A stretch of DNA of 64,000 nt, taken from positions 224,001 through 288,000 of the forward strand of contig CAWIYV010000001.1 of assembly GCA_963840455.1 (NCBI GenBank), in the 5' to 3' direction. The position numbers and the translations under genes are program-made. Under the pieces are notes generated by a model, which searched no databases, was not told the origin of the DNA, and was given only the letters and a program-made list of their open reading frames with translations. This DNA comes from Nitrospirota bacterium (lineage in GTDB: Bacteria > Nitrospirota > UBA9217). Positions 1-64,000 of the stretch are shown here, piece by piece; position 1 is the first letter of the stretch, and the number at the start of each line of letters is the position of its first letter.

Positions 1-1
1 C

Positions 2-637
2 CTCTTCGACATCGCGGAGCTTGCCCGGAACCACTTCATCCCGGTCATCTTTCGCAGAAAGCTGGAAGCAATCGTTATTGAAAAGATCCCCTCCCTCGCG
101 CTGGGCGTTAAAAAAACCCTGGCCAGGGTCGCCGGGGGGGAGATCCTGCTCGCATTGATCAAGGACGGATACCCGGACGTGGTGAAGAACTGTCTGGAGA
201 ACCCCCATCTCGTGGAAGCCCACCTCTACAAGATCATCAGCCACAAGACGACCACCCCCGGGACCATCCGGACCATCGCCGAGGACCGGAACTGGTCCTG
301 CCGCTACCATGTCAAGTTCGCCCTGATCCGCAACGCACACACACCCCTTGCCCGGACCGTCCTGTTCCTGCCGGACCTCAAGCTCCTCGACCTGAAAGAG
401 CTTTACCGGGACCCATTGCTGCCGCATGAGGTGCGGCCCTTCATCCACCGCGAGCTGGTGGAACGCGGTGAGGACCCCGAGCACCTCGGTCGGGATGAAG
501 CTGAGCGCATCTTCGAGATTGAGGAGAGCGACCTCGCGGACATTGAGAGGGAAATGCAGCAGTATGAGAACGGTGAAGCCCGGTCCGAGGGGCCGGTGCG
601 TCCGGCTGGCGACAAGGAAGGGCCTGAGGGACCTTGA
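2..637 (+). CDS. Conserved hypothetical helical-repeat-like protein, 5' truncated by the window edge
   Basis: Frame is open from position 2 (LFDIAELARNHF...) through the 155..637 ORF; helical pattern ALIRNAHTP; acidic C-terminal tail. Confidence 0.6.
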   Translation, partial: LFDIAELARNHFIPVIFRRKLEAIVIEKIPSLALGVKKTLARVAGGEILLALIKDGYPDVVKNCLENPHLVEAHLYKIISHKTTTPGTIRTIAEDRNWSCRYHVKFALIRNAHTPLARTVLFLPDLKLLDLKELYRDPLLPHEVRPFIHRELVERGEDPEHLGRDEAERIFEIEESDLADIEREMQQYENGEARSEGPVRPAGDKEGPEGP

Positions 638-672
638 CCACGCCTGCCCGGGACCGATGGCCGCAGGCCAGG

Positions 673-1794
673 TCATTGTCGGAGAAGCCTGAGAAGCCAC
701 CCCTGCCCCACCGTTATGGCGCCCTGGGGGCAGAACTCCTGGCAGCAGAAACAGCGTATACACCTCCGGTAATCAATGCGAAGCTTCCCGCCACCGGCGA
801 TCGCCTGCTGGGGACAGTCGTTCTGACATATCCCGCATTGAACGCAATTATGATGATCGATGACCGGCCGCGTCGTCAGCGCGTCCTTGAACCCCCTGCG
901 CGCCCACTCCGGGAGCCGCCACTCGGTGTGCTCCCGCGGAGGAAGCTTGAAGTTCGGGACCACAACGCCTGACAGGTCCTCCCCGAGGACCTGGATATTC
1001 TCCTGGCTCGACGTTCCGATCCCGGCCTTCGAAGCCGCCCTGATCACGGGAAGGTCATCCGGGGAGAGTCCAATGACCAACCCTGATACTACATCGAGGG
1101 CAACGGGGTCCTGACCCGCAAGGACAACGCCAATCCTGCGCGGGTCGCCGCTTCCCGGCCCGTTCCCTTCCATTCCCACAACGGCATCCATGACCGTGAG
1201 CCGGGGTTTGAGCAGGGACGATAGATCGACCAGCATGAGGGTGAACGAATCGTGGTCCACACCGGTGTTGAAGTGCCATTGCACTTTTCTTTTTCCCGGC
1301 ACACATCCGAAGAGGTTCTTGACCGCTCCGGTAAGGACCGTCATACCATGGGTCTTCAGCTTAGGGAGATTGATGATCGCATCTGCTTCGATGGCCGCGC
1401 GGGCGATCTCGAAGCGCTGGAATCTGCCCCGCCCTTTGACGGAAACCGCTTCGTCGAACTCGGCGAGGGCCGCACCCTCCTGTTCGATGACAGCAAGGAT
1501 GCCGGACCTCTCGGCGACCGCGCGAAGATCACCGATGCCGGGGCTGTCTCCCACAAGAGCCAGCGCCCCTGCCTGATGGACAAGCCGTATCACCGCCCGT
1601 ACGATCTCGGGGTGTGTCGTGACCGCGTCTGAGGGAGGCCGGCCCTTCAGAAGATTGGGCTTGATCAGCACCCGTTCGCCAGACCTGATGAACGATCCCA
1701 TCCCGCCCAGCAGATCAACCGAGCGTCTGACCGCGACTTGGACCTTGTCCTGATCATAATCGTCGCACCTGACCAGAGATACCTGTGTCCTCAT
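673..1794 (-). CDS. DUF362-domain protein with C-terminal 2x[4Fe-4S] ferredoxin domain
   Basis: VLIKPN, TTHP, INLPKLKTH, GAVKNLFG motifs; CVQCGICQNDCP and CIRCFCCQEFCP; start MRTQVSL at 1794. Confidence 0.9.
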   Translation of the reverse strand: MRTQVSLVRCDDYDQDKVQVAVRRSVDLLGGMGSFIRSGERVLIKPNLLKGRPPSDAVTTHPEIVRAVIRLVHQAGALALVGDSPGIGDLRAVAERSGILAVIEQEGAALAEFDEAVSVKGRGRFQRFEIARAAIEADAIINLPKLKTHGMTVLTGAVKNLFGCVPGKRKVQWHFNTGVDHDSFTLMLVDLSSLLKPRLTVMDAVVGMEGNGPGSGDPRRIGVVLAGQDPVALDVVSGLVIGLSPDDLPVIRAASKAGIGTSSQENIQVLGEDLSGVVVPNFKLPPREHTEWRLPEWARRGFKDALTTRPVIDHHNCVQCGICQNDCPQQAIAGGGKLRIDYRRCIRCFCCQEFCPQGAITVGQGWLLRLLRQ

Positions 1795-1832
1795 CGGAGA
1801 TCCTCTCCTCTGATGGTCCTTTCCGTTTTGCA

Positions 1833-2618
1833 TTACGAACCGCGCTGGACCGCGCGGATCACATCCAGCATCTGATCATGGATCATGCCATTGCTGGCTA
1901 TGATCTCCTTATCATGGATGCTGAAGCGGGTGCCGGAAAAGTCCGAGACCTTCCCTCCAGCCTCCTGTACGATAAGGCTGCCTGCCGCCACATCCCAGGG
2001 ATGGAGCTTCAGTTCCCAGTAGCCATCCAGCCGTCCTGCGGCAAGGTTGCACAGATCGAGCGATGCGGCCCCGCTGCGGCGCACCTCCTGGGACACCATG
2101 ATGAGGGCATTGAAGAAGTTGAGGTTATTCTCTCTGCTCAGGACCCGGTCATAGGGAAAGCCTGTTGCGAGCAGGCTCCTGATAAGGACATCGTTCCGCG
2201 ATACGGCGATTGGCCGGCTGTTGAGAAAAGAACCTGCCCCTTTGACGGCGGAGAACAGCTCGTCCCGCATGGGGTCGTAGACAATGCCCAGCAAGATTTC
2301 TCCATTGCGTTCAAGTCCTATGGAGACCGAAAAGCTCGGATAGCCGTGCGCGTAGTTCGTCGTTCCGTCAAGCGGATCGATAACCCAAAGGAAACCGGAG
2401 TTGCTCTCCACCCTGGACCCTTCTTCTGCGAGGATTCCGTGTCCGGGAAATGCCTTGAGGATCGTCGCGACAACGGTCTTTTCCGAGAGCCGGTCCATCT
2501 CCGTGACCATGTTGATCTCGCCCTTGTAGGAGATGTCACGGGTTCCGTTCACGTTGTCCTTCAATATCCTGCCTGCTCTAAGAGCGGCAGCTTTTGCGAC
2601 CTCAAGGTACGTCCGCAT
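1833..2618 (-). CDS. suhB: Inositol monophosphatase family protein
   Basis: AEEG, WVIDPLDGTTNYAHG and WDVAAG signatures. Confidence 0.93.
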   Translation of the reverse strand: MRTYLEVAKAAALRAGRILKDNVNGTRDISYKGEINMVTEMDRLSEKTVVATILKAFPGHGILAEEGSRVESNSGFLWVIDPLDGTTNYAHGYPSFSVSIGLERNGEILLGIVYDPMRDELFSAVKGAGSFLNSRPIAVSRNDVLIRSLLATGFPYDRVLSRENNLNFFNALIMVSQEVRRSGAASLDLCNLAAGRLDGYWELKLHPWDVAAGSLIVQEAGGKVSDFSGTRFSIHDKEIIASNGMIHDQMLDVIRAVQRGS

Positions 2619-2725
2619 GCATCCTCCCTACCGTTCGGGCTCATTTTACCACGTTCCGTCCCTTTTCCATGAGCCCTTTCTCCGCTGATACCGCTACGTC
2701 TGCCGGAGAAAATTGCCTTTCAAAC

Positions 2726-2754
2726 AAAAAGAGCAGGGCATAAATGCCCTGCTC
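2726..2754 (-). terminator. Rho-independent terminator after the HTH gene
   Basis: GAGCAGGGCAT-aa-ATGCCCTGCTC hairpin followed by a T run on the minus strand. Confidence 0.75.
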
Positions 2755-2815
2755 ACTATCGTTGATAAAGCGTTTAACGATTATGCTGATGAAGCCCTTA
2801 GTTGGACCGTAGAGG

Positions 2816-3004
2816 TTACTGGACGACCCTATTCATCTCAACACCAAGGTAGTCTGCGAGAAGCTTCACGGTCCTCGGCTTCATCGTGATCCCTTTGAGT
2901 GTCCTCGAAACGGTCACCTTGTGGATGCCGAGCTTATCGGCAATCTCCGTGTAGCTCAAACCCTTTTCCAACCGCTTTTTTTCCAAGACTTCGATGTTAT
3001 ACAT
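2816..3004 (-). CDS. Small XRE/Cro-type helix-turn-helix protein
   Basis: 62 aa with KGLSYTEIADKLGIHKVTVSRTL; SD GAGGTG upstream. Confidence 0.85.
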   Translation of the reverse strand: MYNIEVLEKKRLEKGLSYTEIADKLGIHKVTVSRTLKGITMKPRTVKLLADYLGVEMNRVVQ

Positions 3005-3226
3005 TAGGCCACCTCGCTTTCAAGAAGCATTGCGCCATAAAATCCTGAAATGCAATAATCTATAATTACGGTTATTATTATAGCACAGGAACTTGCAAGA
3101 ACAAGCATAAACAAAGATATATTTTGCAACTTTTTGACATCATGTTTTGATAAATAAAACCGATACTATCCTTAATTTAACAATACTGTTACGATACTTC
3201 ACATCTTGAGCATTTATGAATGTCTG

Positions 3227-4063
3227 CTATTTGGCGCTCCATCGATGGGGCCGATGACAGGTTATGCAATTTTTTCCCGTGTGATGCACATTCCTGGCGT
3301 TCAGGACCTCCTGTGTATGGCACCGCAGGCAGTCTCCGTCTACAGGTTTGATGCGGGTATGCGGTTTATGGCATTCGTAACAATTGAGCCGAGCCATGGG
3401 GACCTTAGGCGGGAATGAGGTCCGGGATGAAGAACGGTGGCAACTCAGACATCGCTCGCGGTCAGGAATGAACCCGCCGGGCTTTTTCGGTGAAAAGGGA
3501 TGACACATCATGCAGGACGCATCTTCCATCCCCATTCCGTGGATCTTCCAGTCCTTATGGCATCGCAGACACGCGTCCTTCTCAGGGCGGAATGAATGAA
3601 CCGTTCGCTGGTGGCAGTCTTTGCAGGCAAGTTTCTCGACATTGATGTGACGGGCATGTCCCGTTGACTTGTTCACTGAGATGGCACCTTGTGCGACGTT
3701 GTCCCAATGGCACTTCACGCAGGTCTTCCAGGGGGTAGCTTCGCCGTGAGGCTCGGGAGTCTTCCTGTCGGTGGTGAAGACGAACTTGACCAGCAGCCGG
3801 TTCTGCTCAATGATGCCAAGCTGGTGGCACTCCTGGCAGACGATATTACGGTGCCCGGACAGTTTCCAGGCGGTGTACGCCTCTTCCATCAGGTGGCAGC
3901 TGCTGCAGAATTCAGGATTCTTCTGGATATACGTATAATAACGGATAGCGAGGACAATGCCGAGGATGCAGATAATGAGCAGGATCGAGACCAGAATGGT
4001 CTTTTCGCGGGGACTGAGCCCGCGATCGAGCTTATCGAACAGGTTTTCGAGGAATTTGATCAT
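3227..4063 (-). CDS. Membrane-anchored decaheme c-type cytochrome (NapC/NirT-like N-terminus)
   Basis: N-terminal TM helix; ten CxxCH motifs counted; FCSSCHLM...W..S.H pattern. Confidence 0.88.
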   Translation of the reverse strand: MIKFLENLFDKLDRGLSPREKTILVSILLIICILGIVLAIRYYTYIQKNPEFCSSCHLMEEAYTAWKLSGHRNIVCQECHQLGIIEQNRLLVKFVFTTDRKTPEPHGEATPWKTCVKCHWDNVAQGAISVNKSTGHARHINVEKLACKDCHQRTVHSFRPEKDACLRCHKDWKIHGMGMEDASCMMCHPFSPKKPGGFIPDRERCLSCHRSSSRTSFPPKVPMARLNCYECHKPHTRIKPVDGDCLRCHTQEVLNARNVHHTGKNCITCHRPHRWSAK

Positions 4064-4105
4064 CCTGAATGAACAATATAAACGAAGGCGACTACCTGCC
4101 GGGTA

Positions 4106-5119
4106 CTACTTGATCAGGTGCTCAGCGATCTGCACTGCGTTCAGCGCGGCGCCTTTCCTGAGATTGTCTGATACGATCCAGATGTTCAGACCGTTCGGAA
4201 CGGTCTCATCCTCCCGTATCCTCCCTACATATACTTCATCCTTCCCGGAAACATCCAGCTGGAGAGGATAGAGGTTACGGGACGGGTCATCGTACACGAT
4301 GACCCCGGGGAACTTGGAGAGCACTGCCCTGGCCTCGTTCGCACCAAGCTTTGTGCCGGTCTCGATATTGACGGACTCCGCATGGCATCGGAACACGGGA
4401 ACGCGGACCGTGGTGGCGGTCAGCCGGATGGCGTCGTCCTCCATGATCTTCCGTGTCTCATTCACCATCTTCATCTCTTCCCTGGTGTAACCGTTCTCGA
4501 GGAATCCGTCGATGTGCGGCAGGCAGTTGAATGCTATCTGGTGCGGATAGACCTTCGTCTCGATATCCTTGAAGTTAAGGAGCGCCACGGTCTGGCTCGC
4601 GAGCTCGTCAATGGCCTCTTTCCCCGTTCCCGATACGGACTGGAACGTCGTGACCACGACCCGCTTGACCTTCGCCGCATCGTGGATCGGCTTGAGCGCC
4701 ATGAGGAGGCCGATGGTCGAACAGTTCGGGTTTGCAATGATGCCGGCATGCTTCTCCAGGGAATGGGCATTGATCTCGGGGACCACCAGCGGCACCTGCG
4801 GATCCATCCGGAATGCGCTGGAATTGTCGATCACCACTGCACCTGCTGCAACGGCAACAGGAGCGAACTTGAGACTACGCTCGCTCCCTGCTGAGAACAA
4901 GGCGATATCCACGCCTTTGAAAGAATCTTTCGCGAGCTTCCTGGAGGGAAGGTTCTTGCCGCGGAACTCGATCCGCTCACCTTCCGAACGTTCCGATGCG
5001 AGCAGGACCATTTCGGATATCGGGAAGTTCCGTTCGTCGAGGATGGACACCATCTCCCGACCTACGGCCCCGGTCGCTCCGACAACGGCAACGACATATT
5101 TGCTTTTTTTCTCGAGCAT
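4106..5119 (-). CDS. asd: Aspartate-semialdehyde dehydrogenase (AsdB/USG-type)
   Basis: GATGAVG, IANPNCST, QSVSGTG and DNLRKGAALN motifs. Confidence 0.93.
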   Translation of the reverse strand: MLEKKSKYVVAVVGATGAVGREMVSILDERNFPISEMVLLASERSEGERIEFRGKNLPSRKLAKDSFKGVDIALFSAGSERSLKFAPVAVAAGAVVIDNSSAFRMDPQVPLVVPEINAHSLEKHAGIIANPNCSTIGLLMALKPIHDAAKVKRVVVTTFQSVSGTGKEAIDELASQTVALLNFKDIETKVYPHQIAFNCLPHIDGFLENGYTREEMKMVNETRKIMEDDAIRLTATTVRVPVFRCHAESVNIETGTKLGANEARAVLSKFPGVIVYDDPSRNLYPLQLDVSGKDEVYVGRIREDETVPNGLNIWIVSDNLRKGAALNAVQIAEHLIK

Positions 5120-5125
5120 TGAACG

Positions 5126-6238
5126 CTACGTTTCCACAACGATCCGGAGCATTCTCCGGAGAGGCTCAGCAGCACCCCACAGGAGCTGATCACCGCAGGT
5201 GAAGGCGTTCAGAAACATCGGCCCCATGTTCATCTTGCGCAAGCGTCCGATCGGCACGGTGAGAGTGCCGGTAATCGCAGCAGGGGTAAGCTCCTTAACG
5301 GTGATCTCCCGCACGTTCGGCACGACCTTCACCCACTTGTTGTGCTTCGCGATCATGTCGGTGATCTCGCTCAACGGCACATCCTTCTTCATTTTGATCG
5401 TCAGCGCCTGGCTGTGGCACCGCATGGCGCCGACGCGCACACAGGTGCCGTCGATCGGAACAGGATTGTTCTCCCGGCCCAGGATCTTGTTCGTCTCTGC
5501 CTGGCCCTTCCACTCTTCCTTGCTCTGGCCATTCTCAAGCTGTTTGTCGATCCACGGGATTACAGAACAAGCCAGCGGAACACCGAAGAACTCCTTCGGA
5601 TATGCATCGGACCGAACATGCTCGGACACCTTCCGGTCGATGTCGAGAATGGCGCCTGCGGGGTCGTCAAGCAGCGTCTTGACCGAAGCATGGGCCGACC
5701 CCATCTGCTTGAGCAATTCACGCATATTGTTCGCGCCCGCGCCGGAAGCGGCCTGGTATGTCATGGCGCTCATCCATTCGACGAGGTCCCGCTCGTACAG
5801 ACCGCCCAGCGCCATCAGCATAAGCGATACCGTGCAGTTGCCGCCGATGTAGTTCTTGATGCCTTTTGCCATGCCAGCCTTGATCACCTTCATGTTGACC
5901 GGATCAAGGATGATGATGGAATCGTTCGTCATGCGAAGCGTTGACGCCGCGTCAATCCAGTAGCCCTTCCAGCCTGCCTCACGAAGTTTGGGATACACTT
6001 CCGTCGTATAGTCGCCGCCCTGGCAGGAGATGATAGCGTCCAGCTTCTTCAGCTCGTCGATGCTCTTCGCGTCCTTGAGCGCAGGAACGTCCTTGCCGAT
6101 GCTCGGCCCCTTGCCTCCCACATTCGACGTGGTAAAGAACACCGGATCAATGAGATCGAAGTCCTTCTCTTCCTTCATTCGGCCCATGAGCACCGAGCCC
6201 ACCATACCGCGCCAACCGATAAAGCCAACTCGCATCAT
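5126..6238 (-). CDS. asd: Aspartate-semialdehyde dehydrogenase (E. coli type)
   Basis: [25 protein letters not shown] and [11 protein letters not shown] motifs. Confidence 0.96.
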
Positions 6239-6266
6239 TATATTGCTCCTGCTTTTTTATTTGTAC

Positions 6267-6300
6267 ACTCGGAACTATGAACTTCGACCGTTGAACTGTT
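6267..6300. repeat. Degenerate heptamer tandem repeat between leuB and asd
   Basis: actcgga actatga acttcga ccgttga actgtt. Confidence 0.55.
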
Positions 6301-7377
6301 TTATACCAGCCCCGCCACCATGTCCCCCACTTCCGTCGTGGACATACCCATCTTGCCTGCTGCCTGGCTCTTCATCTTCTTCATGGTCGCGATCATCGCA
6401 TGTTCCACTGACTGGGAGGACTTCGTTTCGCCCAATGAATCGAGCATCATCATGGCTGCGCCTATGGCTGCCATCGGGTTAATGACATTCTGGCCGGCAT
6501 ACTTTGGCGCACTGCCGCCCATGGGCTCGAACATGGACACACCTTCGGGGTTGATGTTCCCGCCGGAAGCAACGCCGAGACCTCCCTGGATCATGGCGCC
6601 CAGGTCCGTGATGATGTCGCCGAAGAGATTCTCTGTCACGGCCACGTCGAACCATTCGGGGTTCTTCACGAACCACATATTCGCGGCATCAACGTGGTTA
6701 TAGTCGCGCTTGAGCTCGGGATACTGCTTCGCGCCCATTTCTTCGAAGGCGCGGAACCAGAGGTCGCCGCAATGGGTCAGCACGTTGCGCTTGTGGATGA
6801 GCGTGATCGGCTTGGCAGCGTATTTTGGATTCTGCGCATTTCTCTTCTTCTTGAGCTCGAAGGCATACTTCAGGCATCGGTCCACGGTGCGTCGGTCATA
6901 GACCATGAGCTGCGTGGCGATCTCATCTGGCGTTCCCACACGCGTCGCACCGCCATGGCCTGTGTAGATGCCGCCGGTGTTCTCCCGGATCACGACGAAG
7001 TCGATATGCTCAGGCCCCTTGTCCTTAAGCGGCGTCTCCACGTTCGGATAGAGCTTCACCGGCCGCAGATTGATGTACTGGTCCAGGCTGAAGCGGATCT
7101 TGAGCAGGATGCCGGTCTCGAGGATGCCGGGCTTGACGTCAGGATGGCCGATGGCCCCGAGGAACAGGGAATCGAACTTCCTGAACTCGCCGATGGCGCT
7201 GTCCGGAAGGGTCTCACCGGTCTTCAAATAGCGCGCACCGCCGAAATCGAATTCCGTGAACTCGAGCTTAAAGCCACCCTTGGCGGCTGCGGCCCTCAGG
7301 ACCTTTAGTGCCTCACGGACCACCTCGGGACCGGTGCCGTCACCGGGGATCGTTGCGATATGAAAGGTTTTCGCCAT
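6301..7377 (-). CDS. leuB: 3-isopropylmalate dehydrogenase
   Basis: PGDGTGPEV, RENT, NLFGDIITD and FEPMGGSAP motifs; leu operon context. Confidence 0.93.
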   Translation of the reverse strand: MAKTFHIATIPGDGTGPEVVREALKVLRAAAAKGGFKLEFTEFDFGGARYLKTGETLPDSAIGEFRKFDSLFLGAIGHPDVKPGILETGILLKIRFSLDQYINLRPVKLYPNVETPLKDKGPEHIDFVVIRENTGGIYTGHGGATRVGTPDEIATQLMVYDRRTVDRCLKYAFELKKKRNAQNPKYAAKPITLIHKRNVLTHCGDLWFRAFEEMGAKQYPELKRDYNHVDAANMWFVKNPEWFDVAVTENLFGDIITDLGAMIQGGLGVASGGNINPEGVSMFEPMGGSAPKYAGQNVINPMAAIGAAMMMLDSLGETKSSQSVEHAMIATMKKMKSQAAGKMGMSTTEVGDMVAGLV

Positions 7378-7424
7378 GGTCGATGCTTCCTCTCAAATAG
7401 GGAGATCATAGAGCACGTGCATGC

Positions 7425-7631
7425 TCAATCCTTCTTTTTTCTCATGCCGCAGTTGTTCGTCCGCATCTCGGCGCACTTGTCGTCGCCGGGCAAGAAGCCA
7501 AGCCCGCAGACATGTCGCAACGGTTCGGAAGACGGGGAAAATGACGCGTCGAGGTTCTTGCTGTAGTAAACGCAGGGGACGCAGAGGGAATCGATGTGAT
7601 CCTGGTTATTGCCCGGCTGGAGCGTTTTCAT
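7425..7631 (-). CDS. Small Cys-rich hypothetical protein (68 aa)
   Basis: Fills the leuD-leuB gap on the operon strand; CVPC plus three more Cys. Confidence 0.5.
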   Translation of the reverse strand: MKTLQPGNNQDHIDSLCVPCVYYSKNLDASFSPSSEPLRHVCGLGFLPGDDKCAEMRTNNCGMRKKKD

Positions 7632-7652
7632 CAGCTTGAAGCACGCTGTCAA

Positions 7653-8150
7653 TTACAGGCCTGCCTTCTTCTTTGTATATGCCATGAGTCCGCCGGCCGC
7701 GATCAGCTCCTGCATGAAGGGCGGCACCGGTACGACCGTGAAGGTCTTGTTCGATGTAATATTGCGGATCACGCCGGCGTCTGCGTCTACCTCGACCTGG
7801 TCGCCCTCCTTGATGCCCTCGACGGCTTCGATGCTCTCGAAGATAGGGAGCCCCATGTTGAAACAGTTCCGGTAGAAGATCCGGGCAAAGCTCTTCGCGA
7901 CCACGCAGGATACCCCTGCCGCCTTGATGGCGATGGGCGCGTGCTCGCGGGACGAACCGCAGCCGAAGTTCTTGTCCGCCACCATGATGTCCCCGGGCTG
8001 CATTCTCTTCATGAAGTCGGGGGTGGTCGAATCCTCCATGCAGTGTTTCGCCAGTTCCTTCGGGTCCGAGGTGTTCAGATACCGCGCCGGGATGATGGCA
8101 TCCGTGTCGACGTCAGCGCCGAACTTCCATGCTTTGCCTTTGAATTTCAT
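7653..8150 (-). CDS. leuD: 3-isopropylmalate dehydratase small subunit
   Basis: DTDAIIP, NFGCGSSREHA and SFARIFYRN motifs. Confidence 0.96.
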   Translation of the reverse strand: MKFKGKAWKFGADVDTDAIIPARYLNTSDPKELAKHCMEDSTTPDFMKRMQPGDIMVADKNFGCGSSREHAPIAIKAAGVSCVVAKSFARIFYRNCFNMGLPIFESIEAVEGIKEGDQVEVDADAGVIRNITSNKTFTVVPVPPFMQELIAAGGLMAYTKKKAGL

Positions 8151-8167
8151 GAGAGAACCTCATATCA

Positions 8168-8239
8168 GCCACAGAGAGCACGGAGACCACAGAGAACATT
8201 ACAACATGGTTTTCTCGGTATCCTCGAGCCCTCGGCGGC
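8168..8239. repeat. Inverted nonamer-repeat hairpin between leuC and leuD
   Basis: ccacagaga gcacggaga ccacagaga ... ttctcggta tcctcgagc cctcggcgg. Confidence 0.7.
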
Positions 8240-8245
8240 AAAAAG

Positions 8246-9505
8246 TTATTTCAATTCTTCCGGCCGCCCGATCCTTCCGAGCACTGCCGATGCCGCGGCG
8301 ATGGCCGGGCTGGAGAGATACACTTCGCTCTTGGGGCTGCCCATCCTGCCGACGAAGTTCCGGTTCGTTGTCGTGATGGCCGTCTCCCCGGCCGCCAGGA
8401 TCCCCATGTGCCCCCCGAGGCAGGGGCCGCAGGTCGGTGTGCTGAAAGCCGCGCCGGCATCAATGAAGACGTCCACGAGACCTTCCTTGATGGACTGCTT
8501 GTACACATCCTGCGTTGCCGGGATAACGATCATCCTGACGTAGGGATGGACCTTGTGTCCTTTGATGACCTTGGCCGCCTCGCGCATGTCCTCGATCCTG
8601 CCGTTCGTGCAGGACCCCACCACGGACTGGTCGATGTTCACCGAAGCCACTTCGCTCACCGGCTTCACGTTCTCCGGGAGATGCGGGCAGGCGACCTGTG
8701 GTTCCATGCCCGTAAGGTCGTACTCCCGCACGTCGACATAGTTCGCCTTCCTGTCGCTCTTGTAGAACTTGTATTTGCGGCGTGCGCGCTTCGCAACGTA
8801 CTTCTCTGTGATCTCGTCCGGCTCGATAATGCCGTTCTTGCCGCCGGCTTCGATGGCCATGTTGCAGATCGTGAGCCTGCCGGACATCGGCAGCTTCTTG
8901 ATTGCCTCACCGGCGAACTCCATGGCCCGGTAAAGCGCCCCGTCCACGCCGATGTCGCCGATGGTGCGCAGGATGATGTCCTTGCCTCCCACCCACCTGC
9001 CGGGCTTCCCCGTGTAGACGAATTTCATGCTCTCGGGAACCTTGAACCATGCCTCGCCCGTGATCATGGCCGCGGCCACGTCAGTGCTGCCTACGCCGGT
9101 GGAGAATGCGCCGAGACCGCCATAGGTGCACGTATGGCTGTCTGCGCCAATCACCACGTCGCCCGGCACCACGATGCCCTGCTCCGGCAGGAGGGCATGC
9201 TCGATGCCCATCCTGCCCACCTCGAAATAGAGCGAGAGGTGATGCTCACGAGAGAACTGGCGGAGCATATTGCACTGCTCGGCCGATGCAATGTCCTTGT
9301 TCGGCGCGAAATGGTCAGGGATCAGCGCGATCCGGTCGGGATCGAACACCTTTGTTGCCCCGGCTGCGCGGAACTCCTTGATCGAAATGGGCGCGGTGAT
9401 GTCGTTCGCAAGCACGACATCAAGCTTTGCGTTGATCAGTTCGCCCGGTTTTACCTCTTTTTTGCCGCAGTGCGCGGCCAGGATCTTTTCCGTTATGGTC
9501 ATCAT
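8246..9505 (-). CDS. leuC: 3-isopropylmalate dehydratase large subunit
   Basis: [23 protein letters not shown] and TTNRNF motifs. Confidence 0.96.
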
Positions 9506-9539
9506 AGTTCGAAGAATATACAACATCCCCCAGGTGGTT

Positions 9540-11069
9540 TCAACTGCTTTTTGCCCTGCCCTTTTTCCAGTACTCGAGCTTGTTCAGGGCATTGACGTAG
9601 GCCTTGGCGCTGGCAACGATGATGTCGGTGTCGGCGCCGTGGCCCGCGACCTTCTTGCCTTGCTCCTCCACCTTTACCGTAACCTCGCCCAGGGCATCGG
9701 TGCCACCGGTGATGCCCTTCACGAGATAGGCGTCAAGCTTGCTCTTGGTGCCGGTCATCGCGGCGATCGTCCGGTAGGCGGCATCCACCGGCCCGTCTCC
9801 GGTCCCGGTCTGCTTCACGATCTTGCCATTGACCTCCATCTCGACAGTGGCGGTCGGCGTGATCCCCGTTCCGCCTTCGGCCTTGAGGTCCTTGAGCACA
9901 AAGACCTCGGTGATGTGCTGCACTTCGTCGGAAATGATGGCCTCAAGATCCTCGTCGAAAACCTCTTTCTTCTGGTCGGCGAGCCGCTTGAAGCGGTCAA
10001 AGGCCTTGTTGAGGTCACCTTCCGAAAGATCGTAGCCAATCTGCTTGAGCCGGTCGCGGAAGGCATGCCTTCCGGAATGCTTGCCAAGAACGAGGTTCGT
10101 TTTGACGAGCCCCACGGACTCGGGCCGCATGATCTCGTACGTCGTCCGCTCCTTGAGCAGGCCGTCCTGGTGAATGCCCGATTCATGGGCGAAGGCGTTG
10201 GCCCCCACGATGGCCTTGTTGGGCTGTACCGGAATGCCGGTGATCTTGGTCACGAGCCTGCTCGAGCGGGTGATCTCCTCGGTGTTGATCTTCGTGTCTG
10301 CACCGAAGAAGTCCTTCCGCGTGCGGAGCGCCATCACCACCTCTTCCATGGAGCAGTTCCCGGCGCGCTCGCCGATGCCGTTCACCGTGCACTCCACCTG
10401 GCCGGCGCCATTACGGATGGCGGCGATGGCGTTCGCCACGGCGAGGCCGAGATCATTGTGGCAATGGACCGAAATGACGGCCTTGTCGATGTTCCTGACC
10501 TTTTCCTTGACGCTCCTGATCAGCGCCCCGAATTCCTCGGGCATGGCATAGCCGACCGTGTCCGGGATGTTCACCGTGCTGGCACCTGCTTCGATGACCG
10601 CTTCCACGACCTCGTGGAGATAGGCAACATCGGTCCGCGTCGCGTCCATGGGGGAGAACTCAACGTCGTCAACATAGGAACGGGCATGCCTTACCATCTC
10701 GACGGAGCGCTTGAGCGCCTCGTCGCGCGATATCCGGTACTGGTGCTTGAGATGGATATCGGACGTCGAGTGGAAGGTATGGATGCGCCGTTTCGGAGCT
10801 TCCTTCAGCGCCTCCCAGGCCCGGTCAATGTCCTCCTTCTTGGCCCGAGCCAGGCTGCAGATGATCGGCCCTTCGACCTCGCTGCCGATGCGCTTGATGG
10901 ACTCGAAATCGCCGGGAGAGCTGATGGCGAAGCCGGCTTCGATGATGTCAACGCCGAGCCGTGCAAGCTGCTTTGCCAAGGTGATCTTTTCCTCGACGTT
11001 CATGCTCGCCCCGGGGGATTGTTCGCCGTCGCGGAGCGTGGTATCGAATATCTTAATGGTCCTGCTCAT
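9540..11069 (-). CDS. leuA: 2-isopropylmalate synthase
   Basis: [16 protein letters not shown] and HESGIHQDG motifs; C-terminal regulatory domain GDGPVDA. Confidence 0.96.
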
Positions 11070-11173
11070 ACTATCCTCCGCATCGAAATCGCTTCGATGA
11101 TAGAAATCCGTTTAGAAAAGAGATGCGACGGAGTCGGCGACTCTGTGCCTTGCCGCCCGCCGCTCCCGCCCTT

Positions 11174-11920
11174 TTACGCTGCAGCCTTCTGTCGTTTCAG
11201 AAGCTTGAAGAGCGCCTCGCCGATGCCCGCAAGGACATAGGCAAGCGAGATGAGGAACAGCACGAGGGCTGGATGGTAGGCCACGACCACCAGGAGCGCA
11301 ACGATCGCTACCAGCAGGCCGAAGGGCCTCCGCTCCTTCAGGTTCGCTTCCTTCACGCTGTGATAGGTGATATTGCTCACCATGAGCCCGGCAACGATGA
11401 AGGTCATCGCCAGGACCCAGTAATCGAGGCTGATCATGTCCGCAATTCCCGCGAGATGCATCTCCTTCAGCGTATCGATGACCTCCTGGTACGCCAGGAC
11501 CGTGGTCGCGATCATCAGGGCAGCCGCAGGCGACGGCAGGCCCGTGAAGTGCTTCTTCTCCTCGCTGCCCATCTGCACATTGAACCGGGCCAGCCGGAGT
11601 GCAGCGCAGGCGACCATGAAGAATGCGCCGAGCCAGCCGATCTTGCCGAACGACTGGAGCGACCAGCTGTAGACCAGCACGCCAGGGGCAACGCCGAACG
11701 ATATGGCGTCGGACAGAGAATCGATCTCAATGCCGAAACGCGTGGCCGTATGCGTCATCCGCGCCACCCAGCCGTCAAGCACATCGAACACAGACGCCAC
11801 CAGGATCGCCCACGCTGCCCGCTCATAATCGGAGTTAAAGGAGGCGATGATGGAGTAGAAACCGGCGAACATGCTCGACAGCGTTATCAGGTTGGGGAGC
11901 AGGTATATCCCTTTTCTCAT
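11174..11920 (-). CDS. pssA: CDP-diacylglycerol-serine O-phosphatidyltransferase
   Basis: LPNLIT, DVLDGWVAR...FGIEIDSLSD and RLARFN motifs. Confidence 0.93.
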   Translation of the reverse strand: MRKGIYLLPNLITLSSMFAGFYSIIASFNSDYERAAWAILVASVFDVLDGWVARMTHTATRFGIEIDSLSDAISFGVAPGVLVYSWSLQSFGKIGWLGAFFMVACAALRLARFNVQMGSEEKKHFTGLPSPAAALMIATTVLAYQEVIDTLKEMHLAGIADMISLDYWVLAMTFIVAGLMVSNITYHSVKEANLKERRPFGLLVAIVALLVVVAYHPALVLFLISLAYVLAGIGEALFKLLKRQKAAA

Positions 11921-12561
11921 TTGATGACTCCGATGACGTCCCGCGCACCCTTGATCCGGTCGCCGACCTTGACCATCAGGTCGGTGTTCTTCGGAAGGAA
12001 CAGATCAACCCGGGAGCCGAACCGGATCAGGCCGTACCGCTCCCCGGCCTTCACCGTGTCGCCCGTTTTCGCGTAGCACACGATGCGGCGGGCAATGAGC
12101 CCGGCGATCTGCTTGACCAGCACCTTGTTCTTCCCATCCGAGATCACCATGCCTGTCTGCTCATTGTCCAGCGAAGCCTTGTCCACCGAAGCCACGAGGA
12201 ACTTGCCGGGGTTGTATTTGACCGTCTCGACGGTCCCGCCGATGGGCGTCCGGTTCACGTGCACGTTGAACACGGACAGGAAGATGCTGATCTGCTTCAC
12301 GTCCTGCTTGAGATAATCCGGCTCGTAGATGTCCTTGATGACGATCACCTTGCCGTCGGCAGGAGAAACAACGATACCCTTGCCTTCGGATATGGTCCTC
12401 TCCGGATCGCGGAAGAAGAACAGCACGAACAGCAAGAGCGCGAACGCCACGTATCCCATATGCTTCCAGCCGAGAAGAACGCAGAGGACCGTCACCGCTG
12501 CCAAAGGAAGGATGAATGGCCATCCCTCGGCGGCCACCGGTATTCCGTAGTTTTTCATCAT
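11917..12561 (-). CDS. psd: Phosphatidylserine decarboxylase proenzyme (short type)
   Basis: FFRDPER, SPADG, NVHVNR; FGSRVD autocleavage site. Confidence 0.93.
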   Translation of the reverse strand: MMKNYGIPVAAEGWPFILPLAAVTVLCVLLGWKHMGYVAFALLLFVLFFFRDPERTISEGKGIVVSPADGKVIVIKDIYEPDYLKQDVKQISIFLSVFNVHVNRTPIGGTVETVKYNPGKFLVASVDKASLDNEQTGMVISDGKNKVLVKQIAGLIARRIVCYAKTGDTVKAGERYGLIRFGSRVDLFLPKNTDLMVKVGDRIKGARDVIGVIK

Positions 12562-12594
12562 AATAGGTTCGTTATCTCCTGGCTCCTGTAGCCC

Positions 12595-13611
12595 CTAATT
12601 CTTGCTCTTGTCCACGAGCTTGCCCTTCTGGAGCCAGGGCATCATCTTCCGGAGCCTGCCACCCACCTCCTCGATGGGATGGGCCTGTCCCTTCTTCGTC
12701 AAGGCATTGAACGTCGGCTTGTTCGCCATGTTCTCGAGCATCCACTCCTTCGCGAACTGGCCGGACTGGATCTCGGCGAGGATCTTCTTCATCTCCTTCT
12801 TGGTCTCCTCGGTGACGATACGGGGACCGCGGGTCAGGTCGCCATACTGTGCCGTGTTGCTGATGGAATACCGCATGTTCGAGATGCCCCCCTCGTAGAT
12901 CAGGTCCACGATGAGCTTGAGCTCATGGAGACATTCGAAATAGGCCATCTCCGGCGCGTAGCCTGCCTCGACAAGGGTCTCATAGCCGGCCTGGATCAAT
13001 GCCGTCGCACCGCCGCACAGCACCGCCTGCTCGCCGAAGAGGTCCGTCTCGGTCTCCTCGCGGAACGAGGTCTCGATGACGCCTGCCCGGGCGCAGCCGA
13101 TGGCAGACGCATAGGCCAGCGCCATGTCGCGGGTCTTGCCCGACGGGTCCTGATGGACCGCGATCAATCCCGGAACGCCCTCGCCCTTCACGTACTGGGA
13201 ACGGACGAGATGACCAGGGCTCTTCGGCGCCGCCATGAACACGTTGATGTCCTCGCCCGGCACGATCTGTCCGAAGTGGATGTTGAAGCCATGGGCGAAG
13301 GCGAGGAACGCGCCCTTCTTGATGTTCGCCTCGATGTCCTTCTTGTACATGCCGCCCTGCAGTTCATCGGGAACCAGGACCATGATGATGTCGGCGGTCT
13401 TGGCCGCCTCCGCCACCTCGACCACCTTCAGCCCGGCGCCGGCAGCCTTTTCCCAGGACTTGCTCCCCTTCCGGAGCCCGACCATCACATCGATGCCGCT
13501 CTCCTTCAGGTTGTTCGAATGGGCGAAGCCCTGGCTCCCGTACCCGATCACCGCTACCTTCTTGCCCTTGAGCAGGCCCATGTCCGCGTCTTTCTCGTAG
13601 TAGATCTTCAT
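12595..13611 (-). CDS. ilvC: Ketol-acid reductoisomerase
   Basis: [22 protein letters not shown] and SNTAQYG motifs. Confidence 0.97.
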
Positions 13612-13643
13612 CGTATCCCCTTTCAAAATATATGCAGCCGTAT

Positions 13644-14276
13644 CTATTGTATCTTCTTTTTGAACTCATCATCTTTCAGCAGCTGGTTCAGCGCCGACGA
13701 CAGCGCCTCTGAAAGAGCGTCTGCCGTTGTATCGAATGAGAATGCAACGTCCTGGCGCTCCATTTTGCTGTTTAGGACCAGTGTACGGAATATTTTTTTC
13801 TCCGCACCATCAGCCGCAAATACCCTGAGTTGGACCGCGGCAGAGGTCTTGACATTCAGCGGCTGGGATACGACGTCTACCCAGAGCGTCTTGATCTCTC
13901 CGCCGATGAGGATGTTCATGCCGTCGGCCTTGATCGTCTCGGCACGCAGGTCCCATACCGGCGCGTCCTTGACGGTGACGCCCCGAGCCTTAAGCGCATC
14001 CTTTAACCCGGCAGTTACGAGATCGGCCACCGTGCCCTGCACGACAAGATCGTTCTCGATAGAATTGCTGATCGTCCGTTTGCCGAGGATCGATGTGGTC
14101 TTGCCGCGCTCATCCTTGAACGGGCTCACCCCGACCACCACGTTCGCAGTTCCGGTCACCGTCCCCTCGGGTACCTGGTATTTGACGCCTTCCAGAAGCA
14201 CGGGTCCCTTCTCCGCGCAGGCCGAAAGAGACAGCAGTGCTCCAGCAAGCACCACGATGCATAGGTTCTTTTTCAT
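13644..14276 (-). CDS. Lipoprotein (YajG-like) between ilvN and ilvC
   Basis: Signal peptide with lipobox LSAC; V.PF.D.R pattern; SD GGAGG. Confidence 0.75.
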
Positions 14277-14384
14277 GGGCGTACACCTCCAAAAATAACG
14301 ATGGACATCGGGTTCCCGATGTCCGTAGAGCGTGCGTCGGGCCGGAAACCGAATTCCACGACATTAAAAGATACTGTCGGGAAC

Positions 14385-14858
14385 CTACTCCCGGGTGATG
14401 GCGACCTTGCCGGTGCGGACGATATCCTTGATGCCCATGGGCTTGAGGAGTTCGATGAACGCCGCGATCTTCTTCTCGTCCCCGGTCACCTGGAAGGTGT
14501 AGGACTTCTGGGTGGAGTCCACAACGCGGGCACGGAAGATGTCGGCGATCCGAAGCGCCTCGGACCGGTGCTCCTGCGGCGTGTTGATCTTGATCAAACA
14601 CATCTCGCGCTCGACGAATTCCTTGTCGGCAAAGTCGGTGACCTTGATGACATCAATGAGCTTGTTGAGCTGTTTGATGATCTGCTCCAGGATCCGCTCG
14701 TCCCCGGTGGTCACGATGGTCATCTGGGATATGGAGGGATCGAGGGTCGGGCCGATCGAGATGGTCTCGATGTTGAACCCCCTGCCGCTGAACAGCCCGG
14801 ACACCCGCGACAGCACACCGAATTTATTTTCAACAAGAACCGATATGATGTGTTTCAT
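14385..14858 (-). CDS. ilvN: Acetolactate synthase small subunit
   Basis: ACT domain VLVENKFGVLSRVSGLFSGRGFNI; KQLNKLIDV. Confidence 0.96.
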   Translation of the reverse strand: MKHIISVLVENKFGVLSRVSGLFSGRGFNIETISIGPTLDPSISQMTIVTTGDERILEQIIKQLNKLIDVIKVTDFADKEFVEREMCLIKINTPQEHRSEALRIADIFRARVVDSTQKSYTFQVTGDEKKIAAFIELLKPMGIKDIVRTGKVAITRE

Positions 14859-14913
14859 GGTCGCTATCACCGTTCAAGAGTGGTTTCTTTCTGTTCAGCG
14901 ATCCGTGATCGCC

Positions 14914-16653
14914 TTACTTCACGGCCTTCAATTTCTTTTCTTCCTTCTTCTTCTCATCGCCGAAGATCATCTCGTTGATCGAGGCCCCGGCAGGCACCAT
15001 GGGGAAGACCTTCTCATACCGGGCGGTCACGAAATCCATGAACACCGTCCGCTTGGCCTTCATCGCCTCCTTGAGCACCGGCACCACCTCGGAGGGTTTC
15101 ACCGCCCGCAGCCCGATGGCGCCGTACGCCTCGGCCAGCTTCACGAAGTCCGGCGTGCTGCCCAGGTCCACGGACGAATACCGCTCCTGGTAGAACAGTT
15201 CCTGCCACTGCCTGACCATGCCGAGGAACCGGTTATTCAGGATGACCACCTTCACCGGGATGTTGTTCTCGATGGAGGTCGCGATCTCCTGGATGTTCAT
15301 CTGGATGCTGCCGTCGCCCGAGATGCTGAACACGTTCTTCTCCGGATGGGCGACCTTGGCGCCGATGGCCGCCGGGAACCCGTAGCCCATGGTCCCGAGG
15401 CCGCCGGAGGAGAGCCACATCCGCGGCTTATCGTATTTGTAGAACTGCGCCGCCCACATCTGGTGCTGGCCCACGTCGGTGACGATGATCGCGTCGCCGC
15501 CGGTGAGCTCGTAGAGCTTCTCGATCACGAACTGCGGCTTGATGACCTCATCGGACTGCTCATACGTAAGCGGCCGCTCCTCCCGCCAGGCGTCGATCTG
15601 CTTGAGCCAGCTCTTGCGGATCGCGTCCCAGGGCTCCTTGATGGCGCGCAGTTCCTTGTTGAGCTCCACCATGACGTGCTTCACGTCGCCGACGACCGGG
15701 ATGTCCACTCGTACGTTCTTGCGGATGGACGTGGGGTCCACGTCGATGTGGATGATCTTGGCCTCGGGCGCGAACCCCTCCACCTTGCCCGTTACGCGGT
15801 CGTCGAACCTCGCGCCGATGGCGACGATGAGGTCTGAGTTGTGGATCGCCATGTTCGCATAGTAGGTCCCGTGCATGCCGAGCATGCCGAGCGACAGCGG
15901 GTGCGTCCCCGGGAAACCGCCGATGCCCATGAGCGTGTGGGTCACCGGGACCTTCGTGATCTCGGCGAACTCAAGGATCTCCTTGGCGGCGTTCGAGAGG
16001 ATGACGCCGCCTCCGATATAGGCGACAGGCCGTTTTGCCGCGGCAATGGCCTCGGCTGCCTGCTTGATCTGGCGCTTGTTGCCCTCGACCGTAGGGTTAT
16101 AGCTCCGGATCTTCACCTTCTCGGGATAGTGGAACTCAGTCTTGGCCGTCACCACGTCGCGCGGCAGGTCGATCAGCACTGGCCCGGGCCTCCCCGACGC
16201 CGCGATATAGAAGGCCTCCTTGATGGTCTGGGCCAGTTCGTTCACGTCCTTCACCAGGTAGTTGTACTTGGTGCAGGGCCGCGTGATGCCGACGATATCC
16301 GCCTCCTGGAAAGCGTCGTTCCCGATGAGCGCCGTGGGGACCTGGCCGGTGAACACCACAAGGGGGATGGAGTCCATGGACGCCGTCGCAAGCGCGGTGA
16401 CCACGTTCGTGGCCCCGGGGCCTGACGTGACGAGCGCCACGCCGACCTTGCCCGTGGAGCGGGCATAGCCGTCGGCCATGTGCACGCCGCCCTGCTCGTG
16501 CCGCGGCAGGATGTACCGTATGTCCTTCTGCTCGTAGAGCGCGTCGAAGATCTTGAGCACCACGCCGCCGGGATAGGCAAAGATGGTGTCGACCTTCTCC
16601 TTCTTCAGGCATTCGATGAAGATTTCTGCTCCGGTTATCTGTTTGCTCGACAT
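14914..16653 (-). CDS. ilvB: Acetolactate synthase large subunit
   Basis: RHEQGG, TSGPGATN, GARFDDRVTG, SGGLGTMG and GDGS TPP motif. Confidence 0.97.
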   Translation of the reverse strand: MSSKQITGAEIFIECLKKEKVDTIFAYPGGVVLKIFDALYEQKDIRYILPRHEQGGVHMADGYARSTGKVGVALVTSGPGATNVVTALATASMDSIPLVVFTGQVPTALIGNDAFQEADIVGITRPCTKYNYLVKDVNELAQTIKEAFYIAASGRPGPVLIDLPRDVVTAKTEFHYPEKVKIRSYNPTVEGNKRQIKQAAEAIAAAKRPVAYIGGGVILSNAAKEILEFAEITKVPVTHTLMGIGGFPGTHPLSLGMLGMHGTYYANMAIHNSDLIVAIGARFDDRVTGKVEGFAPEAKIIHIDVDPTSIRKNVRVDIPVVGDVKHVMVELNKELRAIKEPWDAIRKSWLKQIDAWREERPLTYEQSDEVIKPQFVIEKLYELTGGDAIIVTDVGQHQMWAAQFYKYDKPRMWLSSGGLGTMGYGFPAAIGAKVAHPEKNVFSISGDGSIQMNIQEIATSIENNIPVKVVILNNRFLGMVRQWQELFYQERYSSVDLGSTPDFVKLAEAYGAIGLRAVKPSEVVPVLKEAMKAKRTVFMDFVTARYEKVFPMVPAGASINEMIFGDEKKKEEKKLKAVK

Positions 16654-16699
16654 AGGATTTCCTCGTGGTGCTAGCTAGCGTGCAGGCCTGCCGGCCTGA

Positions 16700-18352
16700 T
16701 TATGCCTTCACGATCGCCCCGGTGTTCGCCGAGGTGACGACCTTCGCGTACCGCGCGAGCCATCCCGTCGTGATCTTCGGCTTCCGGGGCTTCCATTTCG
16801 CGAGCCGTTTCTTGATCTCCGCCTGGGACAGCTTGACCTGCAGCCTGCGGCCCGGGATGTCGAGAACGATCTTGTCGCCGTTCTTCACGATCGCAATGGG
16901 CCCGCCTTCCGCCGCCTCGGGGGACACGTGGCCGATGCACGGCCCTTTGGTCCCGCCCGAGAACCTGCCGTCGGTGATGAGCACCACGGACTCGCCGAGG
17001 CCCATGCCCATGATGGCGGATGTGGGCGAGAGCATCTCGCGCATGCCCGGTCCGCCTTTGGGGCCCTCGTAGCGGATGACGATGGCATGGCCTGCCTTGA
17101 TCCTCCCGCCCATGATCGCAGCCATGGCCTCGTCTTCGGAGTCGAAGACCACGGCCGTGCCTTCGAACCGCATCATCTTCTCGCTCACCGCGGTCTGCTT
17201 GATCACCGAGCCCTTCGGCGCAAGGTTCCCCGAGAGCACGGCGATGCCGCCCTCGCGGTGATAGGCCTTGTCGATCGGACGGATGACGTCCGCATTCCTC
17301 ACCCTGCCGGCCTTTGCCAGCGCAACGATGGACCTCCCGCTCACGGTCGGGGAATCCTTCAGGACCGATGCGAACCGTGAGAGCACACCCGGGATGCCGC
17401 CCGCGGCGTCGAGGTCCTCGAGATAGTGCTGGCCTCCCGGGAGCATGTTGCAGATATGGGGCGTCCTCCTGCTGATCGCATCGAAGATCGATATCGGCAG
17501 TTCGATGCCAGCCTCATGGGCGATCGCAGGGATATGGAGCGATGTGTTCGTCGAGCCGCCGAGCGCCATGTCGATCCTGATGGCGTTCTCGAAGGCATTT
17601 CTGGTCATGATCTTTCTGGGGGTCAGCCCCTCCTTCACCATACCGACGATCCGACTGCCGCTCTCGAATGCGATGCGGCGCTTTTCGCCCGATACGGCCA
17701 GGGCCGTCGCACAGCCGGGCAGGCTCATGCCGATGGCTTCGGTCACGCAGGCCATGGTGTTCGCCGTGAACATGCCCTGGCAGGACCCCGGGCCGGGGCA
17801 CGCGCACATCTCGAGTTCGGCGAGGTCCGCGCGGGACATCTCACCCTTCTTCACCTTCCCCACCGCCTCGAAAGCGCTGATAAGGTGCACCCGCTGTCCG
17901 CGGAAATTGCCCGAGTGCATGGGCCCCGCAGTGACGACGATGGTCGGAATGTCGAGCCGCGCGGCCGCCATGATCATGCCCGGCGTGATCTTGTCGCAGT
18001 TCGTGAGCAGCACCAGGCCGTCAAAGGCATGGGCTGTAGCTACAGATTCGACGATATCGGCAATGAGCTCCCGCGAAGGAAGCGAGTAGTGCATGCCCAC
18101 GTGGCCCATGGCGATGCCATCACAGATCCCCGGCAGGCCGAAGAACAGCGGCCAGCCTCCTCCCGCGTGCACGCCCTTTTCGATGAAACGCTCGAGGTCG
18201 CGCATGCCGATATGGCCGGGGATGAGATCGGTGAAGCTCGTCGCCACGCCGATCATGGGCAGGTCGAGCCCCTTGCGGGTGATGCCGGTGGCGAACAGGA
18301 GCGACCGGTGACCTGCTCGCTCGATGCCTTTCTTGATCCTGTCGCTTCTCAA
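16700..18352 (-). CDS. ilvD: Dihydroxy-acid dehydratase
   Basis: [29 protein letters not shown]; TTG start (MRSDRIK) after SD AGGGAG. Confidence 0.95.
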
Positions 18353-18415
18353 AATGGACGCTCCCTGGGCAAAAATAGTCATTATTTTTAACATAGATAG
18401 AGCAGGAGAGTCAAT

Positions 18416-18456
18416 AAAAAAATCCCCCCCTACGATCTCCGTAAGGAGGGATTTTC
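18416..18456 (-). terminator. Terminator between the DUF465 gene and ilvD
   Basis: AAAATCCCCCCCTACG-atctc-CGTAAGGAGGGGATTTT hairpin with T run on the minus strand. Confidence 0.65.
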
Positions 18457-18514
18457 GCAAAACCAGGTGTACTGAAAATACAAAAGGCAAGGGATCACCC
18501 TTGCCTTCTTCTCA

Positions 18515-18760
18515 TCAGGCGTTGCCAGCCTTTGCCCGCCTGAGCATTTCCATCATTTTGTCTTTTGCCGCCAGCTTCAGCTTCTGCAGCCGTCTCCGCT
18601 CGATCTCTTCCTCAGGGCTGAGGTACACATGGATCTCGAAGTTCATCAGTTCCTTGTCGATCTTGCGGTGCTCCTGCTCCAGCCGCTGGAACTCCGCGTT
18701 CTCTGTCCTGAGCTTTGCCCTTAGTGCTTCCTCAGATACCTCCATCACATTCATAAGCAT
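18515..18760 (-). CDS. DUF465/YdcH family coiled-coil protein
   Basis: EFQRLEQEHRKID...EEIERRRLQKLKLAAKD; SD AAGGAGG. Confidence 0.88.
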   Translation of the reverse strand: MLMNVMEVSEEALRAKLRTENAEFQRLEQEHRKIDKELMNFEIHVYLSPEEEIERRRLQKLKLAAKDKMMEMLRRAKAGNA

Positions 18761-18923
18761 GCCCTCCTTTTATAAGTTCGGGACTTTTTGAATGACGAGA
18801 AGACCGGGATCAGACTATTTAATTTATAAAAAAATTTAACACAAATGTCGCGAAAAGGCAAGGCAAAATATCTTGAGAATGACCTGGCTTTTATATTGCA
18901 TTATCAACAACTTAAAAAATATT

Positions 18924-19445
18924 TTATGGTTTTCCAGACTTCCTTCCACCCACGGGTTCGTTCAGCAATAACGCCATGGCATTTCGTTCAAGCGACATGA
19001 CCACTGCATCCTCGACCGGCATGTCATAGTATCCTTCGCGAATGAGCGAACGGGTGAAGCCGAGGCCTTCATAGAGCAAAAGCGCTGCCTGATTCGAGGC
19101 CCGCACCTCGAGAAATACCCGCGATGCGCCGACCGCATCTCCCTCCCTGATCGCGGCAAGCACGAGCATGCGGGCAATACCTTTGCGGCGCCAAGAAGGC
19201 TCGGTTGCCAGGTCCAGGATATGCAGTTCGTCCGCAACGGCCCAGCAGACGATATAACCGATGATCCTCCCACCGCTATCCGAAGACCGCGCGACCAGCA
19301 TGAGCGACACCGTCGGATTCCGGAATTCCGACAGGAACAGGTTCCGCGACCAGGGCATCGTGAACGATGCCTGCTCGATGGCAAGGACCTGGTCAATGTC
19401 CTCCCGGGTCATGCGGTCTATCGTGATCGTTCCCGTTTCTCCCAT
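18924..19445 (-). CDS. rimI: Ribosomal-protein-alanine N-acetyltransferase
   Basis: SFTMPWS, RRKGIA, LEVRASN and GYYD..EDA motifs. Confidence 0.92.
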   Translation of the reverse strand: MGETGTITIDRMTREDIDQVLAIEQASFTMPWSRNLFLSEFRNPTVSLMLVARSSDSGGRIIGYIVCWAVADELHILDLATEPSWRRKGIARMLVLAAIREGDAVGASRVFLEVRASNQAALLLYEGLGFTRSLIREGYYDMPVEDAVVMSLERNAMALLLNEPVGGRKSGKP

Positions 19446-20116
19446 GCCAGTTCGGCCTCCGGCCTGCGGATATACATCGGCGACAGGCCATCAGGACCCG
19501 TCTGCCTACCGACGCTGATCATATCCAGCGCGATCTCAGCGATGCTCGCCGCAGACGGGACCGTCGCGGAGCGTGGCGCAAAGTGCGCTCTGCCGGCAAA
19601 GAGACGCTCGATGTCCCCGGCAAAGAGCCGTGCCCCCTCGCCGGTGAACAGCACCTCTCCGGCGACCTGTTCCGCCAGTTCGGCAAGCGGCAGTACGGTC
19701 TCCGGGAGGTCCTGAACGAGTTCCCGGCCGTCGTAACGGTAGAGAGCGGCATACACTTCCTTCTTCCTGGCATCAAGCAACGGACATACCGGATATCGAG
19801 CATGGGGCGTGTTCCAGGCAAGCGCCTTGAGCGTCGGCACCGCGGCAACGGGCTTCCCTGTGGTGAACGCGAGCCCCTTCACGGTGGACAGTCCGATACG
19901 GAGCCCGGTGAATGAGCCGGGCCCGATGGAGACGCCGAAACCGTCTATGGATGCCATCCGGAGCCCGGTGTCCTTGAACACCCGGTCCACCGTGGACATG
20001 AGCCGCTCCGAGTGCGTCACCTCGATGTTCAAGGTGTACTCGGCGAGCACGCCGTCCTCCGATACGATGGCAACACCGCCGGTCCTTGTCGCTGTTTCAA
20101 TGCCGAGGATGTACAT
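19418..20116 (-). CDS. tsaB: tRNA threonylcarbamoyladenosine biosynthesis protein TsaB
   Basis: LGIETAT, HSERL, GPGSFTGLRIG and DARKKEVY motifs. Confidence 0.95.
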   Translation of the reverse strand: MYILGIETATRTGGVAIVSEDGVLAEYTLNIEVTHSERLMSTVDRVFKDTGLRMASIDGFGVSIGPGSFTGLRIGLSTVKGLAFTTGKPVAAVPTLKALAWNTPHARYPVCPLLDARKKEVYAALYRYDGRELVQDLPETVLPLAELAEQVAGEVLFTGEGARLFAGDIERLFAGRAHFAPRSATVPSAASIAEIALDMISVGRQTGPDGLSPMYIRRPEAELAWEKRERSR

Positions 20117-20180
20117 GAAACCACCTTATCCGAATTTTCGAGCGCTGTCAAAACCTCTTTTTCTGTCGGGGAGGACGACG

Positions 20181-21065
20181 TCATCTTCTCAGGTGCCTGT
20201 CGAAGAACTCCCCCAATCTCCTGCCGTATTCGTCCCCGGCCGCGGCGATCGTGCCGCCGTGGCCTGCGACGGGAATGATCCAGAGCTCCTTCGGCTCCTT
20301 CGCCGCCCGGAACAGCCTTCTTCCGTTCTCCGGGGGGATCATCTCATCGCCTTCACCGGCGATGATGAACACGGGTACCGGCGCGATCCCTCCGATGACG
20401 GATTCCGGGGCGATGTCCCTGACCGCCGTCTGGAAATATATTTCATAGCCCAGGACCGCCAGGTTGACGAAGGGAAATGACGGCAGGTGATAGAACCCGG
20501 TGACGGCCTCGCGTGCCTGTTCCCGGAGGCTTGTGAACGCACTGTCAGCGGCCACTGCCGCGAACATCCCGGTCCCGGCAGCGGTAAGGATGGCGGTGGA
20601 GCCGCCCAGAGAAAAGCCGAAGATGCCGATGCGGTTCCGGTCGACCCCAGGCCGTGACGTGAGGTACGCGAGAGCGGCCTCTATGTCCTTTTGTTCATGA
20701 TACCCCAGCGACGACCGGCTCCCGCTGCTCTCGCCGTGCGCCCGGAAATCGAAGGTGAGTACCCAGTATCCCCGTCGGGCGAGCATGACCGCCAGGTCAG
20801 TAAAGTCCGAGCGGTTCGCGCCCAGGCCGTGGCAGATTATGATCCCGGGCATACCGGGCTTCTCCTGCGGGGGTTTGATGAGCCACCCCTTGAGCGTCAC
20901 GCCATCGCTGGTCTCGAACACCGCATTCTCATAGGCGGCACGATAGTCCGACGGCGGGATATGAAGTGCATAGCGCGGAGGATGGGTGTTTGCGTATACG
21001 AGAAAGAGTGAAAGAGCGACAATAAGGAGTGCAAGTCCTATCAGGATGTTCACAGCGGTCTTCAT
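20181..21065 (-). CDS. Membrane-anchored alpha/beta hydrolase
   Basis: N-terminal TM; HGLG, DFRAHGES, GFSLGG nucleophile elbow. Confidence 0.9.
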   Translation of the reverse strand: MKTAVNILIGLALLIVALSLFLVYANTHPPRYALHIPPSDYRAAYENAVFETSDGVTLKGWLIKPPQEKPGMPGIIICHGLGANRSDFTDLAVMLARRGYWVLTFDFRAHGESSGSRSSLGYHEQKDIEAALAYLTSRPGVDRNRIGIFGFSLGGSTAILTAAGTGMFAAVAADSAFTSLREQAREAVTGFYHLPSFPFVNLAVLGYEIYFQTAVRDIAPESVIGGIAPVPVFIIAGEGDEMIPPENGRRLFRAAKEPKELWIIPVAGHGGTIAAAGDEYGRRLGEFFDRHLRR

Positions 21066-21147
21066 TCGTTACATCGTGGAATATATAAAGCACGATCAGT
21101 GAAAGCGTTTCGCCTGTATTTCTTCTTTGACCCCTGTCCCCGTCCTC

Positions 21148-21873
21148 TTAATCCCACCACAATGAGAACCCGTTGGAACGCCTCATGGTGTCCGCAAGCT
21201 TTTCGATCGTCCCTTTGTTCTCCGCCAGCACTTCGGGAGCGAAGGACCCGACGCTCCGTGCGAAAGCGTTCATGTTCTTCGGCGGTACGATGAAACGGGC
21301 CTCAAGCCAGTCCGCCCCCGCGCCGGTGATGACGAAGGTCCCTGCTCTCTGCTGCCCCTTAAGCCACTTGATGATCGCCTTGGTGTCCAGATCGTGGCGG
21401 GGCGCTTCGGTCTTCTGGACCAGGAGGATGTCGTAGGAGTTCTTCCCGCGAATGACCGTGACCACGTCGGGGACGTTGCCGTAATTCTGCTGGCTTCTGA
21501 AGACCAGGAATCCCTGAGAGAGGAACGCCGGTGAAAGGCTGGAAATGACCTCGTCGGCCCTCAGGGTGTGTACGCTGAATCCGGACAGCCGGGCTGTGGC
21601 GATCATCACATCGCCCTTGAGGTTCGAGGAGCGTATCATGACATCCTCAAAGAACGGCTCTGCAGGCGCTCCTCCCGCAGCCTCGACCTGCGCGATGATA
21701 TCCGGAGGAAAGCCCAGTTCGGCCCTCTGCGCCGCCGTCATGATCTTGGGCTTCGGTTTCAGGAGGACCAGGGGTGCGGCATTCTTCTCCGGCGCATTCG
21801 TTGCTTCCTGCGGTGAACAGGAAAAGGCTGCGACAAGGATGAGGCCGACCAAGAAGAGATATCTATCTGCCAT
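21148..21873 (-). CDS. DUF4253-domain lipoprotein
   Basis: Lipobox-like AFSC; C-terminal GAGADWLE...FAPE...LWWD. Confidence 0.8.
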   Translation of the reverse strand: MADRYLFLVGLILVAAFSCSPQEATNAPEKNAAPLVLLKPKPKIMTAAQRAELGFPPDIIAQVEAAGGAPAEPFFEDVMIRSSNLKGDVMIATARLSGFSVHTLRADEVISSLSPAFLSQGFLVFRSQQNYGNVPDVVTVIRGKNSYDILLVQKTEAPRHDLDTKAIIKWLKGQQRAGTFVITGAGADWLEARFIVPPKNMNAFARSVGSFAPEVLAENKGTIEKLADTMRRSNGFSLWWD

Positions 21874-22159
21874 AACGGATCTCGAAATGACCAAACTCGC
21901 GAGTAAATGGTTCCCAGGCAATGTCCACGCTGTTCACCTCGGCCCCCGCGGGGCCCCGGTGGCACCATCCGACGATCGCCTCGACCTTTTTCTTCGGTCC
22001 TTCGAACAAGGCCTCCACAGAACCGTCGGGAAGGTTTCTCACCCACCCGGTGACGCCGAGGCGGTCGGCCTCGTCCTTGGTGCTTGCCCTGAACCATACC
22101 CCTTGAACAAGACCGTGAACGATCACCCGCGCGCGAAGTTGGTCCCTGTTGTTTTTCAT
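21863..22159 (-). CDS. acyP: Acylphosphatase
   Basis: GLVQGVWFR and GWVRNLPDGSVE signatures. Confidence 0.95.
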   Translation of the reverse strand: MKNNRDQLRARVIVHGLVQGVWFRASTKDEADRLGVTGWVRNLPDGSVEALFEGPKKKVEAIVGWCHRGPAGAEVNSVDIAWEPFTREFGHFEIRYGR

Positions 22160-22188
22160 GACAGTAAAAAAGCAGCATTACCTGAGAA

Positions 22189-23658
22189 TTACGGTCTCCG
22201 TCCGCCACGGCCGCGCGTATTCGCCGGCTGCTGCCCCGACGGCTTTGGACGAGATCTTTTCTGGCCTCCGGGCCTCAGGCCCGGGGCGTCGACCGGCCCC
22301 CTCTTCCGTGAACCGTACACCTTGCCCCCGAACGCAGGGCGCGCAAAGCGCTTTTCTCCATATACGGGTCCTCTGCCTTCAGCCCTCGCACCCCGAGCGT
22401 CGGGCCGCGTGCGTCCCTGAGCTGGTGACTGCCGGATGGCCGTTCGCGCACGATCACCGGATGGCCGCGCCGGACCTCCTGTTGGTCCTCGCTGTTCGCT
22501 CATGCGTGGCCTCTCGTCTCCCCTGTGTCCGCGGAACGCTGGTTTCCGACTGCTATCCCTCTGAGGCCCGCGATCTGCTGGAGTTCCGCGAACCATCTTG
22601 TCCATTTGATTTCCCTGCCATCGTTCGCCCGGTCCCCGTGCCGGCCCCCCCTCGCCGATCCTAACGGCCCCAAGAGGCTTCGACATCGGCAGAGCTTCCC
22701 GTCGCACCCGTTCAACAGAGGAAGTGCGCCTGACCGACCCATCCTTCACGGAGGTGACATTGCGCACGAGCTGTCCCCGCGACCTTCGTTTTTCCTCCCC
22801 ACGGCCCCACATTCTCGAGTCATCGCGTCCGCTCACCGGTTTCTTCGCGTCACCGGTCTCGCGCCGAACGGCCCTGCTTCGCGCCTCCGCACTCTTCTTC
22901 GGTGCCATGATCCTCGGCACCGGCTGCTTGGCTTCATCCTGCGTGGCCATTTGCCGGAGCCCCTGCACCTCGTCCAGGGTCAGATGGCGATACATGCCGA
23001 CCGGAAGGTCCCCGAGGCTCAGGCTGCCGACCCTGGTCCTCTTGAGCTTGATCACTGAATGGCCGGTATGGTCGATCATGCGACGCACCTGGCGTTTTCT
23101 GCCTTCATGGATCGTGATCTCGACCCAGGAATTCGACTCCTCCTTGCGGAGCTTTCGTACCCGGGCGGGCGCCGTCTTGCCGTCCTTGAGAAAAACGCCT
23201 TGTTCGAGCATCTCGACGTGCCGGTCCTCCAGGAAGCCCTTGACCTTCACCAAGTAGGTCTTGGGCAGTTCATGCTTCGGATGGGTGACGAGGTGAGCAA
23301 GGTCCCCGTCGTTCGTCAGCAGGAGCAGTCCCTCCGTGTCATAGTCGAGCCTGCCCACGGGATAGACACGGACCCTGACGCCCTTCAGGAGATTTGCGAC
23401 GATCGGGCGGCCCTCGGGGTCCGACATGGTCGTAACGAAACCGGCTGGTTTATTCAGCATGATATAGGCCTTGGGCTGTTTCGGATTGATCAGTTTGCCG
23501 TCGACCTTGATGTGGTCCCGGTCAGGGTCGGCCTTGGCGCCAAGCTCCGATATGACCTTGCCGTTCACCCGCACACGCCCCTCGAGGATGATCTCCTCGG
23601 CGGCGCGGCGCGATGCGATACCAGCCGCTGACAGGATCTTCTGGATTCTCTCTTCCAT
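22189..23658 (-). CDS. rluB: rRNA pseudouridine synthase (RluB family) with long low-complexity C-terminal tail
   Basis: S4 domain ERIQKILSAAGIASRR; GRLDYDTEGLLLLTNDG; EGRKRQVRRM. Confidence 0.9.
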   Translation of the reverse strand: MEERIQKILSAAGIASRRAAEEIILEGRVRVNGKVISELGAKADPDRDHIKVDGKLINPKQPKAYIMLNKPAGFVTTMSDPEGRPIVANLLKGVRVRVYPVGRLDYDTEGLLLLTNDGDLAHLVTHPKHELPKTYLVKVKGFLEDRHVEMLEQGVFLKDGKTAPARVRKLRKEESNSWVEITIHEGRKRQVRRMIDHTGHSVIKLKRTRVGSLSLGDLPVGMYRHLTLDEVQGLRQMATQDEAKQPVPRIMAPKKSAEARSRAVRRETGDAKKPVSGRDDSRMWGRGEEKRRSRGQLVRNVTSVKDGSVRRTSSVERVRREALPMSKPLGAVRIGEGGPARGPGERWQGNQMDKMVRGTPADRGPQRDSSRKPAFRGHRGDERPRMSEQRGPTGGPARPSGDRARTAIRQSPAQGRTRPDARGARAEGRGPVYGEKRFARPAFGGKVYGSRKRGPVDAPGLRPGGQKRSRPKPSGQQPANTRGRGGRRP

Positions 23659-23711
23659 GCATTCACCGCAGGGGCGCGGTGCCCGCTCCCCCGTTATCCT
23701 TCCTTGTTTGA

Positions 23712-23812
23712 CAAGCTCCCGGGAATCTTCGATCCAGGGTCCGTATCGCTATTATTCTCATCTCCCGCATTCTCCGCGGCAAACTGCGGGGAATGCGTTC
23801 GCTCCCGGCTTC
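23712..23812. repeat. Degenerate copy of the dispersed double-hairpin repeat
   Basis: gggaatcttcgatcc...ttattctcat...ctgcggggaatgcgttcgctcccgg matches the reverse complement of the 25603-25828 unit. Confidence 0.7.
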
Positions 23813-23996
23813 ATGATCTTCGCTGAGCAAGCCACTCTTTAAGCCGGGGGCATTTGTTCTTCGCGCGATTGTCCTGACAGTCGCCGCAGATGGTCATGTC
23901 GGGGCTGCAGGGCTGGAACCCGTTGTGCCGGGATGCCGGTCCTGCCTGCTTCAGTTTCCCCTCGCGCGCCTTTTGGATGCTGGTCACCTTCGTCAT
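23811..23996 (-). CDS. Small Cys-rich hypothetical protein (61 aa)
   Basis: C-x6-CGDC-x8-C; on the operon strand between guaB and rluB. Confidence 0.5.
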   Translation of the reverse strand: MTKVTSIQKAREGKLKQAGPASRHNGFQPCSPDMTICGDCQDNRAKNKCPRLKEWLAQRRS

Positions 23997-24112
23997 GCTA
24001 TCGGCCCCGGAAACGAACCATGGTTATCACTGATGAAGAAAGGCGGCCACAGCGGGCCGCCCCTCGGTTTTTCCTGAATGATGAACCCTGACCTCCGGCT
24101 CCCGCAGTACCT

Positions 24113-25594
<1,482 letters not shown>

Positions 25595-25602
25595 TTAGCC
25601 CT

Positions 25603-25828
25603 GAATCCAGGAGCGAGCGCATTCCCCGCAGCTTGCTACGGGGTTAGCGAGCGATTAGAATAACAATAGTTCCTTGAGGATCGAAGCTCCATGCCTCTTG
25701 CAGGAGGGAGCTTAAATCCAGGAGCGAGCGCATTCCCCGCAGCTTGCTGCGGGGGTCACCGAGCAATGAGAATAAAAATAGTTCCTTGAGGATCGAAGAT
25801 TCCCTGCGTCTTGCTGCAGGGAGCTTCA
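25603..25828. repeat. Two tandem ~110-bp copies of a double-hairpin MITE/PATE-like repeat
   Basis: atccaggagcgagcgcattccccgcagcttgct(a/g)cgggg...gaataa..atagttccttgaggatcgaag...gggagctt occurs twice. Confidence 0.85.
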
Positions 25829-25966
25829 ATGACCAGATGACGGCTCTTCCCGGCAGCAGGGATGATGCGGCAACACCGTGGCGACAGGAACTCCCCGTGC
25901 TGCTTCCTGGCTGAAATTGAGGGTGTACTGTACCACAAACGTCCGCAAATCTCAAGCGTTCCGTTA

Positions 25967-26731
25967 TCAGAACCCCGATGCGGCGTTGAGGAAAGGGTTC
26001 TCGCGCCGTTCGTCACCAATGGTGGATTGTGGGCCGTGGCCGGAGAGGATGACTGTTTCGTCCGGAAGGGTCATAAGGTGTTCTTTGATGGACGTGATAA
26101 GCATCATGAGGTCCCCGCCCAGGAGGTCGGTCCTGCCAATGGACCCGGCGAAGAGCGCATCCCCGGTGAACACCACGCCGTCCCCAGCCAGGCAGATGCC
26201 GCCCGCCGAATGCCCCGGGGTATAAAGGACCTTGAGCGAGATATCACCCGCCTTGATGATGTCGCCGTGCTTCACGAACCGGTCGGCCTTCGGCGATGAG
26301 GGTGCGGTCATGCCGAACATCCGTGCCTGGTTCGCTGTTCCTCCCAGCAAGACACTGTCGGCCTCGTGGATGAGCAGCTCGGCGCCCGTGGCGTCCTTGA
26401 TCTGTTTGTTGGCGCCCACGTGGTCGAAATGGGCATGGGTGTTCACGATATATCTCACCTTCAGGCCCTTCCCCCTGACGAGGTGCAGGATGTCCTGGGC
26501 ATCGTCGCCCGGATCGATGACGATGGCCTCGTTGGTCTTTTCATCGTACACGATATAGCAATTCACCTGCAGCGGACCGACGACCAGTCTCGATAGTTGC
26601 ATTGGATTGTTCTTCTTTCTCTCGGAATATCGGAATGCCCCGGCCAGGATCGCCGCAGCGGTTAGCATTACCATGACAATCAGAACGACCGGTCGCCATC
26701 GAAGCCATGTTTCAGCGGCGGCATTTCGCAT
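25967..26731 (-). CDS. MBL-fold metallo-hydrolase (glyoxalase II-like); start may be 26602
   Basis: THAHFDHVG, TPGHSAG, TGDALF and GHG motifs. Confidence 0.9.
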   Translation of the reverse strand: MRNAAAETWLRWRPVVLIVMVMLTAAAILAGAFRYSERKKNNPMQLSRLVVGPLQVNCYIVYDEKTNEAIVIDPGDDAQDILHLVRGKGLKVRYIVNTHAHFDHVGANKQIKDATGAELLIHEADSVLLGGTANQARMFGMTAPSSPKADRFVKHGDIIKAGDISLKVLYTPGHSAGGICLAGDGVVFTGDALFAGSIGRTDLLGGDLMMLITSIKEHLMTLPDETVILSGHGPQSTIGDERRENPFLNAASGF

Positions 26732-27239
26732 TTGCTTCCAGGTCCAACAATATTTTCTTCATCCCCCGTCCTCCGGAAAACCCGCCCAGCGTACCTGCTG
26801 AGCTGATGACCCGGTGTCACGGGATCAGGATTGGGACCGGATTCGCACCCATTGCCTGGCCAACTGCCCGGGCCGCTTTCGGTCTTCCGATCCGCTTCGC
26901 GATCCAGGCATAGCTCCGTGTTTCTCCGTACGGGATTGACGCTGCTGCCTTCCATACCGCCCGTTGGAAGGGCGTATAATAACTCAGGTCGAGCGGCAGA
27001 TCAAATGATACACGTTTGCCCGAAAAGTACTGTTGCATGAGCTTTACCGTTCTCTTGATCTCACGGTCAGTTGATCGCGACGCTGCTGCCTTCGATACTG
27101 CGACTTTCACCTTTGCCAGTGCCAGTTCGTTCTTAACGGTCTTCTGAGAACCCCGGGGAAGAACGATCCTGCATATCCCCTTCTCATAAATGCCTGCTCC
27201 GGCCCAACCGAGCGGAGTGGAAAATATCGTCTTTTTCAT
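26712..27239 (-). CDS. ogt: Methylated-DNA-protein-cysteine methyltransferase, predicted selenoprotein (UGA at 26817-26819)
   Basis: IPYGETRSY, RAVGQAMGANP; active site reads IP-TGA-HRV instead of PCHRV; frame continues ISSAGTLGGFSGGRGMKKILLDLE to a stop at 26712. Confidence 0.88.
26784..26803 (-). promoter_or_regulatory. Putative bacterial SECIS element
   Basis: GCUCAGC-AGGUAC-GCUGGGC hairpin starting 13 nt 3' of the in-frame UGA; G near the start of the apical loop. Confidence 0.7.
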
Positions 27240-27240
27240 T

Positions 27241-27310
27241 TCACGCACCTCCCGCACTCTCACCTTTGTCCCTTTGTCCCCTTGTCACCGTGTCTCCCCG
27301 TCACCGCGTC
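27241..27310. repeat. Degenerate octamer tandem repeat at the murJ 3' end / ogt junction
   Basis: cctttgtc cctttgtc cccttgtc accgtgtc tccccgtc accgcgtc. Confidence 0.65.
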
Positions 27311-28877
27311 TGCCTTTTCGCCTCGCCATCCCCCACAGGAACCTGAGCTCCTCGCTCCGCAGAAGCCACATGGCGACGAGATAGAAGAGCACGCTCACGG
27401 TCACGCCGAAGCCGAGCCACTTGACCTTGTAGAGCGTATTGCCCGGCGAATCCCACACCGGCTTCAGGCTGACCCACCAGCCGATGGCGCCCATGATGAT
27501 GGATGCTGGCACGATCTTGAGCAGGGATATAAAGATCCTCCTTCCGTCCATGCGCCCGATCTTCTTCCGGAGCCGCTTTGTGAGCAGGCCGAGGTTCAGC
27601 ATTGCCGCGAGCGACGTTGCGAGCGCCAGGCCTCCGTGCTGCAGCGGCGTCTGGATGAAGAAGACGCTGAGCACCATGTTCGTGGCCAGGGCGAGCAGGG
27701 CGATACGGACCGGCGTCCTCGTGTCCTGGAGCGAGTAGAACGCCTGGGACACGACCCGCACCCCGGCAAAGGCCCAGAGACCGAGGGCGTAGTACAGGAG
27801 CGCGGACGCCGTGCCGATGGTGGAGAGATGGTTGAACTCGCCGTGCTGCAGCAGGAGGTTCACGATGGGGACGCGGAGCATGATGAGGCCCGCCATGGCC
27901 GGGAACATGACGAAGAAGACCAGGCGTATGCCGAGCGACAAGGTCTCGCGGAACTGCTCCATCTCCTGCCTGGCCGCCTGGGCAGACAGCGTGGGCAGCA
28001 CGGCCGTCGCGATGGCGACGCCGAAGATCCCGAGCGGAAAGTGGATGAAACGCATGCCGTAGAACAGAAAGGTGATGCTGCCCGTGGCGAGGAACGATGC
28101 CAGAATGGTGCTGACGAAGATATTGAGCTGGGTTACTGAAGAGCTGAGGAACACCGGAAGGGCCAGCGCCCCGATCTTCCGGACGCCCGGATGGCTCGGC
28201 GAGAACCGGGGTGTGAGCATCATCCCCTGCCTGTGCAGACCGGGGAGCTGGATAAGGAACTGGAAGAGCCCGCCGAGCACCACGCCGACGGCTGCGCCCA
28301 TGATGGGCTCGGGCATGTGCGGCGAGAGCAGCACCACGGAACCGATGGTCATCACGTTCAGCATCACCGGCGACAGCGCCGGGAACAGGAAGGAGCGGAG
28401 GGAGTTCAACATGCCCATGGCCAGCGCGGCCAGGCCGATGAACAGGAGGTACGGGAACATCATCCGCGTGAGCGACGCCGCCATCAGGAACTTATCGCGC
28501 TGCGTCTCGAACTTCCAGCCCCAGGCAATGATCTTCACGATGTAGGGCGCAAAGATGATGCCGAGGCCCGTGACGATGACCAGGATGACCAGGAGCCGCG
28601 CGAAGACCGCGTTGGCGAGGCGCCGCGCATCCTCCTTTGATCCCTTCGTCAATGTCTCGGTGAAGACCGGGATGAAAGCCGCGGACATGGACCCCTCGGC
28701 CAGCAGTTCGCGGAGGAGGTTCGGGATCCGGTAGGCTACATAAAAGGCGTCGGCGGCCGCGGTAGTGCCGAAGGCCCAGGACATCACCATGTCGCGGACA
28801 TACCCCATGACCCGGGAGGCGAGCGTCGCAGCGCCTACCACGCCAGCCGCCTTTGCAACTTTTATGTTCTCAGACAT
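27285..28877 (-). CDS. murJ: Lipid II flippase MurJ (MviN)
   Basis: SRVMGYVRD, RIPNLLRELLAEG and AFIPVF motifs; many TM helices. Confidence 0.96.
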   Translation of the reverse strand: MSENIKVAKAAGVVGAATLASRVMGYVRDMVMSWAFGTTAAADAFYVAYRIPNLLRELLAEGSMSAAFIPVFTETLTKGSKEDARRLANAVFARLLVILVIVTGLGIIFAPYIVKIIAWGWKFETQRDKFLMAASLTRMMFPYLLFIGLAALAMGMLNSLRSFLFPALSPVMLNVMTIGSVVLLSPHMPEPIMGAAVGVVLGGLFQFLIQLPGLHRQGMMLTPRFSPSHPGVRKIGALALPVFLSSSVTQLNIFVSTILASFLATGSITFLFYGMRFIHFPLGIFGVAIATAVLPTLSAQAARQEMEQFRETLSLGIRLVFFVMFPAMAGLIMLRVPIVNLLLQHGEFNHLSTIGTASALLYYALGLWAFAGVRVVSQAFYSLQDTRTPVRIALLALATNMVLSVFFIQTPLQHGGLALATSLAAMLNLGLLTKRLRKKIGRMDGRRIFISLLKIVPASIIMGAIGWWVSLKPVWDSPGNTLYKVKWLGFGVTVSVLFYLVAMWLLRSEELRFLWGMARRKGRRGDGETR

Positions 28878-28954
28878 AATCGATCACCGTTATCGTCGAA
28901 TGCCGGGGCCCGCTACCGGATTACCCGATGTTCATTCGCCACCTGCGTCCCCTT

Positions 28955-29002
28955 GAAGCTCCCTGCAGCAAGCTGCGGGAATTGCGCTCTCTCCTGGATT
29001 CG
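28955..29002. repeat. Partial copy of the double-hairpin repeat
   Basis: gaagctccctgcagcaagctgcgggaattgcgctctctcctggattc. Confidence 0.7.
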
Positions 29003-29171
29003 TACGATCCGTATCAGGTTTGGGGGGACATCGACAGGACCTGACGCACTCTAACAAAAAAATACTCTCCTGAAAAGGGTTTGTTTCGGCGCCATACCCG
29101 TTTTTTCCCTTGACAGTAAGCTGTTGTTTATGTTAAAAAGACACCCTGTTTAACAATAAAGGAGGAGTACC

Positions 29172-29441
29172 GTGGCATCACACAAGTCCGCGATCAAGAG
29201 GCAAAAGCAGGCCCTGAAGAAACAGGAGAAGAACAAGTCTGTAAAATCCATGCTCAAGACTCTTGCCAAGAAGGTCGAGCAGGCCGTCGAGGCGAAGAGC
29301 GCCGATTCCGCAAAGGACGCCCTGGTCAAGGCCATGAAGGCCTATGACAAGGCTGCCTCGGCCGGCATCATCCACCGGACAACCGCCTCCCGCAAGATCT
29401 CCCGCCTGTCCACCAAGGTCGGCAAGATCGGCGCAGCGTAG
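29172..29441 (+). CDS. rpsT: 30S ribosomal protein S20
   Basis: HKSAIKR...IIHRTTASRKISRL; SD AAGGAGG and GTG start. Confidence 0.96.
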   Translation: MASHKSAIKRQKQALKKQEKNKSVKSMLKTLAKKVEQAVEAKSADSAKDALVKAMKAYDKAASAGIIHRTTASRKISRLSTKVGKIGAA

Positions 29442-29473
29442 TTTTTCGGAATCTCCAACGTACTGAAACCAGA

Positions 29474-29512
29474 AACGCCCTCATGACCATGCATGGGGGC
29501 GTTATTTTTTTC
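29474..29512 (+). terminator. Terminator after rpsT
   Basis: AACGCCCTCATG...CATGGGGGCGTT followed by a T run. Confidence 0.7.
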
Positions 29513-29527
29513 CCGCCGTACGCGGCC

Positions 29528-30532
29528 TCATGTTCCGCAAATCCGCAGGATCATCCTCTCCAGCACCAGCCGCCCGCTCAATCCGCTTGACTTGAGCCCT
29601 CTGTCCGTGTTCAGCAGGACCTCGAACACCTTTTCCAACTCCATCAGGGAGTAGCTCCGCACCTGATCCTTGAACGCTGCCGCCTGGTGGAAGATCACCG
29701 GCGGTCTGAGCTTCTTCATGCCTTCGTCAAGCCCCACCCCTGAGGACTCCATAGCCTTTACCTGCATGAGCCTCCTGAAGTTCCAGCCGATGGCACCGAG
29801 GAGACCAATAGGGGATCCACCCTCCTGGATGAGACGGGAAAGGATCAGGAAGGCCAACGCAGGGTCTTTCTTGCCCAGGGCGGCGGCCAGGTCAAAGGAT
29901 GAGTATTCCCGGAAGTTCCCCACTACCGTCTTCACGTCGTTGTAGGTGATTTTCTTCCGTTCCTTGATGGAGATGATCGTCTTCTCGAGCTCGTTCGCGA
30001 TGGTCTGAAGGTCGTTCCCCAGGGTCTGCCACACATAGAGCACGGCGTCGCGCTGGATGGACAGGCCGCGCTCCCGGCACCAGTTCTCAATCCAGCTGGC
30101 CATATCGCGGTCCAGAATCGCGTAGAACCGGACTACGGCCCCTATTGCCTCTACTGCGGCAATGAACGCTTTTTTCTCGAACTTTGACTGGTTCGAAATC
30201 AACACAAGGCAGGTGCTCGGCGAGGGGGACTGGAAGTAGGCGATGAGCTCGTCAAGGTCCGCGGCCTTTAACGCGTCGATCTCTTTTGCGACGATCAGTC
30301 GCCTCTGAGCCAGGAACGGAATGGTCTGGGCAAGGTTCACGATCTCGTTCCCCGACGTCTCCTTGCAGTATACCGTGTCGTAGGTGAAATCCCGGGAGGC
30401 AGGGTCAACGACTTTGCTGACGATCAGGTCGAGCGCCTCCTGGACCAAAAAAGGCTCTTCGCCGAATAACAGGTAAACGGGCTTGATCGTGCCCTGTTTG
30501 AGGCTGCGCATCAGGTCTTCAGATTTGATCAT
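29528..30532 (-). CDS. holA: DNA polymerase III delta subunit
   Basis: PVYLLFGEE, PFLAQRRLIV and ELEK motifs; leuS-lptE-holA synteny. Confidence 0.92.
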   Translation of the reverse strand: MIKSEDLMRSLKQGTIKPVYLLFGEEPFLVQEALDLIVSKVVDPASRDFTYDTVYCKETSGNEIVNLAQTIPFLAQRRLIVAKEIDALKAADLDELIAYFQSPSPSTCLVLISNQSKFEKKAFIAAVEAIGAVVRFYAILDRDMASWIENWCRERGLSIQRDAVLYVWQTLGNDLQTIANELEKTIISIKERKKITYNDVKTVVGNFREYSSFDLAAALGKKDPALAFLILSRLIQEGGSPIGLLGAIGWNFRRLMQVKAMESSGVGLDEGMKKLRPPVIFHQAAAFKDQVRSYSLMELEKVFEVLLNTDRGLKSSGLSGRLVLERMILRICGT

Positions 30533-30598
30533 GGGAGAGTCCTGAGATACTTCGTGGCACGGGCCAAGGTCCGAGAAAAACATCAGGGGAAATCGTTT

Positions 30599-30637
30599 AA
30601 CAGTGAACCTTAAACCTTGAACGGTGGACCATGAACC
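30599..30637. repeat. Degenerate heptamer tandem repeat between lptE and holA
   Basis: aacagtg aacctta aaccttg aacggtg gaccatg aacc. Confidence 0.65.
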
Positions 30638-30640
30638 ACA

Positions 30641-31168
30641 TTAAAATCCTTCCAACACCCTGCTCCGGAGGGTCCAGGCGATATCCTGGCTCGCCTTCTT
30701 GATGGCGGCTTCTTTGGCGATCTTGGTGACGGTGATATCGCCAATGGTCACCTTGTAGTCAGAGATAAACACTGCCTCGATACCGTTCTCTTTCCACAGG
30801 GTCTTCTTCGATCTGAGGTCGTCGAGGCTTGCGTCCACCACCAGACGGACCCGGTACTGCTGGGCAAAGGAGTCCGCCGTAAAGGACAGGGCCGTGACCT
30901 CGTACTTCACGACCTTCCCCCGCAGCACGAGATCAGCCGACTCCACGTCAGCTACCCGCAGCCTGCCATCGGCAATGAACTCGTCAGCGACCGCCTTGGT
31001 CAATTCCACATCGACGTAGGGCTCATTGGTATTGTTGATGAACCCGGGGACCGCGATGGTCTTCGTTCCCTCGGGGATCAGGAGCCCGGTCCCCGATATC
31101 CGGTAGCCGCAGGAGGACACAACGACAAGTGACGCGAACAGCATGACGATGATGGTCTTGTTCCGCAT
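30641..31168 (-). CDS. lptE: LPS assembly lipoprotein LptE
   Basis: Lipobox VSSCGY; position between leuS and holA. Confidence 0.88.
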   Translation of the reverse strand: MRNKTIIVMLFASLVVVSSCGYRISGTGLLIPEGTKTIAVPGFINNTNEPYVDVELTKAVADEFIADGRLRVADVESADLVLRGKVVKYEVTALSFTADSFAQQYRVRLVVDASLDDLRSKKTLWKENGIEAVFISDYKVTIGDITVTKIAKEAAIKKASQDIAWTLRSRVLEGF

Positions 31169-31193
31169 TCCACGCTCCGCACTCCGCATAAAT

Positions 31194-33668
31194 TTACACG
31201 ACTACGCTCACCAGTTTCCCCTGCACCACGATCACCTTCTTCGGCGTCTTCCCGGCAAGATGTTCCTTCACCTTGGGGTCGGCAAGTGCCGCGGTCTCGA
31301 TATCCTTGTCGGACGTGCCCGCAGGCAGCGTAAGCTTGCTCCGCACCTTGCCGTTCACCTGGACCACGATCGTTATCTCTGTTGCCACGATCGCTTCCGG
31401 ATCGTGGACAGGCCACCCTGCGTTCGCAATGCTGGTATCGTTGCCCAGCGCCTCCCAGAGCTCTTCTGCAAAATGCGGGGCAAAAGGCGCTATCAGCAGC
31501 GTCAGCGCATCAACGGCCGACCGGAGCACGGGAGCCTGTTTGTTGGGGCTGAACGATCCCGACGTATAGTCGTACATTTCGTTCACCATCTCCATGAGCG
31601 CGGCTATGGCCGTGTTGAAATGAAACTCCCGCTCGATGTCCTCGGTCACCTTCTTGATGGTCAGGTGGGTCTTGCGGTACAGGGGGTCGCCCTTCGACTC
31701 AGGACCGGCCGGTTTGACATTCCGGATGTCCTGACTGAACTTGTACACGATCGCCCAGATACGGTGGAGAAACCGGTATGCCCCATCCACGCCCTGGTCG
31801 TTCCATTCAAGGTCGCGCTCCGGCGGCGCGGCAAAGAGCGAGAAGAGGCGCGCCGTGTCGGCGCCGTACTTCGTGATGATGAAGTCCGGGTCAACTACGT
31901 TGCCCTTGGACTTGCTCATCTTGGCGCCGTCCTTGATCACCATGCCCTGGGTCAGGAGGTTCTGGAACGGCTCGTCACCGTCGAACAGGCCGAGGTCCCG
32001 GACCACCTTGGTGAAGAACCGCGCGTAGAGCAGGTGCAGGACCGCGTGCTCGATGCCGCCGATGTACTGGTCCACGCTCATCCAGTAGCCTGCCGCTTTC
32101 TTGTCGAAGGGCGCCAACCTGTGCTTCGGCGAGCAGTAGCGCAGAAAATACCACGACGAGTCCACGAAGGTGTCCATCGTGTCGGTCTCGCGGCGCGCTT
32201 TCCCTCCGCACGTCGGGCAGACGGTCTCCCGGAACACCCTTGATTCGGCCAGCGGGGAAAGCCCCTTGCCGGTGAACTCAATGTCCATGGGAAGCCGTAC
32301 GGGCAGGTCCTTCTCCGGCACCGGCACGGTGCCGCACGTTTCGCAATAGACGACCGGGATCGGCGTGCCCCAGTACCGCTGCCGCGAGATGCCCCAGTCG
32401 CGGAGCCGCCAGTTCACCGTGCGTTTGCCCATGTTCTTCTGCTCAACGTACTGGGCCACCGTGGCCTTGCCCTTGATATTCGGCGTCCCGTCAAAAGTCC
32501 CTGAACCGGCCATGTCACCTTCTTCTACGTACGCCTGCTTCATGGTCGCCGCATCAAGGTCCTTGTTCGCGTTCTGGATCACCACGCGGACCGGGAGGCC
32601 GTACTTCTTCGCGAACTCGAAGTCCCGCTGGTCGTGGGCCGGAACGGACATGATGGCGCCGGTGCCGTAGTCCATGAGCACGAAATTGCCGACCCAGACC
32701 GGGACCCTCTCGCTGTTGAGCGGATTGACGGCGTAGGCCCCGGTGAAGATGCCCTCTTTCTCCCGGCTCTCGTCCGTGCGCTCCGCCTTGTCCTCGCGCA
32801 TCACCCGCTGGCAGAAGGCGCGGACCTCCGCGGCCTGCGGCTTTCCTTGTATGAGGGTCTCTACCATGGGGTGCTCAGGCGCGATGCTCATGAACGTGAC
32901 GCCATACAGCGTGTCCGGCCGGGTCGTGAAGATCGTGAGCTTTTCGCCGGACCGCTCCACGATGAAGTCAACTTCCACGCCTATGGACTTCCCAATCCAG
33001 TTCCGCTGCATGGTGAGGACGCGCTCGGGCCATCCCGGGAGCTTGTCGCAGAATGCCAGCAGTTCCTCGGCATAGGCGGTGATCTTGAAGAACCACTGCT
33101 CCAGTTCGCGGTGCGTCACAACGGAACCGCAGCGCCAGCAATGGCCGTCCTCCACCTGCTCGTTGGCGAGCACCGTGTTGCACGACGGACACCAGTTCAC
33201 GTAGGAAAGCTTCTTATAGGCCAGGCCCTTCTCGAGCATTTTCAGGAAGAACCACTGGTTCCATCGGTAGTAGTCCTCGAGGCAGGTGGTCACTTCGCGG
33301 TCCCAGTCGTAGGAGAGGCCCATGCGCTTGAGCTGCTTGTCGCGCATGAAGGCGATATTCTCGAGGGTCCATTTCGAAGGATGAATGCCGTGTTTGATGG
33401 CCGCGTTCTCCGCCGGCAGGCCGAAGGAGTCCCAGCCCATGGGATGCAGCACGTTGAACCCGCGCATCCGCTTGTACCGCGACACCACGTCGCCGATCGA
33501 ATAGTTCCGCACGTGGCCCATGTGGATCCTGCCCGAGGGATAGGGGAACATCTCGAGGCAGTAGTACTTGGGTTTCGACGCGTCTTCCGCCACGGCGAAG
33601 GTCCGGCTCTCCGCCCACCGCTGCTGCCAGCGTTCTTCCACGTTCTTCGGATCATAACGCTCTTCCAA
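31194..33668 (-). CDS. leuS: Leucine-tRNA ligase
   Basis: [13 protein letters not shown] (HIGH) and KMSKS motifs; TTG start after SD GGAGG. Confidence 0.97.
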
Positions 33669-33681
33669 AAGTCCTCCAAAA

Positions 33682-33726
33682 CATTGCAAATTGCAAAGTG
33701 TAAATTGTGAATATCAAATTGAAAAT
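33682..33726. repeat. Heptamer repeat arm downstream of the four-helix-bundle gene
   Basis: attgcaa attgcaa agtgtaa attgtga atatcaa attgaaa; inverted relative to the arms at 34168-34464. Confidence 0.8.
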
Positions 33727-33752
33727 CTACTCTTCGTCAAGGTATTACAAAG

Positions 33753-34112
33753 CTATTTTTGCTTTTTGGCGGTAACGACTGACTTTGCAATGATATTGCT
33801 CAACTGACGGGTCTCGCCGATCATACTTGCGACGTTATGCTCCTTCATGATCTGTGCTTTATCGATCAGTCTGAGCCAAAATAGTGATTCGCGTAATTCT
33901 TTGAGAACGATCTGAAGCTTGTGAAGAAAATCCGCCCTGCTCTGAGCGCCTCGTGCTTCTTCGTAGTTCGCCCCTGACGACGTGCCCGAGCGTAACAGTT
34001 GGCCTGCGATCTCCCGCCCTGTTGCTGTCTTTCTCAGCAACGTGGTGATCCTCACGACTTCCGCCGCATACGATAAAAAGCGCTCTGAAAGCTGATCCGC
34101 CTTGCTATCCAT
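33753..34112 (-). CDS. Four-helix-bundle protein (TIGR02436 / 23S rRNA IVS-encoded / bAvd-like family)
   Basis: QLLRSGTSSGANYEEARGAQSRADFLHKLQIVLKELRESLFWL family signature. Confidence 0.93.
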   Translation of the reverse strand: MDSKADQLSERFLSYAAEVVRITTLLRKTATGREIAGQLLRSGTSSGANYEEARGAQSRADFLHKLQIVLKELRESLFWLRLIDKAQIMKEHNVASMIGETRQLSNIIAKSVVTAKKQK

Positions 34113-34126
34113 TTACCTTTTCCAAT

Positions 34127-34510
34127 GTGCAATTATGCACTCTCAATGCAGTTGTCAGGTTTCCTTCAAATTTTGTACTTTGCACTTTGCAATTTACCAT
34201 TTGCAATGCATTCGCCCTCACGATTTTACCCTGGTCTTTACGTACTGCTCGATGGTGCAATTATGCACTCTGCAATGCAGTTGTCAGGCTTCCTTCAAAT
34301 TTGCACTTTGCACTTTGCAATTTACCATTTGCAATGCATTCGCCCTCAGGATTTTACCCTGGTCTTTACGTACTGCTCGATGGTGCAATTATGCACTCTG
34401 CAATGCAGTTGTCAGGCTTCCTTCAAATTTGCACTTTGCACTTTGCAATTTACCATTTGCAATGCATTCGCCCTCAGGATCTTACCCTGCTTTTCACATA
34501 CTGCTCGATG
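34127..34510. repeat. Three tandem 128-bp repeats, each containing a heptamer arm
   Basis: Units start gtgcaattatgcac at 34127, 34255 and 34383; near identical. Confidence 0.95.
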
Positions 34511-34588
34511 ATGACTCACTCCGCACCGAGCATGCGCTGCGCGTCGCTCCGCTCACGTGACCCGACGGCCGGCGCCCGACGCAGGATG

Positions 34589-35119
34589 TCATTCTCTGAG
34601 CCACCCCGGGTAGGCATCGGCCTTTCGCGCTTCCTCGGGCAGGTCCACGTCGAGCTCCCGCCTGAGCTTCGTGATCTTCTTATCGATCTTGGCCATCTTT
34701 TTGTCCCGCGAGGACTTGGCCTTCTGGGTGCTGCTTGATGAGCGTTTTTTCGTCTTGGACTCTTCATTCCTTTCCTGCTTCACGAGAAGCTCGCGTTCGT
34801 CCTCCTGATCCCGGAGCTGCCGGCGCAGGTTCTCGGCGCGTTTCCGCCAATACTGCTCTCCCCTGCCGTACTTGTCCTTGTGCTCCGGCACTGCCGCCGG
34901 CTTGTTCTTGCCGGCAACGGGGTCTTTACCGACGCTTACCCGGTCGTCACGTACCTCCATGGGCTTCGCCGCGCCGCGGTACTCCGCCGGGATCTTCTCC
35001 TTGTCGTTGGTTATGAACTCCCGGCCGTTCCGGTCCACCCACTTGTAGAACTCGGCGCGGACATCCGACGAAGTTACCAGGATCATCAGAAAAACCACCA
35101 GCACTATCGTTCTCCCCAT
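34589..35119 (-). CDS. Secreted DUF4124-domain protein
   Basis: Signal peptide then EFYKWVDRNGREFITN...IP.EY; coiled coil ending ARKA..YPGWLR. Confidence 0.8.
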   Translation of the reverse strand: MGRTIVLVVFLMILVTSSDVRAEFYKWVDRNGREFITNDKEKIPAEYRGAAKPMEVRDDRVSVGKDPVAGKNKPAAVPEHKDKYGRGEQYWRKRAENLRRQLRDQEDERELLVKQERNEESKTKKRSSSSTQKAKSSRDKKMAKIDKKITKLRRELDVDLPEEARKADAYPGWLRE

Positions 35120-35350
35120 GGGCGCCTCCGGACGCTGAACGTACTGTGCCCGCGCAATCCCCGTTGCTCGGAACGGGGTCAAGCGGGCACACTGACGATA
35201 TCCTCTTTCCCTGGATGTGACGGGCATCCACAACGCTCCTGCGGCGTCATGGAATGGTAATAATTATCACAATTACCGGTGGTTCGCAAGGTTTTTTATT
35301 GAATTAACAGGCGCGTTAATGCTATAGTGCGGTTCTAAAAATTTTCCTTT

Positions 35351-35426
35351 CCGCGGAAACGCTCGATAGAAATACGGGAACATCGACCAGTTCTTTGTCC
35401 GTGTTCATCAGAGTCCGTCCGCGGCC
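35351..35426. repeat. Degenerate 9-10-mer inverted-repeat hairpin upstream of der
   Basis: ccgcggaaacgctcgatagaaatacggg ... tccgtgttcatcagagtccgtccgcgg. Confidence 0.5.
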
Positions 35427-35441
35427 AATGAGCCCTGAATC

Positions 35442-36839
35442 ATGCCAAAACCAGTCGTCGCCATCGTGGGCAGGCCGAACGTCGGCAAGTCCACTCTCTT
35501 CAACCGCATCATCGGCAGGAACCTCGCCATCGTCGAGGACTTTCCCGGCGTGACGCGGGACCGCAACTACGCCGACGCGGAGTGGGACGGAAAGCATTTC
35601 CATCTTGTGGACACTGGCGGGTTCGAGCCGGAATCCGAAGACCCCATGTACATGAAGATGCGCGACCAGACCACCCTTGCCATCGAAGAGGCGGACCTCA
35701 TCCTGTTCCTCATGGACGGCAAGGAGGGCCTGCTGCCGGCGGACCTCGAGGTTGCTCAGCGGCTGCGCGCGGCCGGGAAACCGGTCGTCTACGCCATCAA
35801 CAAGGTGGACGGCGCACGGCACGAAGGCCTCCTTCCCGATTTCTACCGCCTCGGCGTGGACACGCTCATCCCTATCTCGGCCCAGCATGGACAGGGCTTT
35901 TCCGACCTCATGGATGAGCTGGCAAAGTTCCTTCCCGAGCAGACCGCGCAGCCCAAAGCGCCGGATGAGGTAACGGAATGGGTCCCGCCGCGGATCGCCA
36001 TCATCGGACGGCCGAACGTGGGCAAATCGTCATTCGTCAACTCGCTCATCGGCGAGGACCGCATGATCGTGAGCGCCGTCGCCGGGACCACGCGGGACTC
36101 GATCGACAGCGTGTACAAGTACTATGGCCGGGAGTACGTCCTCGTTGACACGGCAGGCATCAGGAGCCGCGGCAGGGTCAGCCAGGGCGTGGAGAAATAC
36201 AGCGTCATGCGGGCCATGAAGAGCGTCAGCCGCTGCGATGTAGCGCTGGTGCTGCTCGATGCCGCGGAAGGCATCACGGAGCAGGATGAACGGGTCGTGG
36301 GCCTTGCCCACGAAGAAGGAAAGGGCATCATTCTCATCCTGAACAAGTGGGACCTGGTGCAGGACAAGGAGGAAGGCTACAAGAAGTTCGTGGACGATGT
36401 CCGGCTCCGGCTCAAGTTCGTGGACTACGCGCCGGTCCTGACCATCTCGGCCCTCACGCGCCAGCGCGTGACCAAGGTCTTCGACGAGATCGACCGTATC
36501 GTTGCCGAGCGGGAGAAGCGCGTGCCCACGGCGGAGCTGAACCGGGTGTTCGAGAACCTCACGTCGCGGCACGAACCGCCGATGTACCGCAGCAGGCGGG
36601 TCAAGTACTACTACGCCACCCAAGTGGGGATCAAACCGCCCACGTTCGTGCTGTTCGTGAACTACCCCGATGGCGTCCACTTCTCCTACATCCGGTACAT
36701 CGAGAACAACCTGCGGCAGGCCTTCGGGTTCCACGGCTCGCCCATCAGGATCTACCCCAAGCGGCGGCGGGAAGAGCAGACCGCGGAGGAGCGGACACGT
36801 CCGGGGAAGACCGCTGCCAGGAAGAAGAAAAAGGCCTGA
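35442..36839 (+). CDS. der: Ribosome biogenesis GTPase Der (EngA)
   Basis: Two G domains (GRPNVGKS twice, DTGG/DTAG, NKVD/NKWD) plus KH-like domain. Confidence 0.97.
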   Translation: MPKPVVAIVGRPNVGKSTLFNRIIGRNLAIVEDFPGVTRDRNYADAEWDGKHFHLVDTGGFEPESEDPMYMKMRDQTTLAIEEADLILFLMDGKEGLLPADLEVAQRLRAAGKPVVYAINKVDGARHEGLLPDFYRLGVDTLIPISAQHGQGFSDLMDELAKFLPEQTAQPKAPDEVTEWVPPRIAIIGRPNVGKSSFVNSLIGEDRMIVSAVAGTTRDSIDSVYKYYGREYVLVDTAGIRSRGRVSQGVEKYSVMRAMKSVSRCDVALVLLDAAEGITEQDERVVGLAHEEGKGIILILNKWDLVQDKEEGYKKFVDDVRLRLKFVDYAPVLTISALTRQRVTKVFDEIDRIVAEREKRVPTAELNRVFENLTSRHEPPMYRSRRVKYYYATQVGIKPPTFVLFVNYPDGVHFSYIRYIENNLRQAFGFHGSPIRIYPKRRREEQTAEERTRPGKTAARKKKKA

Positions 36840-36870
36840 TGGCGAGGGATGGCCGAGCTACCTAGTGCCG

Positions 36871-36906
36871 AAAAGAAGAAGGCCGGCAGTCTATCTGCCG
36901 GCCTTT
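36871..36906. terminator. Terminator between convergent units
   Basis: AAGGCCGGCAG-tctat-CTGCCGGCCTT hairpin with A/T-rich flanks. Confidence 0.7.
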
Positions 36907-37226
36907 ACTGTTCTCTATGATCCCGCTGCTACCGCCGGCCTACCCCGCCTGTCTGCGGATGCCGCTGCTGTCCGGGGCCGCGATGCATCGGCCCGCCCAT
37001 GGTAGGCTCGGGCCGGCACTTCTTCAGCTCGTCATGGTTCGTCGCCTTTTCCCCGCAGGCCCTCTCCTGATCGAGCCTTGCGGTTCGCTCATCGAGCATC
37101 TTCAGCACCCACGCCTTGACCTCCGGGAACCGGTCTTCCACTGATGATACAACTGCGGTTCGTTCGCTAACCCCGCAGCAAGCACCGGCAAATGTGATCG
37201 CTCATGGATTCAATGGCAGGGGCCCC

Positions 37227-38576
37227 TCACCGCTCCCGCGGTATCCCCCACTTCTTCCGCTTCTCCCAGAGCGACTTCCGCGTTATGCCGAGCATGTCGG
37301 CGATCTGCTGCTCGTTGAACTGCGTCTGATGGCGCTGGATGAAGGCCTTGGTGTAATCCTCGATGGTAAGCTTCTTTTCGAACGCGGCCTCCTGGAACGT
37401 GCCATCGCCCTTGACCCCTTCGGGGAGACATTCCGGCGTGATGGTATCGCCGTCGGCGATAAGGATCGCGCGCTCCACCACGTTCTGGAGCTCGCGCACG
37501 TTCCCCGGCCACAGATAGTTCGCCATGACATCGAGTGCAGCCGGAGCGATGTCCTTCACCTGTTTGCCCATCTCGTGGGTGTACTTATCGAGATAGTGCC
37601 TGACCAGGGACCGGATATCCTCCTTCCGGTCGCGCAGCGGAGGTATTTGGAGCGATATGACGTTGATCCGGTAGTAGAGGTCCTCCCGGAAGGCGTTCTC
37701 GCGTACGGCCGCCCGGAGGTCATGGTTCGTGGCGGTGATTAAGCGGATGTCGATCTTGGTCCCCTTGGTGCTGCCCACGGGCCGGATCACCTGGTCCTCG
37801 ATGACCCTGAGGAGCTTTGCCTGGAGCGGGAGGCTCATGTCGCCGATCTCGTCGAGGAACACGGTCCCGCCGTCGGCCTCTTCCAGGAGCCCCTTCTTGG
37901 ACGACACGGCGCCGGTGAACGCGCCCCGCACATGGCCGAAGAGCTCCGTTTCGAGCAGGTTCTCGGGGATCGCCGAGCAGTTGATCGGGACGAAAGGCAT
38001 GTCGCGCCGGGAGCTGTTGTGGTGGATCACCCGGGCAAAGAGCTCCTTGCCCGTTCCCGTCTCGCCCAGCAGCAGCACGTTGCTCCGGGTGTCCGTGACC
38101 TTCCGGACCTCGGCCAGGATGCTCTTGAGCGCCTGGCTTTCCCCGATGATCGTGCTGAAATCGTGGTCTTTCGCGATCTCGCGCTTCAGCAGGACGTTCT
38201 CCGCCTGGAGGCTCTTCTGCTTCAGGGCGTTCTTGACGACCTGCTTGATCTCATCGTGGATGATGGGCTTCATGATGTAGTCGTAGGCGCCGGCCCGGAG
38301 CGCCTTGACCGATGTGTCGAGCGATGCATAGGCCGTTACCACGATGAAGATCTGGTCGGGCAGCTGTTCCCGCACCTTGGTCAGCATCTCGATGCCGTCT
38401 ATCCCGGGCAGAATGATGTCGGAAATGATCACATCGAACAGAGTGGACTCGAGAAGCGCCAGCCCACGCTCCGCCGACTCCACGGCCTCCACCAGGTACC
38501 CTTCCTTGGTGAATATCCGCTTGACCGACTCCCGCAGCGTTTCTTCGTCTTCCACGATCAGGATGCTCTTCGACAT
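37227..38576 (-). CDS. Sigma-54-dependent response regulator (NtrC family, CbrB-like context)
   Basis: Receiver domain; GETGTGKE, GAFTGA, FLDEIG, WPGNVREL; C-terminal HTH ending SLWEKRKK. Confidence 0.93.
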   Translation of the reverse strand: MSKSILIVEDEETLRESVKRIFTKEGYLVEAVESAERGLALLESTLFDVIISDIILPGIDGIEMLTKVREQLPDQIFIVVTAYASLDTSVKALRAGAYDYIMKPIIHDEIKQVVKNALKQKSLQAENVLLKREIAKDHDFSTIIGESQALKSILAEVRKVTDTRSNVLLLGETGTGKELFARVIHHNSSRRDMPFVPINCSAIPENLLETELFGHVRGAFTGAVSSKKGLLEEADGGTVFLDEIGDMSLPLQAKLLRVIEDQVIRPVGSTKGTKIDIRLITATNHDLRAAVRENAFREDLYYRINVISLQIPPLRDRKEDIRSLVRHYLDKYTHEMGKQVKDIAPAALDVMANYLWPGNVRELQNVVERAILIADGDTITPECLPEGVKGDGTFQEAAFEKKLTIEDYTKAFIQRHQTQFNEQQIADMLGITRKSLWEKRKKWGIPRER

Positions 38577-38654
38577 GCTCAGACCTCACGCATTAGGATC
38601 CACTGATTTCACAGATTGGTAATATACAAAGCGCCTGCGTAGACATTCCCTTGT

Positions 38655-39232
38655 CCTTGTTCGCCTGCCTGGATCTTTTCATGGGATTGATTCAAGGCCA
38701 CTGAAGAAAAAGGTTCAACGTTTTACCCCCAACCCCGCCGTCCACGGAGCGGCCCTATAAAATATCTGGAGCACCCGTCTTGGCCTAAGGAAGCGTCCCG
38801 AAGGGCGAACGCGCATGTCTGAGGCCGAAGGCCGAGTTTGCGCGGGCGAGCGTACGTGGCCTTAGACGGACCAAGAATTTCATTGTCGCTCCCTGCGGAG
38901 CTCCGATTCTCAGGGAAGATGTTATTCTAATCGCTCGCTATGCGCTTGCTCCTGGATTCAGGACGCGAAGGGGATGTGCAAACAAATCAGCCTTGCTTCC
39001 ACTCTTTTGTCACCTTTCTTGCTTACCCGAAGAAAGGTGACCCAAAGAAGGACACCCGGCGAAGATCCTTTACGGCAGGCTCGGTCGTCCTCGGTACATT
39101 TCGGAAACTCGCCCTTTGGGCTCAGACATCCGAAATGTTTAACCCTCGTCCTCGGTCGCCTGCCTGGATCTTCGCATGGGGACTGATCTGCTTTACCCCC
39201 TACCCCGCGCGTCCACGGAGCGGCCCTGCAAC
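38655..39232. repeat. Composite block of palindromic intergenic repeats
   Basis: Direct repeats tcgcctgcctggatctt..catggg and cgtccacggagcggccct at both ends; inverted tgtctgaggccgaaggccgagttt / aaactcgccctttgggctcagaca; gtcacctttctt...aagaaaggtgac hairpin. Confidence 0.75.
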
Positions 39233-39272
39233 GCCCCTTCCCTGAAATCTGCGCCCTCTGCGAATGACACCG

Positions 39273-42215
39273 TCAGACCTCAAAGGGGATTTTAATGATA
39301 AACTTGGTGCCCTGGTTCTTTTCCGACTCGATCTCGATGGTCCCGCCGTGGTCCTTGACGATGCTGTAGCAGATGGACAGGCCAAGTCCGGTCCCCCGTG
39401 TCGGCCCCTTGGTGGTGAAGAAGGGATCGAAGACCTTGTCCTTCACTTCGGTGTCGATGCCGCCGCCGGTGTCGGCGAATACCATCTCCACGTGGTTGTT
39501 TGACTGGGTCACCGTTATATCGAGCTTTCCTCCGTCGGGCATGGCGTCCCGCGCGTTCAGCAGAAGGTTGAGAAAGACCTGCTGCATCTGGTCGGGATCG
39601 AGCTTGATCGGATGGGTGTTCCGCACATCGGTCCGGACCTCGATCTTCTTGAAGTTCTTGTCGAACCGCACAAGGTCAATGGTGTTCTGCAGGATGTCCT
39701 TGAGATCGGTCGGAACGCGCTGGCGGGGATAGAGCCGTGCGAAATCTCCGAGGTTGCGGACGATCCGCGCGATGCGGTTCACGTGCTGATGGATGGTACT
39801 GAGCGAACCCTTGAGGAAGGACGACCCGTCCTCGGACAGCAGTTCCTGCACCAGGGAGGAGATCGAAGCCAGGGGGTTCCCGATCTCGTGGGAGACCCCG
39901 GCGGCAAGCCGGCCGACGCTGGCGTGCTTGGTGGCCCGGAACAGCTCCTCCTCGATCTTCTTCTTCTCCGTGATGTCCTCAAGGACCAGTACGTACCCCT
40001 GCTGGACGCCCGTGAGCCTGCTCACGTACCCCTTCAGGATGATATGGGGCTCGAAGTTCCGGCGGCAGGTGATCTCTCCTTCGTTGATGATGGCCGAGAA
40101 CAGACGCGGCTCAAGGCACGTGAGCAATCCACCCGCATCCTTGCCGAGGGCATCGGATTTCTCGGCGCCGGTGATCATCTCCATGGAGGTGTTCCAGTAG
40201 GTCACGCGGTGGGACTCATCGAGCGTAGCCACCCCAAGGGGAAGACTTTCGATGATGTTCTCGCTGAACTCCTTCAGCATGGCCAGCTGCCGGTTGGCCT
40301 CGGCAAGCTCCTGACGCGAAAGGCGGAGGCTCCGCGATATCTGCCGGACCGAATGGGAAATGCGGTGCGTCTCGTCGTGGGACGTCGTGCTCAGCTCCTG
40401 GAATACCAGCGTGCTGATGGACGGCCCCAGGGCGCCCGAAAGGATCCGTTCCGCCTCCTCCCGGAGCTTCATGAGCCATTCTCCCGACACCGATTCGCGT
40501 GTGAGGCTGTTCCGCGCGAGGAACCCGTTCACGACCTCCAGTGCCTCACCGGGGCCCAGGTACTGCCCGAGGACGTCCTCGATCGCCTCGATGTTGGCAG
40601 GCCGGTGGGTCGAGGAAAAGTGCTTTGGCGAGAAGGAGTCCACGAAGATGATGGCTTGGCGTGTATCCGCATCGGTCTGCCGAGTGAAGAGCGAGATGCC
40701 CACGAAGAACAGCAGGTTCAGGAGCATGCCCCAGAACAGGGAATGGGTCCAGCGGTCCATGCCATGGAGCCCAAAGAGGGCCGTGGGGTTCAGGAATGTC
40801 GAGCTGAACACCCCCTCCATGAATCCCCCCTTCTCGATGATCCCGGCGCGGGACATCGCCGGGATCAGGAGCGTATAAATCCAGACCGAGAAACCGGCGA
40901 GGATGCCGGCAATTGCGCCTTTCCGGTTCCCGCCCTTCCAGACAAGCCCGAGCAGGAGCGCTGGTGCGAAGATGGTCACTGCCTCGAAGGACTTCAAGCC
41001 GATGTCAACCAGGCTGTAGAACTCGCCGATCGATACTGCGAAGATATACCCGAGGAACACCAGTCCCAGGATCACGAGCCGCTTGATGTTCAGGAGGATC
41101 GTGTGGAGCCCTTTGATGTTGATGCCGAGGAAAGCAGGCATCACCAGGCTGTTCATCACCATGGTGGAGAGCGCCACCGACTCCACGATGACCATGGCCG
41201 TCGCCGCCGAGAAGCCGCCGAGGAAAACAATGGCCGTCAGGAGCGGGTTCCCCTGCTGGAGCGGGATGGAGAGCACGAAGTAGTCTGCGTTCTTCTGCGC
41301 TCCCCCCAGCATGAGCCCGCCGTAGGCGATCGGGAGAACGAAGATGTTGATCAGGAACAGGTACAGCGGGAAGAGCCAGACCGCCTTCTTGATGTGGTCG
41401 GTAGAGGTGTTCTCCACCACGGCCACGTGGAACTGCCGGGGGAGGAACATGATGGCCATCATCGAAAGGAAGGTGAGCGACGCCCATTCGTACAAACTCG
41501 TCGGAGACCCTTCACCCAGGGTCATCAGGCCGGCGTAGGAGCTCGCTTTCATTTTGGCCATGATATCGCCGACACCATCGAAGAGACCGTAGGTCACGAA
41601 CACACCGACAAGCAGGAATGCAACCAGTTTGAAGGCGGACTCGAAGGCAACGGCAAAGACCAGGCCGCCGTGCCGCTCGGAAGCGTCCAGCCGGCGTGCC
41701 CCGAAGATCACGGCAAACGCGCCCAGGATGAACGAGATGAACCAGCCCGCGACGCGGCTCCCCTCGGGCTGGCCCGACAGGAGCGAGAAGGTCGACATGA
41801 TCGCCTTGAGCTGGAGGCCGAGGTAGGGGGTGATGCCGACGACCGCCACGATCGTCACGAGGCCGGACAGGAAGAGCGACTTTCCGTAGCGCGTCGCGAT
41901 AAAGTCCGAGATAGTGGTGATGCGGTTCTCTTTGGAGATGAGAATGATTTTCCGGAGCACGATCCACCAGAGCGCGGCCATGAGGGTCGGGCCGAGATAG
42001 ATCGTAAGGAAGCTCAGCCCCAGATTAGCCGCCCGGCCGACGCTTCCGTAGAACGTCCACGACGTGCAGTAGACGGCCAGGGACAGCGAATAGATATAGG
42101 GATTCGAGACAAGACTCCTCCCCTGCTGTTCCTTCCGGTCCGCAACGTAGGCCACGAAGAACAGGAGGAGAAGGTAACCGAGAATGATCGAGAGAAGGAC
42201 CCAGGGGGAGAACAC
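39273..42215 (-). CDS. SLC5 (Na+/solute symporter)-PAS-histidine kinase fusion (CbrA/CrbS-like)
   Basis: SLAVYCTSWTFYGSVG and LPRQFHV SLC5 motifs; PAS; HEIGNPL H-box; DPFFTTK and GTGLGL. Confidence 0.92.
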   Translation of the reverse strand: MFSPWVLLSIILGYLLLLFFVAYVADRKEQQGRSLVSNPYIYSLSLAVYCTSWTFYGSVGRAANLGLSFLTIYLGPTLMAALWWIVLRKIILISKENRITTISDFIATRYGKSLFLSGLVTIVAVVGITPYLGLQLKAIMSTFSLLSGQPEGSRVAGWFISFILGAFAVIFGARRLDASERHGGLVFAVAFESAFKLVAFLLVGVFVTYGLFDGVGDIMAKMKASSYAGLMTLGEGSPTSLYEWASLTFLSMMAIMFLPRQFHVAVVENTSTDHIKKAVWLFPLYLFLINIFVLPIAYGGLMLGGAQKNADYFVLSIPLQQGNPLLTAIVFLGGFSAATAMVIVESVALSTMVMNSLVMPAFLGINIKGLHTILLNIKRLVILGLVFLGYIFAVSIGEFYSLVDIGLKSFEAVTIFAPALLLGLVWKGGNRKGAIAGILAGFSVWIYTLLIPAMSRAGIIEKGGFMEGVFSSTFLNPTALFGLHGMDRWTHSLFWGMLLNLLFFVGISLFTRQTDADTRQAIIFVDSFSPKHFSSTHRPANIEAIEDVLGQYLGPGEALEVVNGFLARNSLTRESVSGEWLMKLREEAERILSGALGPSISTLVFQELSTTSHDETHRISHSVRQISRSLRLSRQELAEANRQLAMLKEFSENIIESLPLGVATLDESHRVTYWNTSMEMITGAEKSDALGKDAGGLLTCLEPRLFSAIINEGEITCRRNFEPHIILKGYVSRLTGVQQGYVLVLEDITEKKKIEEELFRATKHASVGRLAAGVSHEIGNPLASISSLVQELLSEDGSSFLKGSLSTIHQHVNRIARIVRNLGDFARLYPRQRVPTDLKDILQNTIDLVRFDKNFKKIEVRTDVRNTHPIKLDPDQMQQVFLNLLLNARDAMPDGGKLDITVTQSNNHVEMVFADTGGGIDTEVKDKVFDPFFTTKGPTRGTGLGLSICYSIVKDHGGTIEIESEKNQGTKFIIKIPFEV

Positions 42216-42392
42216 TTAGCCGCCTCCGTCCTCCCGCTCCGAAGACCGGGAGGCAAGGAAGATCAGTCCGATATATACGAACCAGATGATGAAGAGATAG
42301 TACGTAAGACTGTCATGGAAGATGTTCAGAAGCGGCCATCCGAAAAGCAACAACCCGAGAAAGAACAGCGCTATCCAGATGTCCCTTTTCAT
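42216..42392 (-). CDS. Small two-TM membrane peptide (CbrX-like), 58 aa
   Basis: MKRDIWIALFFLGLLLFGWPLLNIF...YLFIIWFVYIGLIFLASRSSEREDGGG; stop abuts the kinase GTG; SD GGAG. Confidence 0.8.
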   Translation of the reverse strand: MKRDIWIALFFLGLLLFGWPLLNIFHDSLTYYLFIIWFVYIGLIFLASRSSEREDGGG

Positions 42393-42701
42393 TGCTCCAT
42401 CACCTCAGCACCGTGTAACCATTCTGCACATACGATGGCCTTCCTACTGCAGAGAGAACACAGCATCAACAAATCAAGATGTTAGAAGTTGAAATAGTAC
42501 CATATTTTGTTACAAATATCCACAAAGGATTGTCTCGCAAGGACTGCCTCGCGTTGGATAATGTGAAGTTTCGAAACATGGATCCACAAGAGAGCGGGTC
42601 GGATGACGAAACTTCCTCGACGATAGAAGCTTCCCCCCCAGTATGCTTAAGGGAGCTTCCGTGACCCTTGTCCAGGGCGCATGCGCCCCGACACCGGAAC
42701 G

Positions 42702-43694
42702 TCATTGCTGAAGATTGGATGTAAGCAGGATATATCCGGTAACCGAGGCAAGGACAACGGTAAAGACCAGGGAGACGACAGCAAGACGCCTCTGCAGGGA
42801 CGGCAGGACATTGGCCAGGCTGGGAAGACCGCGAAAGGGCATCAAAAGACCTACTCCCATGCCGCTCACCGCACCGCCGAACAGGGCGGCGTAAAAGAGG
42901 TAGCCGATGTAGTGGTATTCCCTCTGGAGGACGCAGAACGGGCAGTGATGGGTCGGCAGCTCGTATACCGCCGTGCAGATGAACGAAAGCAGAGAGGCCA
43001 GGCCTACCACGAAGGTGGCGCCGGCAGAAAGGGCGAACGCATATCCCCCCCTCCCGGCTGCGATGAAGACCCATCCCAGCACGACCGTGGTCACGATCAC
43101 CGCAATGAACGCCATCCGCATGGGAGCACCGGGCAGCGACGCGATGTCCGAGGCGATCGTTGCCGAACCCGTGCTGAAGAGGCTTCCGCAGCAGGACGTG
43201 ATGATCTCCGGCCGGAGCCCGCGAAAATACAGGACCTGCAGGGCCGTATCCAGCACGACCAGCGGCGCGATGACCATGAGAAGACCGTATTTTTTCCTGA
43301 CCAGGGGATAATCATAGGCCTGGTTGTCCGCGTGGTTCATGATGAGCCAGAGGCCGGCCAGGAGGAAGTTCATGACCTTGAGCAGCAGCAGAGGATACCC
43401 GAAACCGTTCACGTTGAAGGTCCCGGCAGCGCACATCGCACCCGTGAACAGGGCGCTCAGACTGTCGGCGGTGTAGACGAGGAGGAACAGGGAGATCAGC
43501 TGGAAGCCGAAGGCATAGGCAAGGACCGTGGAGATCAGGTAGGTCCTCCGTTCGAGGTCCAGCTGCAGGCTGCTGCCGCTCCGGAGGTCCCAGCGCCGGA
43601 GGATCCTGACGCCGAACCAGAATGCGAGCAGGACCATGGCCGTGACCAGGAACGACGATACGAGGAGCGCGATGATCGCGGGATGGAGGATCAT
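42702..43694 (-). CDS. Uncharacterised polytopic membrane protein with Cys/His motifs
   Basis: Many TM segments; GAMCAAG, TSCCGSLF and HHCPFC motifs. Confidence 0.8.
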   Translation of the reverse strand: MILHPAIIALLVSSFLVTAMVLLAFWFGVRILRRWDLRSGSSLQLDLERRTYLISTVLAYAFGFQLISLFLLVYTADSLSALFTGAMCAAGTFNVNGFGYPLLLLKVMNFLLAGLWLIMNHADNQAYDYPLVRKKYGLLMVIAPLVVLDTALQVLYFRGLRPEIITSCCGSLFSTGSATIASDIASLPGAPMRMAFIAVIVTTVVLGWVFIAAGRGGYAFALSAGATFVVGLASLLSFICTAVYELPTHHCPFCVLQREYHYIGYLFYAALFGGAVSGMGVGLLMPFRGLPSLANVLPSLQRRLAVVSLVFTVVLASVTGYILLTSNLQQ

Positions 43695-44377
43695 GGCCCT
43701 GCAGCCTCTATCCTGCCGTCCCGCATCGTAACAACCCGGTCGATCACCGGAGATTCGTATACCAGCGGGTCATGGCTCGCGATGATCACGGTCTTGCGGG
43801 AGGCTTTGAGCCTGGCCACGATATCCATGAACTCCCGGGAGAGCTTCGTGTCAAGGTGAGCCGTCGGCTCGTCGGCGATGATGACCGGAGGGTCGTTGAT
43901 CAGCGCCCGGGCGATCGCCGTGCGCTGAGCCTCTCCTCCGGAAAGCCACTCGGACCGAGACGACTCCCGGGGCAGGATGCCGAAGAGGTCCAGGAGTTCG
44001 CGGGCCCGGCGTTTGAGCGAGGCATGGGACTCGCCCAGCGGGTATGCCGGCAGCATGACGTTCTCCAGGGCCGTGATCCCCTTCACCAGATTGAACTGCT
44101 GGAAGATGAACCCGAAGGTTGAGCGCCGGACCTCGGTCAGGAAACGCTCCGGCAGGCTCGTGATCTCACGGTCTTCCAGCACGATCCTCCCTTGCGTGGG
44201 CCGCGCCATGCAACCCACGAGCGACAGCAGGGTCGTCTTGCCTGAACCGCTCGGCCCCCGGAAGACGGTCACCCGCCGTGCCTCGAGGGAGAGGCTCACC
44301 CCGTCCACGGCCGTCAGGGCATGGGCCTTCCCTTCGTTAAAGACCTTCCGGATGTCCCTGAGATCGATCATCGTCAT
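43691..44377 (-). CDS. ABC transporter ATP-binding protein (LolD/MacB-like)
   Basis: GPSGSGKT, LSGGEAQR and ADEPTAHLD motifs. Confidence 0.93.
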   Translation of the reverse strand: MTMIDLRDIRKVFNEGKAHALTAVDGVSLSLEARRVTVFRGPSGSGKTTLLSLVGCMARPTQGRIVLEDREITSLPERFLTEVRRSTFGFIFQQFNLVKGITALENVMLPAYPLGESHASLKRRARELLDLFGILPRESSRSEWLSGGEAQRTAIARALINDPPVIIADEPTAHLDTKLSREFMDIVARLKASRKTVIIASHDPLVYESPVIDRVVTMRDGRIEAAGP

Positions 44378-45510
44378 GACCTCATCACCGAGTCCGGGTC
44401 GATGGTCGCCGCGCGCCACGACGGGATGATGGTCGCCACGGTATACGGGACCACGGTGAGGAAGAACAGGGTGGCCACCTGGTAGGCGCTGACGTACGGA
44501 ACGAGCTTGAAGGTCGGATAGAGCGTGGACCATCCCTTGAGCACGGGCTCGAAAAGCACCACATCGGTGAAGAACACGTGGACGTATGCCAGCAGGACCC
44601 CGGCCAGGAACGAGGACAGGGAGACCGTGGTCCCCTCCCAGAACTTCATCAGAAGGACATCGGAGGTCTCCCAGCCGACGGCCTTCAGGATGCCGATCTC
44701 TTTCCGCTCCTCGGCGGAGAGGCCCGATGCCTTGTCCCAGGCGAAGATGACGAAGGCCAGCACCGCCGCAGACAGGATGACCACGATGAGGCCGCTGCGC
44801 CAGTCGAAGATCGTGTCATAGGTCCGGAGGATCTCGCTCTTCATGATCGGTCGCGTGTCGGGCAGCAGCTTCTGGACCTTCCCGGCAACCGTCGCGACCT
44901 CCTTTGCGTTCCGCACGGTCAGGACGATGTCCGTGAACATCCCTTCGGCCATGCCAAAGAGCCTGCGGAAGTCCCGTTCGGAAATGAGGATGAGGTCGGA
45001 GGAGACCAGCTCTGAGGCGGGAGAGAGCACTTCGCTGATCGTCAGGACCATGGGTTCGCCGTCATACCTGCGGAACGAGAGCATGTCGCCGGCATAGGCG
45101 AAGCGTGACCGTGAGATGCCGTGGCCGGCAGCGATGTTCCCTTCGCCGAGGGAAAAGTCTTGGGGGACCATGAGCGTATAGTTCGCGCTCATGACGGGGT
45201 CGAAATAATAGCCCCACAACCGGCCGTGCACATCGCTCACCCCCCGGATGCCGCGGATGGCATCCAGATACCTTCCCGGGATCAGTTCGTGCCGCCCCGC
45301 CGCCATTCGCTGAACGACGATCTCAGGGGCCCCCTGAAGGACCAGCGAGGCCTCTTTCCGCAATGCATGGGTAAAGAACATGACCGACGCGAGCAGGAAG
45401 ACCAGGAGGGTATACACCAGGAGGAGCGCAATGTTCTTGCCTTTCCTGCGCGCCAGGGACGAGAGGGTGAAATCGATGACGTTCCGCTGTTTTTCGATCC
45501 AGATCCGCAT
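44374..45510 (-). CDS. ABC transporter permease (FtsX/LolE-like)
   Basis: One TM, periplasmic domain, then ERKEIGILKAVGW and three TMs; PSWRAA..DP. Confidence 0.9.
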   Translation of the reverse strand: MRIWIEKQRNVIDFTLSSLARRKGKNIALLLVYTLLVFLLASVMFFTHALRKEASLVLQGAPEIVVQRMAAGRHELIPGRYLDAIRGIRGVSDVHGRLWGYYFDPVMSANYTLMVPQDFSLGEGNIAAGHGISRSRFAYAGDMLSFRRYDGEPMVLTISEVLSPASELVSSDLILISERDFRRLFGMAEGMFTDIVLTVRNAKEVATVAGKVQKLLPDTRPIMKSEILRTYDTIFDWRSGLIVVILSAAVLAFVIFAWDKASGLSAEERKEIGILKAVGWETSDVLLMKFWEGTTVSLSSFLAGVLLAYVHVFFTDVVLFEPVLKGWSTLYPTFKLVPYVSAYQVATLFFLTVVPYTVATIIPSWRAATIDPDSVMRS

Positions 45511-45512
45511 GA

Positions 45513-45806
45513 CTACGGTCCCCGCTTTCCTTGCTGCGGTCCCAGGAGCGACCCCGAGGGGAAGTGCTCCAGCGACAGGGGATGGTCCTGGAAGGGCGCG
45601 AACATATCGGCCTGGGTGGGATGACGGGTGTACCGGGCCTCCGTGAAGAGGCAGAGATCGGTCAACTCAAACCGCCGCACCATGGCCGCTGTTCCAGCGA
45701 TGTCCGAGGCGTGCCCTCCACGCAGGTACGCAGCGTGCGTGAAGGCCGCCGCAAGAAGTACGGTCTGGATGCCCAGGTACAGGAAGAACAGAGATGATCG
45801 TCTCAT
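45513..45806 (-). CDS. Small hypothetical protein with N-terminal TM
   Basis: LTDLCLFTEARYTRHP...FQDHP..LEHFPSGS; stop lies 2 nt before the permease start. Confidence 0.7.
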   Translation of the reverse strand: MRRSSLFFLYLGIQTVLLAAAFTHAAYLRGGHASDIAGTAAMVRRFELTDLCLFTEARYTRHPTQADMFAPFQDHPLSLEHFPSGSLLGPQQGKRGP

Positions 45807-45861
45807 GAAGAACCGTAGATGAAGGAAGTGCACGACATGCCGGAATGTCCGGCTTCGATGG

Positions 45862-46368
45862 TCAATCGAGCTGTTTCAGCACCGCGGAGGTGATGTCATG
45901 GTATCGGAGAATGCTCCTGCCCCCGTGGTCCTTCAGGAACCCGCGGGCCTCGGACTCGCCCGCAAAGGGTATCAGTTCCTTCCCCATGGGTCCGTACACA
46001 TCGCTTCCGAGGACATAGAACGCCTCGCGCCCGTCGATCTGCCTGACAGCATAGTAATCGTTCACGAAGAACCTGTCAACGTCCGATTGCCCCTTTCCGG
46101 GAGCATACTGTTTCAGGTCCAGCAGGAACTTGAACAGGTCCTTGGGCCCGTCAAAATAACGGAACGTGCCGTCCTTGAACAACAGGGTAGCAAGCCAGTC
46201 AGGATACTTTGAGACGAACATGCCGCATACAGGACACTTGTCCTTTGGCGAGGGTTTCGCAACCGCTGGTCCTTCCGCGCCAGCAGGCAGCGCGCTCAAC
46301 AGAGGAGCGAACACGGTCATTGCCGCGGCGACCAGGACGAACAGCACAATGATACCGTTCTTCTTCAT
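45862..46368 (-). CDS. NosL-family periplasmic metal-binding protein
   Basis: Signal peptide; CPVCGM, GPMG and F...HGG motifs. Confidence 0.88.
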   Translation of the reverse strand: MKKNGIIVLFVLVAAAMTVFAPLLSALPAGAEGPAVAKPSPKDKCPVCGMFVSKYPDWLATLLFKDGTFRYFDGPKDLFKFLLDLKQYAPGKGQSDVDRFFVNDYYAVRQIDGREAFYVLGSDVYGPMGKELIPFAGESEARGFLKDHGGRSILRYHDITSAVLKQLD

Positions 46369-46448
46369 GGTACACTCCTCGATCATGGTGGATTTGGTGG
46401 AACGAACCTGGCATCCCGCTGCCAAGGACGATCGATCGCACAGTCCGG

Positions 46449-46970
46449 CTACAGCGTGTTCAACACAAGCTTGCGGAGCGTGTCCCCGGATGCCTCTCCG
46501 AGCAGCTTGTATTTGATATTGCCTTTCCGGTCGATGAAGAAGGTCCGCGGCAGGCCCAGGACGCCGTATGACTTCGCTGTTTTGCCTTCGGGGTCCAGGA
46601 GCACAGGATAGGTGATATTCACCCTGTTGACGTAGGCGCGCGCCGCGGCGAGGCCCTGGCCGACATTGACAGCATAGACCACAAGCCCCTGCTTTCCGTA
46701 TTGGCGGTACAGCTTATCAAGAACCGGCATTTCCTCAAGGCAGTAAGGGCACCAGTCCGCCCAGAAATGCACGACCACGGTCTTTCCCCTGAAATCGCCG
46801 GGGGCCGTGACGTTCCTCCCCTCAGTGTCCTGCAAGGAGAAGGGAGGCGGCGGATCGCCGATCTTGATCATCACCCGTTCCGCCCCGTTCGCCGTTGTCA
46901 CGAGGCAGAACAGGAGCGCGAACGACGCGGCACAGCGCACCGCGAGTTTCTTCCCCGTTGTGTCGGTCAT
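46449..46970 (-). CDS. TlpA/ResA-family thiol-disulfide oxidoreductase
   Basis: Signal peptide; FWADWCPYC..EMP and GLPRTFFID motifs. Confidence 0.92.
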   Translation of the reverse strand: MTDTTGKKLAVRCAASFALLFCLVTTANGAERVMIKIGDPPPPFSLQDTEGRNVTAPGDFRGKTVVVHFWADWCPYCLEEMPVLDKLYRQYGKQGLVVYAVNVGQGLAAARAYVNRVNITYPVLLDPEGKTAKSYGVLGLPRTFFIDRKGNIKYKLLGEASGDTLRKLVLNTL

Positions 46971-47059
46971 TGCTCTGTTCCTCCTGTCGCCGTGCCAGCG
47001 GCGATGCCTTCCGGCACAGGAGCAGACGGTCCCTTCAGCTCAACGTTCCACTTCCGGAT
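46967..47059 (-). pseudogene. 3' remnant of a gene truncated by the IS3 end
   Basis: IRKWNVELKGP...GGTEQ* whose TGA overlaps the tlpA ATG (ATGA) and which starts exactly at the IS3 terminal CA. Confidence 0.45.
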
Positions 47060-47286
47060 TGACCTGCCCCCGATTATTGTACCAAGTGAAGAGTTGGACT
47101 TTTGGATTGGATTGCCTCTGGGGCCAGGGGCCATTATCCCAGAGAACTATGTCGTCCGTTGTGATTATACTCTCTTCGCCACATTTCAATCAAGACCTTC
47201 GCCTTTGCTAAAGTCGTAAAAATCTCCCTGTTCAGCGTTTATCCTGGAACTTCCTATTGAATGAATCAGTGTTGCCGTTCCCCTAG

Positions 47287-48619
47287 CAGGCCGCTGAAAA
47301 AGTGGCCTGCAGCTTGATAACTTCTGCTCGGAGATCATTTTTTCTCCGATTGTGTGACCTATGACTGACTTTGTTACCCATTCAAGATCGTCTTTCGACT
47401 CCCCTTATCAGGGTTCCGCTGCGTTCTTTCTATACAGCGGCTGCCGTCCTTCGTTGGATGTTTGCTATTCGCATCAAGTTATAGGCAGCTCCGACAAACC
47501 AAGCCTGAAGAAGAGTTCGATCTCTTCCTTTGTACCGTGTCCGTCGGAAGCCGCCGATGGTCTTCAGCCATCCGAAGATTTCTTCTACTCGTTTTCGGAT
47601 CCTCTGGCTGATGTTGTATCCTTCGTGCCGGGTCGTGCGACCATTAATCGCAGAACCGCCTCTTCGCTCCGTGTTCGCCGCAACGTGTGGGGTGATCTCT
47701 CGACTCCGCATTGCTTCAACAAAACCATGGGTATCATAGCCCTTGTCAGCACCGATGGTCGTGGGCTTTACGCGCTTCCGCGCTTGGCGGGTGAGCATCT
47801 CCTTGGCCGCCTCCCGTTCCGCGTCTCCTGTTGCCGGGGTAACGGTGATGTCGATCAGGAGGCCGTTCCGGTTCTCCATCAGGGCATGGGCGCCGAAGGA
47901 GAGTTTGGCCTCCTTGCCCTGGCTCTTCTTCATCAAACGAGACTCGGGATCAGTGGTGGACGCATGGGTCTCGTTCGACCGCTTTTCGCCCCGGAAGTTC
48001 ACCGTGGGATTGCCAGGGTCATCGTCTGTCGTCGGCCGGTCCGAAGGGTCTTCGTCCTTTGGCCGGAAGCTCTTCAAGCTGGCACAGGCCTCGATCAGAG
48101 TACCGTCCACCGTAAAGTGATCATCAGAGAGCAGCCCTTCCTTCCGGGCGATGTTGACCACTCGGTCAAAGAACTTCACGGCCACCCGGTGTTCCAGAAG
48201 CCGATTCCGGTTCTTCGTGAACGTCGTTGGATCGAAAGAAGCTTCTTCCAGGTTCATGTCCAGGAACCAGCGAAAGAGGATGTTGTAATCCACCATTTCG
48301 CAGAACTGGGTCTCGGAGCGAACCGAGTACAGGGCGATCAGGAGCTGGGACTTGAGCAACCGCTCCGGCGGAATCGACGGCCGGCCCATCTTGCTGTACA
48401 TCGCGTCAAAGATCGGCGAAAGCTCGGCAAGGACTGCATCCGCATGGGTTTTGATCATCCGAAGGGGATGCTGAGTCGGGACCCGCTGTTCAGGAGAAAA
48501 GTAGCTGAACATCCCGCTCTGAATATCGTTTTCACCGCGCATAGGGCCTCCTCATCACATCAGGTTGAGGCACTATACGCAGTCACATCACGTTTGAAAA
48601 GGACTTTTTCAGCAAACTG
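47287..48619 (-). mobile_element. IS5-family insertion sequence, apparently intact
   Basis: Terminal IRs CAGGCCGCTGAAAAAGT / ACTTTTTCAGCAAACTG; CTAG duplicated at 47283-47286 and 48620-48623. Confidence 0.92.
47430..48542 (-). CDS. IS5-family DDE transposase
   Basis: GRPSIPPERLL (DUF772), VDGTLIEA, GADKGYD and RKRVEEIFGW motifs. Confidence 0.95.
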   Translation of the reverse strand: MRGENDIQSGMFSYFSPEQRVPTQHPLRMIKTHADAVLAELSPIFDAMYSKMGRPSIPPERLLKSQLLIALYSVRSETQFCEMVDYNILFRWFLDMNLEEASFDPTTFTKNRNRLLEHRVAVKFFDRVVNIARKEGLLSDDHFTVDGTLIEACASLKSFRPKDEDPSDRPTTDDDPGNPTVNFRGEKRSNETHASTTDPESRLMKKSQGKEAKLSFGAHALMENRNGLLIDITVTPATGDAEREAAKEMLTRQARKRVKPTTIGADKGYDTHGFVEAMRSREITPHVAANTERRGGSAINGRTTRHEGYNISQRIRKRVEEIFGWLKTIGGFRRTRYKGRDRTLLQAWFVGAAYNLMRIANIQRRTAAAV

Positions 48620-48830
48620 CTAGGGACTACCGGTCTCGATGAACAGAGGACTGCATTATCCAGCGACAGGTACATCAATCCCACTGACACATGCTTGAAG
48701 CTTCCTGCTCTTTAATCGTGGATCATCATCGAATGCTTATAATCAGCAGAAGACGCCACTTGATTTTACTGTAGGCATCTGTCAGTTTCTCAATAGGCAA
48801 ATTTTAGTATGAAGGAAGGATGATCTCAAT

Positions 48831-49359
48831 ATGAAAGACTTAATTGGTAAGAAGGTCCTGATGGTGATCGCGAAGAGTAAGTTCAGGGACGAAGAATATC
48901 TCGAGCCCAGAAAGGTCCTGGAGGCAGCGGGTGCGGTCGTTACCGTGGCATCGTCATCGTTGAACACTGCCGAAGGTATGCTGGGGCTCAAAGTGAAGCC
49001 GGATGTACTGATTGGTAATGTAAAAGAAGGGGATTATGACGGGATCGTCTTCGTGGGAGGCGGTGGGGCGGTCGAATATTTTGACAGCCCCGTGGCACAT
49101 AAGCTTGCGCAAGATTTTTTCGCCCACGACAAGCTTACGTCGGCTATCTGCATCGCACCGGCGACACTGGCGAACGCGGGCGTGCTGAAGGGCAAGAAGG
49201 CGACCTCGTTCCCCTCTTCTGGAAGCGACACTTAAAGCCAAAGGCGCCGCCCTGACCAAGTCGGACGTTGTCGTCGATGGAAATGTCGTTACTGGTGTAG
49301 GACCGGAAGCGGCGAAAAAGTTCGGGGAGAAGCTGATAGAAGTGCTGAGCGGTAAATAG
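48831..49359 (+). CDS. DJ-1/PfpI family protein with a +1 frameshift near 49221
   Basis: FRDEEY, FVGGGGA, AICIAP; +1 frame continues ATLKAKGA...VVVDGNVVTGVGPEAAKKF to TAG at 49357-49359. Confidence 0.85.
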
Positions 49360-49421
49360 CCGGCCGCAACGAGCAGTGCGCAACCTTAAACGTCGAGCAT
49401 CGAGGTGCAGTGATCCTATAT

Positions 49422-50804
49422 CTATGTTCCCCTACTGACGATCTCTCTAGCCGCAACAACTCCTGATACCGATGATTGGATCAGCCCCCGCGTGACGCCC
49501 GCCCCATCGCCGACTGCATAGAGGTTCTGTATCTCGGTCTCCAGCACCTTCGTGAGCTTCAACCGCATTGAATAATACTTCACCTCCACACCATACAACA
49601 GCGTGTCCCCGGAGTTCACGCCCGGCGCCACGTTGTCCAGGACCTCAAGCATCTCCAGGATCGCCGCAAGGTGGCGGTACGGGAGCACGAAGCTCAGATC
49701 GCCTGGGGTCGCGTCCCCGAGCGTGGGCCGGACCGACCCTTCGACGATGCGTTCCGGCGTGGAGCGCCTGCCCATCTTGAGGTCGCCCAGCCGCTGGACC
49801 AGCACGCCGCCGCTCAGCAGGTTCGCGAGCCCGGCGATGTACTTTCCGTAGGTAATTGGCTCATGAAAGGGCTTGGTGAAGTCGGTGCTCACGAGCAAGG
49901 CGAAGTTGGTGTTCCCGGTCCGCTGGTCCTTGTAGCTGTGGCCGTTGACGCTGAACACACCGTCACTGTTCTCCCGCACCACCTCGCCGTAAGGGTTCAT
50001 GCAGAAGGTCCTGATGCGGTCATGGAATTTCTTCGTGGTGTACAGGAACTTTGCCTCGTAGGTGATGTCCGTGATGTCCTTCATGATTAACGCGGGCAGT
50101 TCCACGCGGACGCCGATGTCCACGGGATTGGTCTGGAGCGATAGGCCGAGCCGCTTCGCCTCCCCGGAGAGCCATGACGATCCGTCCCTGCCCACGGCAA
50201 GGATGACTGCGTGCGCTTCATAGCGCTTTCCGTCCCCCGTCACCACGCCCGTCGCCGCTCCTCCCTCCGCGATGACCTGTGCGACCGGTGTGTTGAACAG
50301 CACGGTCACTTTTCCTTCGAGATGGCCGCGGATGTTCTTCAAGACCTCTTTGCAGAGGTCCGTGCCGATATGCCTGATGCGCGCCGGGACCAGTTCGAGA
50401 TCGTAGCTCCGGGCCTTCCTCCGGAGCCGCTCCACGGCCTCCCTGTCTTCGCCATGGATATCCTTGCCCGCTCCGTACTGGCGATAGACCGCATCGACAT
50501 GCTCGATCAGCTGTTCCAGATCCCCGGCCTGCAGGTACTCCCCCAGCCAGCCGCCGAACGCCGAGGTGAGGGTGAGCTTGCCGTCGCTGTACGCGCCCGC
50601 GCCGCCCCAGCCGCAGAGGATGCCGCAGAGCTCGCACTGGGCGCAGGGCATGTCCGCGTCATGCATGGGACAGGACCGGGCCTCGATATCGCTGCCCTTC
50701 TCGATCATCAGGACCCGCGTCCCGCTCTGCTTCACCAGTTCCAGCGCGGCGAAGATGCCGGCAGGACCGGTCCCGATAATGATGACGTCGTACCGTTCGC
50801 TCAT
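49422..50804 (-). CDS. NAD(P)/FAD-dependent oxidoreductase (COG2509-like)
   Basis: IIGTGPAG, GAGAYSDGKL, RHIGTD, RTFCMNP and VGDGAG motifs. Confidence 0.88.
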   Translation of the reverse strand: MSERYDVIIIGTGPAGIFAALELVKQSGTRVLMIEKGSDIEARSCPMHDADMPCAQCELCGILCGWGGAGAYSDGKLTLTSAFGGWLGEYLQAGDLEQLIEHVDAVYRQYGAGKDIHGEDREAVERLRRKARSYDLELVPARIRHIGTDLCKEVLKNIRGHLEGKVTVLFNTPVAQVIAEGGAATGVVTGDGKRYEAHAVILAVGRDGSSWLSGEAKRLGLSLQTNPVDIGVRVELPALIMKDITDITYEAKFLYTTKKFHDRIRTFCMNPYGEVVRENSDGVFSVNGHSYKDQRTGNTNFALLVSTDFTKPFHEPITYGKYIAGLANLLSGGVLVQRLGDLKMGRRSTPERIVEGSVRPTLGDATPGDLSFVLPYRHLAAILEMLEVLDNVAPGVNSGDTLLYGVEVKYYSMRLKLTKVLETEIQNLYAVGDGAGVTRGLIQSSVSGVVAAREIVSRGT

Positions 50805-50903
50805 AGGTTCATCCGAAACAAAGAAAGCCTCCGTCACGACGAACGCAGGCTGATAAGACGTTTGCCGGGGACCTCACTGCACCAATCCGGCGAAATTGGC
50901 GCA

Positions 50904-51713
50904 TCAGGAAACCACGATACCGGCATACCCAACCACTTGGTCGTAGTCACCGCTCACCTCGCCTGAGTTCGTGTACTTGATGAGCTCAGCTTTCTTCGCA
51001 CCGAGCGCTTTGCAGGCAGTGAGCATGGCGACTGCGGGCCCATACCCGCACATGGTGATGTCCTCGTCGCGGACCGTATAGTAAAGCCCCTGCGCGTCCA
51101 GGTCAAGAATGCGCTGGATCGCCTTGTGGTCCTTCTTCTTCGCCGCTTCGGCGGATATGTAGTGGCTCATGTCCGAGCTCGCCACGATCAGCACGCCTGT
51201 CTTTCTCGCCTGTTCACGGACCGCGTCCGCCACCGCATTGCCCAGGGCGAGGCAGGTCTCCAGCCTCGTGTCCATCATCTGGATAGGAACGATCGTGAAC
51301 TCTTTCTTCAGAAACTGGATGAAGGGCAGCTGGACCTCGAGGGAATGTTCCTTCAGGTGGGCAAGCGTGTCCTCACGGACAAGGCGGGACCGGGACAGGA
51401 TGGCAGCCGCGAGCCCTTCATCGATCTGCACCGTCCCGAGGGGGGTCTCCCACTCGCCCTTTGCCATGAGCGAGACCGGCTCGCCCAGGCCCGTGTGATT
51501 GGGGCCGATCAGGATGAACGTGCCGGGCAGTTCGATGCTTGAGTAGACCGCGCCGGCAACGGAGCCGGAATACACGAGGCCGGCATGGGGAGAAACGATC
51601 CCGAGAGCCTTGATCTTCTTTGCCCGGGGGACCAGGAACCGTTCCACCTGGTCCATCAGGGCGGAGTACGAGCCCTGATAGAAATATCCCGCGACAGCCG
51701 CTTGACGATTCAT
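50904..51713 (-). CDS. amrB: AmmeMemoRadiSam system protein B (MEMO1 family)
   Basis: VAGYFY, PHAG..YSG, GPNH, EHSLEVQLPF, SSDMSHY, MCG and VVGYA motifs. Confidence 0.93.
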   Translation of the reverse strand: MNRQAAVAGYFYQGSYSALMDQVERFLVPRAKKIKALGIVSPHAGLVYSGSVAGAVYSSIELPGTFILIGPNHTGLGEPVSLMAKGEWETPLGTVQIDEGLAAAILSRSRLVREDTLAHLKEHSLEVQLPFIQFLKKEFTIVPIQMMDTRLETCLALGNAVADAVREQARKTGVLIVASSDMSHYISAEAAKKKDHKAIQRILDLDAQGLYYTVRDEDITMCGYGPAVAMLTACKALGAKKAELIKYTNSGEVSGDYDQVVGYAGIVVS

Positions 51714-51960
51714 AGGGGCCTCCCGCATTCAGTGCACAGGAAATAACGATGTAACAGGACATGGATGAACATGGATCAGCGCGGAGAAAGGCGCATATTT
51801 GGCCCCTCGTGATTTCCGGACCTCTCCGTACACGAGAAGGAGAACGCTGCATCATCCGTGTGTATCCCGGAACGACTGCGGCCGATTTTCTGGTCTCTCT
51901 CTGCCTTTTGTTTCTATTATATCATGAAGGATCATCCGGATAGCACCCTGGAGAGACAAC

Positions 51961-51990
51961 AAAAAGCCTGTCAGATCGTCCTGACAGGCT
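51961..51990 (-). terminator. Terminator after the cNMP-binding genes
   Basis: AGCCTGTCAG-atcgtc-CTGACAGGCT with T run on the minus strand. Confidence 0.75.
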
Positions 51991-52027
51991 CCTTGCATTC
52001 ACTGCTCTGAAAATAGGCCCCGGGAGA

Positions 52028-52822
52028 TCACTCCACGGACTTGCTGATGACCGTCTCGATGGTGCCCTTGAGCCGCATCTCGGAGTACTTTTGCAGAACT
52101 TCGCGGACGCGGGGATGTTTTTCGAGGAGGGCGGCCAGCTTGTCCTCGGTCATTTCCAGGACCGTGGTGTCTTCGAGGGTCTCGATCGTGGCGGTGCGGG
52201 GCTTGCCGGTGAGGAACGATATCTCGCCGAAGAACTCGCTGGGCCAGAGCTTGGCCAGTTCCACGACCTCGCCTGACAGCATGGTCGTGTAGACCTTGAC
52301 GGAACCGTTGGCGATGATATACACGGATTTGCCCTTGTCCCCTTCGCGCACGATGACCTCGCCGGGACCATGGGTGTGCACGTTCATGAGCTTGGTGAAC
52401 TCCTCGAACTCGCCCTGCGTGAACCCTGCAAAGAGCGGAATGGCGCTGTTCGCCGGCTTCTGTTTGCCTGCCTCCACCGGTTCGGCCTTCTTCTCGGCGA
52501 TGGTCTTATTGGAATGGAGCGCGGCCATGCGGTTCTGCGCGCGCTTGTGCTGGGGGTCGATGCGGAGCGCCAGCTTATACTGCGCAAGGGCCTTCACCAC
52601 GGCGCCTGTCTCGGCATAGAGGTCCGCCGCATAGACATATTCACGGACCGCCTCGGGCTTCGAGTTCAGCTTCTGGTAGGCATCGCCCATACGGACCCTG
52701 ATGATGGGGTCCGGGTTCAGGGCAAAGAGCTTCTCCATCTCGGCGACGGCTTCCTTCCACTTGCCCTTGCCCAGGTTGTTCTGGATGCTGTCGATCAGCT
52801 GCGCTTTGTTCTCAGCGGCCAT
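52028..52822 (-). CDS. TPR plus cyclic-nucleotide-binding domain protein (paralog 2)
   Basis: N-terminal TPR helices; FFGEISFLTGKPRTATI phosphate-binding cassette; no HTH. Confidence 0.9.
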   Translation of the reverse strand: MAAENKAQLIDSIQNNLGKGKWKEAVAEMEKLFALNPDPIIRVRMGDAYQKLNSKPEAVREYVYAADLYAETGAVVKALAQYKLALRIDPQHKRAQNRMAALHSNKTIAEKKAEPVEAGKQKPANSAIPLFAGFTQGEFEEFTKLMNVHTHGPGEVIVREGDKGKSVYIIANGSVKVYTTMLSGEVVELAKLWPSEFFGEISFLTGKPRTATIETLEDTTVLEMTEDKLAALLEKHPRVREVLQKYSEMRLKGTIETVISKSVE

Positions 52823-52915
52823 TGTCGCCTCCGGACGATGCTTTGAGATCTCTTTGCAAGCATTAACGCCTTACGCCTTATCCCCAATCCGGACAAACCG
52901 GAACCAACACCTTGG

Positions 52916-53018
52916 AACCGCAAAGGCGCGAAGAACGCCAAGGAAGGCAAAAGATTGTTCCTTATTCAAAAAACAAAGATTTAAAGATTTTCTTCGCGCC
53001 CTTCGCGCCTTCGCGGTA
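52916..53018. repeat. Inverted nonamer-repeat hairpin between the cNMP paralogs
   Basis: accgcaaagg cgcgaagaa cgccaagga ... ttcttcgcg cccttcgcg ccttcgcggt. Confidence 0.75.
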
Positions 53019-53086
53019 AGAATTTTCTTCCCCTTTTGGGAAGAATCTGGCTATCAACTGACTAACCCCTTACGGTTTCTCTCTTA

Positions 53087-53869
53087 TCAGCCTATCCCCT
53101 TCAGTTTCAGGAGCGTGCTGGCCACCCGCTGGTTATAGTAGTTCTGCATGACCTCGCGGATCCGGGGCTTCGAACCGATCAGCTCCTTGAGCTGGTCCTC
53201 GTGTACTTCGAGGATGTCGCATTCCTCGGCCGAGATGACGGTCGCGGTGCGCGGCTTGCCGGTCAGGAACGCGATCTCGCCGAAGAAATCGCTGGGCTGG
53301 AGCACCGCCAGTTCGACCGGCTTGCCTTCCATGGTGGTGACGACCCGAACGGTGCCCCGCGTGACCACGAAGACCGATGCCCCGGCCTCGCCCTCCTTGA
53401 TGATGGTCTTGCCCGCTGGAACGGTATGGAACACCATCCGTTTCGTGAAGTCGTTGAACTCCTCCTGCGTCAGGTCCGCGAAAAGCGGCACGATGCTGCT
53501 CTGGGGCGCCACTTCGCCGAGTTCCACGGGCTCGAGCTTCAGTTCGGTAACGGTCTTATGGGAATGGAGCGAGGCCATCTGCCCCAGGGCCTTGTCGCTG
53601 CTCGGATCCAGCCGGAGGACCAGCTTGTACATGGCCAGGGCCTTGACCACGAATCCCTTGTCCGCGAAGATCTCGGCGGCCTTCATATACTCGGCGACGG
53701 CCTGCGGTTTCTGGTTCATCTTCTGCCGGACGTCCCCCATCCGGACCTTGACCTGCGGGTCCTGGTCGATGGCAAAAAGCTTTTCCAGGTCGGCGATGGC
53801 GTTCTTCCAGTCGCTCTTCTGGATGTATGTTTGCACGTTCTCGGTGAGCTGCGCTTTTGCGGAAGCCAA
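53087..53869 (-). CDS. TPR plus cyclic-nucleotide-binding domain protein (paralog 1)
   Basis: TTG start after SD AGGAGG (MASAKAQL); FFGEIAFLTGKPRTATV; colinear with 52028..52822. Confidence 0.88.
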   Translation of the reverse strand: MASAKAQLTENVQTYIQKSDWKNAIADLEKLFAIDQDPQVKVRMGDVRQKMNQKPQAVAEYMKAAEIFADKGFVVKALAMYKLVLRLDPSSDKALGQMASLHSHKTVTELKLEPVELGEVAPQSSIVPLFADLTQEEFNDFTKRMVFHTVPAGKTIIKEGEAGASVFVVTRGTVRVVTTMEGKPVELAVLQPSDFFGEIAFLTGKPRTATVISAEECDILEVHEDQLKELIGSKPRIREVMQNYYNQRVASTLLKLKGIG

Positions 53870-53952
53870 AGGATCCTCCTGCGTGAGTTCGGGATCAGGT
53901 GCGGCCGGTGAGGAACGGCCACGGTCGCTAGTATAGCCTATTTTCGGAAAAT

Positions 53953-55335
53953 CTAAAAGCTTCTCTTTTCCGAGTTCTCGAACCTCGTGAACTTGTTGAT
54001 GTAGGTCAGGTCCACGATTCCCGTCGGGCCGTTCCGCTGTTTGCCGATGATGACCTCGGCCTTGCCGCGCTGCCCGCAGATGCAATCCCCGTCGGGGACG
54101 CAGGTGCACTTGTTGTAGACCTCGTCCCGGTAGATGAACAGGATGACGTCCGCGTCCTGTTCGATGGCGCCGGACTCGCGCAGGTCCGCCAGCATGGGCC
54201 GCTTGTCCTTGCCCCGCGTCTCCACGGCGCGGTTGAGCTGCGACAGCGCGATGATCGGGACCTTGAGCTCTTTCGCCAGCGCCTTGAGCGAGCGGGAGAT
54301 GTTGGAGATCTCCTGCTCCCGGCTGTCCTCCCCCCTGCCGCGCATGAGCTGGAGGTAGTCCACGATGATCAGGTCGAGCCCCTTGTCCGCCTTGAGCCGC
54401 CGCGCCTTGGAGCGCATCTCCAGGACGCCGATGGCGCCCGTGTCGTCGATGTAGATCGGCGACTCGGCAAGCAGGCCCGTTGCGTTCGCGATCCGTCCGA
54501 AGTCCGTCTCGGCAAGGAATCCCCGCCGGAGCTTGTGCGCGTCGATGCGCGCCTCGGAGCAGATCAGCCGGAGGCCCAGCTGCTCCTTGGACATCTCGAG
54601 GCTGAACATGGCGACGGTCTTGTTGTCCTTGAGTGCGCAGTGCGCGGCGACGTTCAGGCAAAACGCGGTCTTTCCCATGGACGGGCGGCCGGCCACGATG
54701 ATGAGGTCGCTGGGCTGAAGGCCCGAGGTCATGTTGTCGAGGTCCACGAAGCCCGTCGGGATCCCCGTGATCAGCTCCTTGCGCTCGTACAGGTTCCCGA
54801 TGGCCTCGAAGCTGGTGTGCATCAGGGCCCGCATGGGCGTGAACGGCTCGGTCATCTTCTTATCGGAGATCTCAAGGATGGAATGCTGCGCCTGGTCGAT
54901 GAGCAGGTCGATCTTGACCGCCTCCGGCGAGTCGTCATAGCTCCGGGTGATGATGTTCGTCGAGGCGTGGATCAGCTGGCGGAGCACCGATTTGTCCCGC
55001 ACGATCCGGGCGTGGTACTTCACGTTCGCCGCCGTGGGCACGAGGCTCACCAGCGTGGAGAGGTAGGACGCGCCCCCCACCTTGTCGATGGCCCCGCCGT
55101 GGCGCAGGGTGTCGGTGAGGGTGACGAGGTCGATCGCGTCGCGGCGCTCGGACATGTCGAGCATGGCGGTAAAAATCCGACGATGGGAATCTTTATAAAA
55201 ATCCTCGGGAACGAGGATGTCGCTGACGTTCTCCATCGCGCTGTTCTCGATCAGGATGGCGCCGAGGACCATCTGTTCGGCCTCGATGTTCTGCGGGGGG
55301 AGCTTCTGGAGCGAGACCTCTTCCTGGAGGGCCAT
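53953..55335 (-). CDS. dnaB: Replicative DNA helicase
   Basis: PPQNIEAEQ, GRPSMGKT, VDYLQL, LSQLNR, LRESGAIEQDAD and KQRNGP motifs. Confidence 0.97.
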   Translation of the reverse strand: MALQEEVSLQKLPPQNIEAEQMVLGAILIENSAMENVSDILVPEDFYKDSHRRIFTAMLDMSERRDAIDLVTLTDTLRHGGAIDKVGGASYLSTLVSLVPTAANVKYHARIVRDKSVLRQLIHASTNIITRSYDDSPEAVKIDLLIDQAQHSILEISDKKMTEPFTPMRALMHTSFEAIGNLYERKELITGIPTGFVDLDNMTSGLQPSDLIIVAGRPSMGKTAFCLNVAAHCALKDNKTVAMFSLEMSKEQLGLRLICSEARIDAHKLRRGFLAETDFGRIANATGLLAESPIYIDDTGAIGVLEMRSKARRLKADKGLDLIIVDYLQLMRGRGEDSREQEISNISRSLKALAKELKVPIIALSQLNRAVETRGKDKRPMLADLRESGAIEQDADVILFIYRDEVYNKCTCVPDGDCICGQRGKAEVIIGKQRNGPTGIVDLTYINKFTRFENSEKRSF

Positions 55336-55377
55336 GGCTTTACCTCTTGATATACAACGGATTCGGACGAAAAAAAA

Positions 55378-55441
55378 GGAGCCGGAGATCAGGAGCCGGG
55401 AGAAATTTCCCTGACCCTGACCCCTGGCTCCTGATCCTGGT
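55378..55441. repeat. Inverted heptamer-repeat hairpin between rplI and dnaB
   Basis: ggagccg gagatca ggagccg gga ... ccctgac cctgacc cctggct cctgatc ctgg. Confidence 0.65.
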
Positions 55442-55452
55442 TCGTGCTGTTC

Positions 55453-55899
55453 TTATTCTGCGGCGATGACCGATACCTTGAGGTCCGCCACCACGTCGGT
55501 ATGGAGCTTCACCGGCACGGTGTAGTCGCCGGTCCGCTTGATCGGCTCTTCCAGCATGATCTTGCGCTTGTCGATGGCAACGCCCTGCGCCTGCATGGCA
55601 TCGGCGATGTCCATGGTCGTCACGGAGCCGAAGAGCTTGCCTTCCTCGCCCACCTTGGCCTTGATGGTGATGGCAAGGGACTTGATCCGGTCCGCGTCCG
55701 CGGACGCCGTCTTCTTGAGCGTCCTGATGCGGTCGGACACCATCTTCTTGGCGTGTTCCATGGACTTGACGTTCTTCGGGGTGGCTTCGATGGCCTTCTT
55801 CGAAGGGACCAGGAAGTTCCGGGCATAGCCGTCCTTCACCTTCACGAGGTCGCCGATCTTGCCCAGATTATCAACATCTTCACGTAATATGACCTGCAT
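55453..55899 (-). CDS. rplI: 50S ribosomal protein L9
   Basis: LGKIGDLVKVKDGYARNFL and GKLFGSVT motifs. Confidence 0.97.
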   Translation of the reverse strand: MQVILREDVDNLGKIGDLVKVKDGYARNFLVPSKKAIEATPKNVKSMEHAKKMVSDRIRTLKKTASADADRIKSLAITIKAKVGEEGKLFGSVTTMDIADAMQAQGVAIDKRKIMLEEPIKRTGDYTVPVKLHTDVVADLKVSVIAAE

Positions 55900-56009
55900 T
55901 GCTTGTGCAACTCCTTTCAGCGTTTGGTAGACGGTGATACTACCAGAAAGAGGGGTCGGGTGTCAACAGGGATTTGCATGGAGTATCAGCGGGTTATTTG
56001 GCATGGCGG

Positions 56010-57833
56010 TCAAGTGCCCTTCGCTCCATAGGACCGGATCTCTTCGAGAAACGCTCCGGCATAACGCTCCAGTTTTACATCCCCCACGCCTGAGATCATT
56101 CTCATCTCGGAAGCGGTCTTCGGGAAATGCACGCACATCTCATGAAGCGTTTTGTCCGAGAATATTACATAGGGCGGAACATGGTTGTCACCGGCGATCC
56201 TTTTCCTGATGACGCGCAGCCGCTCGAAGAGCACCTCGTCGTAGTGTCCGCCTTCTACGGTCTTCCTTCGCCGCTCTTTTGTTTTTGTCGCTTCACGCTT
56301 GAGCCCGAAGACCTCGCCCGTTCCCGTGAGCACGCCCGCCCCCTTGGGCGTGAGTTTCAGCACGGGGTAACGATCGCCGTCCTGCCGGATCAGCTCCTGG
56401 GCAAGGAGTTCGTCAACGATGAAGCGCCAGTGGTTCTTATCGTGAAGCCGTCCGGCGCCGAAGGTCTTGATCTCGTGATGGCCCAGTTCCCTGACGCGCT
56501 TGGTGTCCGCTCCCATGACGATGTCGATGATATGGACGATGCCGAAGCGCTCATTGGTCCTGGCCATGGCCGACATGAAGATCCGCGCATCGGTCGAAAT
56601 ATCAATGCGGTCTACGAAGCCGGTGCATACATCGCAGGCTTCGCAATTAGCTGCGAGGTAGGCTTCTCCGAAAAAGGAGAGGAGCTGCTTCCTTCTGCAT
56701 ACGTTATGGGACGCGAACCGCACAGTCTGGTTCAGCTTCTCCATGGCGATCCGGCGCTCTCCTTCGTTCTCCATCTTGTCGATGAAGTACCGTATCTTCG
56801 GAATATCGCCCCTGCTGAAAAAGAGCAGACAATGGGCCGGTTCGCCGTCCCGCCCCGCCCGACCCGTCTCCTGGTAGTATCCTTCGATGTGCCGGGGAAG
56901 ATCGGCGTGGACCACGAACCGGACGTTCGACTTGTCGATGCCCATGCCGAAGGCTATGGTTGCCACGATCACCGAGACCTCGTCCTTGTTAAAGGCCTCC
57001 TGGTTTCGTTCACGGACCTCCGTAGGCAGCCCTGCATGGTACGGCAGCGCCTTAATGCCGCGGGACTCAAGAAATTCCGCTGTCTCGTTGACCGCATCGC
57101 GGGTCGTCCGGTAGATGATCCCCGCTTCTCCCTCGTGGTCCTTCAGAAATTTCAGGAGCTGCTGCTCGACCTGCGACTTGGATTCCACCTGGTAGAAAAG
57201 ATTGGGCCGGTTGAACGAGGCGCGCACGGAATGGGGCGTCCTGAGCCCGATCTTGTTGATGATGTCCTGCTGGACCTTGTGCGTGGCCGTGGCGGTGAAG
57301 GCCGCAATGGGGACGTTGGGATAGAGCGCGGGAATAGCGGACAGGGCGAGGTAGTCGGGCCGGAAATCGTGGCCCCATTCGGAAATGCAGTGCGCCTCAT
57401 CTATGGCGAAAAGCGAAAGAGGAATTCCCTTCAGCATCTCGGTGAACTGCGGCATGGCAAACCGTTCCGGCGCGATGTACAGCAGTTTGACCTGCTTTTC
57501 TTTCAGCCGACGGTAGACGTCCGCGATCTCCTGCTGATCGAGCGAGCTGTTCATGAACACGGCCGCGATGCCGCTTTCCCTTGCAGCGTCGACCTGATCC
57601 TTCATCAGCGAGATGAGCGGGCTGATGACGATTGCCGTACCTTGCATCAGCAGGGCGGGCAACTGGTAGCACAGGGATTTGCCTCCCCCTGTAGGCATGA
57701 CCGCGAAGACGTCTTTCCCGTTCAGGACCTGCCTGATGATGGTCTCCTGATTCTGCCGGAACGATTCAAAACCGAACACGGTGCGGAGGACATCGCGTAC
57801 AGCGATATCACTGATGGGAGGTTGAAAGGACAT
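56010..57833 (-). CDS. recQ: DNA helicase RecQ
   Basis: MPTGGGKS, DEAHC, WGHDFRP, QETGRAGRDG; RQC and HRDC domains. Confidence 0.96.
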   Translation of the reverse strand: MSFQPPISDIAVRDVLRTVFGFESFRQNQETIIRQVLNGKDVFAVMPTGGGKSLCYQLPALLMQGTAIVISPLISLMKDQVDAARESGIAAVFMNSSLDQQEIADVYRRLKEKQVKLLYIAPERFAMPQFTEMLKGIPLSLFAIDEAHCISEWGHDFRPDYLALSAIPALYPNVPIAAFTATATHKVQQDIINKIGLRTPHSVRASFNRPNLFYQVESKSQVEQQLLKFLKDHEGEAGIIYRTTRDAVNETAEFLESRGIKALPYHAGLPTEVRERNQEAFNKDEVSVIVATIAFGMGIDKSNVRFVVHADLPRHIEGYYQETGRAGRDGEPAHCLLFFSRGDIPKIRYFIDKMENEGERRIAMEKLNQTVRFASHNVCRRKQLLSFFGEAYLAANCEACDVCTGFVDRIDISTDARIFMSAMARTNERFGIVHIIDIVMGADTKRVRELGHHEIKTFGAGRLHDKNHWRFIVDELLAQELIRQDGDRYPVLKLTPKGAGVLTGTGEVFGLKREATKTKERRRKTVEGGHYDEVLFERLRVIRKRIAGDNHVPPYVIFSDKTLHEMCVHFPKTASEMRMISGVGDVKLERYAGAFLEEIRSYGAKGT

Positions 57834-57870
57834 GAGCTTCAATGATCGGCGGATAGGGAGCACCCGTACG

Positions 57871-60551
57871 CTAGACGACGCCCTCCGCCTTTTTCTTGAG
57901 TTCGGATAGTTTATTCATTGCCTCGATAGGCGTCATGGCGTTCAGGTCCATCTCGGCCATTTCCCGGACAAGGTTTGCGTCCCGCGCCGCGAACAAGCCT
58001 AGTTGCTGCTCTTTCGCCGCGTCTCCGCGTCTCCGCGTCTCCGCGTCGGCACTTTCCCCTTGTCCCCTCGTCTCCCTATCCCCTGCGTCCGCCTTTTGAC
58101 GCAGGCGTCGGTTCGCCGGTCTCATCGAACTCGGCCTTCTCGAGGTTCGCCAGCACCTCCCGGGCCCGCGCGATCACCACCGCAGGAAGCCCGGCGAGCC
58201 GCGCCACCTGGATGCCGTAGGACTTGTCCGCGCCGCCCTCGACGACCCTGCGGAGAAAGATGATCTGGTCGTTCCACTCCTTGATGGCCACGTTGAAGTT
58301 CTTCACCCGGTCCATGGTGAGCGCCAGGTCCGTGAGCTCGTGATAGTGCGTTGCGAAGAGCGTCCGCGCCCGGAGCTTCTCGTGGATGAACTCGGCGACC
58401 GCCCAGGCGATGCTGATGCCGTCGAAGGTGGAGGTCCCCCTGCCGATCTCGTCCAGGATGATGAGGCTCCGGTCCGTGGCGTTGTTCAGGATATTGGCGG
58501 TCTCGTTCATCTCCACCATGAAAGTGCTCTGGCCCCGGCTGATGAAGTCCGACGCGCCGACGCGTGTGAACACCCGGTCCACGATGCCGACCAAGGACTC
58601 CTTCGCCGGAACGAAGCTGCCCATCTGGGCCATGATGCTGATGAGCGCCACCTGGCGCATGTACGTGGACTTGCCCGCCATGTTCGGTCCCGTCAGGATC
58701 AGGAGCTGGTTGTCGCTGCTGTCCAGCAGCGTGTCGTTCGGCACGAACCGCTCCTCGGTGAGCTGTTCGATGACCGGATGGCGTCCCTCGACGATGCGCA
58801 GCACGTCCCCGTCGTCGATGACAGGACGGGTGTAGCTGTTCTTGGCCGCAGCCTCGGCGAGCGAGGCGAGGCAGTCGAGCGTTGCCAGCCGCCGGGCCAT
58901 GTCCTGGACGCGCACGGTCTGTGCCGCGACCTGCTCGCGGATCGCATTGAAAAGCCGGTACTCGAGGTCGAGGATCTTCTCCTCTGCGCCCAGCACCTTC
59001 TCCTCGTATTCCTTCAGCTCCGGCGTGATGTACCGCTCCGCGTTCGCCAGTGTCTGTTTCCGGATATAGTCCGGCGGTACATTCGCGAGGTTCGTCTTGG
59101 TCACCTCGATGTAGTAGCCGAAGACACGGTTGTAGCTCACGCGCAGGGAGCTGATGCCCGTCCGCTCGCGTTCGCGCTGCTCGATGCCGGCAATGAATCC
59201 CTTCCCTTCAGTGCTGATGGACCGGAGCTCATCGAGCTCTGCGCTGTGGCCTTTCTTGATCAGCTTTCCTTCTCGCAGCGTATACGGCGGGTCGTCATGG
59301 ATGGAGCGCTCGATGAGCTGATGGATGTCCTGCAGGTCGTCCCAGCCTTCGTGCACGGTCTTGAGCAGGCCGGCGGCGCTTGGCGCAATGAAGTTCCTGA
59401 GGTCCGGCAGGACGGTGAAGGACTGTCGCAGGGCAACAAGGTCCCGGGCATTGGCCACACCGAGGGAGACGCGGCTGATGAGCCGCTCCAGGTCGTATAC
59501 CCGTCCGAGATCGTTCCGGAGGCTCGAGCGCACCTGATGGCGCTCCTTGAGCTCGGCGACGGCAGTGAGGCGAGCATCGATCTCCTGAACATCGAGCAGC
59601 GGATTCAGGACCCATTCGCGCAGCTTGCGGCCCGCCATGGACGTGACCGTGTGGTCGAGGACGGACAGAAGCGTGCCCCGGATGGAGCCGTCGTAGATGT
59701 TCTTCACCAGCTCCAGGTTCCGCTGGCACGCGCTGTCCAGGACCATGTAGGACTGTACGAGGAAGGGCCTGACGCTCCGGATGTTCGCCAGCGCGGTCTT
59801 CTGGGTCTCTTCGATGTACCGAAGCGCCGCTCCCCCAGCGGAGACGCCGATGGTCATGTCCCCGCAGCCGAAGCCCTCGAGCGTCGAGGTCTTCAAATGG
59901 TCGAGCAGGGTCCGCTTCGCGGTCTCGCGGTCAAAGGTCCAGTCCTCGTAGGGATTGATCGCCTGGGTGTATTGACGAAGCAGCGCCAGAAGCTCTGATG
60001 CCGTCTCCTGCCCCTTCGGCAGAACGATTTCGCGAGGCGTGAATCGCGACAACAGGGTGTCGAGCTCTGCCAGGTTGCCGGCACCCGATACCTCTGCCAT
60101 GAAGAAATCACCGGTCGAGATGTCGAGGAACGCAGCGCCGAATCCCTCTTTCGCAGGATAGAGCGAGGCGAGATAGTTGTTGTCCTTGGCTTCTAAGAGA
60201 TTGGCATCGAGCACGGTGCCGGGCGTGACCACGCGGATGACCTCGCGCTTCACGATGCCCTTGGCGAGCTTCGGGTCCTCCACCTGCTCGCAGACCGCCA
60301 CCTTGAAGCCGCGCCTGATGAGCTTGGCGATGTAGCCTTCCACGGCGTGGTACGGGAACCCGCAGAGCGGCGTCTCGATGCCCTTGGACTTGTTCCGCGC
60401 CGTCAGCGTGATCTCCAGGACCTTCGAGGCCGTCACCGCGTCCTGGTCGAACATCTCGTAGAAGTCGCCCATGCGGAACAGCAGGATCGCGTCAAGGTGC
60501 TGGCGCTTGATCTCGCGGTATTGCTTCATGAAGGGGGTCAAGATCAGTCAT
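57871..60551 (-). CDS. mutS: DNA mismatch repair protein MutS, with apparent +1 frameshifts near 60542 and 58107
   Basis: GDFYEMF, TGPNMAGKS, STFMVEM, DEIGRGT; C-terminal QLGLF...LNAMTPIEA in the 57871..58125 frame; ATG at 60551 is out of frame by one base. Confidence 0.93.
58017..58047. repeat. Octamer tandem repeat inside the mutS C-terminal linker
   Basis: GACGCGGA x3 plus GACGCGGC on the minus strand. Confidence 0.85.
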
Positions 60552-60611
60552 AGGAAACACGTGGGTGACGCACCGCCTTTGGGCGCGCCGCCGTCGACCC
60601 GCAGGTTAGTA
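60552..60611 (-). other. attC site 4
   Basis: TACTAAC-ctgcg-ggtcGac...gtcacc-cacgt-GTTTCCT; 60 bp, palindromic, abuts the mutS ATG. Confidence 0.75.
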
Positions 60612-61307
60612 TCATGCTCGTTCACCTTTTAGATTGATTTTTTCAGCCCGATTGAGCCACGCTAATTCAATTTGATGCTTTATAAGGTCTTGCCTACTAC
60701 GCCCACTGACTTTTTTAACGATATCACAGGGAATTCCATATTCACTTATTCTTGCTTCGCATTCTCTTTTCCTTCTTCTGTCTTGCTTAAGTTCCGCAAC
60801 TAAACTAGCAAGAGATTCCAGCAAATCATCCACCAATTGGCAAATATTGATATTTAGCCTTAATGTAGCCATCTTTCCTTTGAGTGGAAAGAATTTCATA
60901 TTTGCTTTTCTGTTATCCGGCTTATCGTCGTTATTTGACTGCCAGAGAACTTTAATTCTTTTGGGGGCGCCATTTTTGTCTGCTCTATAAAAACTATACG
61001 GTTCATAAGAGTGTACAGTACCGTGTCGCCACATTGAATAAATAAGCTCAGCGTAATCCCTGTATTGCCGAGGAAAGTATTTCTTTATAAACTCCTCGGC
61101 GCATTTTGAGTTTTTAGGATTACCATTATTATCTACATAACCAAATGCAATCCAACCTAAATAGTCTATATAGCAAAATACTTGTCTTGGAACACTAAAG
61201 AAGCCACCCACTTGAGTATCATTATGGTGCCTTGCAATTGCTTTGACATCATCGATAATAGACTGTCGAACATTCTTTTCCAAGTATTCTATCGTTCTTT
61301 TAGGCAT
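60612..61307 (-). CDS. Integron cassette 4: hypothetical protein with HEPN-like Rx4H motif
   Basis: AT-rich; IDYLG...FIKKYFP...MWRHGTVH; bounded by attC sites. Confidence 0.75.
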   Translation of the reverse strand: MPKRTIEYLEKNVRQSIIDDVKAIARHHNDTQVGGFFSVPRQVFCYIDYLGWIAFGYVDNNGNPKNSKCAEEFIKKYFPRQYRDYAELIYSMWRHGTVHSYEPYSFYRADKNGAPKRIKVLWQSNNDDKPDNRKANMKFFPLKGKMATLRLNINICQLVDDLLESLASLVAELKQDRRRKRECEARISEYGIPCDIVKKVSGRSRQDLIKHQIELAWLNRAEKINLKGERA

Positions 61308-61317
61308 ACTTATTAAG

Positions 61318-61378
61318 AGCTAGCGACTCGTTGAGGGGCGGGCGTTCTTTGCCCGCCCGCTCGACACGTTAGTTTATA
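61318..61378 (-). other. attC site 3 (degenerate core)
   Basis: TATAAAC-taacg-tgtcgagcgggcgggc...gcccgcccctcaac-gagtc-GCTAGCT. Confidence 0.65.
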
Positions 61379-61410
61379 TCTCAGTTCCGAAACCGAGTCT
61401 CATCGGTTGT

Positions 61411-61680
61411 TTATCTCGACTTAGGCTTTTTATATCGGTTGATATTGTCCAGAGCACGATTCCCTACGGTTGCCTTACCCCCAAAGTAATTTCTATCGGC
61501 AGCTGCTGCACTCTCCCGCTCAGCAGCAAATTGTCTTTCGTCCTTGTAAAGACAACATTTCTTGTACTTTAATCCACTTCCGCATGGGCAGGGACTATTA
61601 CGCCCGACTTGCACAATTTTTCTGATGCCGAGACAGGTAAATATCCTTTCGACCAAAGATTTCCGCACGATTGTCCTCAC
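61411..61680 (-). CDS. Integron cassette 3: SEC-C zinc-binding motif protein
   Basis: [19 protein letters not shown]. Confidence 0.8.
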
Positions 61681-61735
61681 TAATGACGAGCTTAGCCCGA
61701 CGCCTTAGAGCGCGGGTTCGAACGACTTTTTAACC
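61678..61735 (-). other. attC site 2 (degenerate core)
   Basis: GGTTAAA-aagtc-gttcgaacccg...cgggctaagc-tcgtc-ATTAGTG. Confidence 0.65.
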
Positions 61736-61736
61736 A

Positions 61737-62378
61737 TTAACTCCATCCATGTTCCCATATGTGTTTTGCACGTTCTAGCTTGTGAGATGCCAACCATTCG
61801 TTTTGCGCAGCATCTATGAATCCACCAAAGACCCGTATTTTGGTCAGGCGCGGCGCTTGACACCCCCAAGCTGAATGAACATGGGTAGATTTCTCCCAGC
61901 GCGAATTCTCAATATGCAATTCGGAGACATATGAAGGGCTCCACTCTCCAGCGCAAAGCTCGCACAAGCCCGGATACTCGGCAAGCCAGGCTTTAGCTGA
62001 CAGCTTGGAGAGAGATGCGAGGATCCACTGACGATCATGATCGATCTGTTGAGATAGAGCCCATTCCGTGAGGAAGTGGGCAAGGTGATTCACGAGCGCG
62101 CGATTTGCGCGGGCACCAACATCTGGTGCCTCGAAGAAGGCGCCTCGATAGCCCGTGCTTCCGTTAAAAAACCAGTCAAAGAGTAGGGAGTCCACGGTTC
62201 CGCAGAAGACGGCGCGTTTGAAAGAAGCGTTGTCCTGCCGAGGTTCGCGGTGGAAGCATTTAAGGGTAAGTCCACGCTTCAGCGCTTCTGGCAACTCAGC
62301 ATTTGGCAGTGGTTGTGCAAGCGCATCTAGTCGTTTCGAATCAACTTTGCCAACATAATGCCACGGAGATGACTTCAC
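61737..62378 (-). CDS. Integron cassette 2: hypothetical Trp-rich protein with CxxC
   Basis: 213 aa ORF filling the span between two attC sites; stop abuts the inverse core. Confidence 0.75.
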   Translation of the reverse strand: MKSSPWHYVGKVDSKRLDALAQPLPNAELPEALKRGLTLKCFHREPRQDNASFKRAVFCGTVDSLLFDWFFNGSTGYRGAFFEAPDVGARANRALVNHLAHFLTEWALSQQIDHDRQWILASLSKLSAKAWLAEYPGLCELCAGEWSPSYVSELHIENSRWEKSTHVHSAWGCQAPRLTKIRVFGGFIDAAQNEWLASHKLERAKHIWEHGWS

Positions 62379-62396
62379 GTGTAGGCCTCATCTGAT

Positions 62397-62456
62397 GGCT
62401 AATACGCCGGTCACGCGCCGCCTTTTGGCGCGTCGCTGTGGACCGGCATGTTGGTC
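62397..62456 (-). other. attC site 1
   Basis: GACCAAC-atgcc-ggtcCac...gcgccaaaaggcggcgc-gtgacc-ggcgt-ATTAGCC; extrahelical C; similar to attC 4. Confidence 0.8.
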
Positions 62457-62470
62457 TTCTTACGATTTGG

Positions 62471-63385
62471 TTAGCAACCACCGCCACCTACATTCAGGAC
62501 TTCTTTCATGCTTTCACTGAGAATCTGATGAATCGTATAGAACTCCCATTCATATCCATAATTCTCAGAAACGACGTAATGTTTTCCGTCAACAAATATA
62601 ACAGCATTAGGCACAATGGTATGTGTCTCTTTGCCCCAGCAATCTGTGGGAATGAATTCAGAGCTCAGTGCGGATATCTTGTCACCTTTTAGCAACAACC
62701 AGCTGTTCAGCACCTTAAGATCGTAACATTCGGTCTCTTTGGGGTTGTAAGTATAGGGTGACTTTTGTTGCGCTTCAATGAAATACAAAGCACCGCCCAT
62801 TATCATTTTACTTGCTTTATAGATGTGCACAAATTCAACGGGATATTTTCCATCAAATGATGATTTTATAGCTTTACGCAGGGATGCAGGAAGCTTGCCT
62901 ATATTTATATTTGATTCGAAAGGAATGACGCCAGAATCACGGTTAGTTGCTATCCCCACTTTGGGTGTAGGAGCATAATCAACTTCCTTCCGAGGATATA
63001 AGTCTGTCTTAAGCGCCCAGCCACCGGAGCAATGGGATCCGTACTTAACAGCATTCAGCACCTTAAGAAGTCTTGGACGTGGGGCTTCAGACCACAAATA
63101 AACTTTCGCTGGTATTGTTTTGATTGGTCCGATCCATTTAGCCGGGATATCCTGAAGCTGCGCTTTTCCATTTGTAGCTTTGATGAGTTTGTCGATTTCA
63201 GGTTGTTCGTCGATTGATGTTTCTGGCCACGTGTTAAGCCATTTGCCTTCGTGGTAGGTTCCAATCGGAATGAGAATGTCGTCGCTTTGGGCAATGCCGA
63301 CCCAATACGGATCTGGCGCGTTACCTGCGATAGCCGCGCTAGACATCAATAAGAACATGATGATTAACGAAAGACGTTGTCTCAT
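62471..63385 (-). CDS. Integron cassette 1: secreted hypothetical protein
   Basis: Signal peptide MRQRLSLIIMFLLMSSAAIA; AT-rich; four Cys, ends GGGGC. Confidence 0.8.
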   Translation of the reverse strand: MRQRLSLIIMFLLMSSAAIAGNAPDPYWVGIAQSDDILIPIGTYHEGKWLNTWPETSIDEQPEIDKLIKATNGKAQLQDIPAKWIGPIKTIPAKVYLWSEAPRPRLLKVLNAVKYGSHCSGGWALKTDLYPRKEVDYAPTPKVGIATNRDSGVIPFESNINIGKLPASLRKAIKSSFDGKYPVEFVHIYKASKMIMGGALYFIEAQQKSPYTYNPKETECYDLKVLNSWLLLKGDKISALSSEFIPTDCWGKETHTIVPNAVIFVDGKHYVVSENYGYEWEFYTIHQILSESMKEVLNVGGGGC

Positions 63386-63399
63386 AAGAGTTCCCTTCA

Positions 63400-63418
63400 G
63401 ACTAACCAGTGATTATCT
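63400..63418 (-). other. attI-like site
   Basis: AGATAAT-cactg-GTTAGTC (L box, 5-nt spacer, R box); GTTAGTC nearly complements GACCAAC of attC 1. Confidence 0.55.
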
Positions 63419-63490
63419 AGCCGTATCCGGCTAGTAAAGCACGAATTTTCGTTGTTTACCAGTTTAGCAAGAACGATGCCCCTCTTTTCC

Positions 63491-64000
63491 CTACTCCTTC
63501 GCGGAAACCGCGAGTCCCAAACGCTCCATCACCTTCTTGATGTCTATCCACACCCACTTCTTCTCCCCCGGGCTGCGCAAAAGATAGGAAGGATGGAAGG
63601 TCGGCATGACCGGAATGCCCTCGTAGGTCTGCCAGACGCCGCGCATCTTCGTGATCCCCTGTTTTGTCCCGAGCAGGTTCTGCGTCGGCACGTTCCCGAG
63701 GGTTACGATGACTTTCGGCTTGATGGCCGCGATTTGCTTTTTCACGAATTTGATGCAGGCTTCGACTTCGTCAGATTCCGGGTTCCGGTTGTTCGGCGGG
63801 CCGGCACTTGACGATGTTGCAGATGTAGACCTCGGCACGCTTGATCTTCATGCCCTTCTCTATGATGTCGGTCAGGAGCTGGCCTGCCGCGCCGACAAAG
63901 GGACGCCCCTGCTGGTCCTCCTCGAACCCGGGGCCTTCGCCGACGAAAACGATCGTGGCCTTCGGGTCCCCTTCGCCATAAACGATGCTGTTCCTGCCTT
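63491..64000 (-). CDS. Uracil-DNA glycosylase family 4, 5' truncated, +1 frameshift near 63798
   Basis: VFVGEGPGFEED..GRPFVGAAGQLL, NIVKCRP|PNNRNP and TFHPSYLLR motifs. Confidence 0.92.

Follow-up and report, generated by a model that had tools for sequence, protein, structure and literature searches.

Substitution patterns among relatives show that a small four-helix-bundle gene immediately upstream of leuS, in the 64,000-nucleotide stretch of Nitrospirota DNA analysed here (the window; its genome is G000), is old at its site, has been inherited mostly vertically and is subject to strong purifying selection. The gene is enclosed by inverted arrays of a heptamer, and gene-less hairpins of heptamer-type units are dispersed through the genome. 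This corrects a simple "mobile cassette" picture: the gene stays at one essential operon and is conserved like LeuRS, while it is the hairpins that turn over. With moderate confidence, we interpret this as a two-part system acting in trans, comprising a resident four-helix specificity gene and a roving family of gene-less hairpins, and the evidence suggests that such a system would be a little-known form of selfish or domesticated DNA.

The gene (33753..34112, minus strand, as are the other features of the locus given below) codes for a protein of 119 aa with a pI of 10.0. It sits between a DUF4124-like gene, a label given on a weak Pfam match under the cut-off, and leuS, in the same orientation as both. 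The family assignment made in an earlier sequence-only reading was confirmed: profile searches placed the protein above the cut-offs of both TIGR02436 (77.1 bits against 24) and PF05635 (53.5 against 33.8), and the predicted structure (pLDDT 94.8) has the four long helices of 2RLD and 2GSC. The model aligns with 2RLD, which has five chains, at a TM score of 0.84, with Xcc0516 (2GSC) at 0.78 and with the Avd protein of diversity-generating retroelements (DGR; 4DWL) at 0.73, the last bearing out a suspected resemblance. No catalytic motif or domain was identified in the protein. Structures have been solved for PF05635, and we know of no function for the family. By analogy with the five chains of 2RLD and with Xcc0516, we infer that the 119-aa protein would form an Avd-like basic pentamer. 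Avd itself is described as a positively charged pentamer (PMC6182149), and in the reported DGR structure one RNA stem-loop is touched by each of the five protomers of Avd, some 40 angstrom away from the active site (10.1101/2023.10.23.563531).

The two inverted arrays of six heptamers that drew attention to the locus are real. The downstream arm (33682..33726 by repeat search; 33683-33726 in TRF, with period 7 and 6.3 copies) is pyrimidine-rich on the transcript strand. It is separated from the stop codon of the gene by a 26-nt spacer (33727..33752) that is absent from the orthologous cassettes of G002, G004, G005, G012 and G014. On its other side, the GGAGG ribosome-binding site of leuS (33673..33677) lies 4 nt beyond the arm, close to the 5 nt estimated earlier, and leuS (TIGR00396) starts with the TTG at 33668. 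The upstream arm of the sequence-only reading (approximately 34166..34208), recovered from repeat pairs, consists of six purine-rich heptamers inverted relative to the downstream arm. Nearer the gene, an inner heptamer run (34113..34147, also from repeat pairs) includes the gene's own purine-rich leader and reaches its ATG. Genome-wide, 54 arrays have an inverted partner, compared to none in a codon-shuffled genome. Elsewhere in the window, a run of about four AGTGCGG-type heptamers, of another family, lies at 31162-31188 between the leuS stop codon and the next gene, where it provides the first codons of the longest ORF; leuS is thus flanked by arms of two families. Tandem 8-mer runs resembling the arms of other four-helix clades are seen at 27263-27310, overlapping the final codons of a 530-aa gene that we take to be MurJ-like, and at 58017-58084.

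Overlooked at first was the fact that 34127-34510 consists, in the assembled sequence, of three tandem 128-bp copies, as detected by repeat search; among the contigs of the sequencing runs none crosses the whole array, and the copy number is to that extent provisional. Each copy opens with the last codons of a deleted gene and carries the upstream arm: copy 1 (34383..34510) with its arm at 34426-34464, copy 2 (34255..34382) with its arm at 34298-34336, and copy 3 (34127..34254) with the gene tail at 34218-34254, the arm named above, a linker and a partial second arm. The locus thus has three upstream arms in addition to the inner run up to the start codon. The deleted gene, REC-PilZ, combines receiver and PilZ domains and is intact at the same place in relatives, by comparison with which the remnant in G000 comprises the last 13 codons and the stop (34474..34515); the deletion junction is crossed by a contig of run X3. 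Such a receiver-PilZ gene is present in most genomes of the family, and several other genera also lack it at the leuS site. Copy 2 has no change of its own: its first 33 nt are those of copy 3 and the remainder those of copy 1. The gain of the third copy is therefore either very recent or an artefact of assembly. A foreign-strain origin of the copy 2/3 tails (5 differences over 37 nt, none over 91; p 0.0016) was rejected in favour of the simpler chimeric copy 2, the share of silent changes (4/6) being suggestive at most. Likewise, the unit was rejected as a dispersed repeat, as the genome has it at this locus alone. The triplication is local damage, made up of arm-region duplications and deletion of the upstream gene, and stands outside the design of the cassette. 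A sigma-70-like consensus match (10/12, 16-nt spacer) in copy 1 (34388..34415) is repeated in copy 2 (34260-34287); with 4 matches in the scan against 1.3 expected, these consensus matches are a hint of possible promoters. One further DNA contig of run X3 matches 33669 and 34542 with unassigned sequence between them and may represent a relative with another occupant; we did not count it as an excision product.

The complementarity of the two arms exceeds chance, yet their pairing is partial in G000 and stronger in relatives. The arm-arm duplex has an energy of -24.3 kcal/mol compared to -15.9 +/- 3.1 for shuffles, with 6/500 shuffles equally good. However, the stem of about 43 bp that had been proposed gives way to a best ungapped register of 27 Watson-Crick pairs and one G-U pair in 37 nt, with a longest run of 10, and to a predicted duplex of about 20 bp with a 7-nt bulge. 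The TTGCAA core of the heptamer is a palindrome, because of which the upstream arm folds on itself (-8.8). Folding of the full 601-nt transcript, a check suggested by the sequence-only reading, went against a single stem: the minimum-energy structure lacks one (z -0.43). When the transcript contains all three copies, about 0 pairs with the downstream arm are expected for the upstream arm nearest the gene, against about 11 for the outermost copy; a single copy would give about 16 arm-arm pairs, and in five relatives the figure is 18-46. A search of Rfam gave no match in the cassette region.

We compared what lies upstream of leuS in G000 and 24 relatives, the full set of 25 family genomes. An intact cassette is found in seven, an internally deleted gene with both arms kept in two (G009 and G010), clear arm relics in two, single-heptamer traces in two, a run of another unit in one, a rearranged site in one and no heptamer in the remaining ten, so that leuS sites without the cassette do exist among relatives, as the sequence-only reading had proposed to look for. 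These states are scattered over a quick and poorly resolved LeuRS tree. The gene, present in one copy of its clade per genome, is syntenic at leuS across three genera. Against G002, G004, G005, G012 and G014 it shows a dN of 0.05-0.15 and a dS from 0.5 to saturated, and the first 622 codons of leuS give 0.08-0.13 and 0.7-1.2 for the same five genomes. Thus, with a dN/dS of about 0.1 and a divergence like that of leuS in six of the seven genomes with an intact cassette, the gene is old at its place upstream of leuS, and its conservation is strong. One genome departs from this, the sister species G003, whose LeuRS is 97% identical to that of G000 while the cassette protein is only 58% identical. 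A clade uniting the two cassette proteins is rejected (AU test, p 0.033), and on this tree evidence a different family member has replaced the leuS cassette in G003; the assembly has 8% contamination, and the flanking genes nevertheless match those of G000 at 96-97%.

The route of loss is also evident from these genomes. Internally deleted genes and stranded arms are left behind, showing that the gene decays by internal deletion towards a gene-less hairpin, and no clean excision junction was seen on any contig; the contigs of X16, the one RNA run compared, leave the cassette uncovered. The leuS cassette is not a recent, cleanly excising mover, and the clean excision or bypass envisaged by the sequence-only reading is not borne out. 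Vertical synteny at leuS was one of the outcomes which that reading had set down as telling against it; another, a lack of repeat flanks at homologues, is contrary to what we found (see below). Two further states were observed at this site: in the cassette of G005 (L008) a hairpin with 9-mer arms is nested in the leader or upstream arm region, and in the leuS spacer of G001 (L012) the gene is lost and another repeat lies between decayed arms.

Beyond the family, we gathered the 79 loci of the closest homologues, which come from many phyla and include archaea; 76 had usable flanks (five of these duplicating family genomes). Inverted arms with a score of at least 30 occur at 62/76, against 10/76 in direct orientation. 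In relatives, counting also weak and broken TIGR02436 loci, they occur at 52/85. The arm unit follows the protein clade (Mantel rho 0.53, with the best of 500 permutations at 0.13; 114 of 138 loci with detectable arms), and arm similarity is 0.33 in cross-phylum pairs at 45-55% protein identity but 0.04 in pairs from the same genome. These results show that gene and arms travel as a unit across phyla, as had been surmised for the window, and that each protein clade has its own repeat unit; G000 itself has five TIGR02436 loci with differing arms. Four long-branch weak TIGR02436 matches without inverted arms (L152, L159, L164 and L173) are possibly domains of larger host proteins. Over the 114 loci, the median arm length is 4.9 units upstream and 4.4 downstream, and 105 of the upstream arms are rich in purines. 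That the predicted five subunits are about as many as the units of an arm suggests, by analogy, that one heptamer might be bound per subunit; the TRAP and Hfq rings offer a parallel for one unit per subunit.

The genes around these cassettes are functionally unrelated housekeeping genes, as judged from 92 scanned ORFs out of 127 neighbours, 54 of them with a Pfam match at 1e-15. Where confirmed by Pfam, the upstream neighbour is co-oriented with the cassette in 29/29 cases (p 0.0015 at a background of 0.8) and the downstream neighbour in 20/25. The earlier idea of a cassette in housekeeping operons thus stands as regards its location in operon spacers; as a self-contained mover it does not, given the synteny and LeuRS-like divergence at leuS. 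No reverse transcriptase or transposase was found among the 54 matched neighbours. Two neighbours are tyrosine recombinases, presumably of the XerC type, next to hslV. In the open-licence texts of PMC and bioRxiv, with subscription papers outside the scope of the search, we found no paper describing this class of mRNA-spacer cassettes.

Gene-less inverted doublets are dispersed in extragenic space. G000 has 31 short heptamer-type ones spread over several unit families, 5-6 of them made of the window's heptamer, compared to none after shuffling, and many are present in G012. In the 10 family genomes where a gene of the clade persists, intact or truncated, the window's heptamer forms 3-220 three-unit arrays; the other 15 have 0-48 of them, with a median of 1 (Mann-Whitney p 0.0005). 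For a second unit family, the association of gene presence with array count has a p of 0.014. However, this association is confounded by general repeat load and kinship, because array counts in the two unit families go together (rho 0.61) and a p of 0.095 is obtained for the non-cognate control. There are also exceptions in both directions: G038 (294 matches), G029 (173), G018 (48) and G023 (32) are heptamer-rich with no close homologue found, while in G000, G003 and G019 the presence of a wider-clade gene goes with just 3-8 array matches. One gene-less element with a shared spacer, the single clearly multi-copy one, is present in 25 copies in G012 and 7 in G018 and in none of the other 39 genomes. 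It is a composite in which 9-mer arms lie outside heptamer arms and a small palindrome is conserved in the loop, and most examined copies are enclosed by outer 9-mer arms of the GxxExxY type. As a separate matter, an 86-112-bp repeat family forms tandem arrays on many contigs of G000 (e.g., C1:6574, C7:38990, C14:333142 and C14:541481), with one instance within a heptamer hairpin loop.

To follow individual slots, five of six fetched hairpin sites of G000 were compared with five congeners, which gave 19 alignable comparisons with families judged by eye (G005 was not alignable at the fifth site). The slot is held by the same family in 11/19, by another family in 8/19 and is empty in 0/19. Replacement is seen in 6/9 comparisons with G001 and G003, which have no gene of the G000 type, against 2/10 elsewhere, a small sample (Fisher p 0.07). 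For G003, the incoming hairpins correspond to the arms around a split four-helix gene of the same genome; for G002 and G005, they match those at the G005 locus L162. These comparisons show that hairpins fill the spacers between a stop codon and a ribosome-binding site and are swapped there for other families, several of the swapped-in families having their cognate genes in the same genome. By eye, no target-site duplication was evident at the examined sites, which among close relatives are replaced and never empty. That all gene-less hairpins are relics of cassettes at the same site was rejected, as most syntenic sites in G000 hold another family or nothing. In addition, a heptamer hairpin of G000 lies between two tRNA-like genes (L270, G000:C14:55897-55995), a place held by other families in G001 and G003.

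As the sequence-only reading had noted, no transposase or reverse transcriptase adjoins the cassette. Our genome-wide search for transposition enzymes covered the Y1 and RVT_1 families, not DDE transposases: RVT_1 profiles found nothing in G000, G005, G012 or G029, and Y1 found two matches in G000, each with one stop and both away from the cassette. The GxxExxY nuclease is present in 21/25 family genomes, and in G000 its genes have their own inverted 9-mer arms and occupy slots shared with four-helix cassettes; it was not found in G029 and G038, both array-rich. Neither a reverse transcriptase nor GxxExxY is supported as a universal partner, since neither was found in G029 and GxxExxY was not found in G038; within these two families, no enzyme is common to the array-rich genomes. 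GxxExxY (PF13366) genes or pseudogenes within inverted 9-mer arms of G000 were noted at C9:141015, C14:178493, C4:158455, C7:125656, C14:500246 and C7:63009; at C7:62833-63412 a broken GxxExxY gene lies where G001, G002 and G006 hold a four-helix cassette.

Under the two-part reading, the leuS cassette would be the resident "master" copy, and the dispersed hairpins would be built of the same heptamer. The pentamer would recognise the purine-rich 5' arm through about five of its heptamers, and would most likely do so on the read-through transcript; the protein would act in trans as a specificity factor for which hairpins of its family are copied into spacers, overwriting the hairpin resident there. 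With no catalytic motif identified in the protein, cutting and copying must come from elsewhere, and a host or partner enzyme would supply both. We favour this reading because of the covariation of arms and clades, which candidate binding of the protein to its repeat would fit, the Avd/2RLD fold, the purifying selection, the array counts, the slot swaps, the replacement in G003 and the co-orientation with upstream genes. It is weakened by the want of a catalytic partner common to array-rich genomes, by the array-rich genomes without a close homologue and the array-poor ones with the gene, by the 25-copy element of G012, whose mostly 9-mer enclosure means that another system may have copied it, and by the facts that covariation can arise from co-inheritance alone and that the stem in G000 is weak. 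The more specific RNA-level version of the two-part reading is, in our estimate, rather doubtful.

Three other explanations deserve weighing. The four-helix gene might be cargo in hairpin units moved by the GxxExxY PD-(D/E)XK nuclease, an HUH transposase or recombination and slippage, its arms covarying by inheritance. The 9-mer arms and shared slots of GxxExxY genes in G000, the wide presence of that nuclease in the family, the outer 9-mer arms of the 25-copy element and the array-rich genomes without a close four-helix homologue would all suit such a passenger; yet no match to GxxExxY was found in the array-rich genomes G029 and G038, and pure cargo explains neither a dN/dS near 0.1 nor the keeping of the unit across phyla at about 50% protein identity, which makes this explanation unlikely. 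Purifying selection at the LeuRS level would be in keeping with a domesticated RNA regulator, in which the hairpins are signals for processing or stability of polycistronic mRNA (e.g., RNase III sites), shielded or laid open by the pentamer, with turnover incidental and any hairpin sufficient. The absence of empty slots at the five G000 sites and the location between stop codon and ribosome-binding site agree with it, and RNase III is reported to cut the related Coxiella stem (PMC4990558). We nevertheless consider it more unlikely still, in view of the family genomes with no heptamer at leuS, the 13/41 genomes without a TIGR02436 match, the many broken paralogues, the functionally unrelated neighbours and the many unit families side by side in one genome.

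Least likely of the three is a self-contained, self-moving intervening element precisely excised or bypassed at the RNA or ssDNA level. Its appeal lies in a design like that of the ORF-bearing 23S rRNA intervening sequence (IVS) of Coxiella, with a terminal stem and heptamers before the ORF (PMC4990558), in the sense orientation, in the replacement in G003 and in the 18-46 expected pairs of orthologous stems. However, the gene is single-copy and vertical at leuS, it is lost through internal deletion while the arms remain, and the protein has no catalytic domain; moreover, IVS are described as cut without ligation (10.1101/2024.02.27.582315), and a cut of that kind between the genes of an mRNA would break the transcript in two rather than bypass the gene.

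More broadly, and tentatively, since we think it somewhat likelier to be wrong than right, the two-part reading could extend to a widespread class of bacterial and archaeal replicators, in which a non-enzymatic Avd-like ring with about one heptamer per subunit sets the identity of a hairpin family, and rivals are overwritten in stop-to-start spacers. If true, such a class would explain together the prokaryotic excess of heptamers, the rRNA-IVS ORF and the origin of Avd. The clade-to-heptamer code predicts that each protein binds its own unit; in that case the family would hold a natural stock of small rings with sequence-specific recognition of nucleic acids, and it would represent a strategy for replicating intergenic DNA distinct from REP/RAYT.

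Among known repeats, the inverted GGGAATC heptamer pairs of Xanthomonas, reported as 70-75 convergent pairs per genome, and the Nostoc repeats (PMC4692102), as well as the TAACTGA repeats of Beggiatoaceae (PMC4679880), resemble the arms in being intergenic runs of about four units close to start codons. They differ in their units, and the parts of these sources dealing with them draw no link to the four-helix/S23 gene family; MacGregor 2015 makes no mention of a four-helix protein. The former source also describes heptamer repeats as over-represented in bacteria, with no explanation given in the part concerned (PMC4692102). Unlike in a MITE or classical IS, the gene enclosed by the arms is not a transposase. 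Another parallel is REPIN-RAYT, described as having a single-copy, mostly vertically conserved gene at a fixed site (for the cassette, with the exception of G003), extragenic doublets that are inverted and measure about 100 bp, more than one sequence group in a genome and a population tied to the gene (10.1101/2021.07.10.451892). In contrast, the cassette gene belongs to PF05635 and is no HUH (Y1)/tyrosine transposase, its arms are tandem 7-9-mers and not palindromic REPs, the four-helix gene also crosses phyla and domains, and the link of gene and population has exceptions.

With DGR Avd, the protein shares its fold and basic character, and the Avd pentamer is reported to bind an RNA stem-loop without doing chemistry (PMC6182149; 10.1101/2023.10.23.563531; PMC10053308); on the other hand, identity is 14%, and there is no RVT_1 reverse transcriptase near the cassette or in G000. 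The S23p IVS of Coxiella burnetii, as described, has in common with the cassette the protein family, an ORF looped out by a terminal stem, tandem heptamers right before the start codon and sense orientation in the host transcript (PMC4990558), and PF05635 ORFs are reported scattered in rRNA insertions of CPR bacteria (10.1101/2024.02.27.582315). The leuS cassette differs in lying in an mRNA spacer and not inside an rRNA gene, in pairing 28/37 positions where the Coxiella stem has 28 bp with one mismatch and a bulge, in an ORF under purifying selection where that of Coxiella is reported to be decaying (PMC4990558), and in being accompanied by dispersed gene-less hairpins. The cassette is a variant of a known design, one that fails the defining tests of IVS, REPIN-RAYT, DGR and MITE.
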